NCBI GenBank assembly: GCA_965603825.1
Contig: CBFDEM010000047.1
Coordinates: 434,001 to 498,000, forward strand
Origin: Blepharisma stoltei ATCC 30299
Lineage: Eukaryota; Protista; Ciliophora
DNA length: 64,000 bases
Direction of reading: 5' to 3'
The notes beneath the pieces are model-generated. The model was not told the DNA's origin. It saw only the letters and a list, made by a program, of their open reading frames with translations, and searched no databases. The position numbers and the translations under genes are program-made. Position 1 is the first letter of the stretch. Every line of letters starts with the position of its first letter. Shown here piece by piece: positions 1 to 64,000 of the stretch.

Positions 1-684
1 TTATTACTGATAATTGTAGTGATTTTTTCTTTAATAAATATTACTTATCTCTATGATAAATGTGCGGATTATTTGTACTATAGGCCTATGCTAATAAGAG
101 AGTTGATAAATCAGCAAATGCTTTATACAAGCTTGGATATATGGTCAACAGAATCTTCATGAGACAGTACTGGATATTTAACTGCATTTTTTTTCCCTAC
201 TATGTACCCTTTTGGTAGAAGTGTAGTTAAGTTTGAAGATGTCATATCAAAAATTGGAAATTCAGATAAGTTGATAAAAAGTGGATATTTTTCATCTATT
301 TTATCCAAAAAATTTTGGGAAATTTATTATGAAAATAATAATGATTATATTTCTGAATTCTTCGCTTTTGGAGTATACTCATCTAAGAAAATATTGGAAT
401 TTGATGGCTATCTTACAACAACTGCAACAGTCTCAATGGATCAATGATTATATATGATGTCAATTTCAAGGGAGCTAAATTCTTATTACAAAATCATTGT
501 TGACGAAATAGACGATTACTCAAAAGAACTGATTGACGATCAAATTACTATTATAATAGCAACTCTAGCTATTTTTATATTTTGCTTATTTGTGTTGTAT
601 TTCGGATTTTATTTGACGTTTTTCAGGAGTGAAAAGCAATATTTGCTGAAGATAGATTCAATCATAAAAATATTGCCTCAGTAA
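1..684 (+). CDS. 3' end of a membrane protein (partial; ciliate PAS/TmcB-like transmembrane family possible)
   Basis: Frame 1 is open from base 1 to TAA 682-684 when TGA=Trp, joining ORFs 202..447 and 454..684; hydrophobic helix near the C-terminus. Confidence 0.65.
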
Positions 685-1113
685 GAGTGTCTATTATTAA
701 AGACGCAAAATATAATAAATACAGCACATGCTTATAGTAGATTTTTAATTAAGACTTCTAAATATATGCAATCGTTATAGCTCTGGCTCATAATATTGAT
801 AAAATCCCTTAAATACATTTTTTAAATGTGCTCTGCTAGTAAAAGCTAATTATTATATCTCAATTAAATAAAGAGTACCAAAAATGAAACAAAGTATCAA
901 TGATATTGCTATGCGAACTTCAAAAATATAACATTTTATTTTTATTATGCTTACTGATTACTTTTGTTACTGTGCAGCCAGTTAACTGACTGCAAGTATT
1001 AGATAATTATGGCATTGATAAGATTTTGATTGCATTGCTCTCTAATCCGAGTGATCGATTTCTATTATGTATTTATATCAATATCTTTAAAGAAAATTAT
1101 TAATTTAATTGAG

Positions 1114-1884
1114 CTATCTTGCCATTTCGTAATATTTCTTGCAGGAATTTAAATTTCCGTTATTTAAATAACGATTATTATTACCTTTGTTGGTATTCTG
1201 AGAAAAATATATTTTGGAAGACTGCTGAGCTTCACATTCTTGCTTCAAGTTTTCCATATAATTTAATTCCACAAGTTTTTCAATATTATACCGTTGCTGC
1301 AATGCTATTTCTTTAAAAGTATCAGGGTCTATTCAATAATTAATATGATTTTTGCTTGTTATTGCGGAAACTCTAAACTTTTGTGAAGGAATCAATGAAA
1401 ACATTTGAGGAGATTTAGGTGAAACTGCTGAAAATAAAGAAAATATAACTAAAATTATAATTGGGAGAATCTGGATTATAGGCTTTCAATTAATTCGTTT
1501 CTGTGTTCGTCTTTGGAAATTATATGTTTTTTCCTTTGAAAAGTAATCAGAGAAAATATCTTGAAAATATTCATCAAAATCGGAAGATTCTTCTGGAGAG
1601 CTATTGATGTCTTTATGGCTGTCAACGCCAGTAAGGTTATAATTTTTGCGTTTTTCCTCGTCACTTAAGCATGAAAATGCTTTACTTAGCAGTTTAAAAG
1701 CTTCATCAGCTTTTGGGGATTGATTTTTATCAGGATGCAATTGCAATGCAAGTTTTTTGTAAGCCTTTTTGATCTCTTCTTTGGGGCAGGCAGGCTTTAC
1801 TCCTAAAATTGCATAGTAATTGTCTTGCTCAAGTATTTTTTTGCAAATTTTTTCTTGAGCTATATTTGTCTGACTACAGTTCAT
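1114..1884 (-). CDS. DnaJ protein, DNAJB12/14-like (J domain + TM + DUF1977-like tail), 256 aa
   Basis: J domain with HPD (LHPDKN); TGA 1486-1488 read as Trp continues into KPIIQILPIIILVIF and in frame into ORF 1114..1302; ends TAG. Confidence 0.9.
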
Positions 1885-2141
1885 ATTTAGAAAAACTATT
1901 TTTTATTTTTTGCGAAATCTTGTATATATTTTCTGTTAACGAATGTTTCTACTTGCATATCTATTAAAACCTTGTTTTAAATGTTAAAGATTACTTCACC
2001 TTTAAACTTAATAAAAACACTTATTATATCTTGCAAAACAACCTAACAGTTATTATCAAAGTTGTTTTTGGATGAGGTTTTTAAGTTAATATTTTTATTA
2101 CACTTTTTAATCAATAATTTTTTATTGTTTTCTTAATACAT

Positions 2142-5100
2142 TTATTCATTTTTAAACCTGTTAAAGACAATACTTTCACCAGCTGTATACAATGGCCTAA
2201 ACTCATTAAAGCTGTCAGACCTCTCTGCTACATCTTGCTCTGGGTCTAAAATTAAATAGCTCGTATTAGGCCGATAAACTGGAGTATTGGATTCACCAGG
2301 TTTTTCTAATCTTTGCAAATATAATTTTTCAATTTCTCTCAATTTCCCAGTATCAGCTGCCTTTTTTGTTCGCTTTTTCTTCCTTTTACCTAAGGCAGTC
2401 GTAGTCATTTGCCTTGATTCTCTATAAAAGCTAGTTAAGTCTTCATTGGGCATGTTAACTTGCGTTAAATCCATATTGTGGTAAATACTTGGCCTAGCAG
2501 GCGTCCAGTCTGAATTTTCGCTTTCTGATTTAAATGTATAATGAGGAGGAAGACTAAATTCTCTGGGAGAACTATATTTCTCTTTATCAATCATTGACAT
2601 AACAGAACCTAAAGTCTGTAAATTTCTATACTCAATGGCTTCTTCAGGCTCAGATGAAAAAATTAATGGCTTCAATGGCCTAGGAGGTTTTTTAGATTTA
2701 GGTGATTTTACATAGGGAACTGATGAGATCCACCCTGTTTTGTCAGGAATTAGGTTTTCTGGATTAAAATCATGGTCAAGTGGGCTCTCCAGTTTCGAAG
2801 GAAGCTTAGAAAGTTCTGATTTTCTTTCTAAATCAATTATTTTGGCTCCTCTAAAATCTCTTCTAACTGTTACTCTTGCATTGGTTTTCTTATGCTTCAA
2901 AGTAGCTATATGGACATCATCTTTATCAATAATAGTATCCGGAATATCATAATCATTCCTATCAATTTTATCCCCTTCTTTAATATTCCCTACCTCATTC
3001 ACCACTTTTGCACCATGAAATGTTTTTCTTATTTTCACATCTTCTCCAGTTTCATTATGCGTAACAATGACAACCTCAGGGTCAAATGGATCCGGATATG
3101 CATTGTGAAACGCAAAGTCGCTTTCATCTTTAACACTTTGGCCAATTAAATAATCATGTGGTAGTCTTGCTCTTTTTTCTAAATCTACTATTCTTGCTCC
3201 TTTGAAATTTCTCTTGACTCTGACTTTTTCTCCTTTATACGTGTATAAGGTTGCGAAATGGACGTCATCTTCGTCAATTATTGCGGACGACAAATCATAG
3301 TCAGCTATTTCGATTGGAGGTTTGTTCTTTAGTACTTTATTTTCTAAGTCTACAATTCTTGCACCTCTGAATCCTTTTTTAATGAAAAGACGCTCTCCTG
3401 TGACCTTATGAGGAATTATGACCACTTCGGGGTCGTTGCTATCAGCAAAAGCTCTTTCAAATTCTAATTCATCCTCTTCCTTAATTACCCCTAAACTATT
3501 GTTGGGTTGACCAAATAGCATATTAATTTTTTCTTCTTCTGAAAGCCCTTCGCTATTAGAAAAATCTTCTTTATTTGAAAGTCCATCTATTTCTTGATTT
3601 TCTGGCTCATTTTGGGTTGACTCTGCGTCAATTTTGTGTGAAAATTCTGGATTTTCATGATTTAAAGCTTCAAGTTTGCCACTGCTAGTTAACTCAAAGT
3701 CTTCTTTATATAAAGAAACGAAATCTTCATTATTTGGCTCAGTTTCTGTATATTCCTCTGAAGAAAGGTTATATTCAATTATTTTTGGTGGCTCTTCTTT
3801 AAGCTCTGTGAAGCGTGGCTCAAAAATTTTCATTGCTGGAGCTTTATACTCGGTTTTAGAATTTTGGAAATCCCCTTGAAGGATTGTGTCGTCTTCTCTC
3901 AAAAATGTCGATTCGTCAGATAAATAATTATTAGACATATGCAGTTTTTCTTCACCATATGGTTCATCTATTATAATAGGAGGCTTTGATATCTGGAATA
4001 TATTTGGATCTACCTTTATGTCTCGAGCTGAAACCATTGGATATGAGTTTCTTCTTTTATAATGATTATACAATTCATCATCTGTTTTTACTATAAAAGA
4101 CTTGCTTCTCCACCTTAACTTTTTCTTTTTGAATGGCAAAAACGCAGGCAAAATATCTTTAAAATCCACTTGTGGGAGAAATTTCACCATATTATTCAAC
4201 GTGTTATTAGGGCTTACAAGCTTTTGACCTTCTTGATTTGTGTCTCTAAATTCATTTTCCCATTCTTTTCTTAATAGTGACTGCTCCAATTTCTTCAAAT
4301 CAATAAAGATAAAAAATCCTAAAAATAGCGTAACTATGAAGGAATCTAAAGAAAACATGAACAGCCAGTCAGATATAGAATAATGGTTCATTAGTAAGAT
4401 TTGAGCTGTTATTATAGGGATAAATGTGCATAGCAAGCTCACATATCCAAATTTTATTAGCAGCTTATATAATTTCCACTTATTATCGAAATTGGCTTTA
4501 AAGCAATCTTTATTGAATAGCCCACAATAAATAATTCTGACACAATGAAACGATATAAAAGCCGATAAAAGAAGAGTTGCAGCTGAGGCTCCTCTATGAT
4601 TTTTCCTTCAATATCTAAAAGTTCCATCACTTCTGAAAATATTTTTAATATATTTCCATATAAAAATTTCATTGCACATATAATGGAAAAACAAAGCCCC
4701 AAGAATAAGAATGATTGCGATAGTTACTATTAAGCTGCTCTCAGTGCCAATTTCAAATAATCGTCTAGAATGGTCTCCTCCTTGATCAGGAATATAAGAG
4801 CACAAAAATATCCAAGAAGCGCATGATGAGACAGATCACACAGAAATTGCTGAAGGTACAAAGTTAACACCAATCGCTGTTAATTTAGTTATGCCTATAA
4901 TGCCTACTGAAATAAAAGTAACTCCAGTAAAAGGAAATGGTACCGTCCCTATGTCAAAGTTATCTGATGAAGTTGTATTGCTACAGTCTGAATTTTGACA
5001 TTTTATACAATAATTGTTGAAGTCTTGATAGCCATGAGGACATTTAGAAACACAGGTATTATTAAACAAAATTGTAGAATTGTCACAGCTTGTGCATTCA

Positions 5101-8100
5101 TCTATGTTGTTTTCGCACGTAAGGCATGATGAATCGCAATCAACACATGTTTTATCAATTGGAATTGTAGTCCCAGTTGGACATGATTTTGTACAGCCGC
5201 CATTATATACGAAATAAGCAGAATTTGCGCATTTTGTACAGTTAGAAGTCGAGTTATAGCAAGTTTTGCATTGAGATTGGCATGGAAGACATTGATAATT
5301 AGAAGTCGGGGTTGTTGTATAGCCATCTTCGCATGGAGTAATGCACAGATGTGAAGTCAGAACTTTAGGAGGGCTGCAAGATGTGCAGTTTGTAGATGAA
5401 TAATCGCATGTAAGACAACTCGAAGAGCACGATTGGCAAGAAGTGCCATAATAATACTGTCCATCTGGACATGGTGTAATGCAGTAGCCATTTCTTAATG
5501 AATAATTTGCATTGCAGGTTAAGCAATTGCTTGATGATGAACATTCATAGCAATTATCTGAGCATTTATAGCAAACATATGATGAACTGTAATAGTCTGT
5601 TGGGCAACTACCCACGCAAGTATTATTTAATAAGCTTCCTGTGCTGCAAGAAGTGCAATAGCTTGCTTTTCCTTCACATGTTTTGCAAGGCGTTGAGCAT
5701 GATTGACACTTCGATCCTACTTTATAAGTCCCATCAGGGCAGTTTTCATAGCAAGAGTTGCCAATTAGTATAGCATCATTATAGCATGATAAGCATTTTG
5801 TAGAGCTCGTTTCGCAAGTTTTGCATGTGGAATCGCATGCATTGCAGCTACTTCCGACTAAGTAATAATTATCGTTGCAAGATGTGCAACTGGTTTTCGT
5901 TCCTGAGCAGGTTTTGCAGCTCGTATCGCAGCTAACGCAAGTGTTTCCTACAAGAATTAGGCCATTAACACATGATGTGCATTTATCTATAGTTTCAATG
6001 CATGCACTGCAAGGGTAATTACAACTCACACAAGAGCCATTTATTAGAGATAATGGGGGTGAGCACGAAGTGCAAATGGTTGAGGTGCCTGAGCATTCGA
6101 GACAAGCAGTAGAGCATGCTTCACAAATAAGCCCGCTTTGATAACTGCCTGATGGACAATTATCATAGCATTTGCCTTTATAAGCAAAAAGTTGGGTATT
6201 GGTGACATTGCTAGGTTTGCATGTGTTACAATATACAGATGATAAACAGGTATTGCAAGGATATACACAAGGAAGGCATTTTGAAGAATCTAGATAATAT
6301 CCAGAATTGCAGATAGTTATTGGATCACACATCCCATTGTCATAAGAACATGACTCTGTAGCACAGGCTGGGTCGCACTGGCTATTTGCTAATAGAGCTT
6401 TAGTACAACCTTCAGCGCACATTAAAGTGCAGGCGCCTAAATTAGGCTCATAGCCACTAGGACATACAGACCAGCATTGATGATTATACAAATAAGTGGT
6501 AGAATTGCAGGCTGTGCATGTCGTTGTCGTTTGGGTACAAGTAGCACATGGGCTTTGGCAATTCTGGCAAGTATTTCCTACTGGTACCGTGCTTTTATCG
6601 AGACAGGAATTTATGCAGTTTCCTTGATAAAGATATAAACCATTCAAACAGCTAGTGCAATAATAAGTTTGCCCAGAGCAAGCACTGCAATTTCCTACAC
6701 AAGCTGTGCATTCATAACCACTCCCTATTGTAGTGTATCCTGTATCACATTTAGTTTGGCATGAAGACCCTTGCAGAACTTTTCCAGTAGGGCATGTTGT
6801 GCAGTAATCAAAAGTCCCTTTGCAAGTATCGCAGTTTGAGCTGCAGTCTTCACAGACATTACCTAGTTGCACTGTATAATCTGCTGGACATTCTTTTAAG
6901 CATTCGCCGTTATAAAGATATTTACTACTATTACAGCTAATGCAAGTATCTGTGGTTACAGCACATTCTTTACAAGAACTATTGCAGTCTACACAAATAA
7001 GGCCGCTCTTCAATGTCCCTTCTGGACAGTCACTATAGCAGTCGTTATTATATAGATATTGCTTAAGCCCTGCTATAGAGTTGCTTAGACAAGCTGTGCA
7101 AGTGGTTGCTGCTGAACATTCTTTGCAAGGGTATTCACAAGCTTGGCATGCACTTCCATCCCAGTATTTCCCAGACCCACAAGTACTTTGCACACAATCT
7201 CCATTATCTCAATTGCAATCCACTGTTTGACAGTCAGAATCACAAACTCCATTATTCAGCATGGCATCAGTGCAATTAGCAGAGCATTGGACAGGGGGCT
7301 CAATAATAGCACAAGTTCCTGTATTATTATAATACCCAGCAGGGCAGCTTGATAAGCATAATGAATTATATTTTACATACTGACTCGCACATAAACTGCA
7401 GCTTGTTGATCCAGAGCAGGCTATACAAGATGAAGGGCAGCTTTCACAAGTATTTCCATTAGGATAGCTCCCATCAGGGCAATTAGCTAAGCATTGGTGC
7501 TCATATAAGAATTTATCACTGGTGCAGCTTGTGCAGTAAGTAGTTGTCCCATAGCACTCATAGCACCCCTCACATTTGATGCATTTATTGCTGCTTGTCG
7601 AAGTAGTTGTATAGCCTGTATTGCATGAAGCTTGACATTTAGTTCCTTGTAAAACTTTTCCAGCTGGACACGCTGTGCAGGAATCATAAGTCACATTGCA
7701 ATATAAACAATTAGTGCTGCAATCTACGCAAGAATCCCCTACAACTATCGTTGTATCGCTAGGGCAGCTTGATATACAATTATTATTGTATAGATAATAG
7801 CCTGACTTGCAAGAAATACATGTGTTAGAGTTGCCTTGGCATTCAGAGCATTTGCTATTGCAATCTACGCAGGTAATTCCACTTTTCACAGTCCCAGAAG
7901 GGCATTTATCATAACAATAATAATCATAAATAAGTAATTGGACTCCTGTAGTAGAATTTGCCTTGCAAGATGTGCAGGTAGTTGGCCCAATGCAGTTGTT
8001 GCATGGATAGGAGCAATCTACGCATTGAGTTCCATCTTGATATTTTCCAAAAGAGCAGCTTCCTGCAGATAAGCAATTTCCATTATCATAATTGCAGTCA

Positions 8101-11100
8101 GTTGTATTGCAAATTGAATCACATGCAGAGTTTCCTAATAATGTCGATGTGCAGCCCACTGCGCAGTCACTGGCAGAAATAGGGATGCAATGGCCAGAAC
8201 TTGGCATATAATTTTCAGGACACGAAGAAACACACCAACTGCTAGTTGAGTCACTGTATAGATACATGTTCGTATAGCAAGCTGTACAGTTTGTAGTCGT
8301 TATGGAGCAGCTAAAGCAGTTTGTGTTGCATGCTAAGCATTGGTTGTTTGATAGTATGTAGCCTCCTTGGCAGCTGTCGACGCATGAGCCATTTTCTAAT
8401 ACTAAGCTTGAAGAGCAGGCTGTGCAAGTGTTTGGATCTGTTAAGCATTTAGCACAATTGCTGCTGCAAGATATACATAATGAACCACTTTGAATAGAAA
8501 TATCGGCTGGGCATTGAGAAACACAGCTATTTTGATATAAATATTTTCCATTTGGACAACTTTTGCAAGTATTTGTGGAGCCCGAGCATGTCAAGCATGT
8601 TGAATTGCAAGCTAAGCAGATCCCATCGCCAGGAATATAGGTGCCAGAGGGGCAGCTTGATACGCAAGAGCTCCCTAATAGATAATTTCCTGAATCACAA
8701 CTGGTACAAGCAGTTGCTGATGATGAGCATGTTGCACAAGTCTGATTGCAAGCAACGCATTCAACTCCATTCGAAAAATAGCCATCAGTGCAGTGATCTA
8801 CACAAGTTGTCCCTTCAAGCAGTTTATTTCCAAGGCATGAAGTACAATAAGCGGGCGCTCCAGAGCAGGTTTCACATGAGTTTATACAATCTTTACAACG
8901 GTTCAGTACTAAAACTGTTCAATAAGGGCATGGAGATACACATGAATAACCATAAAGATAGTAATTTGAAATGCATGTAGTACAATTTGAGGTTGTCAAT
9001 GAGCATGTATTGCATGGAGAATCACAAGGGTAGCAAACTCCATTGCTCTGGATATAATATCCTCCACCTGTGCAACTAGATACACATTTCCCAGATTGCA
9101 AGAGTAGCGGGGAATTGCATGATGTGCAGTAAGAAGCTGATTGTGAGCATTTCGAACAACTTGGAGAGCATGCATCGCACGTATATGAGGTGCTATTGGC
9201 AAAGGTGCTATCTGGGCATGTGACTGTACATGTTCCATCAGCATTCAGATATGTATTTGCCCCATAGTTTGGGGCTGATTTTTTTACCGTGCATGAAGTG
9301 CATACAGATGCGCTTGAGCAAGTGGCACATGGGTTTATACATGACAAACAAGTCAAGCCATCTCCATATTTACCACTTGGACAAGAGCTGCTGCAGGTAT
9401 TATCATAATAATAAGGATAAAGACCTGCAGAGTCACATGTCAAGCAGTATGTAGAATAGTCCTTGCAAGTTAGACAAATAGTATCGCAGTCGTCGCATTT
9501 CTTTGCGGGTGTTGTAATATTGTCGTATTGCCCATTAGGGCAATTTGCGTTGCAGGTGTTCCCATCTAAGTAAGGATATGATCCACTTGGATCACAAGAA
9601 GTGCAATAGTTTGGAGTGGTGAAGCAGGTATAGCAATTACTGTCACATGTAAAAGATGAGGTAACGTAAGTGCATTCATCAATTGAATAGCTACCTATTT
9701 TTGAGTATAATAGTCAAGCTGACGTAAGTATTTGCTTGTTAGGATTCGTTAAACCTGTGATAAGGATTGCAATCCTGCTAGCTGAAGTATATGAAGTGTC
9801 AAAACCACCAGTGGTTATTATTACTTTGCTTGCAACCACACATGTAAAACTTGAACTCAAAGTTATTGGGAGGCATGAAATAGACCCGGCTGAGAATTCA
9901 GCTGGAATTGTCAGCAAAATAGTTGTTCCTGATGGATGCACATTAAGAGGCGTATAGCTGATAGTATAATTTGTAGTTACCCCTATTCTGCTATCTGCAG
10001 CACTTATAACGATGTTTGTAATATTTCCTGGGGTTGTGGTAGTCACAGTTAGCCCATTCTCTTTTTTATCCATATAATATCCATCTGTTGTCATCGTGTA
10101 AATTGAGAATGAAGAAGTTGATTGGGTAGATGGAGGATTTGTGATTGGCGAAATTGAAAAACACAAAACGCTGCCACTTGATAAGGAACTTGACAAGCTT
10201 AATGTAGCCTGAACATCTGTAGAGTTCCCTGAGCAAGAAATTGATGTTATAACGCTGCTTATAGCAGAGCATGAAGGATTTGAAGGCGTTGCGATCTCAG
10301 CTGGGAATTTTACATCAACTACACATCCAGTTTCTGTGGGGTTTTTGATTGTTATGTTAAATGTATAAGTAGCTGGAGCTCCATTTACAAATGAATTCAT
10401 TGATATGCTAGCAGAACTAAGAGTATTTGCTGTAGTCATCTGCACATAAATTCCTGAACTTTTTGCATCAATAGCATATCCATTAGAATCAAAAGTCTCC
10501 ACATTAAACGATTGATATTTTCTTGTGGAAGGTGGGTTTATTATGAACCCCACCGAGAAGCTTAAAGTCCCAGGACTAAAGCTGCCAGTGTTAAATCCAT
10601 TGACTATTTTTATAGAGTTACTAGTGCAGGTACAAGAAAAACTGTTTGTATTGAATCCTGAAATTTTTGTACAGGAATTTTGAGCACTAGTAATATCTGA
10701 TATAGAAACTCCAGTAGGAAAAGTTACAGTTAAATATCCATTAGATGGGATGAGCGTGGTAGTGTTAATAGAAAAAGTATATGTAGATTTATCTCCAGTA
10801 ATAAAGGAATCTGGAGTTACTGTGGCAGATCTTAATTCTGCAGCTTGGGCTGTAAAAGTGACTCCAGTAGTTATTTGGTCTACAAGATAGCTAAAAGTAT
10901 TATCTGGTGATGAAGAAATAGCAAATGAGTCTGTCTTGTAAGTGGTAAGTGGATTTGTGATTTGATCGATCTCAAATTTTATGATCCCAGCTGAAAATCC
11001 TGATGGGAACCCGTCAGTAATATATAAAGTTTTTGATGAAACTGAGCAGCTCGCACTTGAAGAAAGCCCATACAAGTTAGAAAGGGTGCATGAAGTTTTA

Positions 11101-12599
11101 GTTCTTGCTGCGATTCCTACAGTTGATGGGAACACAATAGATAGCCCAGCTCCAGCTGGCAAGTTATGACTAACTACAAAATCAAATAAATAGGCAGTTG
11201 TTGCACCAACTATGTAAACTGAAGTGCTGATAAAAGGATTGGAGCCGTCTTGAGTTATTGACCCTGGGGTTGCTGTAAAAACACCTCCAGTTCCAATGTC
11301 AACTTGACTTAGCGTTGATGTCAAATGGCGCACTGAAAAAGTATCAGTTGGCTTGGTTGATGAGGGAGTTGTTATTGGGTTACATGAAATGCTCACAGTT
11401 CCACCCTGAGCATATGCTGTATAGCCATTGGTGATTCTTATAACATTTGTACTTACTAATGTGTACGAAAGCTGCTTTAAAGCAATTCCACTAGAGCCAG
11501 TCACAACCATTGAAGAAGTAAATCCAAGCTGACTAGGGAAGGTGATTTCTATTATATCATTTGCCGCAAATGGGTTAGTAACAGTAAAAGCGATGACGTT
11601 AAACTGGGTGCTTGTACTTACCGTTTTGCTTACCGCTGATATATATGAGTCAGCAATGGTTATAGTATTTGGGTCAGATGCAGCTACCAATATTGTATTT
11701 GTGCTGGACTCATAAATCCCTCCATAAGAGTCTTTTAAATTAAAAACAAACCCTGAAAACCCAGTTGGGCTAGGTGGATTGTAGCATAAAGTTACATTAA
11801 ATCTCACTTCACCTGTTTTTGTTGACGAAAATCCATTTTTAACTGTCAAAGCTTTATTTGTGCTATCAAATGAGCATGAAATAGCTGAATCTATATTAGA
11901 AACAGCACTGCAAGCTGGACTTGCTGTCCTTATGATTTGCCTAATATTTGTTCCTGCTGCTAAAAGATACTCATTTCAAGATGGAAAAGTTATATAAATT
12001 ATGCTTCCTGATGGAGACTCAAACTGAGGGGTATATATAAAAGTTCATGTACTTTGTGCTCCAATTATTGTGCTGGCCGGAAAAATAGAGGCTGCATTCA
12101 TCGATACAGAAGTAGCCTGGATAGCTAAATTTGTATCATTTGGATCTGATGTGTCAATGACACTTCCAGAACTTGATAGTGTTGTAATTAAAATTGAAGA
12201 TGTTTGAGTTGTTGATTTAGGATTTGTAATGCTTCCTAGCACCACTTGAAATGGAAGAATGCTTCCTTGTGGGATTGATCCGCTTGCGAAAAAATTATAA
12301 ATTGTGATGACTCGATTGGCGGAAGAGCAATACGCTGTAGAAGAGGTTCCATACAAATTTGACAAAGTGCATGAATAATTAGAGCTGTCTGAGATCGTAA
12401 CTTCACTAGGAAAGCTCAATGTAACAACCGAATCGCTTGGAGTTGCTGATGCTAATTGAAAGCTTATTGTATATGTTGCAGATGATCTGACTGTGGTTGG
12501 AGAGATGCCAAGAGCATCTGTTGAAAGAATTGTTCCACCTAGATAAATTTTACCTTTGGCAACATTGAGGAGTAAAATTCATAAAATTAGAATTTTCAT
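2142..12599 (-). CDS. Giant (~3,480 aa) surface protein: signal peptide, S/T-rich beta-repeat region, furin-like CxxC repeats with 3 LNR repeats, ~6 TM, long cytoplasmic tail
   Basis: Seven listed ORFs are one frame joined by 8 in-frame TGA codons; starts MKILILWILLLNVAKG at 12599, ends TAA 2142-2144. Confidence 0.9.
12539..12553 (-). other. Candidate 15-nt intron (stop-free, in frame)
   Basis: GTAAAATTTATCTAG, A at position 10, directly after the signal peptide; not required by frame. Confidence 0.6.
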
Positions 12600-12869
12600 T
12601 TAAATTTTATAATTATCAACTTTTATAAATAAAGAAAATTCAATATACTTATAATATCAATAATTCACATTCTATACCTTATGAAATTCCTTTACCCATT
12701 ATAAATCATTACGCTTAATAAAGCCAGATTTTAATGATTTTATAAATTAAGCATCCCAGACTGTTAATTTTTTGTCATAGTAGACTTAGCTATTGCTATC
12801 TAGAAATAGGCAATATATTTCTATAAGGTGTAAAATATTTTAAGCATTTATATTTTCTAATAGATTAAA

Positions 12870-15800
12870 ATGAAAAAATCCCAAACTGCATCATCATCTT
12901 TATCAAGACGAAGCCCGAAATTCGAAGATTTAAAATACAATGACAAAGACATCAACAGTTTTGCGTTCAATTTCACAAAATCCCCAAGAGAGCCGATGGA
13001 TAAGCAACGAATTTATACAGCCTCAAATGTAAAGATCCCAAGATTGAAACTGCTAAATTCAGGTAAAATAGAAAAAAATGACTCTGATCCAAGTTTATTT
13101 CGAGTCTCAGGGTCCCGCTCAACTCGTGATATTTCCCATATCAAAGACAAAGCAAAAGATGAGTCAATGTCACCATGTCTCCCTCCAATTCTCCCAACTG
13201 ATATAAGTGCACTGGCAAAGCTAATTGATACAACAGATCCATTAGGAATCCCTAACTCATATAGCCCACGCCGTATAAATTCCCCAACAAACTGTCAAAA
13301 AGGAGCCTGTTCTGAAATTTTATCAAAAATTCCCAACAAGCAGAGCCTAAAACCTGAGCAGTCAGCTGACTTGCTAGAGAGGCATTATTTAGGAAGCCCA
13401 ACGGGCAGACAAGATGTATATAACCTCAAAGAATGACTCAAAAAAATGAAAGAAATTTATGTGAAAGGAATTTCAATAGAAAATGACCAGCTAACTATTG
13501 AAGAGCTAACAAAAGCTGAAGTAATATATGAAATGTGTGAGCGAGAAATAATTCGTCAGGTAAGTGTAACTTGCCTTGAAAGAGGCGAGCTCATGCAAGA
13601 AGTGCATGCTTATTTTCTGAAACTGCATAAACTGAAGCTTGACACCCTTGTAAAAGAGCATAACGGAAAACTAGAAAAAATTAAAGGCGAAATGGAAGTC
13701 ATGGGGAAAAAGCACACTGTCACAAGAGCAAAAGCCCAAGAAGAAATAAAAAGCTTGAATGAGAACATCGAGAGTTTAACGAACGAAAAAAATATTCTGC
13801 TGGGAGAAATTTCTTCACTGCAGGAGAGGCTGAATGAAATGATGGAAAAAGCAAGCCAGGAGTTTTTAAAGCTTAGGACTAGAAGGTCTTCATTTATGAA
13901 ACCAAGCAACACTATGATGCCAGAAGCGAGAAAACTAGAAAGCTCTGACATAGAAGCATCATTCAGTTATAACCATGAGATGGTTCCTGATAAGATTAAT
14001 ACGAAAAATGAAATTCTACTAAACGAAGACCACCCAAATCCTCCTAAAATTTCATTCCTGAGAGAAAAAACGAATATTTATAAATTCGATGAAGGGACAC
14101 ACATTTTGCCAATATATCGACAACTTTTTAAATTTGAGAAAAAGTGAGAAGACCAAGAAATACAGGTCGAGCTCGATAAAGAAAATGAAAAAACATTTTC
14201 AGAAATCAGCACACAAACTTCGAATGAGAATAATAGCGAATCGGACTCTGGAAAAAGATTTGGAGATGCAGCTGCACAAGTTAAAAGAAAAAAAGGAAAA
14301 AGCAGAAGAGGAACGCTTGTAGGGAAACTTAAAATACCTGATTTGTCTCCTAAGCCTTCAATAAACCCTTCTCTTCTTAGAACTCCTGATGCATCGCCTA
14401 GGCCTTCAATTAACTCTTTAGTTCCTCCAAAAACTCCTCAGCCCCAAAACAGAAGCAAATCTCCTGCAACTCCTTTATCAGAAAGAAAAGGTGATAGAAG
14501 GAAATCATTTATGGTGAAACCTACAAGTTTCTTGATCCCTGATGAGTTCCCAGTACTAATAAATGAGCCTGCAAGCCCTGCAAAAGCAAAACCTGCGATT
14601 GTTATCAAGCAAATTGATCCCAATGGAAAATTGATAGATGAAGGGATAATACAAAAGCAAGAGGAATTGAGAAAAATAAATTCAGAAATTTCAAATAAGA
14701 CCAATGAGCTTGAAAAGCTTGATCATAAATTGAAAATATTTGAAAGCCTAATTAGGAAAATGGGAATACAGACTCAAAATCCTTTACTATCAGAAAAGCA
14801 AAGCCCTACATTACAGACAGAGAAAAAAACTCAAAAAAATCCCTTATTATTTGTAAAGCCAAAAAAAAAGCGAAAAAGAAGCGGGAGTGAAGATATCAAA
14901 ATTGAAGTGTCTGATACTGATAGACTAGAGACTCAGGGATCATATAATGATCTATCAATATTCTCAAGCAAAGACTCTAAAAAGTCTAAAAAAATGAATC
15001 AAGGAGACATCGTTAAGCTAGAAGAAATCATCAAAAATCTTCCTCCAGATTTCGATTTAGAGGTCTGGAACTCTGGCTACAATTGTGGATTTGAAATGGG
15101 CAAAAAAGAAGGCTTTGAAAACGGTGAAGAATTAGGCATAGAAGAAGGAATTTTGCAAGGATACGTTAATGCTCTTCGCGAAACAAATGATGAAGGCTAT
15201 ACGTCAGCAAATGAAGAGCATTGAACTGACTCCTCGATAGAAAGTTCTGCAACAGATATGCCTAGCACTCTAAGAGATAATCTTCTCGATTTCCAAAACT
15301 TTTCAGTAGAAATGATGGAATCGCCATTTGACAAAGAAATTCATGATGCGTCATTTTCAGACGATGAAGATAAAGCCCAAGAGAAAAGCTATAAGCCTTT
15401 GAATAAAAGAGAAATTATAATGAAAAAAAGAACAAAAATAGTAACAAAATTTATGGAATTCCATTTTGGAAGGAGAAATATGGTCCACATCAAAAAAGTT
15501 AACCCTGCAAGCAAGCTAATGGCGGATTTTTTGACTAATAAAATTGGCTGAATTATTAAGCGCGCCTCAATGACCAGCAAAATGGTGAATAGAATCATGG
15601 CAACTGTGTATGAGGGCTTTGCAAATAAAATAAAAACTGACGAAGATGGGTTGCTGGAAGCCACTTATGATGAGTTTTCTCAGAAATATGGCTTGAAAAC
15701 TGTATGTGACCGAAAATTCTTAGAATTTATCGCATCTTTGTTCAAAACTGCTGACAACCTAAGATCATTAGTTTACCTCAAATTCATTGGGGCGGGTGAA

Positions 15801-16622
15801 AAGTTATATGTAAGAAATTATAACAAAAAAAGCCTGGAAATTTATTTAGACGCTCTTGCATTCATGTACAATTCTAAAATTGGGATTACTATAAACCTTG
15901 ACGATACTTCAGATCAAATTTATTTACCAACAATCAGAGCAGTTGAATGTATAAAGGAAAAAATGGAAAACTTCGCTGATAAAAAGATGATTGCTCAAAT
16001 TGTTTCTATTGTAGAAAAAGCATCAATTCCTGATCCGAAGCGAATCAATCAAGGTGGATTAATTGAATCTGAGCTTGTTTTGAAACTTATTATAGACACT
16101 TATGAAGAATATCAAATAAGAGCTCAAGAAGGTGTCATCCAAGCCTTGAAGTCTATAAAATATGATGAGGATTTATCAGGGATTTCTAAAGCAGAATTTT
16201 TAATTCTTATTAGAAATATTTCGCCTCAAAAATATAGAAATTGGCATTTTGATGAAGAGCCAGCCCAAGATAAGTTGGAAGACTTTTTACAATTAGATAA
16301 ATTAGTATCGTTGTGTATAGATAAAGGATTACTACTCATTAATGACTTAAAAGAGTATTTGCCGCTGCCTATTGATTATTCTCAAGAAGATATCTTATCA
16401 GAAATTGATTATACTAAAGAAGAGCTTTATTCTATTATTTCCCAGTTAAAAATTACTAATATAGAAAAACCAATAAAAATTTTATCCCCTGATCAATGGG
16501 AAATAAAACTACAAAATTGTGAAAAATCAATCACACAGCGAGAGCCTCATCTTACGAAGCTTGCATGGAAAATATTCCAAGATGAATTAATATATATTCG
16601 TAATGAATGTTTTACCCCCTAG
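12870..16622 (+). CDS. Axonemal dynein light chain (p28/AXDND1-like) domain coiled-coil protein, 1,250 aa
   Basis: Five same-frame ORFs joined by TGA; motif PTGRQDVYNLKEWL...EIIRQVSVTCLERGELM resembles the Ax_dynein_light domain; ends TAG. Confidence 0.75.
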
Positions 16623-16644
16623 TTGATTTTACTAAAATTTAAAT

Positions 16645-17301
16645 ATGTCAATTATAGGTCAAGGTCTTTCACGTGAAGACATCAGTAGGGCACTTGGACT
16701 TGTGAGATATTTAGAAGAACAGCCTGAATCCTTGAACTTTTCAGTTCCCGTGGACTACATATTGCTGCAGCTTCATGACTATCCATATATCATTAAGCAG
16801 CCAATGGACCTCTCAACGGTGAAAAAGAAAATAAAAACAAGTCAATATGCGAACTTTGAAGACATGCTTTGCGACTTAATCCTTATATGAGATAACTGTA
16901 GAACTTACAATATGGTTGAGTCTCCAATTGTGCAACAGGCTGATGCAATGGAAAGGTGCATGCTAAGATTTTGCAATCAGCATGGGATATCACTTGAAGC
17001 CGCAATGAGAAAGCCTAGAATTGAAGAACACCCTGATTGTGTAAGTTTTAAAGACAAAGAAGCTCTCTCTGAAAGGCTTAAAATAACCCCGCCAGAAAAA
17101 TTAGAGGAAATTGTACATATAATTGAAAGAGAATGCCCATATGCTATATTAAAAATTACAGAAGAAAGATCACAGTTAAGGATTGATGCAATCGATAAAA
17201 AGGTATTTCAAAGAATTAATAGGTAAATGATATACAGAATGCTAGACAATGAAGAAAGGGATTCTTCATTACCTATAAAAAAGATTAAAAATGAAGCCTA
17301 G
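16645..17301 (+). CDS. Small bromodomain + ET/NET domain protein
   Basis: FSVPVD...DYPYIIKQPMDLSTVKKK...LI[TGA=W]DNCRTYN, then an ET-like segment; one tiny intron; ends TAG 17299-17301. Confidence 0.9.
17223..17237 (+). other. 15-nt intron
   Basis: GTAAATGATATACAG, A10, carries an in-frame TAA. Confidence 0.8.
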
Positions 17302-17326
17302 TGAGTAATAATGATTAGCCATTATC

Positions 17327-18700
17327 CTAATTCTCATTCTTTTTACTTAATAAAACTGATTTCATCCTGGTGACATCTTTGCGATCCTCTTTAAAATCAA
17401 TCATAGAAGCGACCTTTTTCCAGCTAGTTTTATCGTTGAATTCAGCCTTTTGCTGCTTCTTGTAGGTTTCCTCATCTCTATTCATTGCTCTCTTCTGCTC
17501 TGTCATTTTGGCTCTGTTGTCATACCAAAGTTTTAACTCTTCTTTGGCTTTTCTTCTTTTCTCATCCTTAACTGCTCTTTCTTTTTCGTCTTTTTGGTAG
17601 AGTTTTCTCATAAACTCTTGATTTTCAGCATCTCGGGCTCTTGTCCTTTCGATTTCTTCTAAATCTTCTTCTGTTGGAGCATGAGGTGCTGTCCCAGCTT
17701 GGCCAAAAGCATCTTGATTGGACTCTTGGCCTGCAAAGTATTGAGGATCTGAGTTTTGAGCTCCGAAAGGCTGAGCTGCAAATGCATCACTGTATTGTGG
17801 TTCTGAGCTACCTCCAAAAATATCTCCACTGCTTTGAGGTTCAAATGCATCACTGTAAGGTGGAGCTGAGCTGCCTGCAAAAATATCTCCACTATACTGC
17901 TGAGTAGTTCCACCAAAGATATCACCAGATTCCCCGCTCTGTGGCTGATTTCCAAAAAAGTCGTTTTCCTCTTCAAATACATTCTGACTTGGCTGAGCCT
18001 GATTTCCCGCCCCAGAAAGCAGCCCCTGCATCGCTTGTTCAGCTTCCTTCTGTCCTGTTTTAATATCAAATGACATAAGCCCTTCCACTCCTTTTTCTTG
18101 GCTTCCTTCTACAATTTCTTCTTGCAAGTCTCCTCCATACCTCACACTCCTTCTGATAGGGTTCACTTTGTCTCCCAGTTCTGGTTTTTCCCATTCCATT
18201 TCTTCAAACTCGCCAGGCTGCATGATATTCCAATGGATTTCGCCTTCAGTTTTATTGAAATCGAAAATCTGGCTCCACAAGTTGTTGTTTTGATCAAGCT
18301 TAGCCTTTTGTAAATGCTGATCTTGTAAAGGATATGAAAAGTTGTAGGGACCAAATACAAGATTGCTTGAATATTCAATTGAAGGATCTGAGGAACAATA
18401 TAAATAAATTTTGAGATCTCTGCAGTTTTTAAGGCGAAATTGTCCACAGACTGCAGTGATTATGCAGTTCGAACAGTCACGGAGAAAAATTGGGCCTTCG
18501 GTAGGACCGAAGTGTAAGCGGCAATTTTTGCATTTGTCACCAGTGACTTGAGCAATGGTGTCGAGAAGATAAACAGTGCAATCTTCAAGGGTGTCAATTG
18601 AAAAATCATAGGGGAAAATTTGTCCTGGCTCTCGGGTTAAGGTTTCGCCTACTTTCTTTTCAAATCTAAAGTCAGCTGGATTAGGCCTTTTTCGTGCCAT
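17327..18700 (-). CDS. RP2/XRP2-like TBCC domain fused to a clathrin light chain-like C-terminal domain, 457 aa
   Basis: N-term CGQFRLKNC..PSIEYS..NNLWSQIFDF (RP2-like); C-term AKEELKLWYDNR...SWKKVASMIDF...KDVTRMKSVLLSKK (CLC-like); one uninterrupted ORF. Confidence 0.85.
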   Translation of the reverse strand: MARKRPNPADFRFEKKVGETLTREPGQIFPYDFSIDTLEDCTVYLLDTIAQVTGDKCKNCRLHFGPTEGPIFLRDCSNCIITAVCGQFRLKNCRDLKIYLYCSSDPSIEYSSNLVFGPYNFSYPLQDQHLQKAKLDQNNNLWSQIFDFNKTEGEIHWNIMQPGEFEEMEWEKPELGDKVNPIRRSVRYGGDLQEEIVEGSQEKGVEGLMSFDIKTGQKEAEQAMQGLLSGAGNQAQPSQNVFEEENDFFGNQPQSGESGDIFGGTTQQYSGDIFAGSSAPPYSDAFEPQSSGDIFGGSSEPQYSDAFAAQPFGAQNSDPQYFAGQESNQDAFGQAGTAPHAPTEEDLEEIERTRARDAENQEFMRKLYQKDEKERAVKDEKRRKAKEELKLWYDNRAKMTEQKRAMNRDEETYKKQQKAEFNDKTSWKKVASMIDFKEDRKDVTRMKSVLLSKKNEN

Positions 18701-18955
18701 TATAAATTAATAGGCAAAGTAAACGAATATAGCCGTGATATTGAAAAATTACAAAATTAACAGGTTTGTATAGAAATTCTGTAATTAATGGTTTTTGTTA
18801 ATTTAAGCTAAAGTTTTAAAACGCTTTTTTGCTTGCTAATAGGAACAATAAATAATCTATGACTTTATTAATAATTTTGGCTAAATTATAAAATTAATAG
18901 CTTTTTGTTTTGAAGTCTCTGCTCTTTATATCCCATTTTATACGATTTTATTATT

Positions 18956-19676
18956 TTAATAGAATGATGTCTTTTTGCATGTATTTTTTAAATTGCTTGC
19001 AATCGTATAAGGAATCAATAAGATTTGTGCGACAGTTTTAATCAAGCTGAAACCTTCAGGTCTTTCTTCATCATTATCATTATTTATCATTCTTTTATAT
19101 AGCTCTTTCGCTTTCATATTATCTTGCGCTATTTGATTTGATAATTCAATCATTTTCTTTTTAAGGGCTACTTCTTCTACGAATCTTAGGCCTAGCTTTA
19201 AATCTTCTTCAGCCAGGTCACTTCTTCCCATTTTATATCTAGCTTGGGCTCTTCTTTCTAATGCCCGTTGATGGTTTTCTTTAAAGAGTAACGCTTGTGT
19301 TGCTAAATTTTCAGCATTTTCTGGCTTATTCAACGATAGCATGCATGACGATAAATTGCATAATAGCACAGCTCCACAATTGTTGTCGCCTAGAAGCTTT
19401 GCTGCAATTAAAGCTTCCATATAAATCTTTACAGCATCTTCGTATTTTTTATTTTTAAACAGACGGTTTCCTATTAGCTTATGATAGGAAAGTCATTCTT
19501 GTTTTTCATCATTATCGAGAAAGCTTAATTCTCTGCTGACCTTTTTAGCATTTTGTTCGGTTGTTAATTTTTGCTCGATGGCTTCTACGTTTCTATTTGA
19601 CTTGTTACATTTCTCGACCTGAAGTATCACAGACGACAGCTCCGGATTCTTTCAGGATATCTCTAAGTCCTTCCAT
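18956..19676 (-). CDS. TPR-repeat protein
   Basis: ATG 19676; a 16-nt intron restores the frame; GNRLFKNKKYEDAVKIYMEAL...CNLSSCML...ALERRAQAR TPR pattern. Confidence 0.8.
19593..19608 (-). other. 16-nt intron
   Basis: GTAACAAGTCAAATAG, A six nt from the 3' end; removal joins ATG 19676 to the TPR frame. Confidence 0.75.
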
Positions 19677-19685
19677 TATAAAAAT

Positions 19686-20447
19686 ATGGAAAAAGTGTAT
19701 AGGCCTCTGATTTGGATTGTGAACTTTGCCATGAATGAAATGCAGGATTTTTATGGGACTAAGCTTAGATACATAATTAACTTACAAAAGGGTGGCACTG
19801 CGCCATTTGTTTGATTCTTGATGAATTACTACCAAAATTTTGAGATAGGAGCCTGGGCTTATTTAGTACTGCATGGAAGCTATGGAATTGTATGGCTTAT
19901 CAAAGACTGTGCATTTCCTGATAAGAATTTTGATAAGAAGGTATCAGTCCTAGCAATAACTCTTGTAAGCGCTGTCCTGCTCTTATATTGGGTACTACCA
20001 TGACTACTAATAAGTAGAACTGCAAGCCAAATAATAAGCCCAGAAAGGATAGCCATCTCTGTTTCTCTCGTAGTAATCGGAGTGTGCATAATGATAGCAA
20101 GCGATGCTCAAAAATATTTTACTTTAGAATACAAAAAAGGCTTAATTTCTGAGGGAATGTTTTCTTATTCGAGAAACCCAAATTATTTTGGCGAAATATT
20201 AATTTATTTAGGCTTTGGAGTGCTGGTCGGCCACTGGCTGTCTTATACAATTTTATTCACGATTTGGACAACAATTTTTATGAGTCTAATGATTCAAAAA
20301 GACCAATCCTTGAAAAAGAAAGATGGATGGAATGAGTACAAGAAAAGGTCTTGGATCTTACTCCCTAAGCTTGTTCCCAGTTCATCTACATTGACAATAG
20401 GAATTTATGCTATTATTTTTTCAGCATTATATTTAAAAATAGCCTAA
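19686..20447 (+). CDS. DUF1295 / steroid 5-alpha-reductase-like membrane protein
   Basis: HGSYGIVWLIKD..FPD, SDAQKY, SRNPNYFGEILIY motifs; two TGA=Trp joins. Confidence 0.85.
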
Positions 20448-20479
20448 TAGTTCCTCTAATAAACGCATAAATTATAAAT

Positions 20480-20671
20480 ATGGAATTTGAAAAAGATAAA
20501 AATAAACCCGAGCACCCATTTCTAAAAAGAACCAGAAGTCATCTAGGAATTACGCTGAGCCCTCCAATGAATGTAAAAGATAAAGAGCAACCTCATAAAG
20601 GAGATATTTTGCAGAAAAAGAGCGATGGGTTAAAAATGGACGTTTTTCCAATTCGTAATTATGTGTGTTAA
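20480..20671 (+). CDS. Possible small hypothetical protein (63 aa)
   Basis: AT-rich ATG context and coding-like composition; no recognisable domain. Confidence 0.3.
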   Translation: MEFEKDKNKPEHPFLKRTRSHLGITLSPPMNVKDKEQPHKGDILQKKSDGLKMDVFPIRNYVC

Positions 20672-21224
20672 TTGGTAAATAAAAATTCCTAAAGTGATTT
20701 TTTGAAATATAAATATAATTTTATTTTGATCAAATTGATTGCAATTCAAAATCTATGAATATAACGATGACTGATGAAATAAGCTTTATTAAATTGCATC
20801 ATCATAAGTAGCTTAAATTATTTTGGAAATAAGAATTAGATATAGTATATTAAGTGAGAGGTTGTTAGCTATAAGTATGAGAATCTGGCTGCAAAATATG
20901 GAATTAAGAAAATAAATCATAAGAGTAAATATGAGAAAATAGGAGATAATAAACAAAAATTAAAATTTTAGTCAGCATTAATAATTTAAAATTTATGTTA
21001 TAAAAGAATCATGCTGAAAAGCAATTATTTATTAAAACAAAAATTCACAAGTAACTAATCATTCAAAGAAATGCAGTATAGAGTTAATTAGTGTTAAGCT
21101 TACTAATATTCATTAGCCTGAAACATCTTCTTCTCTTGATCAGCATATTTCATAATAATTTAAGTTATTAGTTCTATCTTAAACTTTACTTTATAAATTG
21201 CTGAAATTACGTTAAATTTCACTT

Positions 21225-21583
21225 TTATTCTTTTTTTAGTCCTCTTCCAAAGCCTCCAGTTCTTCTAGGTCTATCGTCATCTCTAGGCTTCTTAACTGCA
21301 GGTGCTTTATAGATATCAGGCCTAATATTTGTAGGTAATCCGAGATATTCACACATCGCAATTATTCCTTTCTCGTTTAAATAATAATAGAACCATTGCC
21401 AGTTGAATTTTTCCTCCTCAGTCCTCTTGACTTCAAACTCTTGCAAATCATCATAATTTTTAGATTTGGAACAGGAATGTCTTGATGCTTTGGTAGCCCG
21501 GTATCTTTTCTTACTACAAGTGTTCCTTCTTTCAATAAGTATTGGTAAATTTGCCTCTTTTCACTTTTAGACACAAGCACCAT
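21225..21583 (-). pseudogene. RPS10: 40S ribosomal protein eS10 with a 1-nt frameshift (pseudogene or assembly error)
   Basis: MVLVSKSEKRQIYQYLLKEG...VPNL...SLKSRG in one frame and EKFNWQWFYYYLNEKGI...YLGLP in another; no suitable intron at the junction (~21415-21422). Confidence 0.8.
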
Positions 21584-23190
21584 TTATAAACCAATCTTTA
21601 TTGCAATTGCAATGTGAAAAAGAGATGAGATTCACTTTTAAGCTTAAAGCTTTTTTACTGAAAAAATTTATAGAGAAGAGAAAAAATAATTAAAAAATAT
21701 TTAAAAGAGAATTATTTATGAATCTTAGAAATGAGAATTTTGAATTTCTAACCAAAAATGATTACGATTACTAAAAATTATCACTTTGTACTCTTGGTTG
21801 ATAAATATCGATATTAAGTGTGTTTGCTAGTAGAATATCTGTTTTATTTTAATATTTGAGATTCCAGTAAAGTTAACCGTCTAGCTTATTAATTCAAGGT
21901 TTTACTTAAATAAATAATTTCCATAGCAAATAAACAAACAAAAAAAACCATATTTAAGAAACCTTTTAATTGCCAAGATTTCAAAAATATAATAGAGGAA
22001 TTACTTTTCCAATTAAAGCCGCCTTTAATATACCTTACAAAATTCATTTTAGATAACATTTCCAATAGAGTTATATGGTTGAACTGCAACTGGTGACTAT
22101 ATATTTATTTCAGACACATTTGACTCTATTGCTGATGTATTGCACGTACACGCTGCAACTCTTTTCACACTTTTGCATCAAACTATTTATCTTGCTTGAA
22201 GAATAAGATGAGGCCGAAAAGAATACTTTAAGATAACTCCTGAAAAGAAATTAGCTGGAGAATATTGAAACCTAGAGTGTGGTAATTTCTTTGAAATCAA
22301 ATTTTTTGTCAGCGGACCAGAAAACTAAAAAGTTATGCAGGAGTGCTTTTATTAAATTTCTTGAGCTGAAATTTAGAAAATGAAGAGTTTATTTAAAAGT
22401 TTTATGAAGAAATAGTAAAGTCACTGAAGGAATCAAATTATGATTTGAGAAAAATGAGAGAACTTTGGAGTTGTTGGATTAGGATGCTGTTTATATATCA
22501 GGGTTTCCTCGCTTGGCTCGAAATTTATCAGAAGAATTTCAAATAGTGAATTAATATGGTAATTTAGATTAATAGCTGGTACTTATAATTAAATCTTCAA
22601 AAAGTAGCCTTTTTTACTTCCTTTTATGATTAGCTTTTCATTAATACTATCTTTCAAATTATATATAATCCCAATCTAAAATATATTAGTTTCCTTATCA
22701 TTCATAATTTTATAATACTGAGCTCAAACAGTTAGATAAATTACTATATTTAGTCCTCTCTTGTCATTCAATATTATTCATCAATAGATTTTACTAAAAT
22801 CAAATTCGCTTCTTTATAGAAGCTTATATTTAATTTTAAATTCAATTTTATCTTGAATTTCATTTTAGGAATTTTAAAGAGTGTTTAAAAATATCTCAAA
22901 CACAAACTTTAATCTGCATCTTATAGCTTTTTGAGAAAGCAAAAGGCATATAATTAAATATTTTATCCATCTTAATTAAGTAAGACATATTAATTAACGT
23001 ATATAATAAATTTAATTATGACCTCAAAAATATGATGCTCGAAGAAGAACTACAAAAATCATTCATAATTAAAAATTAAGAATTTAAAGACGCTAATAAA
23101 GTAATTTTGGATACTTAAATATATAAAGAAGTTGCATTATCTACATTTAATCTTTTATTAAAAAACTTTTCTTTATAACTATAATCGTAT

Positions 23191-23760
23191 TTAACTTATT
23201 TCTCTAATTTCGCTACAATGGTGAACCTTCGCTATATGATCAACTAGCGAATATTTATTATACAATATTTTTTTGCAATACTCACAGATAGCTCTGGTAG
23301 ACTTCTCATGAACTTGCCTTATATGGAAAATCAATGCATACTTGTTCTTATAATTTTTACCACAAACTTCGCAAAGGCACTTTTTCTTACGGTTGCAATG
23401 AATCTTTGCTATATGTTGATGCAGCCCTTTGCGGCTTTTCATAACTTTTTGGCACTTCGGACACCCAATTGTTTCACCAGTTTTTCTGCGGTTATCCAAT
23501 TGAAGTTTTAAGGTTATTGTCTCTTTAGCGGTATCTGGTATTGTATCTTCTATATTTAAGAATCCTTCAATTTCTTTGCAAAATTCCAGCTCTTCTTTGA
23601 TATGTTTTTTAAGAGACGAAGCCGAATCAAAATTTTCAAAGCAAAGGTTGCACTTAAAATCTTTGTTTGAAAATTCTTGAAATTGTGGAGGAAAACCATC
23701 TATGGAATCATCAAAAATTTTGCAGTGCAAAGGGAGTAGTGGATGTGATATTGGATTCAT
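23191..23760 (-). CDS. C2H2 zinc-finger protein
   Basis: Three tandem CxxC..HxxxxH fingers plus one degenerate finger. Confidence 0.85.
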   Translation of the reverse strand: MNPISHPLLPLHCKIFDDSIDGFPPQFQEFSNKDFKCNLCFENFDSASSLKKHIKEELEFCKEIEGFLNIEDTIPDTAKETITLKLQLDNRRKTGETIGCPKCQKVMKSRKGLHQHIAKIHCNRKKKCLCEVCGKNYKNKYALIFHIRQVHEKSTRAICEYCKKILYNKYSLVDHIAKVHHCSEIREIS

Positions 23761-24448
23761 ATCTATTCAATTAACAAATAAATTCAATGGCTTAATTTGG
23801 ACATAAATTGATATAATTAAAAAAGCTTATAACCTTTATAAGTCCTAGATGGAGTTAGGGCTATAATTTTGAGATTTATTTAATAAATTAAAGAGAGGAT
23901 CATTTTAAGTCGATTTTTGGATGGATAATTCTAGCCATCCATATGCCAAGAGGAAACTTTGGTTTTTTTTTGGTATTAATTATAAGCAATTTTTCAATTA
24001 TGAAGCAATTTCTGTATAACTTATAAGTTATTAGACTAATGATTTGAGACAAAATAAGGAATTACATAATATTACATTATTGATATTGATTAAATTTTTA
24101 TATTGAAGTTTTATATATAAAGTTTCTTTATATTCAAATCATTAAAAACATATAAATTTTATTACCCTTCAGACATAAAGAATAATTTTTTGTAAAGTAG
24201 AAAACTGAATAGAAAAATTCTAATTTCTTTTACTTTAATTTTTATTGCTAAAATAATTGTATAAATATGATACAAGCAGTCAAAATTTTTAAAAAACTAC
24301 TTTAATGGCTTAATATTTTAATTAAGAATGATTCTTTTGTATATCAATATTTTTTGATTAAAACTACATAAACAAATAATTTTTGTAATATAAAATTTTA
24401 CCTATATTTTAAAATTTAATTACTTTTTGTTTTAGTTATTATTTCTTC

Positions 24449-25891
24449 TTAAAACAGCTGGCAATTTTCAAGTTTGAAACTATAACTACAATCAGGAATG
24501 CTCCAAATTCCACAATATGGCTCTGCGGTTTTTGTTTCGACAATCATTGCAATATATTCTGTTTTTTGCATTTCTTTATACTCTTCAAAAACTAAATTGC
24601 TAAGCTTATCTCTTTTATTTTGAATTATAGCCTCATTATCAACATCTATCTCATTATCACTCACTCTCTTAGTCTCTTTGTAATGCTTTCTCTTTTTCTT
24701 CTTTTGTAAAATCTTTTGTTCTTTATTTTCAACAAATTGCTCTTCAATTAGTACCTTTTCTTCCTCCTTGCTATCGTTTTCTATCAACTTTTCAACCTCC
24801 CATTCTTTCTCTTCTTCATTTTCATTTTCATTTTCAGCTTTATCTTTACTTTTATTTCTGTTGTCATAAACTACCTCTTCCAAATCAAGATTTTCGCTAT
24901 GGGGGGTTTTGATTTTCTGTTTCTTTTTCATTTCTCTGCTATTTTTAGTGTTTTTTTCATCGATTGTTTGAATATTTACATCAAATGGAGAAATTGGACC
25001 TGAAGGGAATGTAGGAGGCCAAAATTGAGTTAAATTTGGAGCGGTTCCTCCATATTTCTGTTCAATTTGATTAGGATTGCAGTGAGTAAGTAAGGGCCTT
25101 GGTATTGAATCATTAAGCAGATTTACTTTTTGTATGGTACCTTCATCTAAAAATGGCTTTACAAGACCCCACATGAATACAGCAGTTGATGGAGGGTTTA
25201 CAATATAATTCACTCCTAGACGACATCTGAAATTCGGCTGCAAAATCTTTGATAGTTTGCTTAATGAAGATATAGGCAGTTTGGTCATGCCAAGATGTGC
25301 CATATCAGCAAGATTGACTCAATTTTCTACATGCTCAGGAAGCAAAACATTCTGCGTTACATATTCAAAGAAAAAGCATAAAAACCTTATATACACATCA
25401 TCAGGAACCTGTATAGATCTAACCTTTTTAAACTGAAATTTGGCACAGTTCATTATAAGAATTGGCCGGTAATAATGATCTCTGCCGTGCATATAAAATG
25501 CCCCAGTGTTCTATATGATATTTACAAGCAATTCTGCTACTTCTGGGTATAAAGCTAAGTATCCACGAGGAAATATCTGCTGTTTTCATTTCAAATGATT
25601 GAGCAACCCTTTCAGCGCTTTTCTTGTTTTTCAGCCAGTTCCATAGTAAAACCTGAGCATATCAGTTCTATCCCAATCACCAGGGATAATGATTCCTTGC
25701 TTTTTTACTTCTTCTTCAAGTCTTGCTAATTTTCTTATCTCAAGTTCAGTCAGGTCTTGCCCTTTGAAAACAAATCTCTGTATCTTTTTCCCTTTACCAG
25801 AAGTAGCAATATCTTTTCCAGGCTTAAAGAAATAAGATGATGGAGGTGGACGAACAACGTCTGGTATTATTTGTTCATTTTGGCCTTTCAT
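24449..25891 (-). CDS. CRAL-TRIO/Sec14-like lipid-binding protein
   Basis: GAFYMHGRDHYYRPILI, VEN[TGA=W], IVNPP, QIEQKYGG motifs; one tiny intron. Confidence 0.9.
25511..25525 (-). other. 15-nt intron
   Basis: GTAAATATCATATAG, A10, in-frame TAG. Confidence 0.9.
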
Positions 25892-26459
25892 TGTATTTTT
25901 TTGTTATATTGGAGAAATCATTATGAGAAATTAATGATAAAATGATTGATTCTATATCTCTCTATTTTTATTCTATACAGTCAGCTCTTTAAGTATAAAT
26001 TCAATATAACTCTTCTAAGCTTCCTATTAATTTTATATAGCCATTTATATTTTGACAACCTGAGAGACTAATTTCACAGGTTTTTTACCCTAAGTATTTC
26101 ATCAATAAATATATTTTCTTTATTAAGATCTGAAAAGACAACTATTAGAATAATGATAAAACTCAATAATGAGCCATACAATAGATTTTGGTACCAATGA
26201 ATTTTAAAATTATTTTTAAACAACCTAAGATATAGTATCAATAAAATATCTAAAAAGGTGATATGACTATTTCTGAAATCAATCAAAACTATAAATCACA
26301 AAAATGATATTGAGCTATTTATTATTGCATTTCAAATTGCAATTCTTTATAATCCTACGAAAGCTTTGTTATAAGAAATGATAAATTAATTAGAATATTT
26401 AAGATATTACAAATATCACTAAAAATTGCTATTTTTATTTATTTATTTATTTTTAAATT

Positions 26460-28262
26460 ATGCTATGCGTAATGGATCTTTTGCGATTTTTAGAGCACCC
26501 ATCATTTCTACTATTCAGACGATTTTCTCATGCAAATATTGATCGCTCTCTCAATAGACGTCGAAAGCTTCTGAAACAATCTCATTGATGAAAAAACTAT
26601 TCTCCGGAAAGCACTTCAACAGTAAAATGAACGACGCTTTCCCATCATGGTGTGATTTTCCCTCCTCCTTATAGTCCTCATAAAATTCCAATAATTTATG
26701 AAGGAAATCCTATTATACTTAAGCCTCATCAAGAAGAGGCAGCTACACTTTGAGCTTCTGTAATAGGAACCCAATGAGAAACCAAAGAAACTTTTCGAAA
26801 AAATTTCGAAAGATCATTTCTTGAAACATTGGGGAAAAGACACAAAATAAAGTCACTTGATAAATGCGATTTCTCTCAGATTGTGGAATATTTAGAAAAG
26901 GAAAAAGAAAATAAGAAAAATAGAACAGCTGAAGAAAAAAGAGCTGAAAAAGAAGAGAAACTAGCACTTTATAAGAAAAAAGGATATGCAGTAGTAGATG
27001 GGGTTAAAGAAAAAATACTGAATTTTGTTGTAGAACCTCCAGGATTGTTTAGAGGAAGAGGAGATCATCCAAAAGCGGGGCTAATTAAAAGAAGAATTAT
27101 GCCTGAAGATGTAACAATTAATATTGGAGAAGATAGCAAAATTCCTAAATGCCCTGTGAGAGGTCATAAGTGAGGAAATATTGTTCACAATCATACAGTT
27201 ACATGGCTTGCGTATTATAAAGATCCAATTTTGCCAAATAGTTTTAAATATGTATGGCTTGCTGCTACATCTAAAATGAAAGGACTTAATGATATGCTGA
27301 AATATGAAAAAGCAAGAAAACTTAAAGAATTTATCGATAAAGCTCGAGAAAGTTATTGATCTAAAATCAAATCAAGAATTTTACTCGATCGGCAATTAGG
27401 ATCTGCTTTATATTTAATAGATAAATTAGCATTGAGGGTGGGAAATGAAAAATCTAATGAAGAAGCTGATACTGTTGGATGCTGCTCACTTAGAGTTGAG
27501 CATATTAAATTTGAAGAAGATAACAAAATCACACTTGATTTTTTAGCGAAAGATTGTATGAGATATTATAACACAATACAAATTGATCCGGAAGTTTATA
27601 AGAACTTGCAAGATTTCACCAAAAATAAGGACCTTGATGATGATTTATTTGATTTAATTAGATCAAATACACTCAATGATTACTTGAAAAGTTTAATGGA
27701 AGGATTATCATCCAAAGTGTTTAGAACGTTTAATGCATCAATAAGGCTGCAGGAGCAATTAGCAATTTTCAATGAAAAAAATTTGCAATTGGAGGATAAA
27801 ATGCAATTTTTTATTAAAGCAAACAAAGAAGTAGCATTGCTATGCAATCACCAAAAAACAGTTCCAAAAAACTTTGATAATCAATTGGAAAGAATTAATT
27901 CACAAATTACAAAGAAAAAGAGCAAAATAGAAAACCTGGAAAACCATGCAAAAGAGTTGAGGAAGAAGAAAAGACTGGCAAAATCAGAAAATGTGAAAAA
28001 AAGAATTACAACAAATATTAAAAATACAAAGAAAATGATTGAGAAGGTAAAGGATGATATTGAGAAGTTGGAGACTAGAATAGAAATGAAAGAAGATACG
28101 AAAAATATTGCTTTAGAGACCTCGAAGATAAATTATATAGATCCGAGAATAGTAGTATCGTGATGCAAGAAAAATAAAGTTCCACTCGATAAAGTATATA
28201 GCAAGTCTCTTAAAGAAAAGTTTAAATGGGCAATGAACACAGAACCAGACTGGGTATTTTAA
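26460..28262 (+). CDS. TOP1: DNA topoisomerase IB, ~600 aa, short N-terminus
   Basis: EPPGLFRGRGDHPK, LRVGNEK, KVFRTFNAS, LCNHQ, SKINYIDPRI; 8 in-frame TGA, several at conserved Trp sites; ATG 26460 (alternative 26472); ends TAA. Confidence 0.95.
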
Positions 28263-28671
28263 TAATATATCTGATCTTATTATAAAAAAAATTAATAAAT
28301 ATAAGGCAAATTTTTTAATAATAAGCTACATAATGCTGAAAGATTTTAATAAATAAATGATTAATTTAGCTATGCAATCGATAAAAAGGAAATGACAATC
28401 TTCTGATGTTAAGTATTGAAATACTAAACAATCATAAAAATTGTGAAATATAATAATGAAATAAAAACAAAATGAGGCAATAGCAGCAACACTTTCAAAT
28501 TGAAAGCAAAACTAACAATAGTAAATTTTTTTTTATTAGATTATTATTTTCTTTAAAGCTTGAGCAAAATTGATAATTGCATTGGCTATCGCAGTCTATA
28601 TGCAATTAATATATTTCTGTCAAAAATTCCTTCCTAATAATTAATCTTCTACTCAATTTTACAAATAAATT

Positions 28672-31290
28672 ATGGACATAGGTAGGCCTTTAAAGCTTTG
28701 CAATATAAATAGTCCAACTGATGTAGAAATCACAACAGAAGCCATCCAATTCCTCCAATCTCTCATCAACCCTGTATCTGTAGTTTCAGTCATTGGATCT
28801 CCATGTATGGGAAAATCCTACTTAGCTAATCGGATTCTGAATAAAGATGAAGGCTTCCAAGTAGGAAATCCTCTTACTACGACAACCAAAGGTATCTGGG
28901 TTTGGTCTCAGCCTATAAAAATTACTCGAACAAATGAGCATGGGATAGAAACGGAAATCGATCTTTTAGTAATTGATTCTGAAGCCTTTTCAGATCGCGA
29001 TGACGGAAACCAAAAACTAGGCCAAGAGATATTTGCATTAGCTTCACTAATTTCATCAAAAATTGTGATGATTTCTAATAAGCCTATTAGCGAAAGTATA
29101 AATGATCTTGATGTCATTTTACATCTTGATGAAGCTATTCAAATAAGGTAGCTTTTACATAGAAAAAATGAAGAAACCAAGCAAGACATTACCCCTTATC
29201 TGCCTTCACTTTCGTGGATGATTGCAGGATCTCAGCTTAAAATTGAAGATGAGCCAGCTCAGTAATGAATATTTAGCTTATATTTAGAAAGAGAACTTGG
29301 AAAGCAAACAAACGAAAAAGAAGATGCAATCAGATCAAAGATATTAAAATACTTTAAAAATAGAGACTGCTTTATTTTGCCTCAAGCCTTGGAAAATCAA
29401 GACAATATCTCTGATTTTCAATTTTCTCAGCTAAACCCTGAATTTCAGACCCAAATGAATAGTTTTACAGATTATATCAAAAATTCAACAGAAATCAAAA
29501 AGATTGCTGGTAAAATCATCAATGGGCCAATTCTATGTAATATGGTCCAAGCTTATGCTCATAGATTTCAGAAAGGTGCCCCTGCTATCATTATTGGAGC
29601 ATTTGAAAGGGCAGTTGCTGCTGAATCTCGAAGAATTAAAGAAAAGCTGTTTATCCGCTATATCAATAAAATGAGTTTGATAGAAAGTGAGCTTCCATGT
29701 GATGAAGAGCACTTGTGGAAGGAGCATCAGACGACTCAAAAAGAGTTGATAAAAGAATTCGATCTGTTAATGCTAAGTGTTTTTGAGCAAGAAGAAGTCC
29801 AAGAAGAAAGAGGAAGCTTGATTGATAGAACTGATGGCTATTATGAGGACTTAAAATCTTCTAATTTGAAAGCAAGTGAAAATCGGTGCAGAGACTTATT
29901 TAAAGCTCTTTTTGATCCTGTAAGGCAAGAGGGATTAAAATATCTAGATGATGGAAGTGCAAATATAGGAGAACTAGAGCAAAAGTTTTTAAATGCAATT
30001 CAAAAATACCAAAATCAGGCCACCGGGCCAATGATGGAGTCTATTTTTGTGGAAGAAATCACATTTTTAGTCCCATTTATGTGTAGCTTACTCAGAGATA
30101 TATATAACCATTCAGAATTAAATCATGAGTCTTTAGAGAGGGAAATAAAAACTATCACTAGAAATTTGCATGAAAGCAAAGCTAATGAAAAAAGACTTAA
30201 AGATTTAATGGAAGAAAATAGCAAAAATTATGAAAAGCAGCTAGATCAGCGCGATAAACAAATTTCTGAAATTCAAGCAAGTGTAAACAACAGGATTTAT
30301 ATTGCAGAAAACAAGCTAAAAGCTCAGGAAAGAGAAAATAAAGGCTTAAAGTTAGAATTAGAGCAAGCTCAAAAAGAGAGAGAAATGATGATTGAAGCTG
30401 AAAGAGACATTTTCCAAAAAAAGAATGCAGATTTGGAAAGCAAGTTATCAAAAATGCAAGCTGATAATAGTAAATATGAAAAAATGCTAGATGAGCTAAG
30501 AGATGAACTTGAAAAGATAGTAGCTGAAAAAAATGAGCAAATCAATGATCTTTCAAGAAGAATTAAATTAATGGAAACCCAAGAAGTGACAAGCCCAAGA
30601 CAAGATGCTTCTATATTGAAATCATTCAAAGAATATTTAGAAGATATTTACAATAAATTCACTAAAGAGCAAAACGCTAACTCAAAATATCTAACTCAAC
30701 TTGAAAGAGTTGCTAACTTGCAAAATGAATTAAACCAATTAAGAATCAAAGAGCAAGAACAAAGGAACCAAATAATTGAAGAGTACGAAGAGAAATTAAG
30801 AACGATTAGACAAGAAAAAGAAGCAATAAACAAAAAATATAACGAGTTGTTAGAAAAGAGCAGCCAAGACCAAAGATCCACAATAGAGAGCACTTCAGCA
30901 CCTGATGTGGAAAAATTCAGTAAAATTAACAATGAAAGAGAAATTGAAATTAAAAGGCTGATGGAAGAGAAACTAGAACTTTCTAGTGAATTAGCTAAAA
31001 GAGAGCAACAGCTATCAGATCAGCAGGAGGTTGTAGAGGCACATAAGAAAACTTTGGAACAGATTCAAGCTGAAATTGATGACAAAGATAATTTAATAAA
31101 TAAGCTGAAGATTGAAAATGTGGAAGAAAAAGACGATAATGATATTTTGATTAATTTGATGGGGTTGACGCTGGAAATACAGCAAAGAAGAAGACATGTC
31201 CAGACGATACACTTAGGAAGAATTCAAAATCAAGATAATAGAATTAAAGTGGCAAAGATACTTAAGAAGTATGGAGTTCCTTATGAGTAA
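28672..31290 (+). CDS. Guanylate-binding protein (GBP/atlastin family) with long coiled-coil tail; degenerate GTPase motifs
   Basis: VSVIGSPCMGKSYLAN, TTKGIWVW, IDSEAF; two tiny introns join the ORFs. Confidence 0.85.
29148..29162 (+). other. 15-nt intron
   Basis: GTAGCTTTTACATAG, A10, in-frame TAG. Confidence 0.9.
29262..29276 (+). other. 15-nt intron
   Basis: GTAATGAATATTTAG, A10, in-frame TAA. Confidence 0.9.
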
Positions 31291-31533
31291 TTAATAGAAA
31301 ATTGCTGAAATTTAATATCATTTTTTTCCTTTTTATTGTTATAGAATTTGATGACAGACAAGTTCCAATTCTAAACGCCAATCATTCCTTTTTTAAGTGT
31401 ATTATTAAAAATTGCATAACGCGAAAAAATCTATTATTAGCAAAGATTAGGTCATAAAAACTGGAAATTAATTTTTATCATAAAGATAAGCTACCAGTAA
31501 TGATAAATAAATATGAGATTAAAATTCTCATAA

Positions 31534-32847
31534 ATGAATTTTGCTTTCTTTCTTTTTATTGCTACTCAAATCATTCAAAGGTCAGAAAGCAAAATGCTAA
31601 ATGTCACAATAAAATGCCCAGTTTTCAATTTAAGAAAGCGAATATCAATATTGCAAGATGGTTGATATTTGCCTTGGCTTAACTCGGACACAAAGACTTC
31701 AACCACAAAAATATTCACAGATCACAACTTCATTTATGATATCCTCAAACCTTATCTCCCAGAAAATGAATATTGCGACATTTGAGAGCCAGACCAGTTT
31801 AAAATGATGAATCCTTCAGCAATATGACTAAATGATAAACAAATGTTTTTGGCTGTTGCTAGAATCAATGTTAACAAAAATAAGAGTTTTTTATATTCAA
31901 GCTGATATGATTCTAATTGAAATGAAGTGATAACAGAAGATTTTGTAGGGAATACATCAGTACCTGGAATTTTGCCGATTGAGATTCCAAGTTTGTATTT
32001 ACTTAACGCAGGGCCTGAAGACCCAAGGATTTTTTGAGCTTTTAAGAATCAGCTATTTGTAGCATTTAATATGTATGATTATGATGAAAGGAGAAAAATG
32101 TGGGTTTATAATTTTAACACAACTGAATTTTATCCATTTTCTATCCTAGAGCATATGCTTAGAGGCTATTATGGGGAAAAAAATTGGACTCCACTTATTG
32201 TAGATGATGAGCATTTGTATTTTGTATATAATTATAAAGATTTTCAATTAATTGATTGTGCGGAAAAAGGAAAAAATTGTTTATGAATTAATGGAGTTTG
32301 GGATCGAGTCCCTGAAGGGTTGAAAGGTGGATCCCCATATATGCAATATAAAAATACTAGCTATTATGTAAATTTAGGCTATTCTCACGTATTTGTATCT
32401 CAAAACAACATTACCTGCGAAATATATCGCCCTTGTCTTACGTTAGTTAGAAAGAATGAGGATGCACCTTTTTTGGAATTAATATACACAAGTGAGCCAA
32501 TGGATTTCGCAAACCAATTGTTTTTAAAGCCATTAACAAGATATGCTTCTGTCGATGAAATAGATATTTGTGGAGATGCGAGAATTATGATGGCGCTGTC
32601 AATAGCGCGATGAGACTATGAAAATGATATTGTTGATATGACGATTAATATAAATGATACGATTCCACTAGCTTTAAAAGTGTCTGGCGTTGGCGATGTT
32701 ATAGACGAAGTAATTATGTGAGATGGTTTAGGAAAGCTCCCTAAAGAAAATAATTGTGCTGAAAGGTTGTTATTTTTAGAATTTGGCACAGTACAGCCTG
32801 CAAAACGCCAACTTAACAAAAGAAAGAGAAGGCCTCGTAATGACTAA
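31534..32847 (+). CDS. Bmt/GT91-like putative beta-mannosyltransferase, paralog 1 (437 aa)
   Basis: Hydrophobic N-terminus; GPEDPRI, EKNWTP, LKGGSP, CEIYRPCL motifs; open with TGA=Trp. Confidence 0.7.
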
Positions 32848-32941
32848 TAAAATTTATTGAAAATCTATATAGTTAACTTAAAGTATATTTTAAAACGGAA
32901 ATTAGATGGAATTTAAGTAAACATTAAAAAATTATTACACT

Positions 32942-34258
32942 ATGAAAATCAATCTTCTAATAGTTACTATACTTATTATAAGATGCCTATTAGCAGATAA
33001 ATCCCTACGAGTCGTGATCAGATGTCCTTATTTAGAGCTTCGACAGCGTTTATCAATAACCTCAAATGGTTGATATATACCTTGGCTTAATTCAGAAAAT
33101 TCATCTACTAGGAAAATATTTACCGACCATTACTTCATGTATAACTTTCTCAAACTTAATTTGCCAAATAATGAGTTTTGCAGTATAGAAGAGCCTGACC
33201 AATTTGCTACTATGAATCCTTCTGCTATGTGAATTGAAGAAAAAAAAATGTTCTTGGCTGTTGTGAGAATTAATATTAATAGAAATAAGAGTTTTTTATG
33301 AGCAAGTTGATATGACTCGGATTGAAAAGAAGTCATTACTGAAGAATTTATTGGAAATACGGCAGTGCCAGGAATAATACCAATTAAAATTCCAAATTTA
33401 TATCTTCTTAATGCTGGGCCAGAAGACCCACGAATTTTTCGAGCATTAGGGAATCAAGTTTTTGTTCTTTTTAACATGTTCGATTATGATGAAATGAGAA
33501 AAATGTGGATTTATAATTTTAATACAGCAGAATGCTACCCTCTTTCTATACGCTATCATAAAGAACAAGCTTATTTTTCAGAAAAGAATTGGACACCTTT
33601 TATTGTAGATGATGAGCACTTATATTTTATTTATAATTATAAAAATTTTCAAATAATTGACTGTACAGTAAAAGGAGAAAATTGTTCCTGAAAAAGTGGG
33701 GGGTACGAACGACTCCCTGAAGGGCTAAGAGGCGGATCTCCTTATCTCCAATATAAGAATACAAGCTATTATGTGAATTTAGGATACTCACATATTTTTT
33801 ATGTAAAAGACACAAATTGATGCCATCTCTACCGACCCTGCCTTACATTAGCTCAATATATTGACGAAGAGCCTAATTTTCGTCTGATTTACACAAGCGA
33901 GCCAATTGATTTTTCAAATAAATTATTTTTAAAGCCAATAACAAAATATTCAGAAATGAGTGAAGTAGGGATGTGTGGAGATGGGAGAATCATGATTCCA
34001 CTTTCAATAGCACGCTGAAACTATGAAGAGGATATAGCAGATATCACGGTTAGCATAAATGATACGATTCCTCTTGCTTTAAAAGTGTCAGGATTAGCTG
34101 AAATTGTTGATGAAGTAATTTTCTGATATGAGAAAGGGTCATTGCCTAAAGAAGAGAATTGCGCTGAGAGGTTGGCATACTGAGATGTAGGACTCACTCA
34201 GCCTCAAAAGCCAAGATTTAATGTGAGAAAAATAAAGCCTAATAGCGAAAAACCGTAG
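32942..34258 (+). CDS. Bmt/GT91-like putative beta-mannosyltransferase, paralog 2 (438 aa)
   Basis: GPEDPRI, EKNWTPF, LRGGSP, CHLYRPCL; colinear with paralog 1. Confidence 0.7.
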
Positions 34259-34295
34259 ATACACAATAATTAACTTTTTTACTCTAATCATTATT

Positions 34296-35621
34296 ATGAA
34301 ATATCAAGGTCTTTTAATAATAGCTGCATTTTTCATTGCATGCTTATTAGGAGAGCAAGAGTTTCGAATCGTTAATAAATGTCCAGTTTTTGGCTTAAAA
34401 GACCGCATTTTTATAGTAGAAAAAGGCTCATTTCTTCCATGGCTTTTTCCCAGCAGCTCATCCTATGCAAAATTATTTTCAGATACTGAATTTATTTATG
34501 ATTTTATTGTTCCTCATCTTAGAGAAGAAGAAAAATGCACCATTAAAGACTCTGACAAATTCAAAATGATGTTTCCTTCAGCTATTTGGTTACCTGAGAA
34601 AGAGATGTTTTTGACTATAGTAAGAATCAGTATAAACAGCAGAAAAAGTTTTTTATATGCAAGTCTATATGATTCAGATTGGAATGAAATATTTGCAGAG
34701 GAAATGATTGGTAGAACACTGGTCCCTGGAACTTTGTTTATTGATGGTCCAGAATGAGGCATGCAGAATCTTGGACCTGAAGATCCAAGGATTTTTAAAG
34801 TAAATGATAATGAAGTTTATGTGATTTTTAACATGCTGGACTATGATAACAAAAGGAAAATGTGATTATATAGCTTTTCAAGTGGCGCGTTTTATCCATT
34901 ATCATTAAGTATACATAAAGAGTTAAATTTTTATATAGAAAAAAATTGAACACCTATAATAATTGACGACGGGTGTATTTATTTTGTATATAATTACAAA
35001 AATTTTCAAATTATTGATTGCACTGATTTAACCAATCCATGCACACAGATTTCAGGAAAATATGATAAAACCCCCAGCGGACTAAGAGGAGGATCTCCAT
35101 ACATTCAATACCGCTCTACCGATTACTACATCTCTCTAGCATATACACACATAGAATTTTCCAAAGTAAATAACAGATGCCATATTTATCGTCCAAGTCT
35201 TACACTCGTAAAGGTATCCAAAAATCCTTTGCATTTTGAGCTGATTTACACAAGTGAGCCTTTGGATTTCCAAGGAAAATTATTTCTGGAACCTATAACA
35301 AATTATAAAAGTTTGGAAGATGTAGGTCTTTGTGGGGATGGTAGGATTATGATGGCTCTATCAATATCTAGGTGAAATTATGAAAAAGATGTCGTAGATA
35401 TTACATTTAGCTTAAACGACACAATTCCAGTTGCTGCGAAAGTTTCAGGATTGACTGAGCTGGTTGATGAGGTTATTTTCTGATATGAAAAGGAAAAATT
35501 GCCTAGAGAAGATAGATGTGCGGAAAGATTGGCGTATGTAAATTATGATGTTGACCAAACTAAAAGAAATAGAGATAAAGTGGAGGTTTTAGATGCGCAT
35601 TATGTTGCTGAGTGGAAATAA
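34296..35621 (+). CDS. Bmt/GT91-like putative beta-mannosyltransferase, paralog 3 (441 aa)
   Basis: GPEDPRI, EKN[TGA=W]TP, LRGGSP, CHIYRPSL. Confidence 0.7.
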
Positions 35622-35738
35622 TTAGGATTTTAGGGCTGCTTGCCAGGGTTTAGTACCTAATATTATTTAATTATTAGATTTGTTATATAATTACACTTTA
35701 AATTATCATAAAGCCTAAATCCATATTAATTTTGATAA

Positions 35739-36359
35739 ATGAGTCAATTGCCACCTCAACGCAACATTGGCCGATTTATGCCTCCTGTTCTTTCTCAATC
35801 GAGATCGCAGCTGCGTTTTAATCAGCCAAACTCCATAAGGATTGCAACATCTCAAACATCATCATTCTTACAAAACCCATTTTCTCAATGCACAAATGAT
35901 TTCTCAAACAGACCATTTCAGCAAGACGAAACGACATCGCTTTACAGTGAATCAACTTTAATGGCACCGCCAAACCAAATGGGTGAAAATTTAGGGACCT
36001 TTAAATCAGAACTTTGCGAATTTTTCAAACTTCTTGCTGAAACACACCAAAAAAATGCTGTTCAAGTTGCTGAAGCTTGGACAAATAATAAAAGGGCTGA
36101 AATTGTGCAGGGTAAAGAAGAGTTTAAGAAACTGGCTGAAGAAGCTGAAGAGAAAATTAAAGTTGTGGTAAGTGAAGTTGTGAAGAAAGAAATAATTGAT
36201 GATATGAAAGACAATATCAAAATTGCAAAGCAGAATATGAAAATTTTCAAATCAAACTTTCAAAGGGATATTAAGAAAATCCATGAAAAGTTAGAATTGA
36301 TGGGAAACAGAAAAAGAGCTTTTAAAAAAGAAACTGCAAAAGTAAACTGTAAAATATAA
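35739..36359 (+). CDS. Hypothetical protein (low-complexity N-terminus, coiled-coil C-terminus)
   Basis: 206-aa ATG-TAA ORF with coding-like composition. Confidence 0.7.
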   Translation: MSQLPPQRNIGRFMPPVLSQSRSQLRFNQPNSIRIATSQTSSFLQNPFSQCTNDFSNRPFQQDETTSLYSESTLMAPPNQMGENLGTFKSELCEFFKLLAETHQKNAVQVAEAWTNNKRAEIVQGKEEFKKLAEEAEEKIKVVVSEVVKKEIIDDMKDNIKIAKQNMKIFKSNFQRDIKKIHEKLELMGNRKRAFKKETAKVNCKI

Positions 36360-37127
36360 ATTTTGAGAGTAAATTTCCTGAATGGAAATTAAATAAAAAA
36401 TATTAAAAAATGATTTGTTTTAGTCAATATCATTATAAATAATTATTTTACTTTATATATCAGCATACTTCCTTACGAATTATCATTATATTATCAAAAT
36501 ACTCCATATTAAATTTCGAGAAGACCGGTAAGCATTATGACATTAGTCGCACAACAATAAACAACTGTTTTTTATAATAATCAGGTTAGCTATATTGGAT
36601 TTCGAACATTAATAGTGTAAAATAGACAATAATTAATAGTGAATAGCCGGATAATTAGCGACATTTATTTGTATAAAAATTTTGGAAATTATCAGATTTA
36701 TTAAAAAATCAGCTTTTCTAGCTTATTCTTTCATGTTTCTTTAAAATGGTCTTCTCCAGAAACTATTTTTAATTATACACTTTTCAAATTGCCCAAATTT
36801 TAATAATTCATAAATTCTTTCAAAATTTTGAATAGACCTTTGTGATTATTCAATCTCTCTAATCCTAAATAATTTTATTTATTATTAGGAAAAGATGCTA
36901 ATCTATTCGCATATTAAATTCTTTATGTACTATTCTGCTTAAAGTAATTAAAATAAATGACTGCGATTCAGTTTTTTTACTGAGAAGATAATTGAATCTA
37001 TGAAAGAATCTTCTAAAAAACTGTTTGAGAATCAAATATTAGTTTTTTATTGTAAAAACTTATTTCTTGCATATCATTTTCTAATAAGCATTTACCAGAA
37101 AAAATGACATAGGTAATAAATTCTAAA

Positions 37128-38087
37128 ATGGATAATGAAAAATTCTGCAATAAAATATCAGTGCCAACTCAAGCATATCAAATGCAAAGCCTTGATTCTA
37201 GCAATAAATTATCTACAATTACACTACCAAACCCTTTGGGGTCTTCTAAGTATCAAGCTTTGAAAAATTGGTACCAAGAAAACAGAAAAAACCAGACTAT
37301 ATCTTTGATGCTCAATAGAATAACAAAGAATAACAAAATCTCTTCAGAATTTTATAGTAGACCTCTTTTAATGCTATTAGAAGAAATTTGCGACTCATTA
37401 ATGATGGAGGAGCTTGAGATTTCTCTATGGGCAATATATCTAGATAATATTATATGAGGAAAAAACGCTTCATATTTCGAAAATGGGATATGGTTCGCAT
37501 CTTATGCAGCCAAATCTTCATTAAGTAATGATATAGAGATATATGAAAAGATTATTGTAGAAAAAATCCCAAATTTTCACAGATTTTATGATGAGTGGTA
37601 TTCACAGCATAGAAGTGACTTGTCAGTAAATTCTATGAATATTAATCAAAAATATAATAAGCTCTCAAGAATTGCTAAATACTACCAATTCACTGTGCTA
37701 AATTATAATTATTATGTAGACAAAATTCTGGATTCTCCAAAAGGCGCTGAAAGAATGAAAAAGAGAATTCGAGGGAAGAATGAAGATGTTTTAAAAAAGA
37801 AGATAAAACTGTCTAAAAATAAAGAAAAAATCAGATTTGAACAAGGAATTGTAGAAAAATCAATTAAAAATTTAAAAAATGAAAAAAAAGAGGCGAAGGA
37901 GCTCTCAAGAATTGAAGAGGGTGCATCATCAAGCGTGCACACAAAAGATGCGCTTAGAAATGAGGAACAAAAAAAAGACACATATATTATGGGCAAGATA
38001 GAAATGTATTGTTCAGGACTTATCGAAGCAAATGATTTGGTCTTAGATGATAGTTTAAACGAAGACTGAAGTATCTTATTTGATTAA
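37128..38087 (+). CDS. Hypothetical protein (319 aa)
   Basis: Two same-frame ORFs joined through TGA 37455-37457; reads through TGA 38067-38069 to TAA 38085-38087. Confidence 0.7.
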
Positions 38088-38287
38088 GTATTTCTGCAAT
38101 TCGTATTATAATAAGCTCTTGAAATTAATGACAATATTATTTATCCAATATAAATTCATAAAATACATTATCTGATGATTTCGAAAATTGAAGAATTAAT
38201 TGATCATTTGTTCTAGATTTGTAGATTAGAATTTAAATTAATTTATAAAAAATTATTCAAATATATCAGAATAGAGTTAGTTTTAAA

Positions 38288-38600
38288 GGCAGCATATCCG
38301 ATCTGCGATTGTTATTTCTTACAGCGATGTCCTTCCTAATATGCTATTAAATCTGTATTTCTTTACTAAAGTCTTAAAGAATATAGCTGAGTGTGGAGGC
38401 TACTCAACTCTAATAGAGCGGTTGCGAATAAGCCTGTAACCCTAAGACCTCCGAAATGCCAAGAAGATGTTGTTGCGGCACATATGCAAGTTTAGCAAAC
38501 TAAGAGAATGATCTTGTGTGACTGGGAGTAAACTCTCTAGAGATAGACATAATAGTATAAAGAAGGGCAGTGAAAATCTCTGAAAAGTCTAGATAATTAT
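38288..38600 (+). ncRNA. Candidate structured ncRNA, family unassigned
   Basis: Intergenic island, more GC-rich than its flanks, with several hairpins (G-U pairs favour the + strand), a GAGA tetraloop and long-range complementarities. Confidence 0.45.
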
Positions 38601-38951
38601 AAATATCAAGACTAAATATCTTAGAATTCGATTAAGGCTCATTAAAACTTTGATTTTCTAATTTAAAATTACTTTTATTCTTATTACAAGTTTTATTTAT
38701 CAATCTTTAAAATATCCGTTCTCTACCCAATTATCTTTCTTCTCTATACACAGCGACCCTAATTTAAACTAATCTACTCTTAATTTAAGTTCTTTATCAA
38801 TAATTTGTATTTTGAAACCCATTTCTCTTAACGAGATGAATTACTTTTTACCTCCAATTTCAAATTATATAATTTTTTTCAAAGCATATTTACTTTTTTT
38901 GATATATAAATTTTTTATTAGCCAAGCACTTATCTTTACATGTATAATTAT

Positions 38952-40307
38952 CTAAAATATATTTCCCATACAATTAGATCTCGATTGTCTTGGCTCAGGC
39001 TGTTCACCAAACCCCTCTGCAAAGATTGCATGAATATGAATATCAATTTCAGGGTTCATCCTTGGTATCCCATCATTTTGGTAATTTAAAATTGGTATTT
39101 GCAAATTCTGTCTCCCGTTCGTGCTTCCACTTCTGCCAGTCCCTGACGAAATTCTACTTGCATTATCATCAATATTTCTTCCATTATTAGCAATATTTAC
39201 TGCTAAGTCTGTTATAACTCTTCCAATTCTATCCAGTAAAGGTGAAATCTGTATAGTTAATAATCCTAATTCTTGGCTCGTTGTCAATTCGCTATTTCTT
39301 TCGTTAAAGCTTCTTTCCAACTCCATGGTCAAATTATCTTCAATGCCAGACCCAGCAGTTGCTTCTGAATCTGATCCATGCGAATCATGCGACCACTCTT
39401 TTTCTTCTTCTACGTGCATCATGTTGAGTCTTTCTCTCATTGGCCTTACTCTTTCATCAGCATGCTCATGCTGCAAAATTGTATTTAATGAATAATACCT
39501 TTCGAGCATTGCCCGAGACTGGTCTAATAATCCTACTGCTGGCATTATTAAATCGTTGAAATCTAATACCTGAGAGTTTGGAGAGTCTGAAGGGCTTATT
39601 AGGACTGGGGACTGCATTGAACTGTTTAACGATTGCAAGGTGTAGGTCCTTAATGGTTGAATTCTAGGTGACGATATGCTGATTCATTCATCTCATCTAT
39701 TTGGCCACCCGTTATAATGGATAAATGCCATTTGCCCTTCAGGACGGTGCTCAATTTGTATAACTTGAGCTTCAAGCCACTGCTCAACTGTATCTTTTAC
39801 ATCAACTCACTGCCCTTGCACAAGAGTTCTTTCAGAAAAGTTGAATCCTTGCAATTCTCCATCATTAATAGTCGTATTCATACATTGAACCAAGCCTTCA
39901 ATAGTTTGAATGTTTTGCCTGATTGTTTCCAAACGCTCGTTAGCCGAAATTTCACGCCTTCGCTGTTGACGTCTACGTGTTATAAAAGAAGCTGCTTGAT
40001 TATTTGCTAAGGCCGCTCGCAAAAAATCTGTAAGAGTATTTCTGTCTCCATCAGGATTGGAAGGATTTAGATTAGCGACTAAGTAGAAAATTGAGTCATT
40101 TTCTACGTTTAGTAAGAACAAGTTGTCTTGGTTTTTCAGAACTTTGCCTTGAAAAATTAATCTTTGTTTATCAACAGGGACCTGAGTTTGATTTAGGATA
40201 AGAGTTTTTAATTCTGAGATTGGCGTTTGCCTGGCAGCATTCACAACGAACTGCTGTGAATCTAAGGTACAGATTTTTATTCTTATTCGGTCAGAACCAA
40301 CATCCAT
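38952..40307 (-). CDS. Ubiquitin-like domain + Tudor/Agenet-like domain protein (451 aa)
   Basis: UBL: QVPVDKQRLIFQGKVLK; Q[W]VDVKDTVEQWLEAQV...FIHYNGWPNR[W]DE[W]I with three TGA=Trp. Confidence 0.85.
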
Positions 40308-40439
40308 TTTGGTATGATTGTATCTTGAAAATAATTGAAATTCATATGAGTTTGAGAAATTAAAAAAAATTAAATTGGTGTCAAGATGAATAGGGCTTTA
40401 TTATTTTAGACAGAGAAAATTAGAGAATTATGATTAAAT

Positions 40440-41897
40440 ATGAATCAATATTATGGGAAACAGCTTAAATTACTTAAAATTGATGAAAGTTTACACTCAC
40501 GACTTATAGCAATCACAACAGCAGCTAAGTTAACAGTTTTAGAAAGACTGGGATCAATGGGGTTGGTATTTCCAAAGTCATCTTCAAGACTATCACCAAT
40601 AATTAAAAAACAATCAAACAAACTTGAAGCTATTGAAGAAAAACACAGAGAGCATTCACTAAAAGAATTTCGCCACCAGAAAGAAACTCTTAAGCATAAG
40701 CTAGAATATGTTGAAGACTCGATTTCGCTGTTTAAAGAATCCCCAAAAATTGTTAAAGTTCCTTCTACTGCAGATAAAAAGGAAGAAGAAAAACTCAAGC
40801 AAGAAAAAGCTGCAGAGTTCGCCAAAAAGCTTCAAGAGGAGCAAATAAATAGAATGAAAAGGCTTAAAGAAAGAGAACAAAAAATAATTAAAAAATGAGA
40901 ATCTGAAGAGAATAAAAAGCAATTAGAATTGATGGTGCTAGAGCAAAAGATATTGGAAGAGAAAGAAAAAAGATTAAGAGACTTGCAATTAAGAGGAGAG
41001 CTAAGGCGAGAACAATTAAAACGAGCTAAAAGCGAAATGAGAGGAGTAAGGAATAGCGATGTGCTTTATAAGAAAATTGAGAAAAAGTTCGAAGAAAATG
41101 TAATTATTCCTGAGCTTGAACGAAGAAAAGAAGAGCTAGCTAAAAAACGAGAATTATTTTCACCAAAACGAAATGAAGAAAAGGATGGAATCCATAAAGA
41201 AAGTTCAGAGCAGCTGAATACAATTAAAGAAAAAGTGCTTGAAAGCAGCTTGAAAACTTATAGATTACACAGAATTCCCGAGGTGATTATACAAGATAAA
41301 GAAGAGCTAAAAAAGTTTGAAAAAGAAGCTGAAGAAAAGAGAATTTTGATAGAAAAAAGAAAAAAGTATGGAGAAATGATTAAAGAATATCACGCACCTG
41401 AAATAGACCCTTTTAAGAAAAAAGAAATGGAATTAATTAGACTTCGCTTGAATTTTCCATCACAAAAACGAGGTTTTTTAAAATCTGTTGTTCATAGGAG
41501 CCATTCCGTAAAAAACTTTCAAAAACAAGCTATGAGCGACTCAGGATCTCCATCCAAATTTCAGCCATCTCATAGATTACGAGAAATAAATTCCAGCGAT
41601 CAAAAACAAAGAGCAATCCCCAAAGATTATTTAAAAGAGCAACGAGCCATTCGAGAGCAATTTCAAAATTCACACAAGCAAGCCCAAAGCTTTAGCATTG
41701 ACTCGAGTGAGCCAGAGACTTATCACTCAGTCTATCAAAAGGTGAAAATGTTGGAATCAAAAGCTTTGGAAACTGAAAAAATTCTTCAAAATTCAAAATT
41801 TTCCAACCGAATTTCTGTACGCGAATTAAATGCTGAAAAAGAATTAAACGAAATAATTCTACAGAGCATAAAATCAAAACTAAGTTTATTAATGTAA
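40440..41897 (+). CDS. Charged coiled-coil hypothetical protein
   Basis: Two same-frame ORFs joined through TGA 40896-40898. Confidence 0.75.
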
Positions 41898-41908
41898 CAT
41901 TATAAAAT

Positions 41909-42667
41909 ATGGGTGGGTGTGCAAGTAGAATAACTCAATCAGAATTAGAACAGCACAAGCGTGATTATAACTCAAAAAATGATGCAAATTTCCGATCAAT
42001 TCCTTTTGAACAAACAATTGATCAAGCTATCAAAGAAGATCAAAGCATTCGGGGGTTAGAAGAGAAACGCAAAATTTATACGAGGAAAGAAATTGAATAT
42101 AAAACGAAGCTGGAAAATACACCTGCAGGAGTACCTCCTATACCTGAATTGAATATTGAGATACAGAAAGGAATCAATTTTTATTCTCAAGGGCTTTGTA
42201 TAACACAAGGGAAACCTTATGTTTGTGTGAAAATTGAACCAAAAGGGGCAAGTTTTGAAACATTTGTGTCTGATATTTACAAGCCGTATTGGTATAAGCT
42301 TTTCCAAATAAAGCAAAGTTTGCATAATTTCACGAGTATTCATATAAGAGTATATATCAAAAAAAATTTGAGACAAGATTTGCTATTAGGATCAATTGAA
42401 ATCAAACTGAACGATTTAGAGGACCAAAAAGTAGTTGATGGATGGTATAATATTGATACAAAAATTCAAGGATTCATCGAGTCTCCTGCTTTGAGAATTC
42501 GAGTTCAGCTTGTGCATAATGAGCGCTTATTATTACAAAGAATGATAGAAAACTGTCGAGAAAAATTAGCTGCAATTCAATCTGTAAAAGAAAAAATAGA
42601 AGCTACTATTAAGCCCTCAAACGAAGTTCCGAACGAACTAGTTCCAATCGATCCATTAAACATATAA
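41909..42667 (+). CDS. C2-domain protein with N-acylation motif (MGGCAS)
   Basis: KPYVCVKI...P.W...F...LLGSIEIKLNDLEDQKVVDGWY C2 pattern. Confidence 0.85.
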   Translation: MGGCASRITQSELEQHKRDYNSKNDANFRSIPFEQTIDQAIKEDQSIRGLEEKRKIYTRKEIEYKTKLENTPAGVPPIPELNIEIQKGINFYSQGLCITQGKPYVCVKIEPKGASFETFVSDIYKPYWYKLFQIKQSLHNFTSIHIRVYIKKNLRQDLLLGSIEIKLNDLEDQKVVDGWYNIDTKIQGFIESPALRIRVQLVHNERLLLQRMIENCREKLAAIQSVKEKIEATIKPSNEVPNELVPIDPLNI

Positions 42668-42760
42668 TAATCCACACTAATTTATTTCGCATCGTCACAT
42701 ATTAATGTTAATAGTAAAACACTTTCGTAGAATTAGAAAGCTATCCATTTTTACATATAA

Positions 42761-43819
42761 ATGTCTTTCCTGACTTCTATTTCGCCTGATGTAGCGCTTG
42801 CACTCGCTGGCGGGTTCCTGGTTTCTTTGGCAACTGCTCTAAATCTTCTTGTTATGGGTCGAATTACAAGTGTGAGCTCAATGATCATTTCAATCTCAAG
42901 ATTTTATGTAAATTCTTCTGGACTATTTTGAAGGATCAGCTTTTTACTCGGATTGCTCAATTCAGTGCTTTTCTTTAGGGTTTATCTAGGTGACACAATA
43001 TATGGTATCAGAGTATTTGATGTTCTAAGCTCCATGTCAGATTTAAGTTTGCCGCAATGAATAATTGGCTCATTTTTTATTGGAATGAGTACCAATTTGG
43101 GTGGAGATTTTATAGTCTATCACATAATCTGTGGACTTCCAAGGCTCTCAAGACGCTCTATGTTGGGTACAGCCATCGTGATCTTATTTGGCGCAATAAC
43201 ATTAAGTTATAGGCACTCTATTCCATCATTTGAAAACAAGGGTATTATTGATTCACAAACAATGGATACTTATTTGTCCTTCATAGGAGACTCATTTTCT
43301 GGGGTTTATTTAATTTATATTATCAGCTTTGGGGTTCATTTAATTTCTAAAGCAAAAAAAGCAGATAAAATCGATCCACTTTTTTCATTTGCAATAGGCA
43401 TTATTTTTGGGTTAGGATTTATATTATCAGGGTTGTGCAGAAGGACTAAAGTGATTGGGTTTTTGAATTTTGGGGACAATTGGGATCCAACAATAGCTTA
43501 CTCTATAGTAGCCATGGTTGGCTTTAATTGGTTTGGGTTTAATTTAATATTCAAAAACGTTACTACCCCACTGCTACAGGGTAATTTTAATCCCATAATT
43601 GATGGAGGAATTAATATGAGTTTTTGCATAGGAGCAGCTCTTTTTGGAATTGGCTGGGGTATATTAGGATTTTGCAATGCAGGGATTTTTATGAATATTA
43701 TGCTATTGCCTCAAGCACTTTTGGCACTGATTGGAATTCTAATGGGCAACACTACAATGAGATATCTTATGGCAATAATCAACTCTCCAGGCTTTAGAAG
43801 AATTTTTATTTCAGAGTAA
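42761..43819 (+). CDS. YeeE/YedE (sulfur transport) family membrane protein, divergent
   Basis: ALAGGFLVSLA..GRITSVS, ICGLPRLSRRS, KVIGFL..WDPT, FGIGWGILGFC; N-terminus recovered with TGA=Trp. Confidence 0.8.
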
Positions 43820-43957
43820 TTATAAGGATTTAACAGTAGGTTTTAATTTTTTAAAAGAGCTATATTAAATTATATAGAGAATAAAAATTGAAATAAGCAA
43901 GAATCATTTAATATATACAAAATTTATATCAAAGTCATTTAAAAGAGGACTAACTAT

Positions 43958-45574
43958 TTAATTATTTCTTTTTTTCAATACATATTCTTTAAACTCATAA
44001 GTACTTATCATCCCATCTCCATTGATATCTGCTTCCTTAAAAAATTTCTTTCATTGCGCATTTGGAATGCCTGGAATAGCTTTTTTCATTTCATGCAAAC
44101 TTAAAGTCCCGTTCCCATCTGCATCATATAGCTGAAATACTTGCTCCAATTTCTTTATTTGCGTTTCTGAATTTCAATTTATAACTGCAGCTACAAACTC
44201 TGAATAATCAATAGAACCACTCCTATTCATATCAATTCTGTCAAGAATCTCCTCAACATTACTTTCTTCACAGACACCTAAAGCTCTGCATCCGGATATC
44301 AGTTCCTCTCTACTCAAAATTCCATTATGGTCCTTATCGAGTTTCCTAAACAGTTCGATATATGCTTTTTCTTCACATTGATTGGAAAACTGTGAAACTA
44401 TATACTGGTAAATGGATTTTTCTATTTTTGACTGTGCCTGAATATGTGTTACATTAAATTGAGCAAGCAATTTCAGTGACTCCTCGAAATTTTTGCTTTC
44501 TTGGCTTGCATTTGAAATTGAGAATCATGGGTGGTTAAGTGCATCAAGTGCAGAGATTCTTTGCTTATAATTGAGATCGAGCATTTTCGATATTAAATCT
44601 TTTAGTTCTGCAGAGTAAAAAGCTAATTCTTTATCACCAAGGCTTAAGCCTTTATTTATACTGGCAATAAGTTCTTTTTCAGTCTTACCAACAAAAGGAG
44701 GTTTACCAGTGAGCATAACATATAGAATAACTCCGATGCTTCATATATCACTTGCGCGCTTATTTAGAGATCCTTTAATCATTTCAGGAGCCATATAGTG
44801 AATCTAAATAGAAGTTACAGACCAAACTTTGCAACTGTTAGCTGATGCTTGCCAGATGGAACCAAAATCTGTTAGCTTTAGAACACCATCAGCCTGGTTT
44901 GTGCTGAAAATTATGTTTTCAGGCCTGATGTTTCTATGAATTACACCTCTGCTATGACAGTAATTTACAGCAATTAAAATATCTTGCATATATTTTTTCG
45001 CTAATTGTTCACTAAGTGGGTTTTCTAAAATTTTTTCGAAAAGATCTCCTCCAGGATAATATTCAGAAACAAGATAAAAACTTTGATTGTCTTCTACAAT
45101 TTCATAAAGCTTTACAATATTTGGATGATCCTAAGTAACTTATACAAGAAAATACAGTTTTTCTGACTCAGAGCATACACATTTCTGCATTTCAACACTT
45201 AGAAATGTTTTTTGTATTTCTTTAATTATTTTATTTTCATTTGTTTTTTTGTCTGTTACAAGCATGATGTAGCCGAAAGACCCTACAGAAAGTCTTTTTA
45301 TGAACTGATATTTTGTCTTTATATATTCTTTATCTGTCTTCACGAAATCATTTTTACTAATTCATTTATTCAACTCATTAGCATTAGTTTTGCTATTTGC
45401 TTGTTTTTTATTTGATTTTGAAATTCTAGATGATTGACTTTTTGATAAAGACTTTGTAGGCTCATTCAAGTCACGCTTTAGACTTTTTGTGGCCTGAATT
45501 GCAGTGGACTGATCTGAAGATTTAAGATCAGCCATACCATCTTGGCGAGCTTCTCTATCTGCACAGCATCCCAT
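43958..45574 (-). CDS. CDPK-like protein A (predicted pseudokinase, four canonical EF-hands)
   Basis: MGCC start, DHPNIVKLYE, HRNIRPEN, DFG, MAPE, DI[W]SIG; three tiny introns. Confidence 0.85.
44438..44452 (-). other. 15-nt intron (stop-free)
   Basis: GTAACACATATTCAG, A10; same position as stop-containing introns in paralogs B and C. Confidence 0.75.
44804..44818 (-). other. 15-nt intron
   Basis: GTAACTTCTATTTAG, A10, in-frame TAG. Confidence 0.9.
45131..45145 (-). other. 15-nt intron
   Basis: GTATAAGTTACTTAG, A10, in-frame TAA, directly before DHPNI. Confidence 0.9.
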
Positions 45575-46040
45575 ATTAATAAGAAAATAAAAAAATAATT
45601 AACTAAGTTGAGATTCTAGATCTTAAATTCAAAGAATAATCAATTTCATATATTATTCTATTAATGCAAATTTTTAAGGAATTTTATATATTATTAAACT
45701 CTATCAACTCAATTTTTTATCAAAAATTCTTTACTTACCATTTGCTGAATTAACTAATGAATTATTAACTGTTTAAATATGATTAAGATAAATTGGTTGC
45801 AATACTAGATTATGATTTTTAATAAGTTTAGTAAATTAAATTAAACTTTCTGACGACTTAAATGAGTTGATATGATATATTGCTTAAGAAATTATAATCT
45901 TAATTATATTCAAAATCATTTGAATTATATAAGAATATCCATATTATGAAAAATTATTGGTTGCAACATGATATCATTAAAAATTATTTTTAAAATAAGC
46001 CAATTGATTTAAATAATTTATTTAAGTTATAATTGCCTTG

Positions 46041-47609
46041 CTACCTATTCAAAAAGCATTGCTTAAATTCATCAATGCTTATAATATTGTCTTTATTTTC
46101 ATCAAACTTTTCAAAAAACCTATCCCACTCTGCATCAGGAATTCCAGGAATTCTGACTTTAATATTTTTTATACTTAAATATCCTTTTCCATTTTCTTCA
46201 CATAGTAAAAATACGTTTTCGATCTTTTTAATATTCCTTTCAGATTTTCAATCTGAAATAGATGCGAGAAACTCAGAAAAGTCAATTAAACAATCTTCAT
46301 CAATTTTAATGCTATTCAAAATTTTCTCTATTTTTTTATTGTTGCTAAATCCAATTTTTTTAATCCCATCGATAAGCTCTTGCTTGCTTATTGACCCATT
46401 TTTATCTGTATCAAAAAATTTAAATAATTTCATGTATTCTTTTTCTTCATCAATGGACGAAGCTTGAGAGGTCACAAACGAAAAAATCGCTTTTTCTAAT
46501 TTAGGTCGTCTCTATATAATGATTACATAAAAATCTCTTATGAATTTGATTTCCTGCTCATTTAGAAGAATTGGCTCATCTCCTTCTTTAAATTTGGAAA
46601 ATCACTGATGGCCAAGAGCTTCGATTGCGGTCATTCTTTTCGTCGAGTCAAAAACAAGCAATTTTTTTATAAAATCTTTGACTTCTAAAGTATAAAGTTG
46701 GATTATGTCTTCTGGCATTAACAGCCCGATAGCAATCTTTTTAGACAATTCTTCTTCATTACGGGATATAAAAGGGAGTTTTCCAATTATCATTAAATAT
46801 ACAAGCACTCCAACACTCCACATGTCACTTGCTGGATCATCATAAGATTCTTTGAAGACTTCTGGTGCCAAATATTGAAGCTAAATATAGTTTACAGTAC
46901 CAATATTACTTCTCTGCTTTTCCATTTCAGAGTCCAGCCCAAAATTATTTAGCTTGACAATGGCATTTGTTGATTTGGAATCAAACAGTATGTTATCTGG
47001 GTTTATATTTTTATGAACGACGTCTCTACTATGAGAATAGGCTAGGGCCTCCAGTAAGTTTTTTGTGATCTTACAAATCAAGGGCTCGCTGAGATATTTT
47101 ATCGATAATTTTTCAGAAAGAGAATCTCCCATCAGAAACTCTTGAACAAAGTAAAAGCTTTCTGAGGATTCTATGATTTCATAGATTTTCACAATATTTG
47201 GGTGGTCCTACATAATTTTTACAAGATCTTTTAGGCTATCGACTCTTTCCATGAATTTCTCACTTTCCCCTCATTCCATCTTTGCTCATCTCACCTCTTT
47301 TATGAGCCTTTGCATGTTTGTCCTTTTATCTCGAGCAATCGCAACTATTCCATTTGGGTTATCGTGCAGTTTTTTTATTATTGCATAGTTCTCTTTCAAA
47401 GATTCTGGAACGTTAAGTATAAAGGATCCTCTGCTGACTACTGGAGTGCTTCGTCGTGGAGTTCTAGTTTCTTGAAGTGGAGAAGAAACGGGTGTTTTTT
47501 GGGTTTGAGGCTTCAGAAATCTTGTTTTGCGTTTAAATTTTGGCCTTTTTATTGGCGCTTTTTCTGTCACTTGATTTACCGGTTCAGGCCTCGAATCACA
47601 GCAACCCAT
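46041..47609 (-). CDS. CDPK-like protein B (predicted pseudokinase)
   Basis: MGCC start, HKNINPDN, NFG, LAPE, DMWSVG, partly degenerate EF-hands; three tiny introns. Confidence 0.85.
46512..46526 (-). other. 15-nt intron
   Basis: GTAATCATTATATAG, A10, in-frame TAG. Confidence 0.9.
46881..46895 (-). other. 15-nt intron
   Basis: GTAAACTATATTTAG, A10, in-frame TAG. Confidence 0.9.
47208..47222 (-). other. 15-nt intron
   Basis: GTAAAAATTATGTAG, A10, in-frame TAG. Confidence 0.9.
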
Positions 47610-47657
47610 ATTATATCTATATACATTTTTTTCGATTTATCTAAGATTATTGTACTA

Positions 47658-49316
47658 TTAGGCCATTATTATATTTATATTTGGAAGTCTTTCAGACTTT
47701 CCTCTACTCAAAAATTGCACAAGTTTCTGAATCCTAGTTTTTTTATCATTGTTTATGTCAGCAGCTACGAAAAATTCTTGTCATTCTTCATTTTTATATT
47801 CATGAAAAGATAATTTTAGCTTATCCACGTTTAAATACCCTTCATTATTTTCATCATATGGCATCAGCGCATTTTTAATTTTTGCGATTTGGTCTGGAGC
47901 ATTTCAATCAGTAAAGGCGGTAACAAATACTGTAAAATCGAATTTATAATTATCATCAATATTGGATTTTTCCACAATTTCTTTCATTTCTTTGTGATCT
48001 GTGAACCCAAATAAACTATGGTTAGCATAACATTCTTTAATATTTATTGACTGGTTATGATCGGCATCAAGAATATCAAATATATTTTTAAGCTCTTTTT
48101 CTTCAAATAAACTTTGCTGATTTATTATTGAAACCAAAATCGCTTTTTCAATTTTATTTTTGGTCTAAATTAAAATTACATGAAAATTCAAAAATCGAAT
48201 AAATGATTTTTGCTTCATAATAGTCCTATTAAACCAAGGATGATCTAGAGCTTCGTCAGCAGAAATTCTCTCATTTGGATTAGATACCAACATTTTTTCT
48301 AATAAGTCTTGGGCTTCACTTGAATAATACAGGAAAAGATTTTTATCCATCGTGAAGCCGTGCTCAATGCTTCGAATTAGAATATGATCAGTTTCTCCAT
48401 GGAAAGGGGGTCTTACTATAAGCATCATGTGCAATATAACTCCAAGGCTTCATATATCACTCTTTGCATTTTCATTTTTCCCTTCAAGAATTTCTGGAGC
48501 TGCAAAATGGAGCTAAATTATTATTACAGCATTTAAATTGGAAGACATTTTTATTTTGTTTCAGGATAAGCCAAAGCTGATTAATTTAGCTGATGTGTGA
48601 TCTAATCTTGAAGCAAAAAGAATATTATTTGGCTTAAGGTTGCCATGCACGATCTTTTTATTGTGGCAGTAGCTTAGAGCTGATAAGATACTATGAATAT
48701 ATATACAAGCCAGCTCTTCTGATATATTGCCTTTAGATATTCTGTCAAGTAAGCTGCCTCCTTGCAGATTTTCCCTTACCAAGTAGATGGAATTTTGGGT
48801 TTTGATTAGTTCATAAGTCTTAACTATATTTGGATGATCCTGCATAATTTTTACCAATTCCTTTATTTTTCGCAGTTTCACTAAATCTTCTTCAGTCTCT
48901 CTAACTTTTGACAAATCAATTATTTTCATTACTCTCTTAGCGTCAGATTCATAGGTGCTTATAAGTTTGACACTTCCGAAGTCGCTTTTAGCGAAGACTT
49001 TTAAGGTTTTAATGTTTCCATTTGATGATTTCGAAAAAATTGGCTGAATTAGATTTAAACTAGATTGTGAAAATCTTCGAGTGCGAGAGGTTTTCTCTGA
49101 TTCCATAGATGAAGATTTATCACAATCTGGATCCATTGGCTTAAGACTTTTTGTAGTCATTTGGCTATTATTAGATTCGGGAGTTTTATTGCCATTAAGA
49201 GCGGCTTGATTTGAATTAAAGCGTTTTAGCTTTTTCTTGCGTTTTAGGAATTGATCAGGGGTCTTAGGCTTTCTTGCAGGCTCTTTTTCTTCTTCTCTGG
49301 AGTTACAACAGCCCAT
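47658..49316 (-). CDS. CDPK-like protein C (predicted pseudokinase, mostly degenerate EF-hands)
   Basis: MGCC at 49316, HGNLKPNN, SFG, AAPE, DI[W]SLG; three tiny introns. Confidence 0.85.
48165..48179 (-). other. 15-nt intron
   Basis: GTAATTTTAATTTAG, A10, in-frame TAG. Confidence 0.9.
48513..48527 (-). other. 15-nt intron
   Basis: GTAATAATAATTTAG, A10, in-frame TAG. Confidence 0.9.
48840..48854 (-). other. 15-nt intron (stop-free)
   Basis: GTAAAAATTATGCAG, 14/15 identical to the intron at the same site in paralog B. Confidence 0.8.
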
Positions 49317-49792
49317 TATTGAATTATAAAATTTGTAAACAGATAATAATGGCATTCTTGCAACTTAAAAAGAAATTTTTGAAATCTGTAGAAGCGCAAT
49401 TATCACTTCTCTGGGCTTAAAAAATTATAAAATGTTTTATAGTAATGGGATTTCAACTGTTTAATTAATTCTGTATATCATCTTATTTTATTTCTTTGAA
49501 CAGTACTATCCACTTCTATTTGAAATATAATGGGTTTTAACAGATTTTGATTTTTTGCATTTATTAGTTTGACACTTTTGCCTCATCATTAAGTTATAGA
49601 AATATCTAAGCTTTACCAATATATAAAGAGATCAGCTGCAACTCTGCTATTTATGAAACTAATAATTTATTAAAATAATTTAATTTTAATATAAAATGAT
49701 CATTAAATCAAAATACCAGTAAAAAAGTTGTAAGCTACAGCCATCTGAGATATGTAATATAAAAAGGACTAAAAGAATTCCTAATAATAAAT

Positions 49793-50504
49793 TTATTGAT
49801 TTTTAATAAGAGCTTCCAATCTTTTTCGCCTTATATCTACTTTTTGTCTTTTACCCAATTTAAAGGCAATAATTATAAAACTTATCATAAATATTGCACA
49901 TCCTGCTATCAAAATATAGGTTCCTATCGCATCGCCTTTTTCTTGATTTTCTGCAGGAGCTTTTCCTTTTACACTAGCAGCAGAAATCCCGTCAAAGCAA
50001 TTTTTCTTTTTGACCTCAAATCCCAATCTTTCGCAAAAATCTTTTCCATTATCTACAAAGCTCGTCAATGGATAACAAATTCAACTTCCTCCGCTGCAAA
50101 ATTCAATGCCGCTTTCAGTCATTCCAGCTTCAAAATAGTCATCTTTGCAGGATTCATATAAAGAATCGCATAGATTTTGGCAGATTCCAGACTTATGTCC
50201 TTCTCCTCTACTATAAAACTTACACGTCACCATCACACTCTGAGCACAAAATATCTTGCATCACAGTCAGGCATCTTGCACTATAACCTTGATAATCTGT
50301 ATATAAAGGAGGATTCATTAAAGGCCTTGAAATTCTTCTGAATATTTGTAAAGAATGTGATATATTGCAGCACGTCCTTTGAGAGTGCTGCTGGCAAAAT
50401 GGCAATTTTTCTGTGTGTACTTGAGTTCCAGGTGAAAACCTGAAACTCGTGGAGTTTTGGCAGAGAGACCAAACCCCTATAATTAAAAGGTAAAATTTAT
50501 TCAT
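49793..50504 (-). CDS. Folate-receptor-like Cys-rich domain protein with C-terminal TM helix
   Basis: Signal peptide; FC..HSQRTCC, CSECDGDV, ICQNLCDSLYESCKDDYF, FCERLGF..CFDG; one frame-restoring intron. Confidence 0.8.
50208..50223 (-). other. 16-nt intron (TAGTAG acceptor)
   Basis: GTAAGTTTTATAGTAG; removing 16 (or 13) nt restores the frame. Confidence 0.8.
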
Positions 50505-50594
50505 TTTAATTTATGATCATATGCCTTTTTAACATTGCATAGTAAAAATGTGCATTGCTATTAAATTATAAAAGCACAATTGAATCATAAGAAG

Positions 50595-51203
50595 ATGGAT
50601 ACAAGAAACATCAATGTTCCAAGGTCATATACAACGCCGAGATTAGAAGTTGTCCAAGTAGATTACTATAAAGATATCATAAATCACATTTACTTTTCAT
50701 GCGGAATGCAAATCTTTTATATGTTTTTGATTGCTTCATGTATGCTTATTAGTTTATGGATAGTTACTCACATAGCTTCGTACCCAGGTATATGCTATTT
50801 AGACCATCTCTGATTTTTCATTGTGGAAATTCTGCTTTCTTCTTTTGTTATCTTAGAAGTTTTGATTCGGTTCTTTTTACTCGGATCAATGAAATTTTGA
50901 ATTAGTTGGAGTAATAGGTTTGACTCATTCGTGGCTTTTCTATGTGTGATAGGAATAGCTATCACTGTTTGCTATTTTGCAATTCATGATATTGAAGAAA
51001 CTGTAGGAATTAGTTTATTAGTCATAAGAAACTCGATTAGTCTTATACGGGTTGTGGTGTTTTTTAAAAACCAGGACAGAGCTTTGTTGAGCAGTGTACA
51101 TTTGGCAGATAACCCAGGAATTCTTGACGATTTCCAAAGCTCTTTGGTACCTGAGCGAGCTGAGCCAGACCAAAATGAAGATAGAATAATAATAAATTTC
51201 TAG
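50595..51203 (+). CDS. Stand-alone voltage-sensor-like 4-TM protein
   Basis: LEVLIRFFLLG.MKF[W]ISWSNRFD S2-S3 pattern; no pore segment. Confidence 0.7.
50788..50802 (+). other. Candidate 15-nt intron (stop-free)
   Basis: GTATATGCTATTTAG, A10; not required by frame. Confidence 0.6.
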
Positions 51204-51211
51204 TAAAAATA

Positions 51212-52381
51212 ATGAATGGACTTCGCTATCCTTGCTTAGTTAGAGATTTCATACAAGATAGATTATATCAGCCAAATAAAGGATATTTTATGAAGCCGGA
51301 TCATCAATTAGGGCAGCTGACTGGAGAGCTTAGATATCACGATTTTAAAGGAATCCATTCCTATAGAGAAGCAATCGGCGAAAAATACCCAAAATATGCT
51401 TTCTTAACTCCTGTAGAAATCTTTCAGCCATGATATGGACACGCAATAGCGAACTATTGCTTGGAAAAGCAAAAATCGCCTACTATAAAAATCATTGAGT
51501 TTGGGGGAGGAACAGGTACAGGTGCCTTAAGTATACTTGATTTTTATAAAAATAACCATATGCAAACCTATAAAAAAGTAAATTACACCTTATGTGACAT
51601 CTCCCCTGTAATAGCAGAAACAGCTAAAGCTAGATTATCTAAAGCTCATCCTGAACTATATAGAAATGGTCAAATTTCAGTGATTGCAAAATCAGCCTTT
51701 GATTATCAAAAAATTACTGAGGAGTTTACATATATTATTGCCTTAGAAATGCTCGATAACTTGCCTCATGACAGAGTTTGAATGGAAAATAAAGAATATT
51801 GCTTACAGTCTATGATTACTGAGGATTTAGAGGAGAAAAAAGAGCCACTTACTGATAAAATTATTAAAGATTGTCTAGATGTGTATACAAACATGCCGCC
51901 AATGAGTGACAGCGATAGAGAATCTGAATATGCAGAAGGATTCATATACAATTTAATAAAATATTGGAATAGAAAAAAATATGATAACTTATTTTTACCG
52001 ACTGGAATTTATATGCTAATGAACCACTTCAAGAAGGTTTTTACGAACCCGCACTTCATATTCAGTGATTTTGATTTTCTGCCTGGCAAAAAGATCAAAG
52101 GAATAAATGCTCCAATCGTCTCTAAAAAGGGTGAAAAATCAAATGAGAAGAAAGATTTTTCCACTTTTTTGACACCAGTTGGGGAAGCTGATATATTTTT
52201 TCCTACAAATTTTAGGTTTATACAAGAATTGAATAGAAAAATATATGGAAAAAGTGGAGGTGTCGCAAAAAGCTATAAATTCATGGAAAAATATGCGAAA
52301 AGTAACTGGACAGAAACACAGACAGGGTATCGGCCACTTTTTGACGACTTTAGGAACACATCATTTTTTACTTCAGACTAA
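51212..52381 (+). CDS. NDUFAF7: NDUFAF7/MidA-family SAM-dependent methyltransferase
   Basis: RDFIQDRLYQPNKGYF, LTPVEIFQP[W]YG, IIEFGGGTG, ALEMLDNLPHD, GEADIFFPTNF. Confidence 0.85.
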
Positions 52382-52422
52382 TATTAACAAACCTTATTAA
52401 GCAAATACTTTTAAATTAGTTA

Positions 52423-55400
52423 TTATGCTTGGCTTTTAGCGTCTTCTGCTTTCGCTTCTGCAAGAGCATCCATTAATTCTCTAATCAAGAATGTTCCAAA
52501 TCCATATCCGCCAATTCCATACTTAGTGATAGTTTTGACGAACAGTTTAGGCCCAATTGAGTCGTTGCCTTGGCTTGCTTCAGCCCAGATTTGTGCAACT
52601 CTTTCGTCAGAAAGACAAGGATCATATTTAAGTGCAGCTGATTTGAATTGTTCAGCGTTAACTCCTTCAGTTCCAAAGGCTTCGTATTCTCCAAACAAGA
52701 ATGCGGTATCTTTTCTTTGCTTGGCTTTGTAAACGTCAATTAAAGCTACCAAATAGCTAGCCTTGCTGACAACCCAATCTTCACTTCTATTCCATTCCAT
52801 AAGGTTCTTCATGTTAATCTTAGCCATAAAGCTTTCTTTGGTGATTTCTCCATTTCCTCTTGTATCTAAGAGTCTCATGAGCTTATTGATGTTTTCATCA
52901 GATATCCAAAGGTCTAAATCTTCTTTGGTTCCGCTAATAAATTCGTTGGCATCAATTGTGCCACCAGCATCTTTATCAAGCATGTTGAAGATGGCTTCAG
53001 GGGTCTTTCCGAGCTTGGCCATCTTGTGGCAAATCTTGTAGGCGACAAAATCTTCGTGTGAGACTGCTTCTGGTTTGATGTATTCTAAGGCAAGGGTTCC
53101 CATTTCTCTGTCTCCCATAAACATGGTGTACAGGAGCTCAATAACGTCGCTTAACAAAGCAACTCCTCCAGTGCCTGCAGCTTCAAAGGCAGCACGGCCG
53201 CTTGCCTTTCCTTTAGGTCCAGATGCCTTCTTGCCTTGGTTTTGTCTTGTTCTTTCTAGCTTGTCAATAAGTGGGTGGAAGCCAACTCTAGCTCTGACAA
53301 GATACACAGAAAGGCTACTAGGAACTGGGTCTGGGTGGAACATTTGAAGAAGTCTGCAGTAGAATGCAGCATATTTGTTGCCTTCACTGAAGAGTTGATC
53401 AAGAGCTGGTAGTAACCCTGCTAAATGCTTCATAGCGAGTTTAGAAATACCGAAGGTCTTGTTGAGGTGCTCCATTAAGAAGTCAGGCATTGGTTTAGGA
53501 GTTTTGCGTTCTGACAAGTCTTTTCTGTCAGCTTCGAATTTCTTGTCCATAAGATCTTCCAAGAATTTGAAGACGTTCAGGTAGCTGATTGGTTTTTCGT
53601 TTGGAATACCAGCTTCTCTGATTGCTTTGGTGACTGCGTTGCATTCAATCATGGTCTTATTGTCCTCTTGCATTTCAATGGCAGCAGCTTCGTAGTGTTT
53701 CTTTTCTTTTTCTTCGACGTTGTCTGGGATTTCAATAGTGCTGGTTGCTACAACTATGTGAGAGTCTCCTTTGATGGTCTTCTTGCTCATCCAAGTTCTG
53801 AAGTACTGCTGTTGCTTGTTCTTGTATGAGTTGATGAATCTGATCAAGAAGTTTCTGTTCATTGCTAAAGAGTGTCTTGTGTGGAGTCCTAACAATTCAG
53901 TTCTGAGCTTATCGATGGTGTCGTTGAGTTCAGAAATTTGGTTTTCTTTCTGAGCGATTTCAGCAGTCATTTTGTTTATGGCTTCTTGGACGTCTGATGA
54001 CTTGTCTCCACTGAATTCTTCAAGGTAGTCAATCTTATGCTTCAAGTTCTGGTTTTCTTTTTGCAGAGCTGCGACATCTTTTTGGAGTTTGTCGACTTGA
54101 CGAGTCTTGTACTTGAGGTTTTCGTTTTCGCTAGTAAGCTCCTTGATGCGTCTTTGTAAGTCACTGAGGTCGATTTCTTGAGATTTGATTTGAGTGTCTT
54201 GCTCTTCTTTTTCTTCTTTGATCAGAGCATAGAGCTGCTGGTATCTTCTAGCGCTTTCAAGCTGTTCTTCAAGCTCGTTTAGTGCCTTATCCTTATCTTC
54301 AAGCATATGCTCAAGGTAAGCAATTTCTTCTGGGTTTCCAGCTTGGCCGAGCTTGAGTTTCTCTTCAAGTTCGTTTCTTTCAGTTTCAAGCTTCAATATG
54401 TGGAGCTTAAGTTCATTCTTTTCTCTGATTTGCTCAGCTAGTTTTTCTTCGAGTTCAGCTTTTTCTCCAGTCAGTTTCTGGATTTCTCTGTCTTTAGCTT
54501 TGACGATATCTTCAAGTTCATCAGCGTGCTTGGACTTAGCAGCAAGCTCTTCTCTGGCTTGTCTAAGGTCGTTCTTAAGAGCGTCCAAAAGTTCGAGTTT
54601 TTCTTTGTCACCTTGGAAGTTCTTTTCGCTTGATCTTTGAAGCTGGTCTAAGGAGTTTTGCAAATCTCTGATTTGGGTATCTTTTTCTTTATTGACTCTT
54701 CTGATGTTTCTTAGTTCCTTGTTGGCATCGTCAAGTTCTTCAGTGGTTCTTGACATTTCTTCCTTCAAGTTCTCAATTTCATTGGTTGCATCAGCAACTT
54801 TGATCTTGAGTTCAGAAATGACGGTTTCTTTATCAGCTGATTCTTGAGTTAATTTTTCAACTAGTTTGGAGTTTTGCTCGACTGAGTTTTGGAGTAAGTG
54901 AATTTGGGCTTCGTATTGGACTTTTTGGCCTTCAAAGGTAGCCTTGGTGGTTTGCAGCTCGTTGAGTTTGTCTTGGACATCTCCTTTGAGTCTGTTGATT
55001 TCTTTAGAAAGTCTTTCTCTTAAATCTTTTCTAAGCCTTTCTAGTTTCTCCCATTGATCAAGTCTATCAGTAACTCTTTGAATGACTTCTGGCATGTTAG
55101 CTGGCGACTCTTCTTCGATCTTTTCAATTGCTTTCTTAACCTTGTCGAGAGCATCTTTAGTCTTGGCATCGTCAGAAGAAATGGTGTTTGCTGTTTCTCT
55201 TATAGCCTTCTTTAGCAAATCTTCAGTTTGGATATCAACGTCATCAATGCTTGATCTGAGTCCTCCAGCCTCTTTGACAAGCTTGCTTTGGAGTTTGGTT
55301 TGTGATTGTCTGGAAGGAAGGAGTTTGCTGATATTGGTTGAAACCAAGTCAAGTGAATCAGTGATGGTGTTTGGCTCACCTTGTTGAAGGGCTCTTGCTT

Positions 55401-58400
55401 CTTTGAGATCTTTGGCTTGGGCCTTATCGTCAGATGATCCACATAATCTGAAAAGTCCTGCGAAGACTGTATCAGTTTCGGTATCATCAGCGCTTGCTGA
55501 TTCTGCAATTAATTTAATTAAATCTGCAAGTTTTCCTTTAATTGGAGTGTCATTGAGTAATGATTGCTTCTTTTGCTCAATAGTGTTTGCGTTGTCAAAT
55601 CCACCTAGGATAGAGCTTGCTAACTGAGGAATTGTAGTTGCTACTCCTGAAGGATCAGTGAGAGCCTTGAGAGGAGTAATATCAGCTTCTAAGCTTGGGA
55701 ACAATTGAGAGACAAGTGTTTGAAGAGTTGAATAAGATCCTTTAATTGACTTGAATTCAGCCTCTTCGATAGCTCTGAGCATTTCAATGGTTTCAGCTTC
55801 CCTGTTATCTTTAGGCTTGGCTGCATCTCTCAGTTTTTGGAGCTCTCTTTCTAAGTTGATTCTTCCAAGCAGCCTTAAGACTAAGTCAACGACGTTGTCA
55901 AGTTCCTGGGCTGAGTACTCATCTTCTTTTTGCTTGAAGAGGTTGAGTTGAGCTTTAAGAAGATCTTCTCCCTCTGGGATAACCATTTCAGTTTCAGTGA
56001 TGGACCCCTTGACAGTTCTTGCTTTATCGCTGTCGATGTCTCTTAGTCTTTCTAAGACGCTCATGACCTTATCATTTAAGCTCATAACCAACCTGCTTTG
56101 CTCTAGCCTTAGTCCAGCGTAATGCTCAATCTTAGGTGCGTGGTCTTCTTTCAGAACGTCTTCTGACTTAGCTTTCAAGTTCTTCTCAACAACCTTGTTA
56201 TCAGGAGTGCCGAAGTACTTGGTCATGGCTTCAATGACTGGGATTGCCATTGCTTGCTCTCTGTTGTAGGCTTCGCAAATAAGCTCGGCGTTGACATCAA
56301 GTCCTTGTCCTTTGAGAATTTCAGTCCAGAGGACAGTGGAGAAGGTCTTGCTACCAGTTCTTTGAGTAACTGTGGTAGTGGCTTGATCTTCAAGTTCGGT
56401 GATTACTTCATCGACTGGCTTTTCTAGGAGTTTAGCTAGGAGTCTAAGAATTAATTTGCTGTATCTTGTGGCGAGTCTTCCTACGCGTTTAGGAGTCAGC
56501 TCAGTAAGCTTCTCAAATCTCCTGCTGCATTTGTCAATAAGAGCTTGCTCATCGTGAGGGTGAGCTTGGGAGAGGATTCCAACAGCTTTATTTAGATAAA
56601 CAATGAATTTCGCGACATCGTTATGATCTGGACCAGCGAAGAATGGCTTGATTTCTCTTAGCTTAACAACTGGGTGAAGTTTCATCTTCTTGCTAACTCC
56701 ATAGTGAACTTGTCTAGCTTCTTCATCAGTGACTGGTGGTCCATCTTTGGTAATCTCATTAAGGTTGAATTCAGACCAATCAGCGGCAAGTTCAGTATAA
56801 TAAGGCATCAATTGGTGAGGTTCAGTTGGTACTTTATCCTTTCTAGCCACAAGTGTATCAAGTTCTGGGTGTTCAGCAACGCTTGCTTTTTCATATAACT
56901 TCTTAGATGCTAAGTTCAAGTTTTCAAGTGTAGTCAAAATCGACTTAATTTCATCTTCACTTGGCTCTTGTTCTCTCAATTTGACCATGAGTTGGTCCAA
57001 CAAATCTCTTAGTCTTCTTTCAACTTCTTTCTCAAGTTCTGGGTAAGTCTTCAAGTAATCATCCAAAAGTTCAAGAGCTCTGGTATTGTTGTCTGGAATT
57101 TCATCATGGACGGCTTCGTGGATACTATTGACGAGGTCTTTGGCTTCTGCAAGCTGTTCATCGCTTCCTACAAGTCCAGCAAGCCAGAGAAGTCTGTCAG
57201 TATCGTTATCCTTTTTCATTCTGAGGGAATGGAGAAGTTCAACTGGGTCAAATGGCAATGAAGCTGCTGTTTGCTTCTTGGTCAAAGCTGCAACTGCTGC
57301 GTCAACGTTTTCGTCATCTTCAGGGAGTCCAGTCATTCTGAAGTAGACGTTAATGATGTACCCAATTCTCTTTGTCAAGTCGGCAAGGTTTTCGGCCGGC
57401 TTGTCTTTAAGTTCTTCAACTTCAGGAGGGACAGGGACATTGAAGAATTTCGAACCATTGTCAACAAGTCTGTGAGCCTTATTAAGAGTTGTATATAAGT
57501 TCTTGAAAATATCAGGAGCCATTACGAATTCTCTCTTTTCTTTTTCCAAGTCATTGAGGACATTGAAAACGTCACTGACAGTTTCCATGTTGGTTCTGTT
57601 TTCTTGCATATTGTTGTTGACCTCATCCTTGAACTTTCTAAGCTCGCTGACTCTCTCGTCAATATTTGGTTTGCTTCCATAGATCAGAGCACCCATGCCT
57701 TCTAAGGTTTCGAAGGAGTCTTTGACAGATTCAGTGGCTAAATCAGTGATGTCGATAGCTGACTGTGGGCCTGCTCCTTTCTTGGACCTGACTCTTACAG
57801 CTTTAGGTCTTCTGCCTCCTGCTCCACCTGAGCTTGCTGCTTGACTGACAGCATCTTTGGATTTTTGAATCAAAAATTCCAAAAGTTCTTCTTCATTTGA
57901 AATGGCTGGGAACAGCTCTTCAATGGTGGTCTTAATAGTGATAAGCGCTTCTCTTGCAGTGTCAGGGACAACTCCAGTTACTGAATTGATTCCTTGCTCA
58001 CAGACTTCATTGGCTTGTTCTTGGTCACTTTCGTCACCAACTCCTTCAGCTAAATCTTTAATGTTGCGAGAAACTGCATCTTGGGTGATTTTCCCGTTAA
58101 CTAATAAGAACTTGAGAAGAGTGACTGGGTCATAAGGAAGAACGCATTCTCCTTTACCTCTCTTTTTGATTGAGTCGTTGATTTCTTGGTTGTCTTCATT
58201 AGCGGTGTCATCGTCCATGCCAATAAGTTTACCTAATAAAGCTCTGAGTACATTTGTCCATCTGCCAAGCTTTTCGACTTGAGGAGCGAGTTGATTAGGA
58301 ACTTCTAGCTCAGACAAAGTCTTAATAATAGGAAGTTCAGGCTTTTCAAGGGTCACTGCGAGTTCTTTGGCGAGTTCTGCATCTTTAGCACTAATATCGG

Positions 58401-60078
58401 CGATTTTCTGAACAAGGTCTTCACCCATGAGTTCTCTCTTGAAGTCTTCTTGGTCTCTAGCAAGTCTGAAGATTTGGTCAATCAAGATGTTATACCTTTG
58501 GCCACTAGCGATACCTTCATCGATTTCTGCAAGTCTCTGGTGTTGGCCAGCTCTGATTTGTTGAGTAATTTCATCATTAGGCTTGTAGTTGGCTTCAATC
58601 TTATCCAAAGTGCTTTCTCCTTTGTGAAGGGTATCAGCAAGTTCTTTGATAGGTCTTGCAAGCTTGTTATTGATAGCTTGGGTTTCTTCAGGAGTTTCTT
58701 CTCCGTCAAAAGTGCCAACTCCAATCATCTTAATAAGAGATTTTGCAAGGTTTTGGTATCTATCGTTGACGTGAACTCCGTCTTGTAGTGAAACTGCGTT
58801 TTCTCTGTCTTTTTTGACTCCAGCGTGCTCGTGGAGGAAAGGATGAACTCTATCTGGCTTAATGATAGGTAGAAGGGCAGAGACAATTGCATCATCAGCG
58901 TCAAGGATTTTATTAAGCTGAGCTGAGGTGACACTTTGGTCAGAAATACCTTTGAACGATTTTTGTTTGAGGTCTTCTAGCTTATTTTGGAGATCAGTAA
59001 GTTCATTAAGTTTGGCAACAATTGAAAGAGGATCGTCGAAATTTGGATCTTCTAAAGCACTGATGGCGTCAGCTAGCTTTGCAGCCTCTTCTTGAAGGTC
59101 AGGAGTCATAGCGACTAAGCTTTTCAAGGTGTCTTGAGATGCATCAACTTCGGCTTTTTGCTTTCTGAAAAGATCGGTAAGTGGGACGACCATTTTAGCT
59201 CTTTCCATAGCAACTGCAGCTTTTGCGCCTTCGGTGCCGACTTCTGGTTTTTTGCCTTCCCAATCCATCTTGTATGCTTGGTCAGGTTTTTTGTCTTTGA
59301 CGAAACCCCATTTCTTGTCTCCACGAGTCCAAGTTTTTTCTTGAGATTCGTGTTCAGGAGTTTTCTCTCTTTTTTCTTCCCAGCTGAGATCTCCTTTCTT
59401 GCCAGTATCGAGCCCAGTGTATTTGTCACCTTCCTGTTTCCATTCTTTTTTCTCATTGAAATCGAAATCTGGGTCATCTTTCCAGCTTTCTCCCCATTTC
59501 TTGTCTCCTTCTTGGTATTCTTTTTCTTCTCCTCTAGATGTGCCTAAAGTCCAGACCTTTTCCTTTCCTGAGCTTGTTGGGTCACTCCAGAATTTTTCAG
59601 TGTAATCTTCAAGACCTTCAGGAGTGCATCTAACACATTGTTTGGTTCCATTAGTGACATCTCCTATCTTCGTGGACTCTTCAAAGCTTTTAACGATTGG
59701 TCCAAGCTCCCAGGTGGTATGAACTTCGTGGTCAGGGAGGTATTTGATCACCACACCCCATTCATGTGGGTACTTATGCCAAGTTTTTGCAACAATGTGA
59801 ATGCCTTCTTCTACGAACCAATGCTCGTAAAACCAAGTATCTGAGTTCTTGTCGTGCCCAAACTTTTCCCCAGTTTGGCTTGTTGAGTCGAACCACTCAT
59901 AGATATCGCAATTGTCAATTACCCAATAGGCCTCTTGACCTGTTTCAGTTGTTTTGGTGAAATGTTCCTCTGCTGAGACTGCTGAGATGAGTTTATTATA
60001 GATGAGCCAAGTCTCATAGTGTTTCATTGAAAAGGCTGGGTAAGACCCAGACCACCAACTTTCAAGTTTAGAAGCCAT
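52423..60078 (-). CDS. Giant 2,551-aa protein: Trp-rich N-terminal domain, helical rod and coiled coil, C-terminal EF-hands
   Basis: Uninterrupted ORF; EF-hand loops DKDAGGTIDANE and DTRGNGEITKES; strong codon bias. Confidence 0.9.
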   Translation of the reverse strand: MASKLESWWSGSYPAFSMKHYETWLIYNKLISAVSAEEHFTKTTETGQEAYWVIDNCDIYEWFDSTSQTGEKFGHDKNSDTWFYEHWFVEEGIHIVAKTWHKYPHEWGVVIKYLPDHEVHTTWELGPIVKSFEESTKIGDVTNGTKQCVRCTPEGLEDYTEKFWSDPTSSGKEKVWTLGTSRGEEKEYQEGDKKWGESWKDDPDFDFNEKKEWKQEGDKYTGLDTGKKGDLSWEEKREKTPEHESQEKTWTRGDKKWGFVKDKKPDQAYKMDWEGKKPEVGTEGAKAAVAMERAKMVVPLTDLFRKQKAEVDASQDTLKSLVAMTPDLQEEAAKLADAISALEDPNFDDPLSIVAKLNELTDLQNKLEDLKQKSFKGISDQSVTSAQLNKILDADDAIVSALLPIIKPDRVHPFLHEHAGVKKDRENAVSLQDGVHVNDRYQNLAKSLIKMIGVGTFDGEETPEETQAINNKLARPIKELADTLHKGESTLDKIEANYKPNDEITQQIRAGQHQRLAEIDEGIASGQRYNILIDQIFRLARDQEDFKRELMGEDLVQKIADISAKDAELAKELAVTLEKPELPIIKTLSELEVPNQLAPQVEKLGRWTNVLRALLGKLIGMDDDTANEDNQEINDSIKKRGKGECVLPYDPVTLLKFLLVNGKITQDAVSRNIKDLAEGVGDESDQEQANEVCEQGINSVTGVVPDTAREALITIKTTIEELFPAISNEEELLEFLIQKSKDAVSQAASSGGAGGRRPKAVRVRSKKGAGPQSAIDITDLATESVKDSFETLEGMGALIYGSKPNIDERVSELRKFKDEVNNNMQENRTNMETVSDVFNVLNDLEKEKREFVMAPDIFKNLYTTLNKAHRLVDNGSKFFNVPVPPEVEELKDKPAENLADLTKRIGYIINVYFRMTGLPEDDENVDAAVAALTKKQTAASLPFDPVELLHSLRMKKDNDTDRLLWLAGLVGSDEQLAEAKDLVNSIHEAVHDEIPDNNTRALELLDDYLKTYPELEKEVERRLRDLLDQLMVKLREQEPSEDEIKSILTTLENLNLASKKLYEKASVAEHPELDTLVARKDKVPTEPHQLMPYYTELAADWSEFNLNEITKDGPPVTDEEARQVHYGVSKKMKLHPVVKLREIKPFFAGPDHNDVAKFIVYLNKAVGILSQAHPHDEQALIDKCSRRFEKLTELTPKRVGRLATRYSKLILRLLAKLLEKPVDEVITELEDQATTTVTQRTGSKTFSTVLWTEILKGQGLDVNAELICEAYNREQAMAIPVIEAMTKYFGTPDNKVVEKNLKAKSEDVLKEDHAPKIEHYAGLRLEQSRLVMSLNDKVMSVLERLRDIDSDKARTVKGSITETEMVIPEGEDLLKAQLNLFKQKEDEYSAQELDNVVDLVLRLLGRINLERELQKLRDAAKPKDNREAETIEMLRAIEEAEFKSIKGSYSTLQTLVSQLFPSLEADITPLKALTDPSGVATTIPQLASSILGGFDNANTIEQKKQSLLNDTPIKGKLADLIKLIAESASADDTETDTVFAGLFRLCGSSDDKAQAKDLKEARALQQGEPNTITDSLDLVSTNISKLLPSRQSQTKLQSKLVKEAGGLRSSIDDVDIQTEDLLKKAIRETANTISSDDAKTKDALDKVKKAIEKIEEESPANMPEVIQRVTDRLDQWEKLERLRKDLRERLSKEINRLKGDVQDKLNELQTTKATFEGQKVQYEAQIHLLQNSVEQNSKLVEKLTQESADKETVISELKIKVADATNEIENLKEEMSRTTEELDDANKELRNIRRVNKEKDTQIRDLQNSLDQLQRSSEKNFQGDKEKLELLDALKNDLRQAREELAAKSKHADELEDIVKAKDREIQKLTGEKAELEEKLAEQIREKNELKLHILKLETERNELEEKLKLGQAGNPEEIAYLEHMLEDKDKALNELEEQLESARRYQQLYALIKEEKEEQDTQIKSQEIDLSDLQRRIKELTSENENLKYKTRQVDKLQKDVAALQKENQNLKHKIDYLEEFSGDKSSDVQEAINKMTAEIAQKENQISELNDTIDKLRTELLGLHTRHSLAMNRNFLIRFINSYKNKQQQYFRTWMSKKTIKGDSHIVVATSTIEIPDNVEEKEKKHYEAAAIEMQEDNKTMIECNAVTKAIREAGIPNEKPISYLNVFKFLEDLMDKKFEADRKDLSERKTPKPMPDFLMEHLNKTFGISKLAMKHLAGLLPALDQLFSEGNKYAAFYCRLLQMFHPDPVPSSLSVYLVRARVGFHPLIDKLERTRQNQGKKASGPKGKASGRAAFEAAGTGGVALLSDVIELLYTMFMGDREMGTLALEYIKPEAVSHEDFVAYKICHKMAKLGKTPEAIFNMLDKDAGGTIDANEFISGTKEDLDLWISDENINKLMRLLDTRGNGEITKESFMAKINMKNLMEWNRSEDWVVSKASYLVALIDVYKAKQRKDTAFLFGEYEAFGTEGVNAEQFKSAALKYDPCLSDERVAQIWAEASQGNDSIGPKLFVKTITKYGIGGYGFGTFLIRELMDALAEAKAEDAKSQA

Positions 60079-60613
60079 TAAATTATTAAGCCTGCTATAC
60101 GTTTATTTAATATGGATTAATTTATTTCAGTCCTAGAAATGGAGTCATAAACAAAGGCCAATGAGAAAATATAGTGATTACTAAAAGCTTAAAGAGAGCT
60201 TAGAATAGCTTCTAAAATTATAATCATTTACTGGTTTGCAGATTTTTTATATAAAGGGTTATTTTTTTCAGTATAAGATGAAAAGTAGATAGCTGACTTG
60301 ATATATAAAATACTGAGAAAGAATTTATTTAATCTTTAGCTCACATTGCTCCTTTTAGCAGCAGCAGATGATTCGATATTTTCAGTAAAAGCCATGGCAT
60401 ATTTAAGATAAAAAAATTAACATAAAATCATTTTTTATCGGGTTTGGAAAAAACCCTTTCGCACTTTACGATAATTTTACATAAAAAGTAATCCTTGCTT
60501 GTTTATGTTTCTCTTTTTCGACTTTTTTCAGTATTTTTTAATAGTAGTAAAAAATGTGATTTGAAAGTTGATCGAGGAATTATCATTTTATTAGGCATTA
60601 TTTTTAATTTAAT

Positions 60614-61672
60614 ATGGGAATTTCCTTCAGAAGTATTTTCTCTATTTTTTTCTCTTTAGCTGTTTACTCGTTAGATTGCTATAAGTTCAATTGCAAATCT
60701 TCAGATATGCTGTTTGTGAATGAAACCTGCATTTTTTACGAGCCAACACAGGGGAAATATTGATTAAATGAGTGCCCAAAATACTTTTATTGTCCTATTC
60801 CAGCTCCAATTCAAGAAATAAATTCCACTTGTCAATACATCCCTAAACCCAGTTCGTATTTATGGCCTGGCGAGCCATGCACATCAAACTCTTCTTGCAT
60901 AACAAATGCATGTATAGATTCTATATGCATTGGAAATACTGCTGGAGAATCTTGCAAGAGTGATGGCGATTGCAATCCTGGCTTATTCTGCAATTCAGAA
61001 AAATGCACTCAGCAGATAAATACAGGAAGTTACGGCTGTTCTCGAGATGAAGATTGTGTAAATTCATCATTTTGCAATTTCACAGGAAATCCAGCTACTT
61101 CTATTTGCGTGCTAGGGTACAGTTTGGCTAGTAGCCAAGCAATTGCGAATTGTGAGAATGGAGTTAGCAATTTATGTCAAAATATTGCTTGCATTGGAGG
61201 AAATAATCCAGTATGCAATGTAAAATTGTCATCTCAATTATTGCCGAAGGCATGCCAGAGCTCAAATGACTGTCAGATAGACGGCAATTTATCAGAATAT
61301 TTGCCTAGCTGTGAATGCGCATTTAATCCAAATGGAAAAGCTTATTGTGGGTTATATCCTGGGGATAAGCTTTATCAGCAATACTTAATTATGCTTCAAG
61401 ATTGGATTAAAAGTGATATTATCAATAAATGCAACACAGAAAGAAGAGGAATTTCACCATGCATGCAGGCATATTATCCAAATTATTTAAAGTTGGCTTA
61501 TTACGCATCTCTTGTTTCAGCATATCCACAACTGCAAAATGCTCCAAACTGTGCGCAACAGATTTATTTATCTAATTATTGAGGGTTCCTGCAGCAAATC
61601 AATGACCAAGATGAATATTCCAATTCAAATCAAATCCTTTTATCACTGGCACTTTTGTTTATATTGTATTAA
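60614..61672 (+). CDS. Cys-rich secreted, probably GPI-anchored surface protein
   Basis: Signal peptide, C..D.DC motifs, hydrophobic C-terminus; two TGA=Trp. Confidence 0.8.
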
Positions 61673-61748
61673 CTATATTTTTATATAACATAAAATAGGT
61701 GTTTTATGAATAATAAACCCTTTATTTAATATTAGGACAAATTTATTC

Positions 61749-62675
61749 TTAAAATGCTAAATTAACTGACCCTTTGCATCCAATAATCATGCAGTAATGC
61801 TCCATGAGCATATTCCACTCTTCAAACTCATCCATCCATTCCAACTTCTCCACCCTTTCTCTTTCATGCCTATCAGTGTGTCTATTATAAATCATCAGCA
61901 TGTTATAACCATCCACTCTTTCATAAAATCTTCTAAATCTGTCTAAATGAGAAGCCACCGTCGGATAAGAAACAATTCCTTTAAGCTCGACATGCCTGGC
62001 ATGTAGATTCTGAATCATAGTTCTTCCAAACGGGTCATGAGGCTGGATCATGTCATAATTCAAAAACGCAGAATTAGGATACAGATTTGAGAAGTCTTCA
62101 ATTAAAGAATCTGAGTGCTGGGCTTCCATATAAGCGAGCACACACTCTGCTAATATTAGAGTAGGCGCTGATATATTTGTATGTAAAACTAGTTTTTCCA
62201 TTAAGAATCTGGAGTTTCTTAAATCTGCGTGCAAGAGTTTGTAGTCTCTTGCTAGTATTTCTTGGTTTGGAGTGATGGGAGATGATATCATGGAGAATAA
62301 TTGGGGATTAGAACCAATTATTTGGCTTTTTTGGTTACAAACATCTTCGAAATCGATTTCGACATATTGAAATCGGGCTTCTGGCTTTTCTGTTCTTAAC
62401 AGCCAATAAGCAGTATCAAAGCCAGCGCCGATGGAAATAATTTGTTTATTATCATCATCAATTCTCAAGAATTCTTCAACTGTCATTCTAACTCGATGGA
62501 CTCTTGCCCAGTAGCCACGATTTATAAGAGGAGGCCTTTTCACTGTGTCTCTTGCAAAGAGTGAGATAAAAGGATCGTGAACATAGCCTAGTTGAGTAGC
62601 ATAGCTATATCAAAATTACTTCTTTGAGGAAAGAGCATCTTGTGCTGTAGCTTTTATTGGCTGATCCTCTTGCAT
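61749..62675 (-). CDS. LCMT1: Leucine carboxyl methyltransferase 1 (PP2A methyltransferase)
   Basis: RPPLINRGYWAR, QIISIGAGFDT, PTLILAECVLAYM, DPFGRTM, LEWMDEFEEW; one tiny intron. Confidence 0.95.
62605..62619 (-). other. 15-nt intron
   Basis: GTAATTTTGATATAG, A10, in-frame TAA. Confidence 0.9.
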
Positions 62676-62902
62676 ATTTAAGAATAGATTTATTCTGATA
62701 TCAATAAATAAGGCAGAGAGCATAGTAATAATCTCAAAAATTAAGCAATTGGGATTTTTGCATGTTTTTATTTAATAATAAGAATATTGCATAAGGCATT
62801 AAACTTAAGCATGCTTAAATTGATTGCATTAAAAAAAAAGTGTCCAGAATTGGGAACCATTGCATAATTCCTAATCAATTATGCTAATTATGATAAAAGC
62901 GA

Positions 62903-63622
62903 ATGGAAGCTAAATCAAGCAGATTACAGCACCACACTCGTCTTCCATCAGTAAGTCGCAGAAAAAACTCTCCAAGCCGAAAATGCACAGCCAAAGATTT
63001 GCATCTTCCAGCACTAAGCACAAAAAGAAGTGCATCGCCTTATGCGAGCACATTACTTCAAGTGCCAAGATCTAGACCTCAAACTAAGAATCCCAATCAG
63101 GGGCATCAAAGATTGCTTAATTCAAAGTTTTTTACAAAGCTTATAAAAATTAGTGGAGCGTCAGCATCAACGGCTGATACTGGGGTTGATGACTCAGAAA
63201 ATCCTATAATAGAGCCAGATAGCCCAAAAATATCAGATTTAAATCCTTCAAACAATATAAAAGCTGCTATACATAAAATAGACCCTGGATTCCAGCACTA
63301 TCTTGATTCGGACATGACTTCTGAATTAAAGTGCGATCCAAGGGCACTGTTTAGAGAGTCTATTGAGATTAAAAGAGGAAGAATCATTCAATTAGAATAC
63401 AACGATGTTGTAATTGAGGATTCTCATTTATTGCCTCTAGATTCCGAAAGTCCAAAGTTCTCACGAAGAGGAGGTGTTAGCTCCCCTTTTGATTTGGATG
63501 AGACCCGAAATAATTCTAGGTGGAATTCACCAATTCCTCCTAGGCCTGAAACTCGAAATACATATATGAAGCCTCCAAATTACTGCAGGCATTTTCGATC
63601 TAATTCTAACTTTATATCATAA
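62903..63622 (+). CDS. Hypothetical Ser/Pro/Arg-rich protein
   Basis: 239-aa ATG-TAA ORF. Confidence 0.75.
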   Translation: MEAKSSRLQHHTRLPSVSRRKNSPSRKCTAKDLHLPALSTKRSASPYASTLLQVPRSRPQTKNPNQGHQRLLNSKFFTKLIKISGASASTADTGVDDSENPIIEPDSPKISDLNPSNNIKAAIHKIDPGFQHYLDSDMTSELKCDPRALFRESIEIKRGRIIQLEYNDVVIEDSHLLPLDSESPKFSRRGGVSSPFDLDETRNNSRWNSPIPPRPETRNTYMKPPNYCRHFRSNSNFIS

Positions 63623-63903
63623 TTTTTTGTAAAATGAGTTTAAGTAAATATTATAATTCTATAATAATCAATGCATTTTTCGTTTTATTGATGGTTTTGT
63701 TAAAATTATATGAATAAAATACAAGAAACATTGTATTATTTATTATTTATTATTGAGGTTGATTTTAAAATAAATTTTAATGGATATTGATTTAATATAA
63801 ATGTATAGATCAAGTTTTTTTCCTTTGATATAATTTCTTTTAATCGCTTATAAATTGTTTCTCATCCCCTTAAATCAAAATTTAAATAATAAATAATTTA
63901 TCT

Positions 63904-64000
63904 ATGGAATCTCGAAAACCTGATGCGTGGGGAGTTAAAGAAGTCAGCGAGTGGCTCTCATCTCTTGAACTTGGCCAATATAAACAAAAATTTGAAGCAC
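63904..64000 (+). CDS. SAM-domain protein (5' partial)
   Basis: MESRKPDAWGVKEVSEWLSSLELGQYKQKFE matches the start of a SAM domain. Confidence 0.7.
   Translation, partial: MESRKPDAWGVKEVSEWLSSLELGQYKQKFEA

What the first reader, a model, noticed from the sequence alone, without database searches (positions are those of the whole stretch)
17327..18700. RP2-like (ARL3-GAP) domain fused to a clathrin light chain domain
Seen: a single ORF with no TGA or intron joins needed. Residues ~1-160 follow RP2/TBCC, including the QFR arginine-finger motif (CGQFRLKNC) and PSIEYS. The last ~110 aa follow the clathrin light chain C-terminus (AKEELKLWYDNR...RAMNRDEE...SWKKVASMIDF...KDVTRMKSVLLSKK). Established: RP2 is the GAP for ARL3 in ciliary lipidated-cargo traffic and is localised by N-acylation (animals) or TOF-LisH motifs (trypanosomes); CLC binds the heavy-chain leg. 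No acylation motif is present here. Inference: the GAP is tethered to clathrin coats, possibly the coated pits (parasomal sacs) beside basal bodies, coupling endocytosis to ciliary traffic. I do not know of a description of this fusion.
Basis: partly seen in the sequence, partly recalled or inferred. Interest (0 to 1): 0.85.

Follow-up and report, generated by a model that had tools for sequence, protein, structure and literature searches.

The report
RP2-type GAP fused to clathrin light chain
This ciliate gene really does join the catalytic domain of RP2, the switch-off factor for the cilium GTPase ARL3, to a complete clathrin light chain; the same fusion occurs in ciliates, green algae, an oomycete and a rhizarian, yet I found no paper describing it, and it suggests that clathrin coats hold this ciliary regulator in place.

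Summary
Window 17327-18700 (- strand) is one uninterrupted 457-codon ORF of Blepharisma stoltei. Pfam finds TBCC (E 1.6e-39) and Clathrin_lg_ch (E 1.4e-11, above the curated cut-off). The N-terminal half matches human RP2 best and keeps its Gln/Arg-finger/Glu residues (Q87, R89, E109). The AlphaFold model superposes on RP2 in the RP2-ARL3 crystal at 0.9 A. The C-terminal 215 residues align with a whole standalone B. stoltei clathrin light chain. The 115-residue link between the halves is disordered and rich in D-x-F motifs. Spliced RNA contigs cover the whole ORF, and a sister-species transcript does too.

The fusion is not a ciliate invention. The same architecture occurs in Protocruzia, Furgasonia, Paramecium (diverged tail), Stentor-like organisms, several green algae, the rhizarian Lapot and the oomycete Achlya. 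Databases label these proteins automatically. Seven literature searches found no description.

Function is inferred, not shown: an alternative light chain that places an ARL3 GAP on clathrin coats. B. stoltei has two ARL3 genes and one heavy-chain gene, and I found no acylated RP2. The parasomal-sac localisation is untested. This scan had not noted the fusion elsewhere.

The parts
17327..18700 (-). Complete coding sequence of the fusion protein: 457 codons plus the TAG stop at 17327-17329. No intron.
   Evidence: ORF list and sequence. RNA contigs of three runs cover it without gaps.
18026..18700 (-). RP2-type beta-helix (TBCC/C-CAP) domain, residues 1-225. The Pfam TBCC core is residues 32-148, i.e. 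18257-18607.
   Evidence: Pfam E 1.6e-39. Human RP2 E 2.7e-36. AF2 pLDDT above 90 for residues 11-200. Foldseek best match 3bh6_B, rmsd 0.9 A over 153 columns.
18434..18442 (-). Codons for Q87-F88-R89, equivalent to RP2 Q116-F117-R118 (the arginine finger).
   Evidence: Pairwise alignment to 2bx6/3bh6. Q87 and R89 are kept in at least 90% of 41 fusion proteins.
18374..18376 (-). Codon for E109, equivalent to RP2 E138.
   Evidence: Alignment. Kept in at least 90% of 41 fusion proteins.
17681..18025 (-). Disordered linker, residues 226-340, with seven D-x-F motifs (DFF, DIF x3, DAF x3). From residue 242 it is collinear with the N-terminal region of the standalone B. stoltei light chains.
   Evidence: AF2 pLDDT about 40. 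Motif counts. Local alignment of residues 242-456 with the standalone light chains of L003/L004 over 196 positions.
17772..17893 (-). 63-nt (21-codon) tandem duplication inside the linker: 1.9 copies, 86% match.
   Evidence: Tandem Repeats Finder.
17330..17680 (-). Clathrin light chain core, residues 341-457. The Pfam Clathrin_lg_ch match covers residues 314-455, i.e. 17336-17761.
   Evidence: Pfam 45.2 bits. PDB light chains 6sct_D and 6wcj_B. 75% identical to the standalone B. stoltei light chain P0031.
17435..17662 (-). Predicted single long alpha-helix, residues 347-422. It corresponds to the heavy-chain-binding helix of light chains and contains W392.
   Evidence: AF2 model, pLDDT 88-97. 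Alignment to the mammalian light chain.
17420..17422 (-). Codon for W427 in the C-terminal W-K-K-V-A-S-M-I-D-F motif.
   Evidence: Invariant in 41 fusion proteins and in an 18-sequence alignment of fusion tails and standalone light chains.
18701..18735 (-). 5' untranslated leader. RNA contigs end at 18728-18735. An in-frame TAA lies at 18707-18709.
   Evidence: read-laying table 8. Upstream codons.

Best explanation
The gene encodes an alternative clathrin light chain whose N-terminal extension is an RP2-type GTPase-activating domain. Shown: one expressed ORF contains an RP2-like beta-helix with the catalytic Gln/Arg/Glu residues, a 115-residue disordered D-x-F-rich linker, and a complete light-chain module (long helix plus C-terminal motif). 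That module is 75% identical to a bona fide light chain of the same cell. Inferred: the tail occupies a light-chain site on the proximal leg of the single B. stoltei clathrin heavy chain, and the linker may also touch adaptor ear domains. The GAP domain would then sit on the cytosolic face of clathrin coats and switch off ARL3-GTP there. In this genome I found no N-acylated RP2, so coat tethering would replace lipid anchoring as the way to keep the ARL3 GAP outside the cilium. In ciliates this could be at the coated pits next to basal bodies; that last step is speculative.
For: Domains and catalytic residues. Fold: best match is RP2 in the RP2-ARL3 complex at 0.9 A, with a confident 76-residue helix in the tail. 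Expression: RNA contigs show a spliced 15-nt intron in the neighbouring gene, cover the ORF continuously, and stop 28-35 nt upstream of the ATG. A sister-species contig spans the whole ORF, and there is a B. japonicum transcript fragment. Constraint: between the two Blepharisma species the light-chain core is 95% identical and the linker 83%. Partners are present: two ARL3 orthologs (256 bits to ARL3 against 228 to ARL2), one heavy-chain gene, and seven adaptor-ear loci. The other RP2-like genes of the genome carry transmembrane tails instead, and TBCC and TBCCD1-like genes are separate. The architecture is kept across distant eukaryotes, which is a Rosetta-stone argument for a functional link.
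Against: No binding, GAP activity or localisation was tested. Of the three tryptophans in the heavy-chain-binding stretch of the aligned mammalian light chain, only the last aligns with a tryptophan here; I recall from the literature that the first two are the critical ones. The standalone B. stoltei light chains show the same pattern. Contigs cannot exclude an extra internal transcript start. The Alpha_adaptin_C profile found nothing in the genome, which is uninformative. D-x-F enrichment is confined to the heterotrich-type sequences and is not a feature of the whole family.
Confidence: 0.6

Rival explanations
1. The light-chain-derived tail no longer binds clathrin. It serves as a generic charged coiled coil for self-association or for docking to some other structure such as the basal body, as TOF-LisH does in trypanosome RP2.
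For: Only one of the central tryptophans of mammalian light chains is kept. In Paramecium-type orthologs the tail has diverged below Pfam detection. The helix is very K/E-rich.
Against: The tail is 75% identical to a standalone light chain of the same genome, which has the same tryptophan pattern. W427 is invariant and R445 is kept in at least 90% of the 41 fusions; both are invariant in the 18-row tail and standalone alignment. Fusion tails and standalone light chains interleave on the tree. Even the Paramecium-type tails match the light-chain profile at 98.7% probability.
Confidence: 0.2
2. The beta-helix domain does not act on ARL3. It acts on ARL2/tubulin like TBCC, or it is a non-catalytic binding module through which an ARF-like GTPase regulates clathrin assembly.
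For: RP2 and TBCC share the fold and the arginine finger. The TBCC structures also match. From my own knowledge, RP2 has reported tubulin-GAP cofactor activity.
Against: The match to RP2 (128.8 bits) clearly exceeds the match to TBCC (85.6 bits). The genome has its own TBCC with an N-terminal helical domain, and TBCCD1-like genes. Q/R/E are conserved in at least 90% of 41 fusions. ARL3 orthologs are present.
Confidence: 0.15
3. The fusion is an assembly or annotation artefact that joins two neighbouring genes.
For: Contig data alone cannot prove a single transcript (warning).
Against: There is no stop and no frame change over 457 codons. RNA contigs from three runs and from a sister species cover both halves. 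More than 40 independent sequences from genomes, transcriptomes and metagenomes of several eukaryotic groups have the same architecture.
Confidence: 0.02

Closest known systems
Human/animal RP2 (XRP2), the ARL3 GAP (PDB 2BX6, 3BH6/3BH7)
   Same: Same beta-helix TBCC/C-CAP fold (rmsd 0.9 A, 39% identity). The Gln-x-Arg finger and the Glu are conserved. ARL3 orthologs are present in the genome.
   Different: It lacks the first ~29 residues, which carry the Gly2/Cys3 acylation signal. It also lacks the C-terminal NDK-like domain. A disordered linker plus a clathrin light chain take that place.
Trypanosome TbRP2 (PMC3879569)
   Same: An RP2-like GAP domain without acylation or an NDK domain, targeted by an added protein module.
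   Different: TbRP2 uses N-terminal TOF-LisH motifs for basal-body tethering. Here the added module is C-terminal and is a clathrin light chain.
Canonical clathrin light chains (mammalian CLCa/b; B. stoltei standalone light chains P0031, P0170, P0077)
   Same: Pfam Clathrin_lg_ch match, long central helix, and the C-terminal W-x-K-V...D-F...K-D-V-x-R-M-x-S-V-L motif. The fusion is 55-57% identical over 196 aligned positions to the 201-aa B. stoltei light chains, including the acidic, D-x-F-containing N-terminal region.
   Different: It carries a 225-residue enzyme domain at the N-terminus. I know of no enzyme-bearing light chain in the literature.
Clathrin-binding ARF GAPs such as SMAP1/SMAP2 (from my own knowledge, not tested here)
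   Same: The same functional logic: a GAP for an ARF-family GTPase recruited to clathrin coats.
   Different: Those proteins use an ArfGAP zinc-finger domain and short clathrin-box motifs that bind the heavy-chain terminal domain. Here an unrelated GAP fold is built into a coat subunit.
Database entries with the same architecture (e.g. [quoted passage not shown]
   Same: TBCC plus Clathrin_lg_ch, both above the Pfam cut-offs, in the same order and at similar lengths (354-533 aa).
   Different: Their linkers are not D-x-F/DPF-rich. They carry only automatic names, and I found no functional study of them.

Membership tests
RP2 (ARL3 GTPase-activating protein) | TBCC/C-CAP right-handed beta-helix domain | tested here: met
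   Pfam TBCC E 1.6e-39. AF2 model pLDDT above 90. Foldseek 3bh6_B at 0.9 A.
RP2 (ARL3 GTPase-activating protein) | Catalytic arginine finger R118 with Q116 and E138 | tested here: met
   R89, Q87 and E109 align to them. Each is kept in at least 90% of 41 fusions.
RP2 (ARL3 GTPase-activating protein) | N-terminal Gly2 myristoylation / Cys3 palmitoylation signal (animal RP2) | tested here: not met
   The N-terminus is MARKRP, with an in-frame TAA upstream. The canonical clade starts MGC....
RP2 (ARL3 GTPase-activating protein) | C-terminal NDK-like domain (animal RP2) | tested here: not met
   No NDK family in the Pfam scan. The C-terminus is a clathrin light chain.
RP2 (ARL3 GTPase-activating protein) | Stimulates GTP hydrolysis by ARL3 | not testable with these tools
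   Only the presence of ARL3 orthologs (L020/L021) was shown.
Clathrin light chain | Match to Pfam Clathrin_lg_ch above the gathering score | tested here: met
   45.2 bits against 22, profile positions 75-214 of 222.
Clathrin light chain | Long central alpha-helix (the heavy-chain-binding region) | tested here: met
   Helix 347-422, pLDDT 88-97.
Clathrin light chain | Conserved C-terminal motif (W-x-K-V ... D-F ... K-D-V-x-R-[ML]-[KR]-S-V-L) | tested here: met
   Aligned to 6sct_D/6wcj_B. In the 41 fusions W427 is invariant and R445 is kept in at least 90%; both positions are invariant in the 18-row alignment of fusion tails and standalone chains.
Clathrin light chain | Central tryptophans that contact the heavy chain in mammalian chains | tested here: inconclusive
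   Only W392 aligns with a mammalian Trp. The other two positions are not Trp (Lys at one, unclear at the other). The standalone B. stoltei light chains have the same pattern.
Clathrin light chain | N-terminal acidic consensus sequence (the EED... segment) | tested here: inconclusive
   An EEDLEEIER segment lies at residues 334-342 and is shared with the standalone ciliate chains. It was not aligned with confidence to the mammalian consensus.
Clathrin light chain | Binds the clathrin heavy-chain proximal leg | not testable with these tools
   One heavy-chain gene is present. No multimer prediction is available.

The most novel reading that the evidence does not exclude
RP2 fused to a clathrin light chain is an ancient, possibly ancestral, eukaryotic form of the ARL3 GAP. 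Clathrin coats at the base of the cilium would then be the original anchor that keeps ARL3-GTP confined to cilia, and the acylated RP2-NDK of animals would be a later replacement. In heterotrich ciliates the fusion gene and the ordinary light-chain genes also keep exchanging, or giving rise to, each other's light-chain module.
Probability: 0.2. Interest if true: 0.85.

Novelty: new variant of a known kind. Interest (0 to 1): 0.7.

Why it matters
How the ARL3 GAP is kept outside the cilium is central to the model of lipidated-cargo delivery to cilia, and RP2 loss causes X-linked retinitis pigmentosa. Outside animals and trypanosomes, RP2 targeting is unknown. A conserved gene fusion that builds the GAP into a clathrin coat subunit points to a direct link between periciliary endocytic coats and the ARL3 cycle. 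I found that link nowhere in the literature. It is also the first enzyme-bearing clathrin light chain I know of. Relatives exist in Paramecium, in Stentor-like organisms and in what I recall (unverified) to be a Chlamydomonas species. That makes the hypothesis testable by tagging, knock-down and GAP assays.

Tried and rejected
1. A single clade of light-chain-tailed proteins on the RP2-domain tree was rejected by the AU test, p 4.9e-5. The tree therefore does not show a single origin without later tail loss or replacement. The labels depend on my tail detection, and the groups were named after a first tree had been seen.

2. Recent gene conversion between the fusion tail and the standalone B. 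stoltei light chains was rejected. Third-codon-position identity is only 47-50%, and the same codon is used at about 57% of identical residues.

3. The Alpha_adaptin_C (PF02296) search of the genome found nothing and rang in no control, so it is uninformative. PF02883 found seven ear loci.

4. I tried to read the genetic code of the metagenomic loci L011/L013/L015 from ORF lengths, to name their organisms. The result was inconclusive.

5. The Phytophthora capsici PcTBCC1 paper (PMC11595192) never mentions clathrin. I could not show that its gene is the ortholog, so I did not use it.

6. Seven literature searches for RP2/XRP2/TBCC/cofactor C together with clathrin light chain found no description. 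The library lacks most subscription journals.

7. The final homolog search, with a light-chain alignment, returned only 14 hits because of its candidate cap. No taxon-rich light-chain tree could be built.

Full report
**Observation**

Window 17327-18700 on the minus strand is a single 457-codon ORF.
- It has no in-frame TGA, TAA or TAG and ends in TAG.
- An in-frame TAA lies 9 nt upstream of the ATG, so the protein starts MARKRP.
- Pfam finds TBCC at residues 32-148 (E 1.6e-39) and Clathrin_lg_ch at residues 314-455 (E 1.4e-11; 45.2 bits against a curated cut-off of 22).
- Among solved structures the best match is human RP2 (E 2.7e-36; query 3-161 against RP2 32-190). TBCC is clearly weaker (E 3.4e-23).
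- In that alignment Q87-F88-R89 match RP2 Q116-F117-R118, and E109 matches E138.
- The tail alone matches mammalian light chains. The alignment includes the Trp of the E-E-W segment (W392 here) and the C-terminal W-x-K-V...D-F...K-D-V-x-R-M/L-x-S-V-L motif.

**Organism and gene inventory**

The assembly has 41.46 Mb in 64 contigs. Its three standalone light chains are deposited as Blepharisma stoltei 'Clathrin light chain'. In-frame TGA codons inside conserved genes fit the TGA=Trp code.

The genome holds:
- Four light-chain loci: this fusion plus standalone genes of 173, 201 and 201 aa.
- Six TBCC-domain loci: this fusion; a tandem pair of RP2-like genes whose tails carry two hydrophobic transmembrane segments; one TBCC with an N-terminal helical domain; and two TBCCD1-like genes.
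- No RP2 with an MGC acylation start and an NDK domain, as far as I could find.
- Two ARL3 orthologs. Their best structure hits are ARL3 at 256 bits, against ARL2 at 228.
- An ARL2-like gene, one clathrin heavy-chain gene with seven CHCR repeats, and seven adaptor-ear loci.

**Expression**

Four runs hold 90-92% of the sampled words of the stretch. I laid three of them.
- Their contigs lack 15 nt at window 17221, which is a spliced mini-intron of the convergent neighbouring gene.
- They leave the intergenic stretch 18736-18930 uncovered. They are therefore RNA.
- Single contigs run without gaps across 17327-18700 and end at 18692-18735.
- A 1376-nt contig from a related organism covers 17320-18692, with only a diverged 62-nt piece of the linker replaced.
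- A Blepharisma japonicum transcriptome peptide covers residues 160-457 at 90% identity.

Between the two Blepharisma species the light-chain core is 95% identical, the end of the RP2 domain 94%, and the linker 83%.

One caveat: contigs can merge overlapping transcripts, so an additional internal start is not excluded.

**Anatomy**

An AlphaFold2 model was built on 41 fusion sequences.
- Residues 11-200 form a confident beta-helix (pLDDT above 90).
- Residues 232-340 are disordered (pLDDT about 40).
- Residues 347-422 form one long helix (pLDDT 88-97), followed by two short helices.

Foldseek's best hit is RP2 in the RP2-ARL3 complex: 3bh6_B, rmsd 0.9 A over 153 columns, 39% identity.

The linker has seven D-x-F motifs and a 63-nt tandem duplication at 17772-17893.

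Residues 242-456 align over 196 positions (55-57% identity) with the whole 201-aa standalone light chains. The fusion therefore contains an essentially complete light chain, including its acidic D-x-F-bearing N-terminal region. Related heterotrich-type fusions carry up to nine DPF motifs in the linker. A related standalone light chain carries seven. From established knowledge, DPF and D-x-F are motifs that bind adaptor appendages. Whether they do so here is inference.

**Distribution**

A profile of five fusions was searched against 1.84 billion representatives. A second look with my own tail profile and with Pfam shows the same two-domain architecture in the following:
- Ciliates: Protocruzia adherens, Furgasonia blochmanni, and many unnamed heterotrich-like sequences, some annotated 'protein XRP2'.
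- Green algae: Bryopsis, a pedinophyte, Tetraselmis, Mesostigma, and a protein in assembly GCA_016834595.1. From memory, unverified, that assembly is a Chlamydomonas species.
- The rhizarian Lapot gusevi.
- The oomycete Achlya hypogyna, where UniProt names it 'Clathrin light chain'.

Paramecium-type relatives have tails that Pfam does not call. Those tails nevertheless match the light-chain profile with 98.7% probability, E 1.9e-16.

The ESM Atlas holds a 61-member cluster named after both domains, with Chlorophyta the commonest phylum.

Across 41 fusions, Q87, R89 and E109 are each kept in at least 90%, and W427 is invariant. From my own knowledge, all the named taxa build flagella at some life stage.

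**Evolution**

On a 94-row RP2-domain tree the MGC-type canonical RP2 proteins form one well-supported clade. The light-chain-tailed proteins are scattered through the rest. Holding them together as one clade is rejected (AU p 4.9e-5). This implies several gains, or one early gain with later tail losses or replacements, or tails that I failed to detect. The tree cannot tell these apart.

On a tree of light-chain cores, fusion tails and standalone light chains of heterotrich-type organisms interleave:
- The Blepharisma fusion is sister to the two 201-aa B. stoltei standalone chains (support 90/86).
- Another group of fusion tails is sister to a clade of standalone chains that includes those of Stentor coeruleus (97/92).
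- Holding all standalone chains together is rejected (p 2.5e-4). The group was named after the tree had been seen.

Third-codon identity of 47-50% argues against recent gene conversion. The cause of the interleaving remains open. It could be old conversion, domain swapping, or standalone genes born from the fusion.

**Mechanism**

Shown: an intact, conserved, expressed protein with an RP2-type catalytic domain and a complete light-chain module.

Inferred:
- The tail takes a light-chain position on the heavy-chain leg.
- The flexible linker presents the GAP on the outer face of the coat, where it hydrolyses ARL3-GTP.
- Tethering to clathrin replaces N-acylation as the means of keeping the GAP at the cell cortex outside the cilium. 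In the paralogs, a transmembrane tail would play that role.

It is reasonable but untested. The presence of the fusion in algae and an oomycete shows that the arrangement is not specific to that ciliate structure.

Rivals:
- A tail that has lost clathrin binding.
- A domain acting on ARL2/tubulin, or acting as a GTPase-controlled regulator of clathrin.
- An artefact, which is effectively excluded.

**Comparison and novelty**

The protein works like RP2 in its catalytic half, but it fails two features of animal RP2: the acylation signal and the NDK domain. Its tail meets the sequence and fold criteria of a light chain. Binding could not be tested.

Seven literature searches and a reading of the TbRP2 paper found no description of RP2 or TBCC joined to a clathrin light chain. 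Public databases do hold and auto-name such proteins. I therefore rate it a new variant of known kinds: real, widespread and apparently undescribed.

Noticed in passing
G000 contig C58, loci L006:1423-2670 and L007:1423-2670 (+): A tandem pair of 415-aa RP2-like genes. Each has an N-terminal RP2 beta-helix with a Q-I-R finger motif and shares the V-N-P...Y-G-G segment with the fusion. Each ends in two strongly hydrophobic segments (about residues 314-344 and 347-375). They look like RP2 domains anchored by transmembrane helices. Relatives cluster with them in the RP2-domain tree.
   Followed up: partly
Proteins P0031/P0170 (loci L004/L003), P0109, P0116: Standalone light chains of heterotrich-type ciliates have N-terminal regions rich in DPF / D-x-F motifs: seven DPF in P0109, two in Stentor coeruleus P0116, and DIF/DPF in B. 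stoltei. I do not know this as a general feature of light chains.
   Followed up: partly
Light-chain-core tree of P0001-P0176: Fusion tails and standalone light chains interleave phylogenetically in heterotrich-type organisms. Monophyly of the standalone chains is rejected (AU p 2.5e-4). Synonymous sites between the B. stoltei fusion and the standalone genes look saturated. The cause is unexplained.
   Followed up: partly
window 16645-17226 (+), intron at about 17221: The convergent neighbour is a bromodomain-like gene. RNA contigs remove a 15-nt intron from it at 17221. Its transcript and that of the fusion gene are assembled into one contig, so their 3' ends appear to overlap or abut.
   Followed up: no
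Proteins P0014-P0016, P0019, P0020, P0042, P0043, P0053 (representative library, taxa unknown): Large proteins of 650-2500 aa carrying two to five tandem RP2/TBCC-like beta-helix domains. I know of no description of such multi-domain proteins.
   Followed up: no
G000 contigs C54 and C28 (L020, L021) and C45 (L023): Two near-identical ARL3 orthologs (178 aa) and one ARL2-like gene. The Arf-family search gave 150 scored matches in the genome, a large small-GTPase repertoire.
   Followed up: partly
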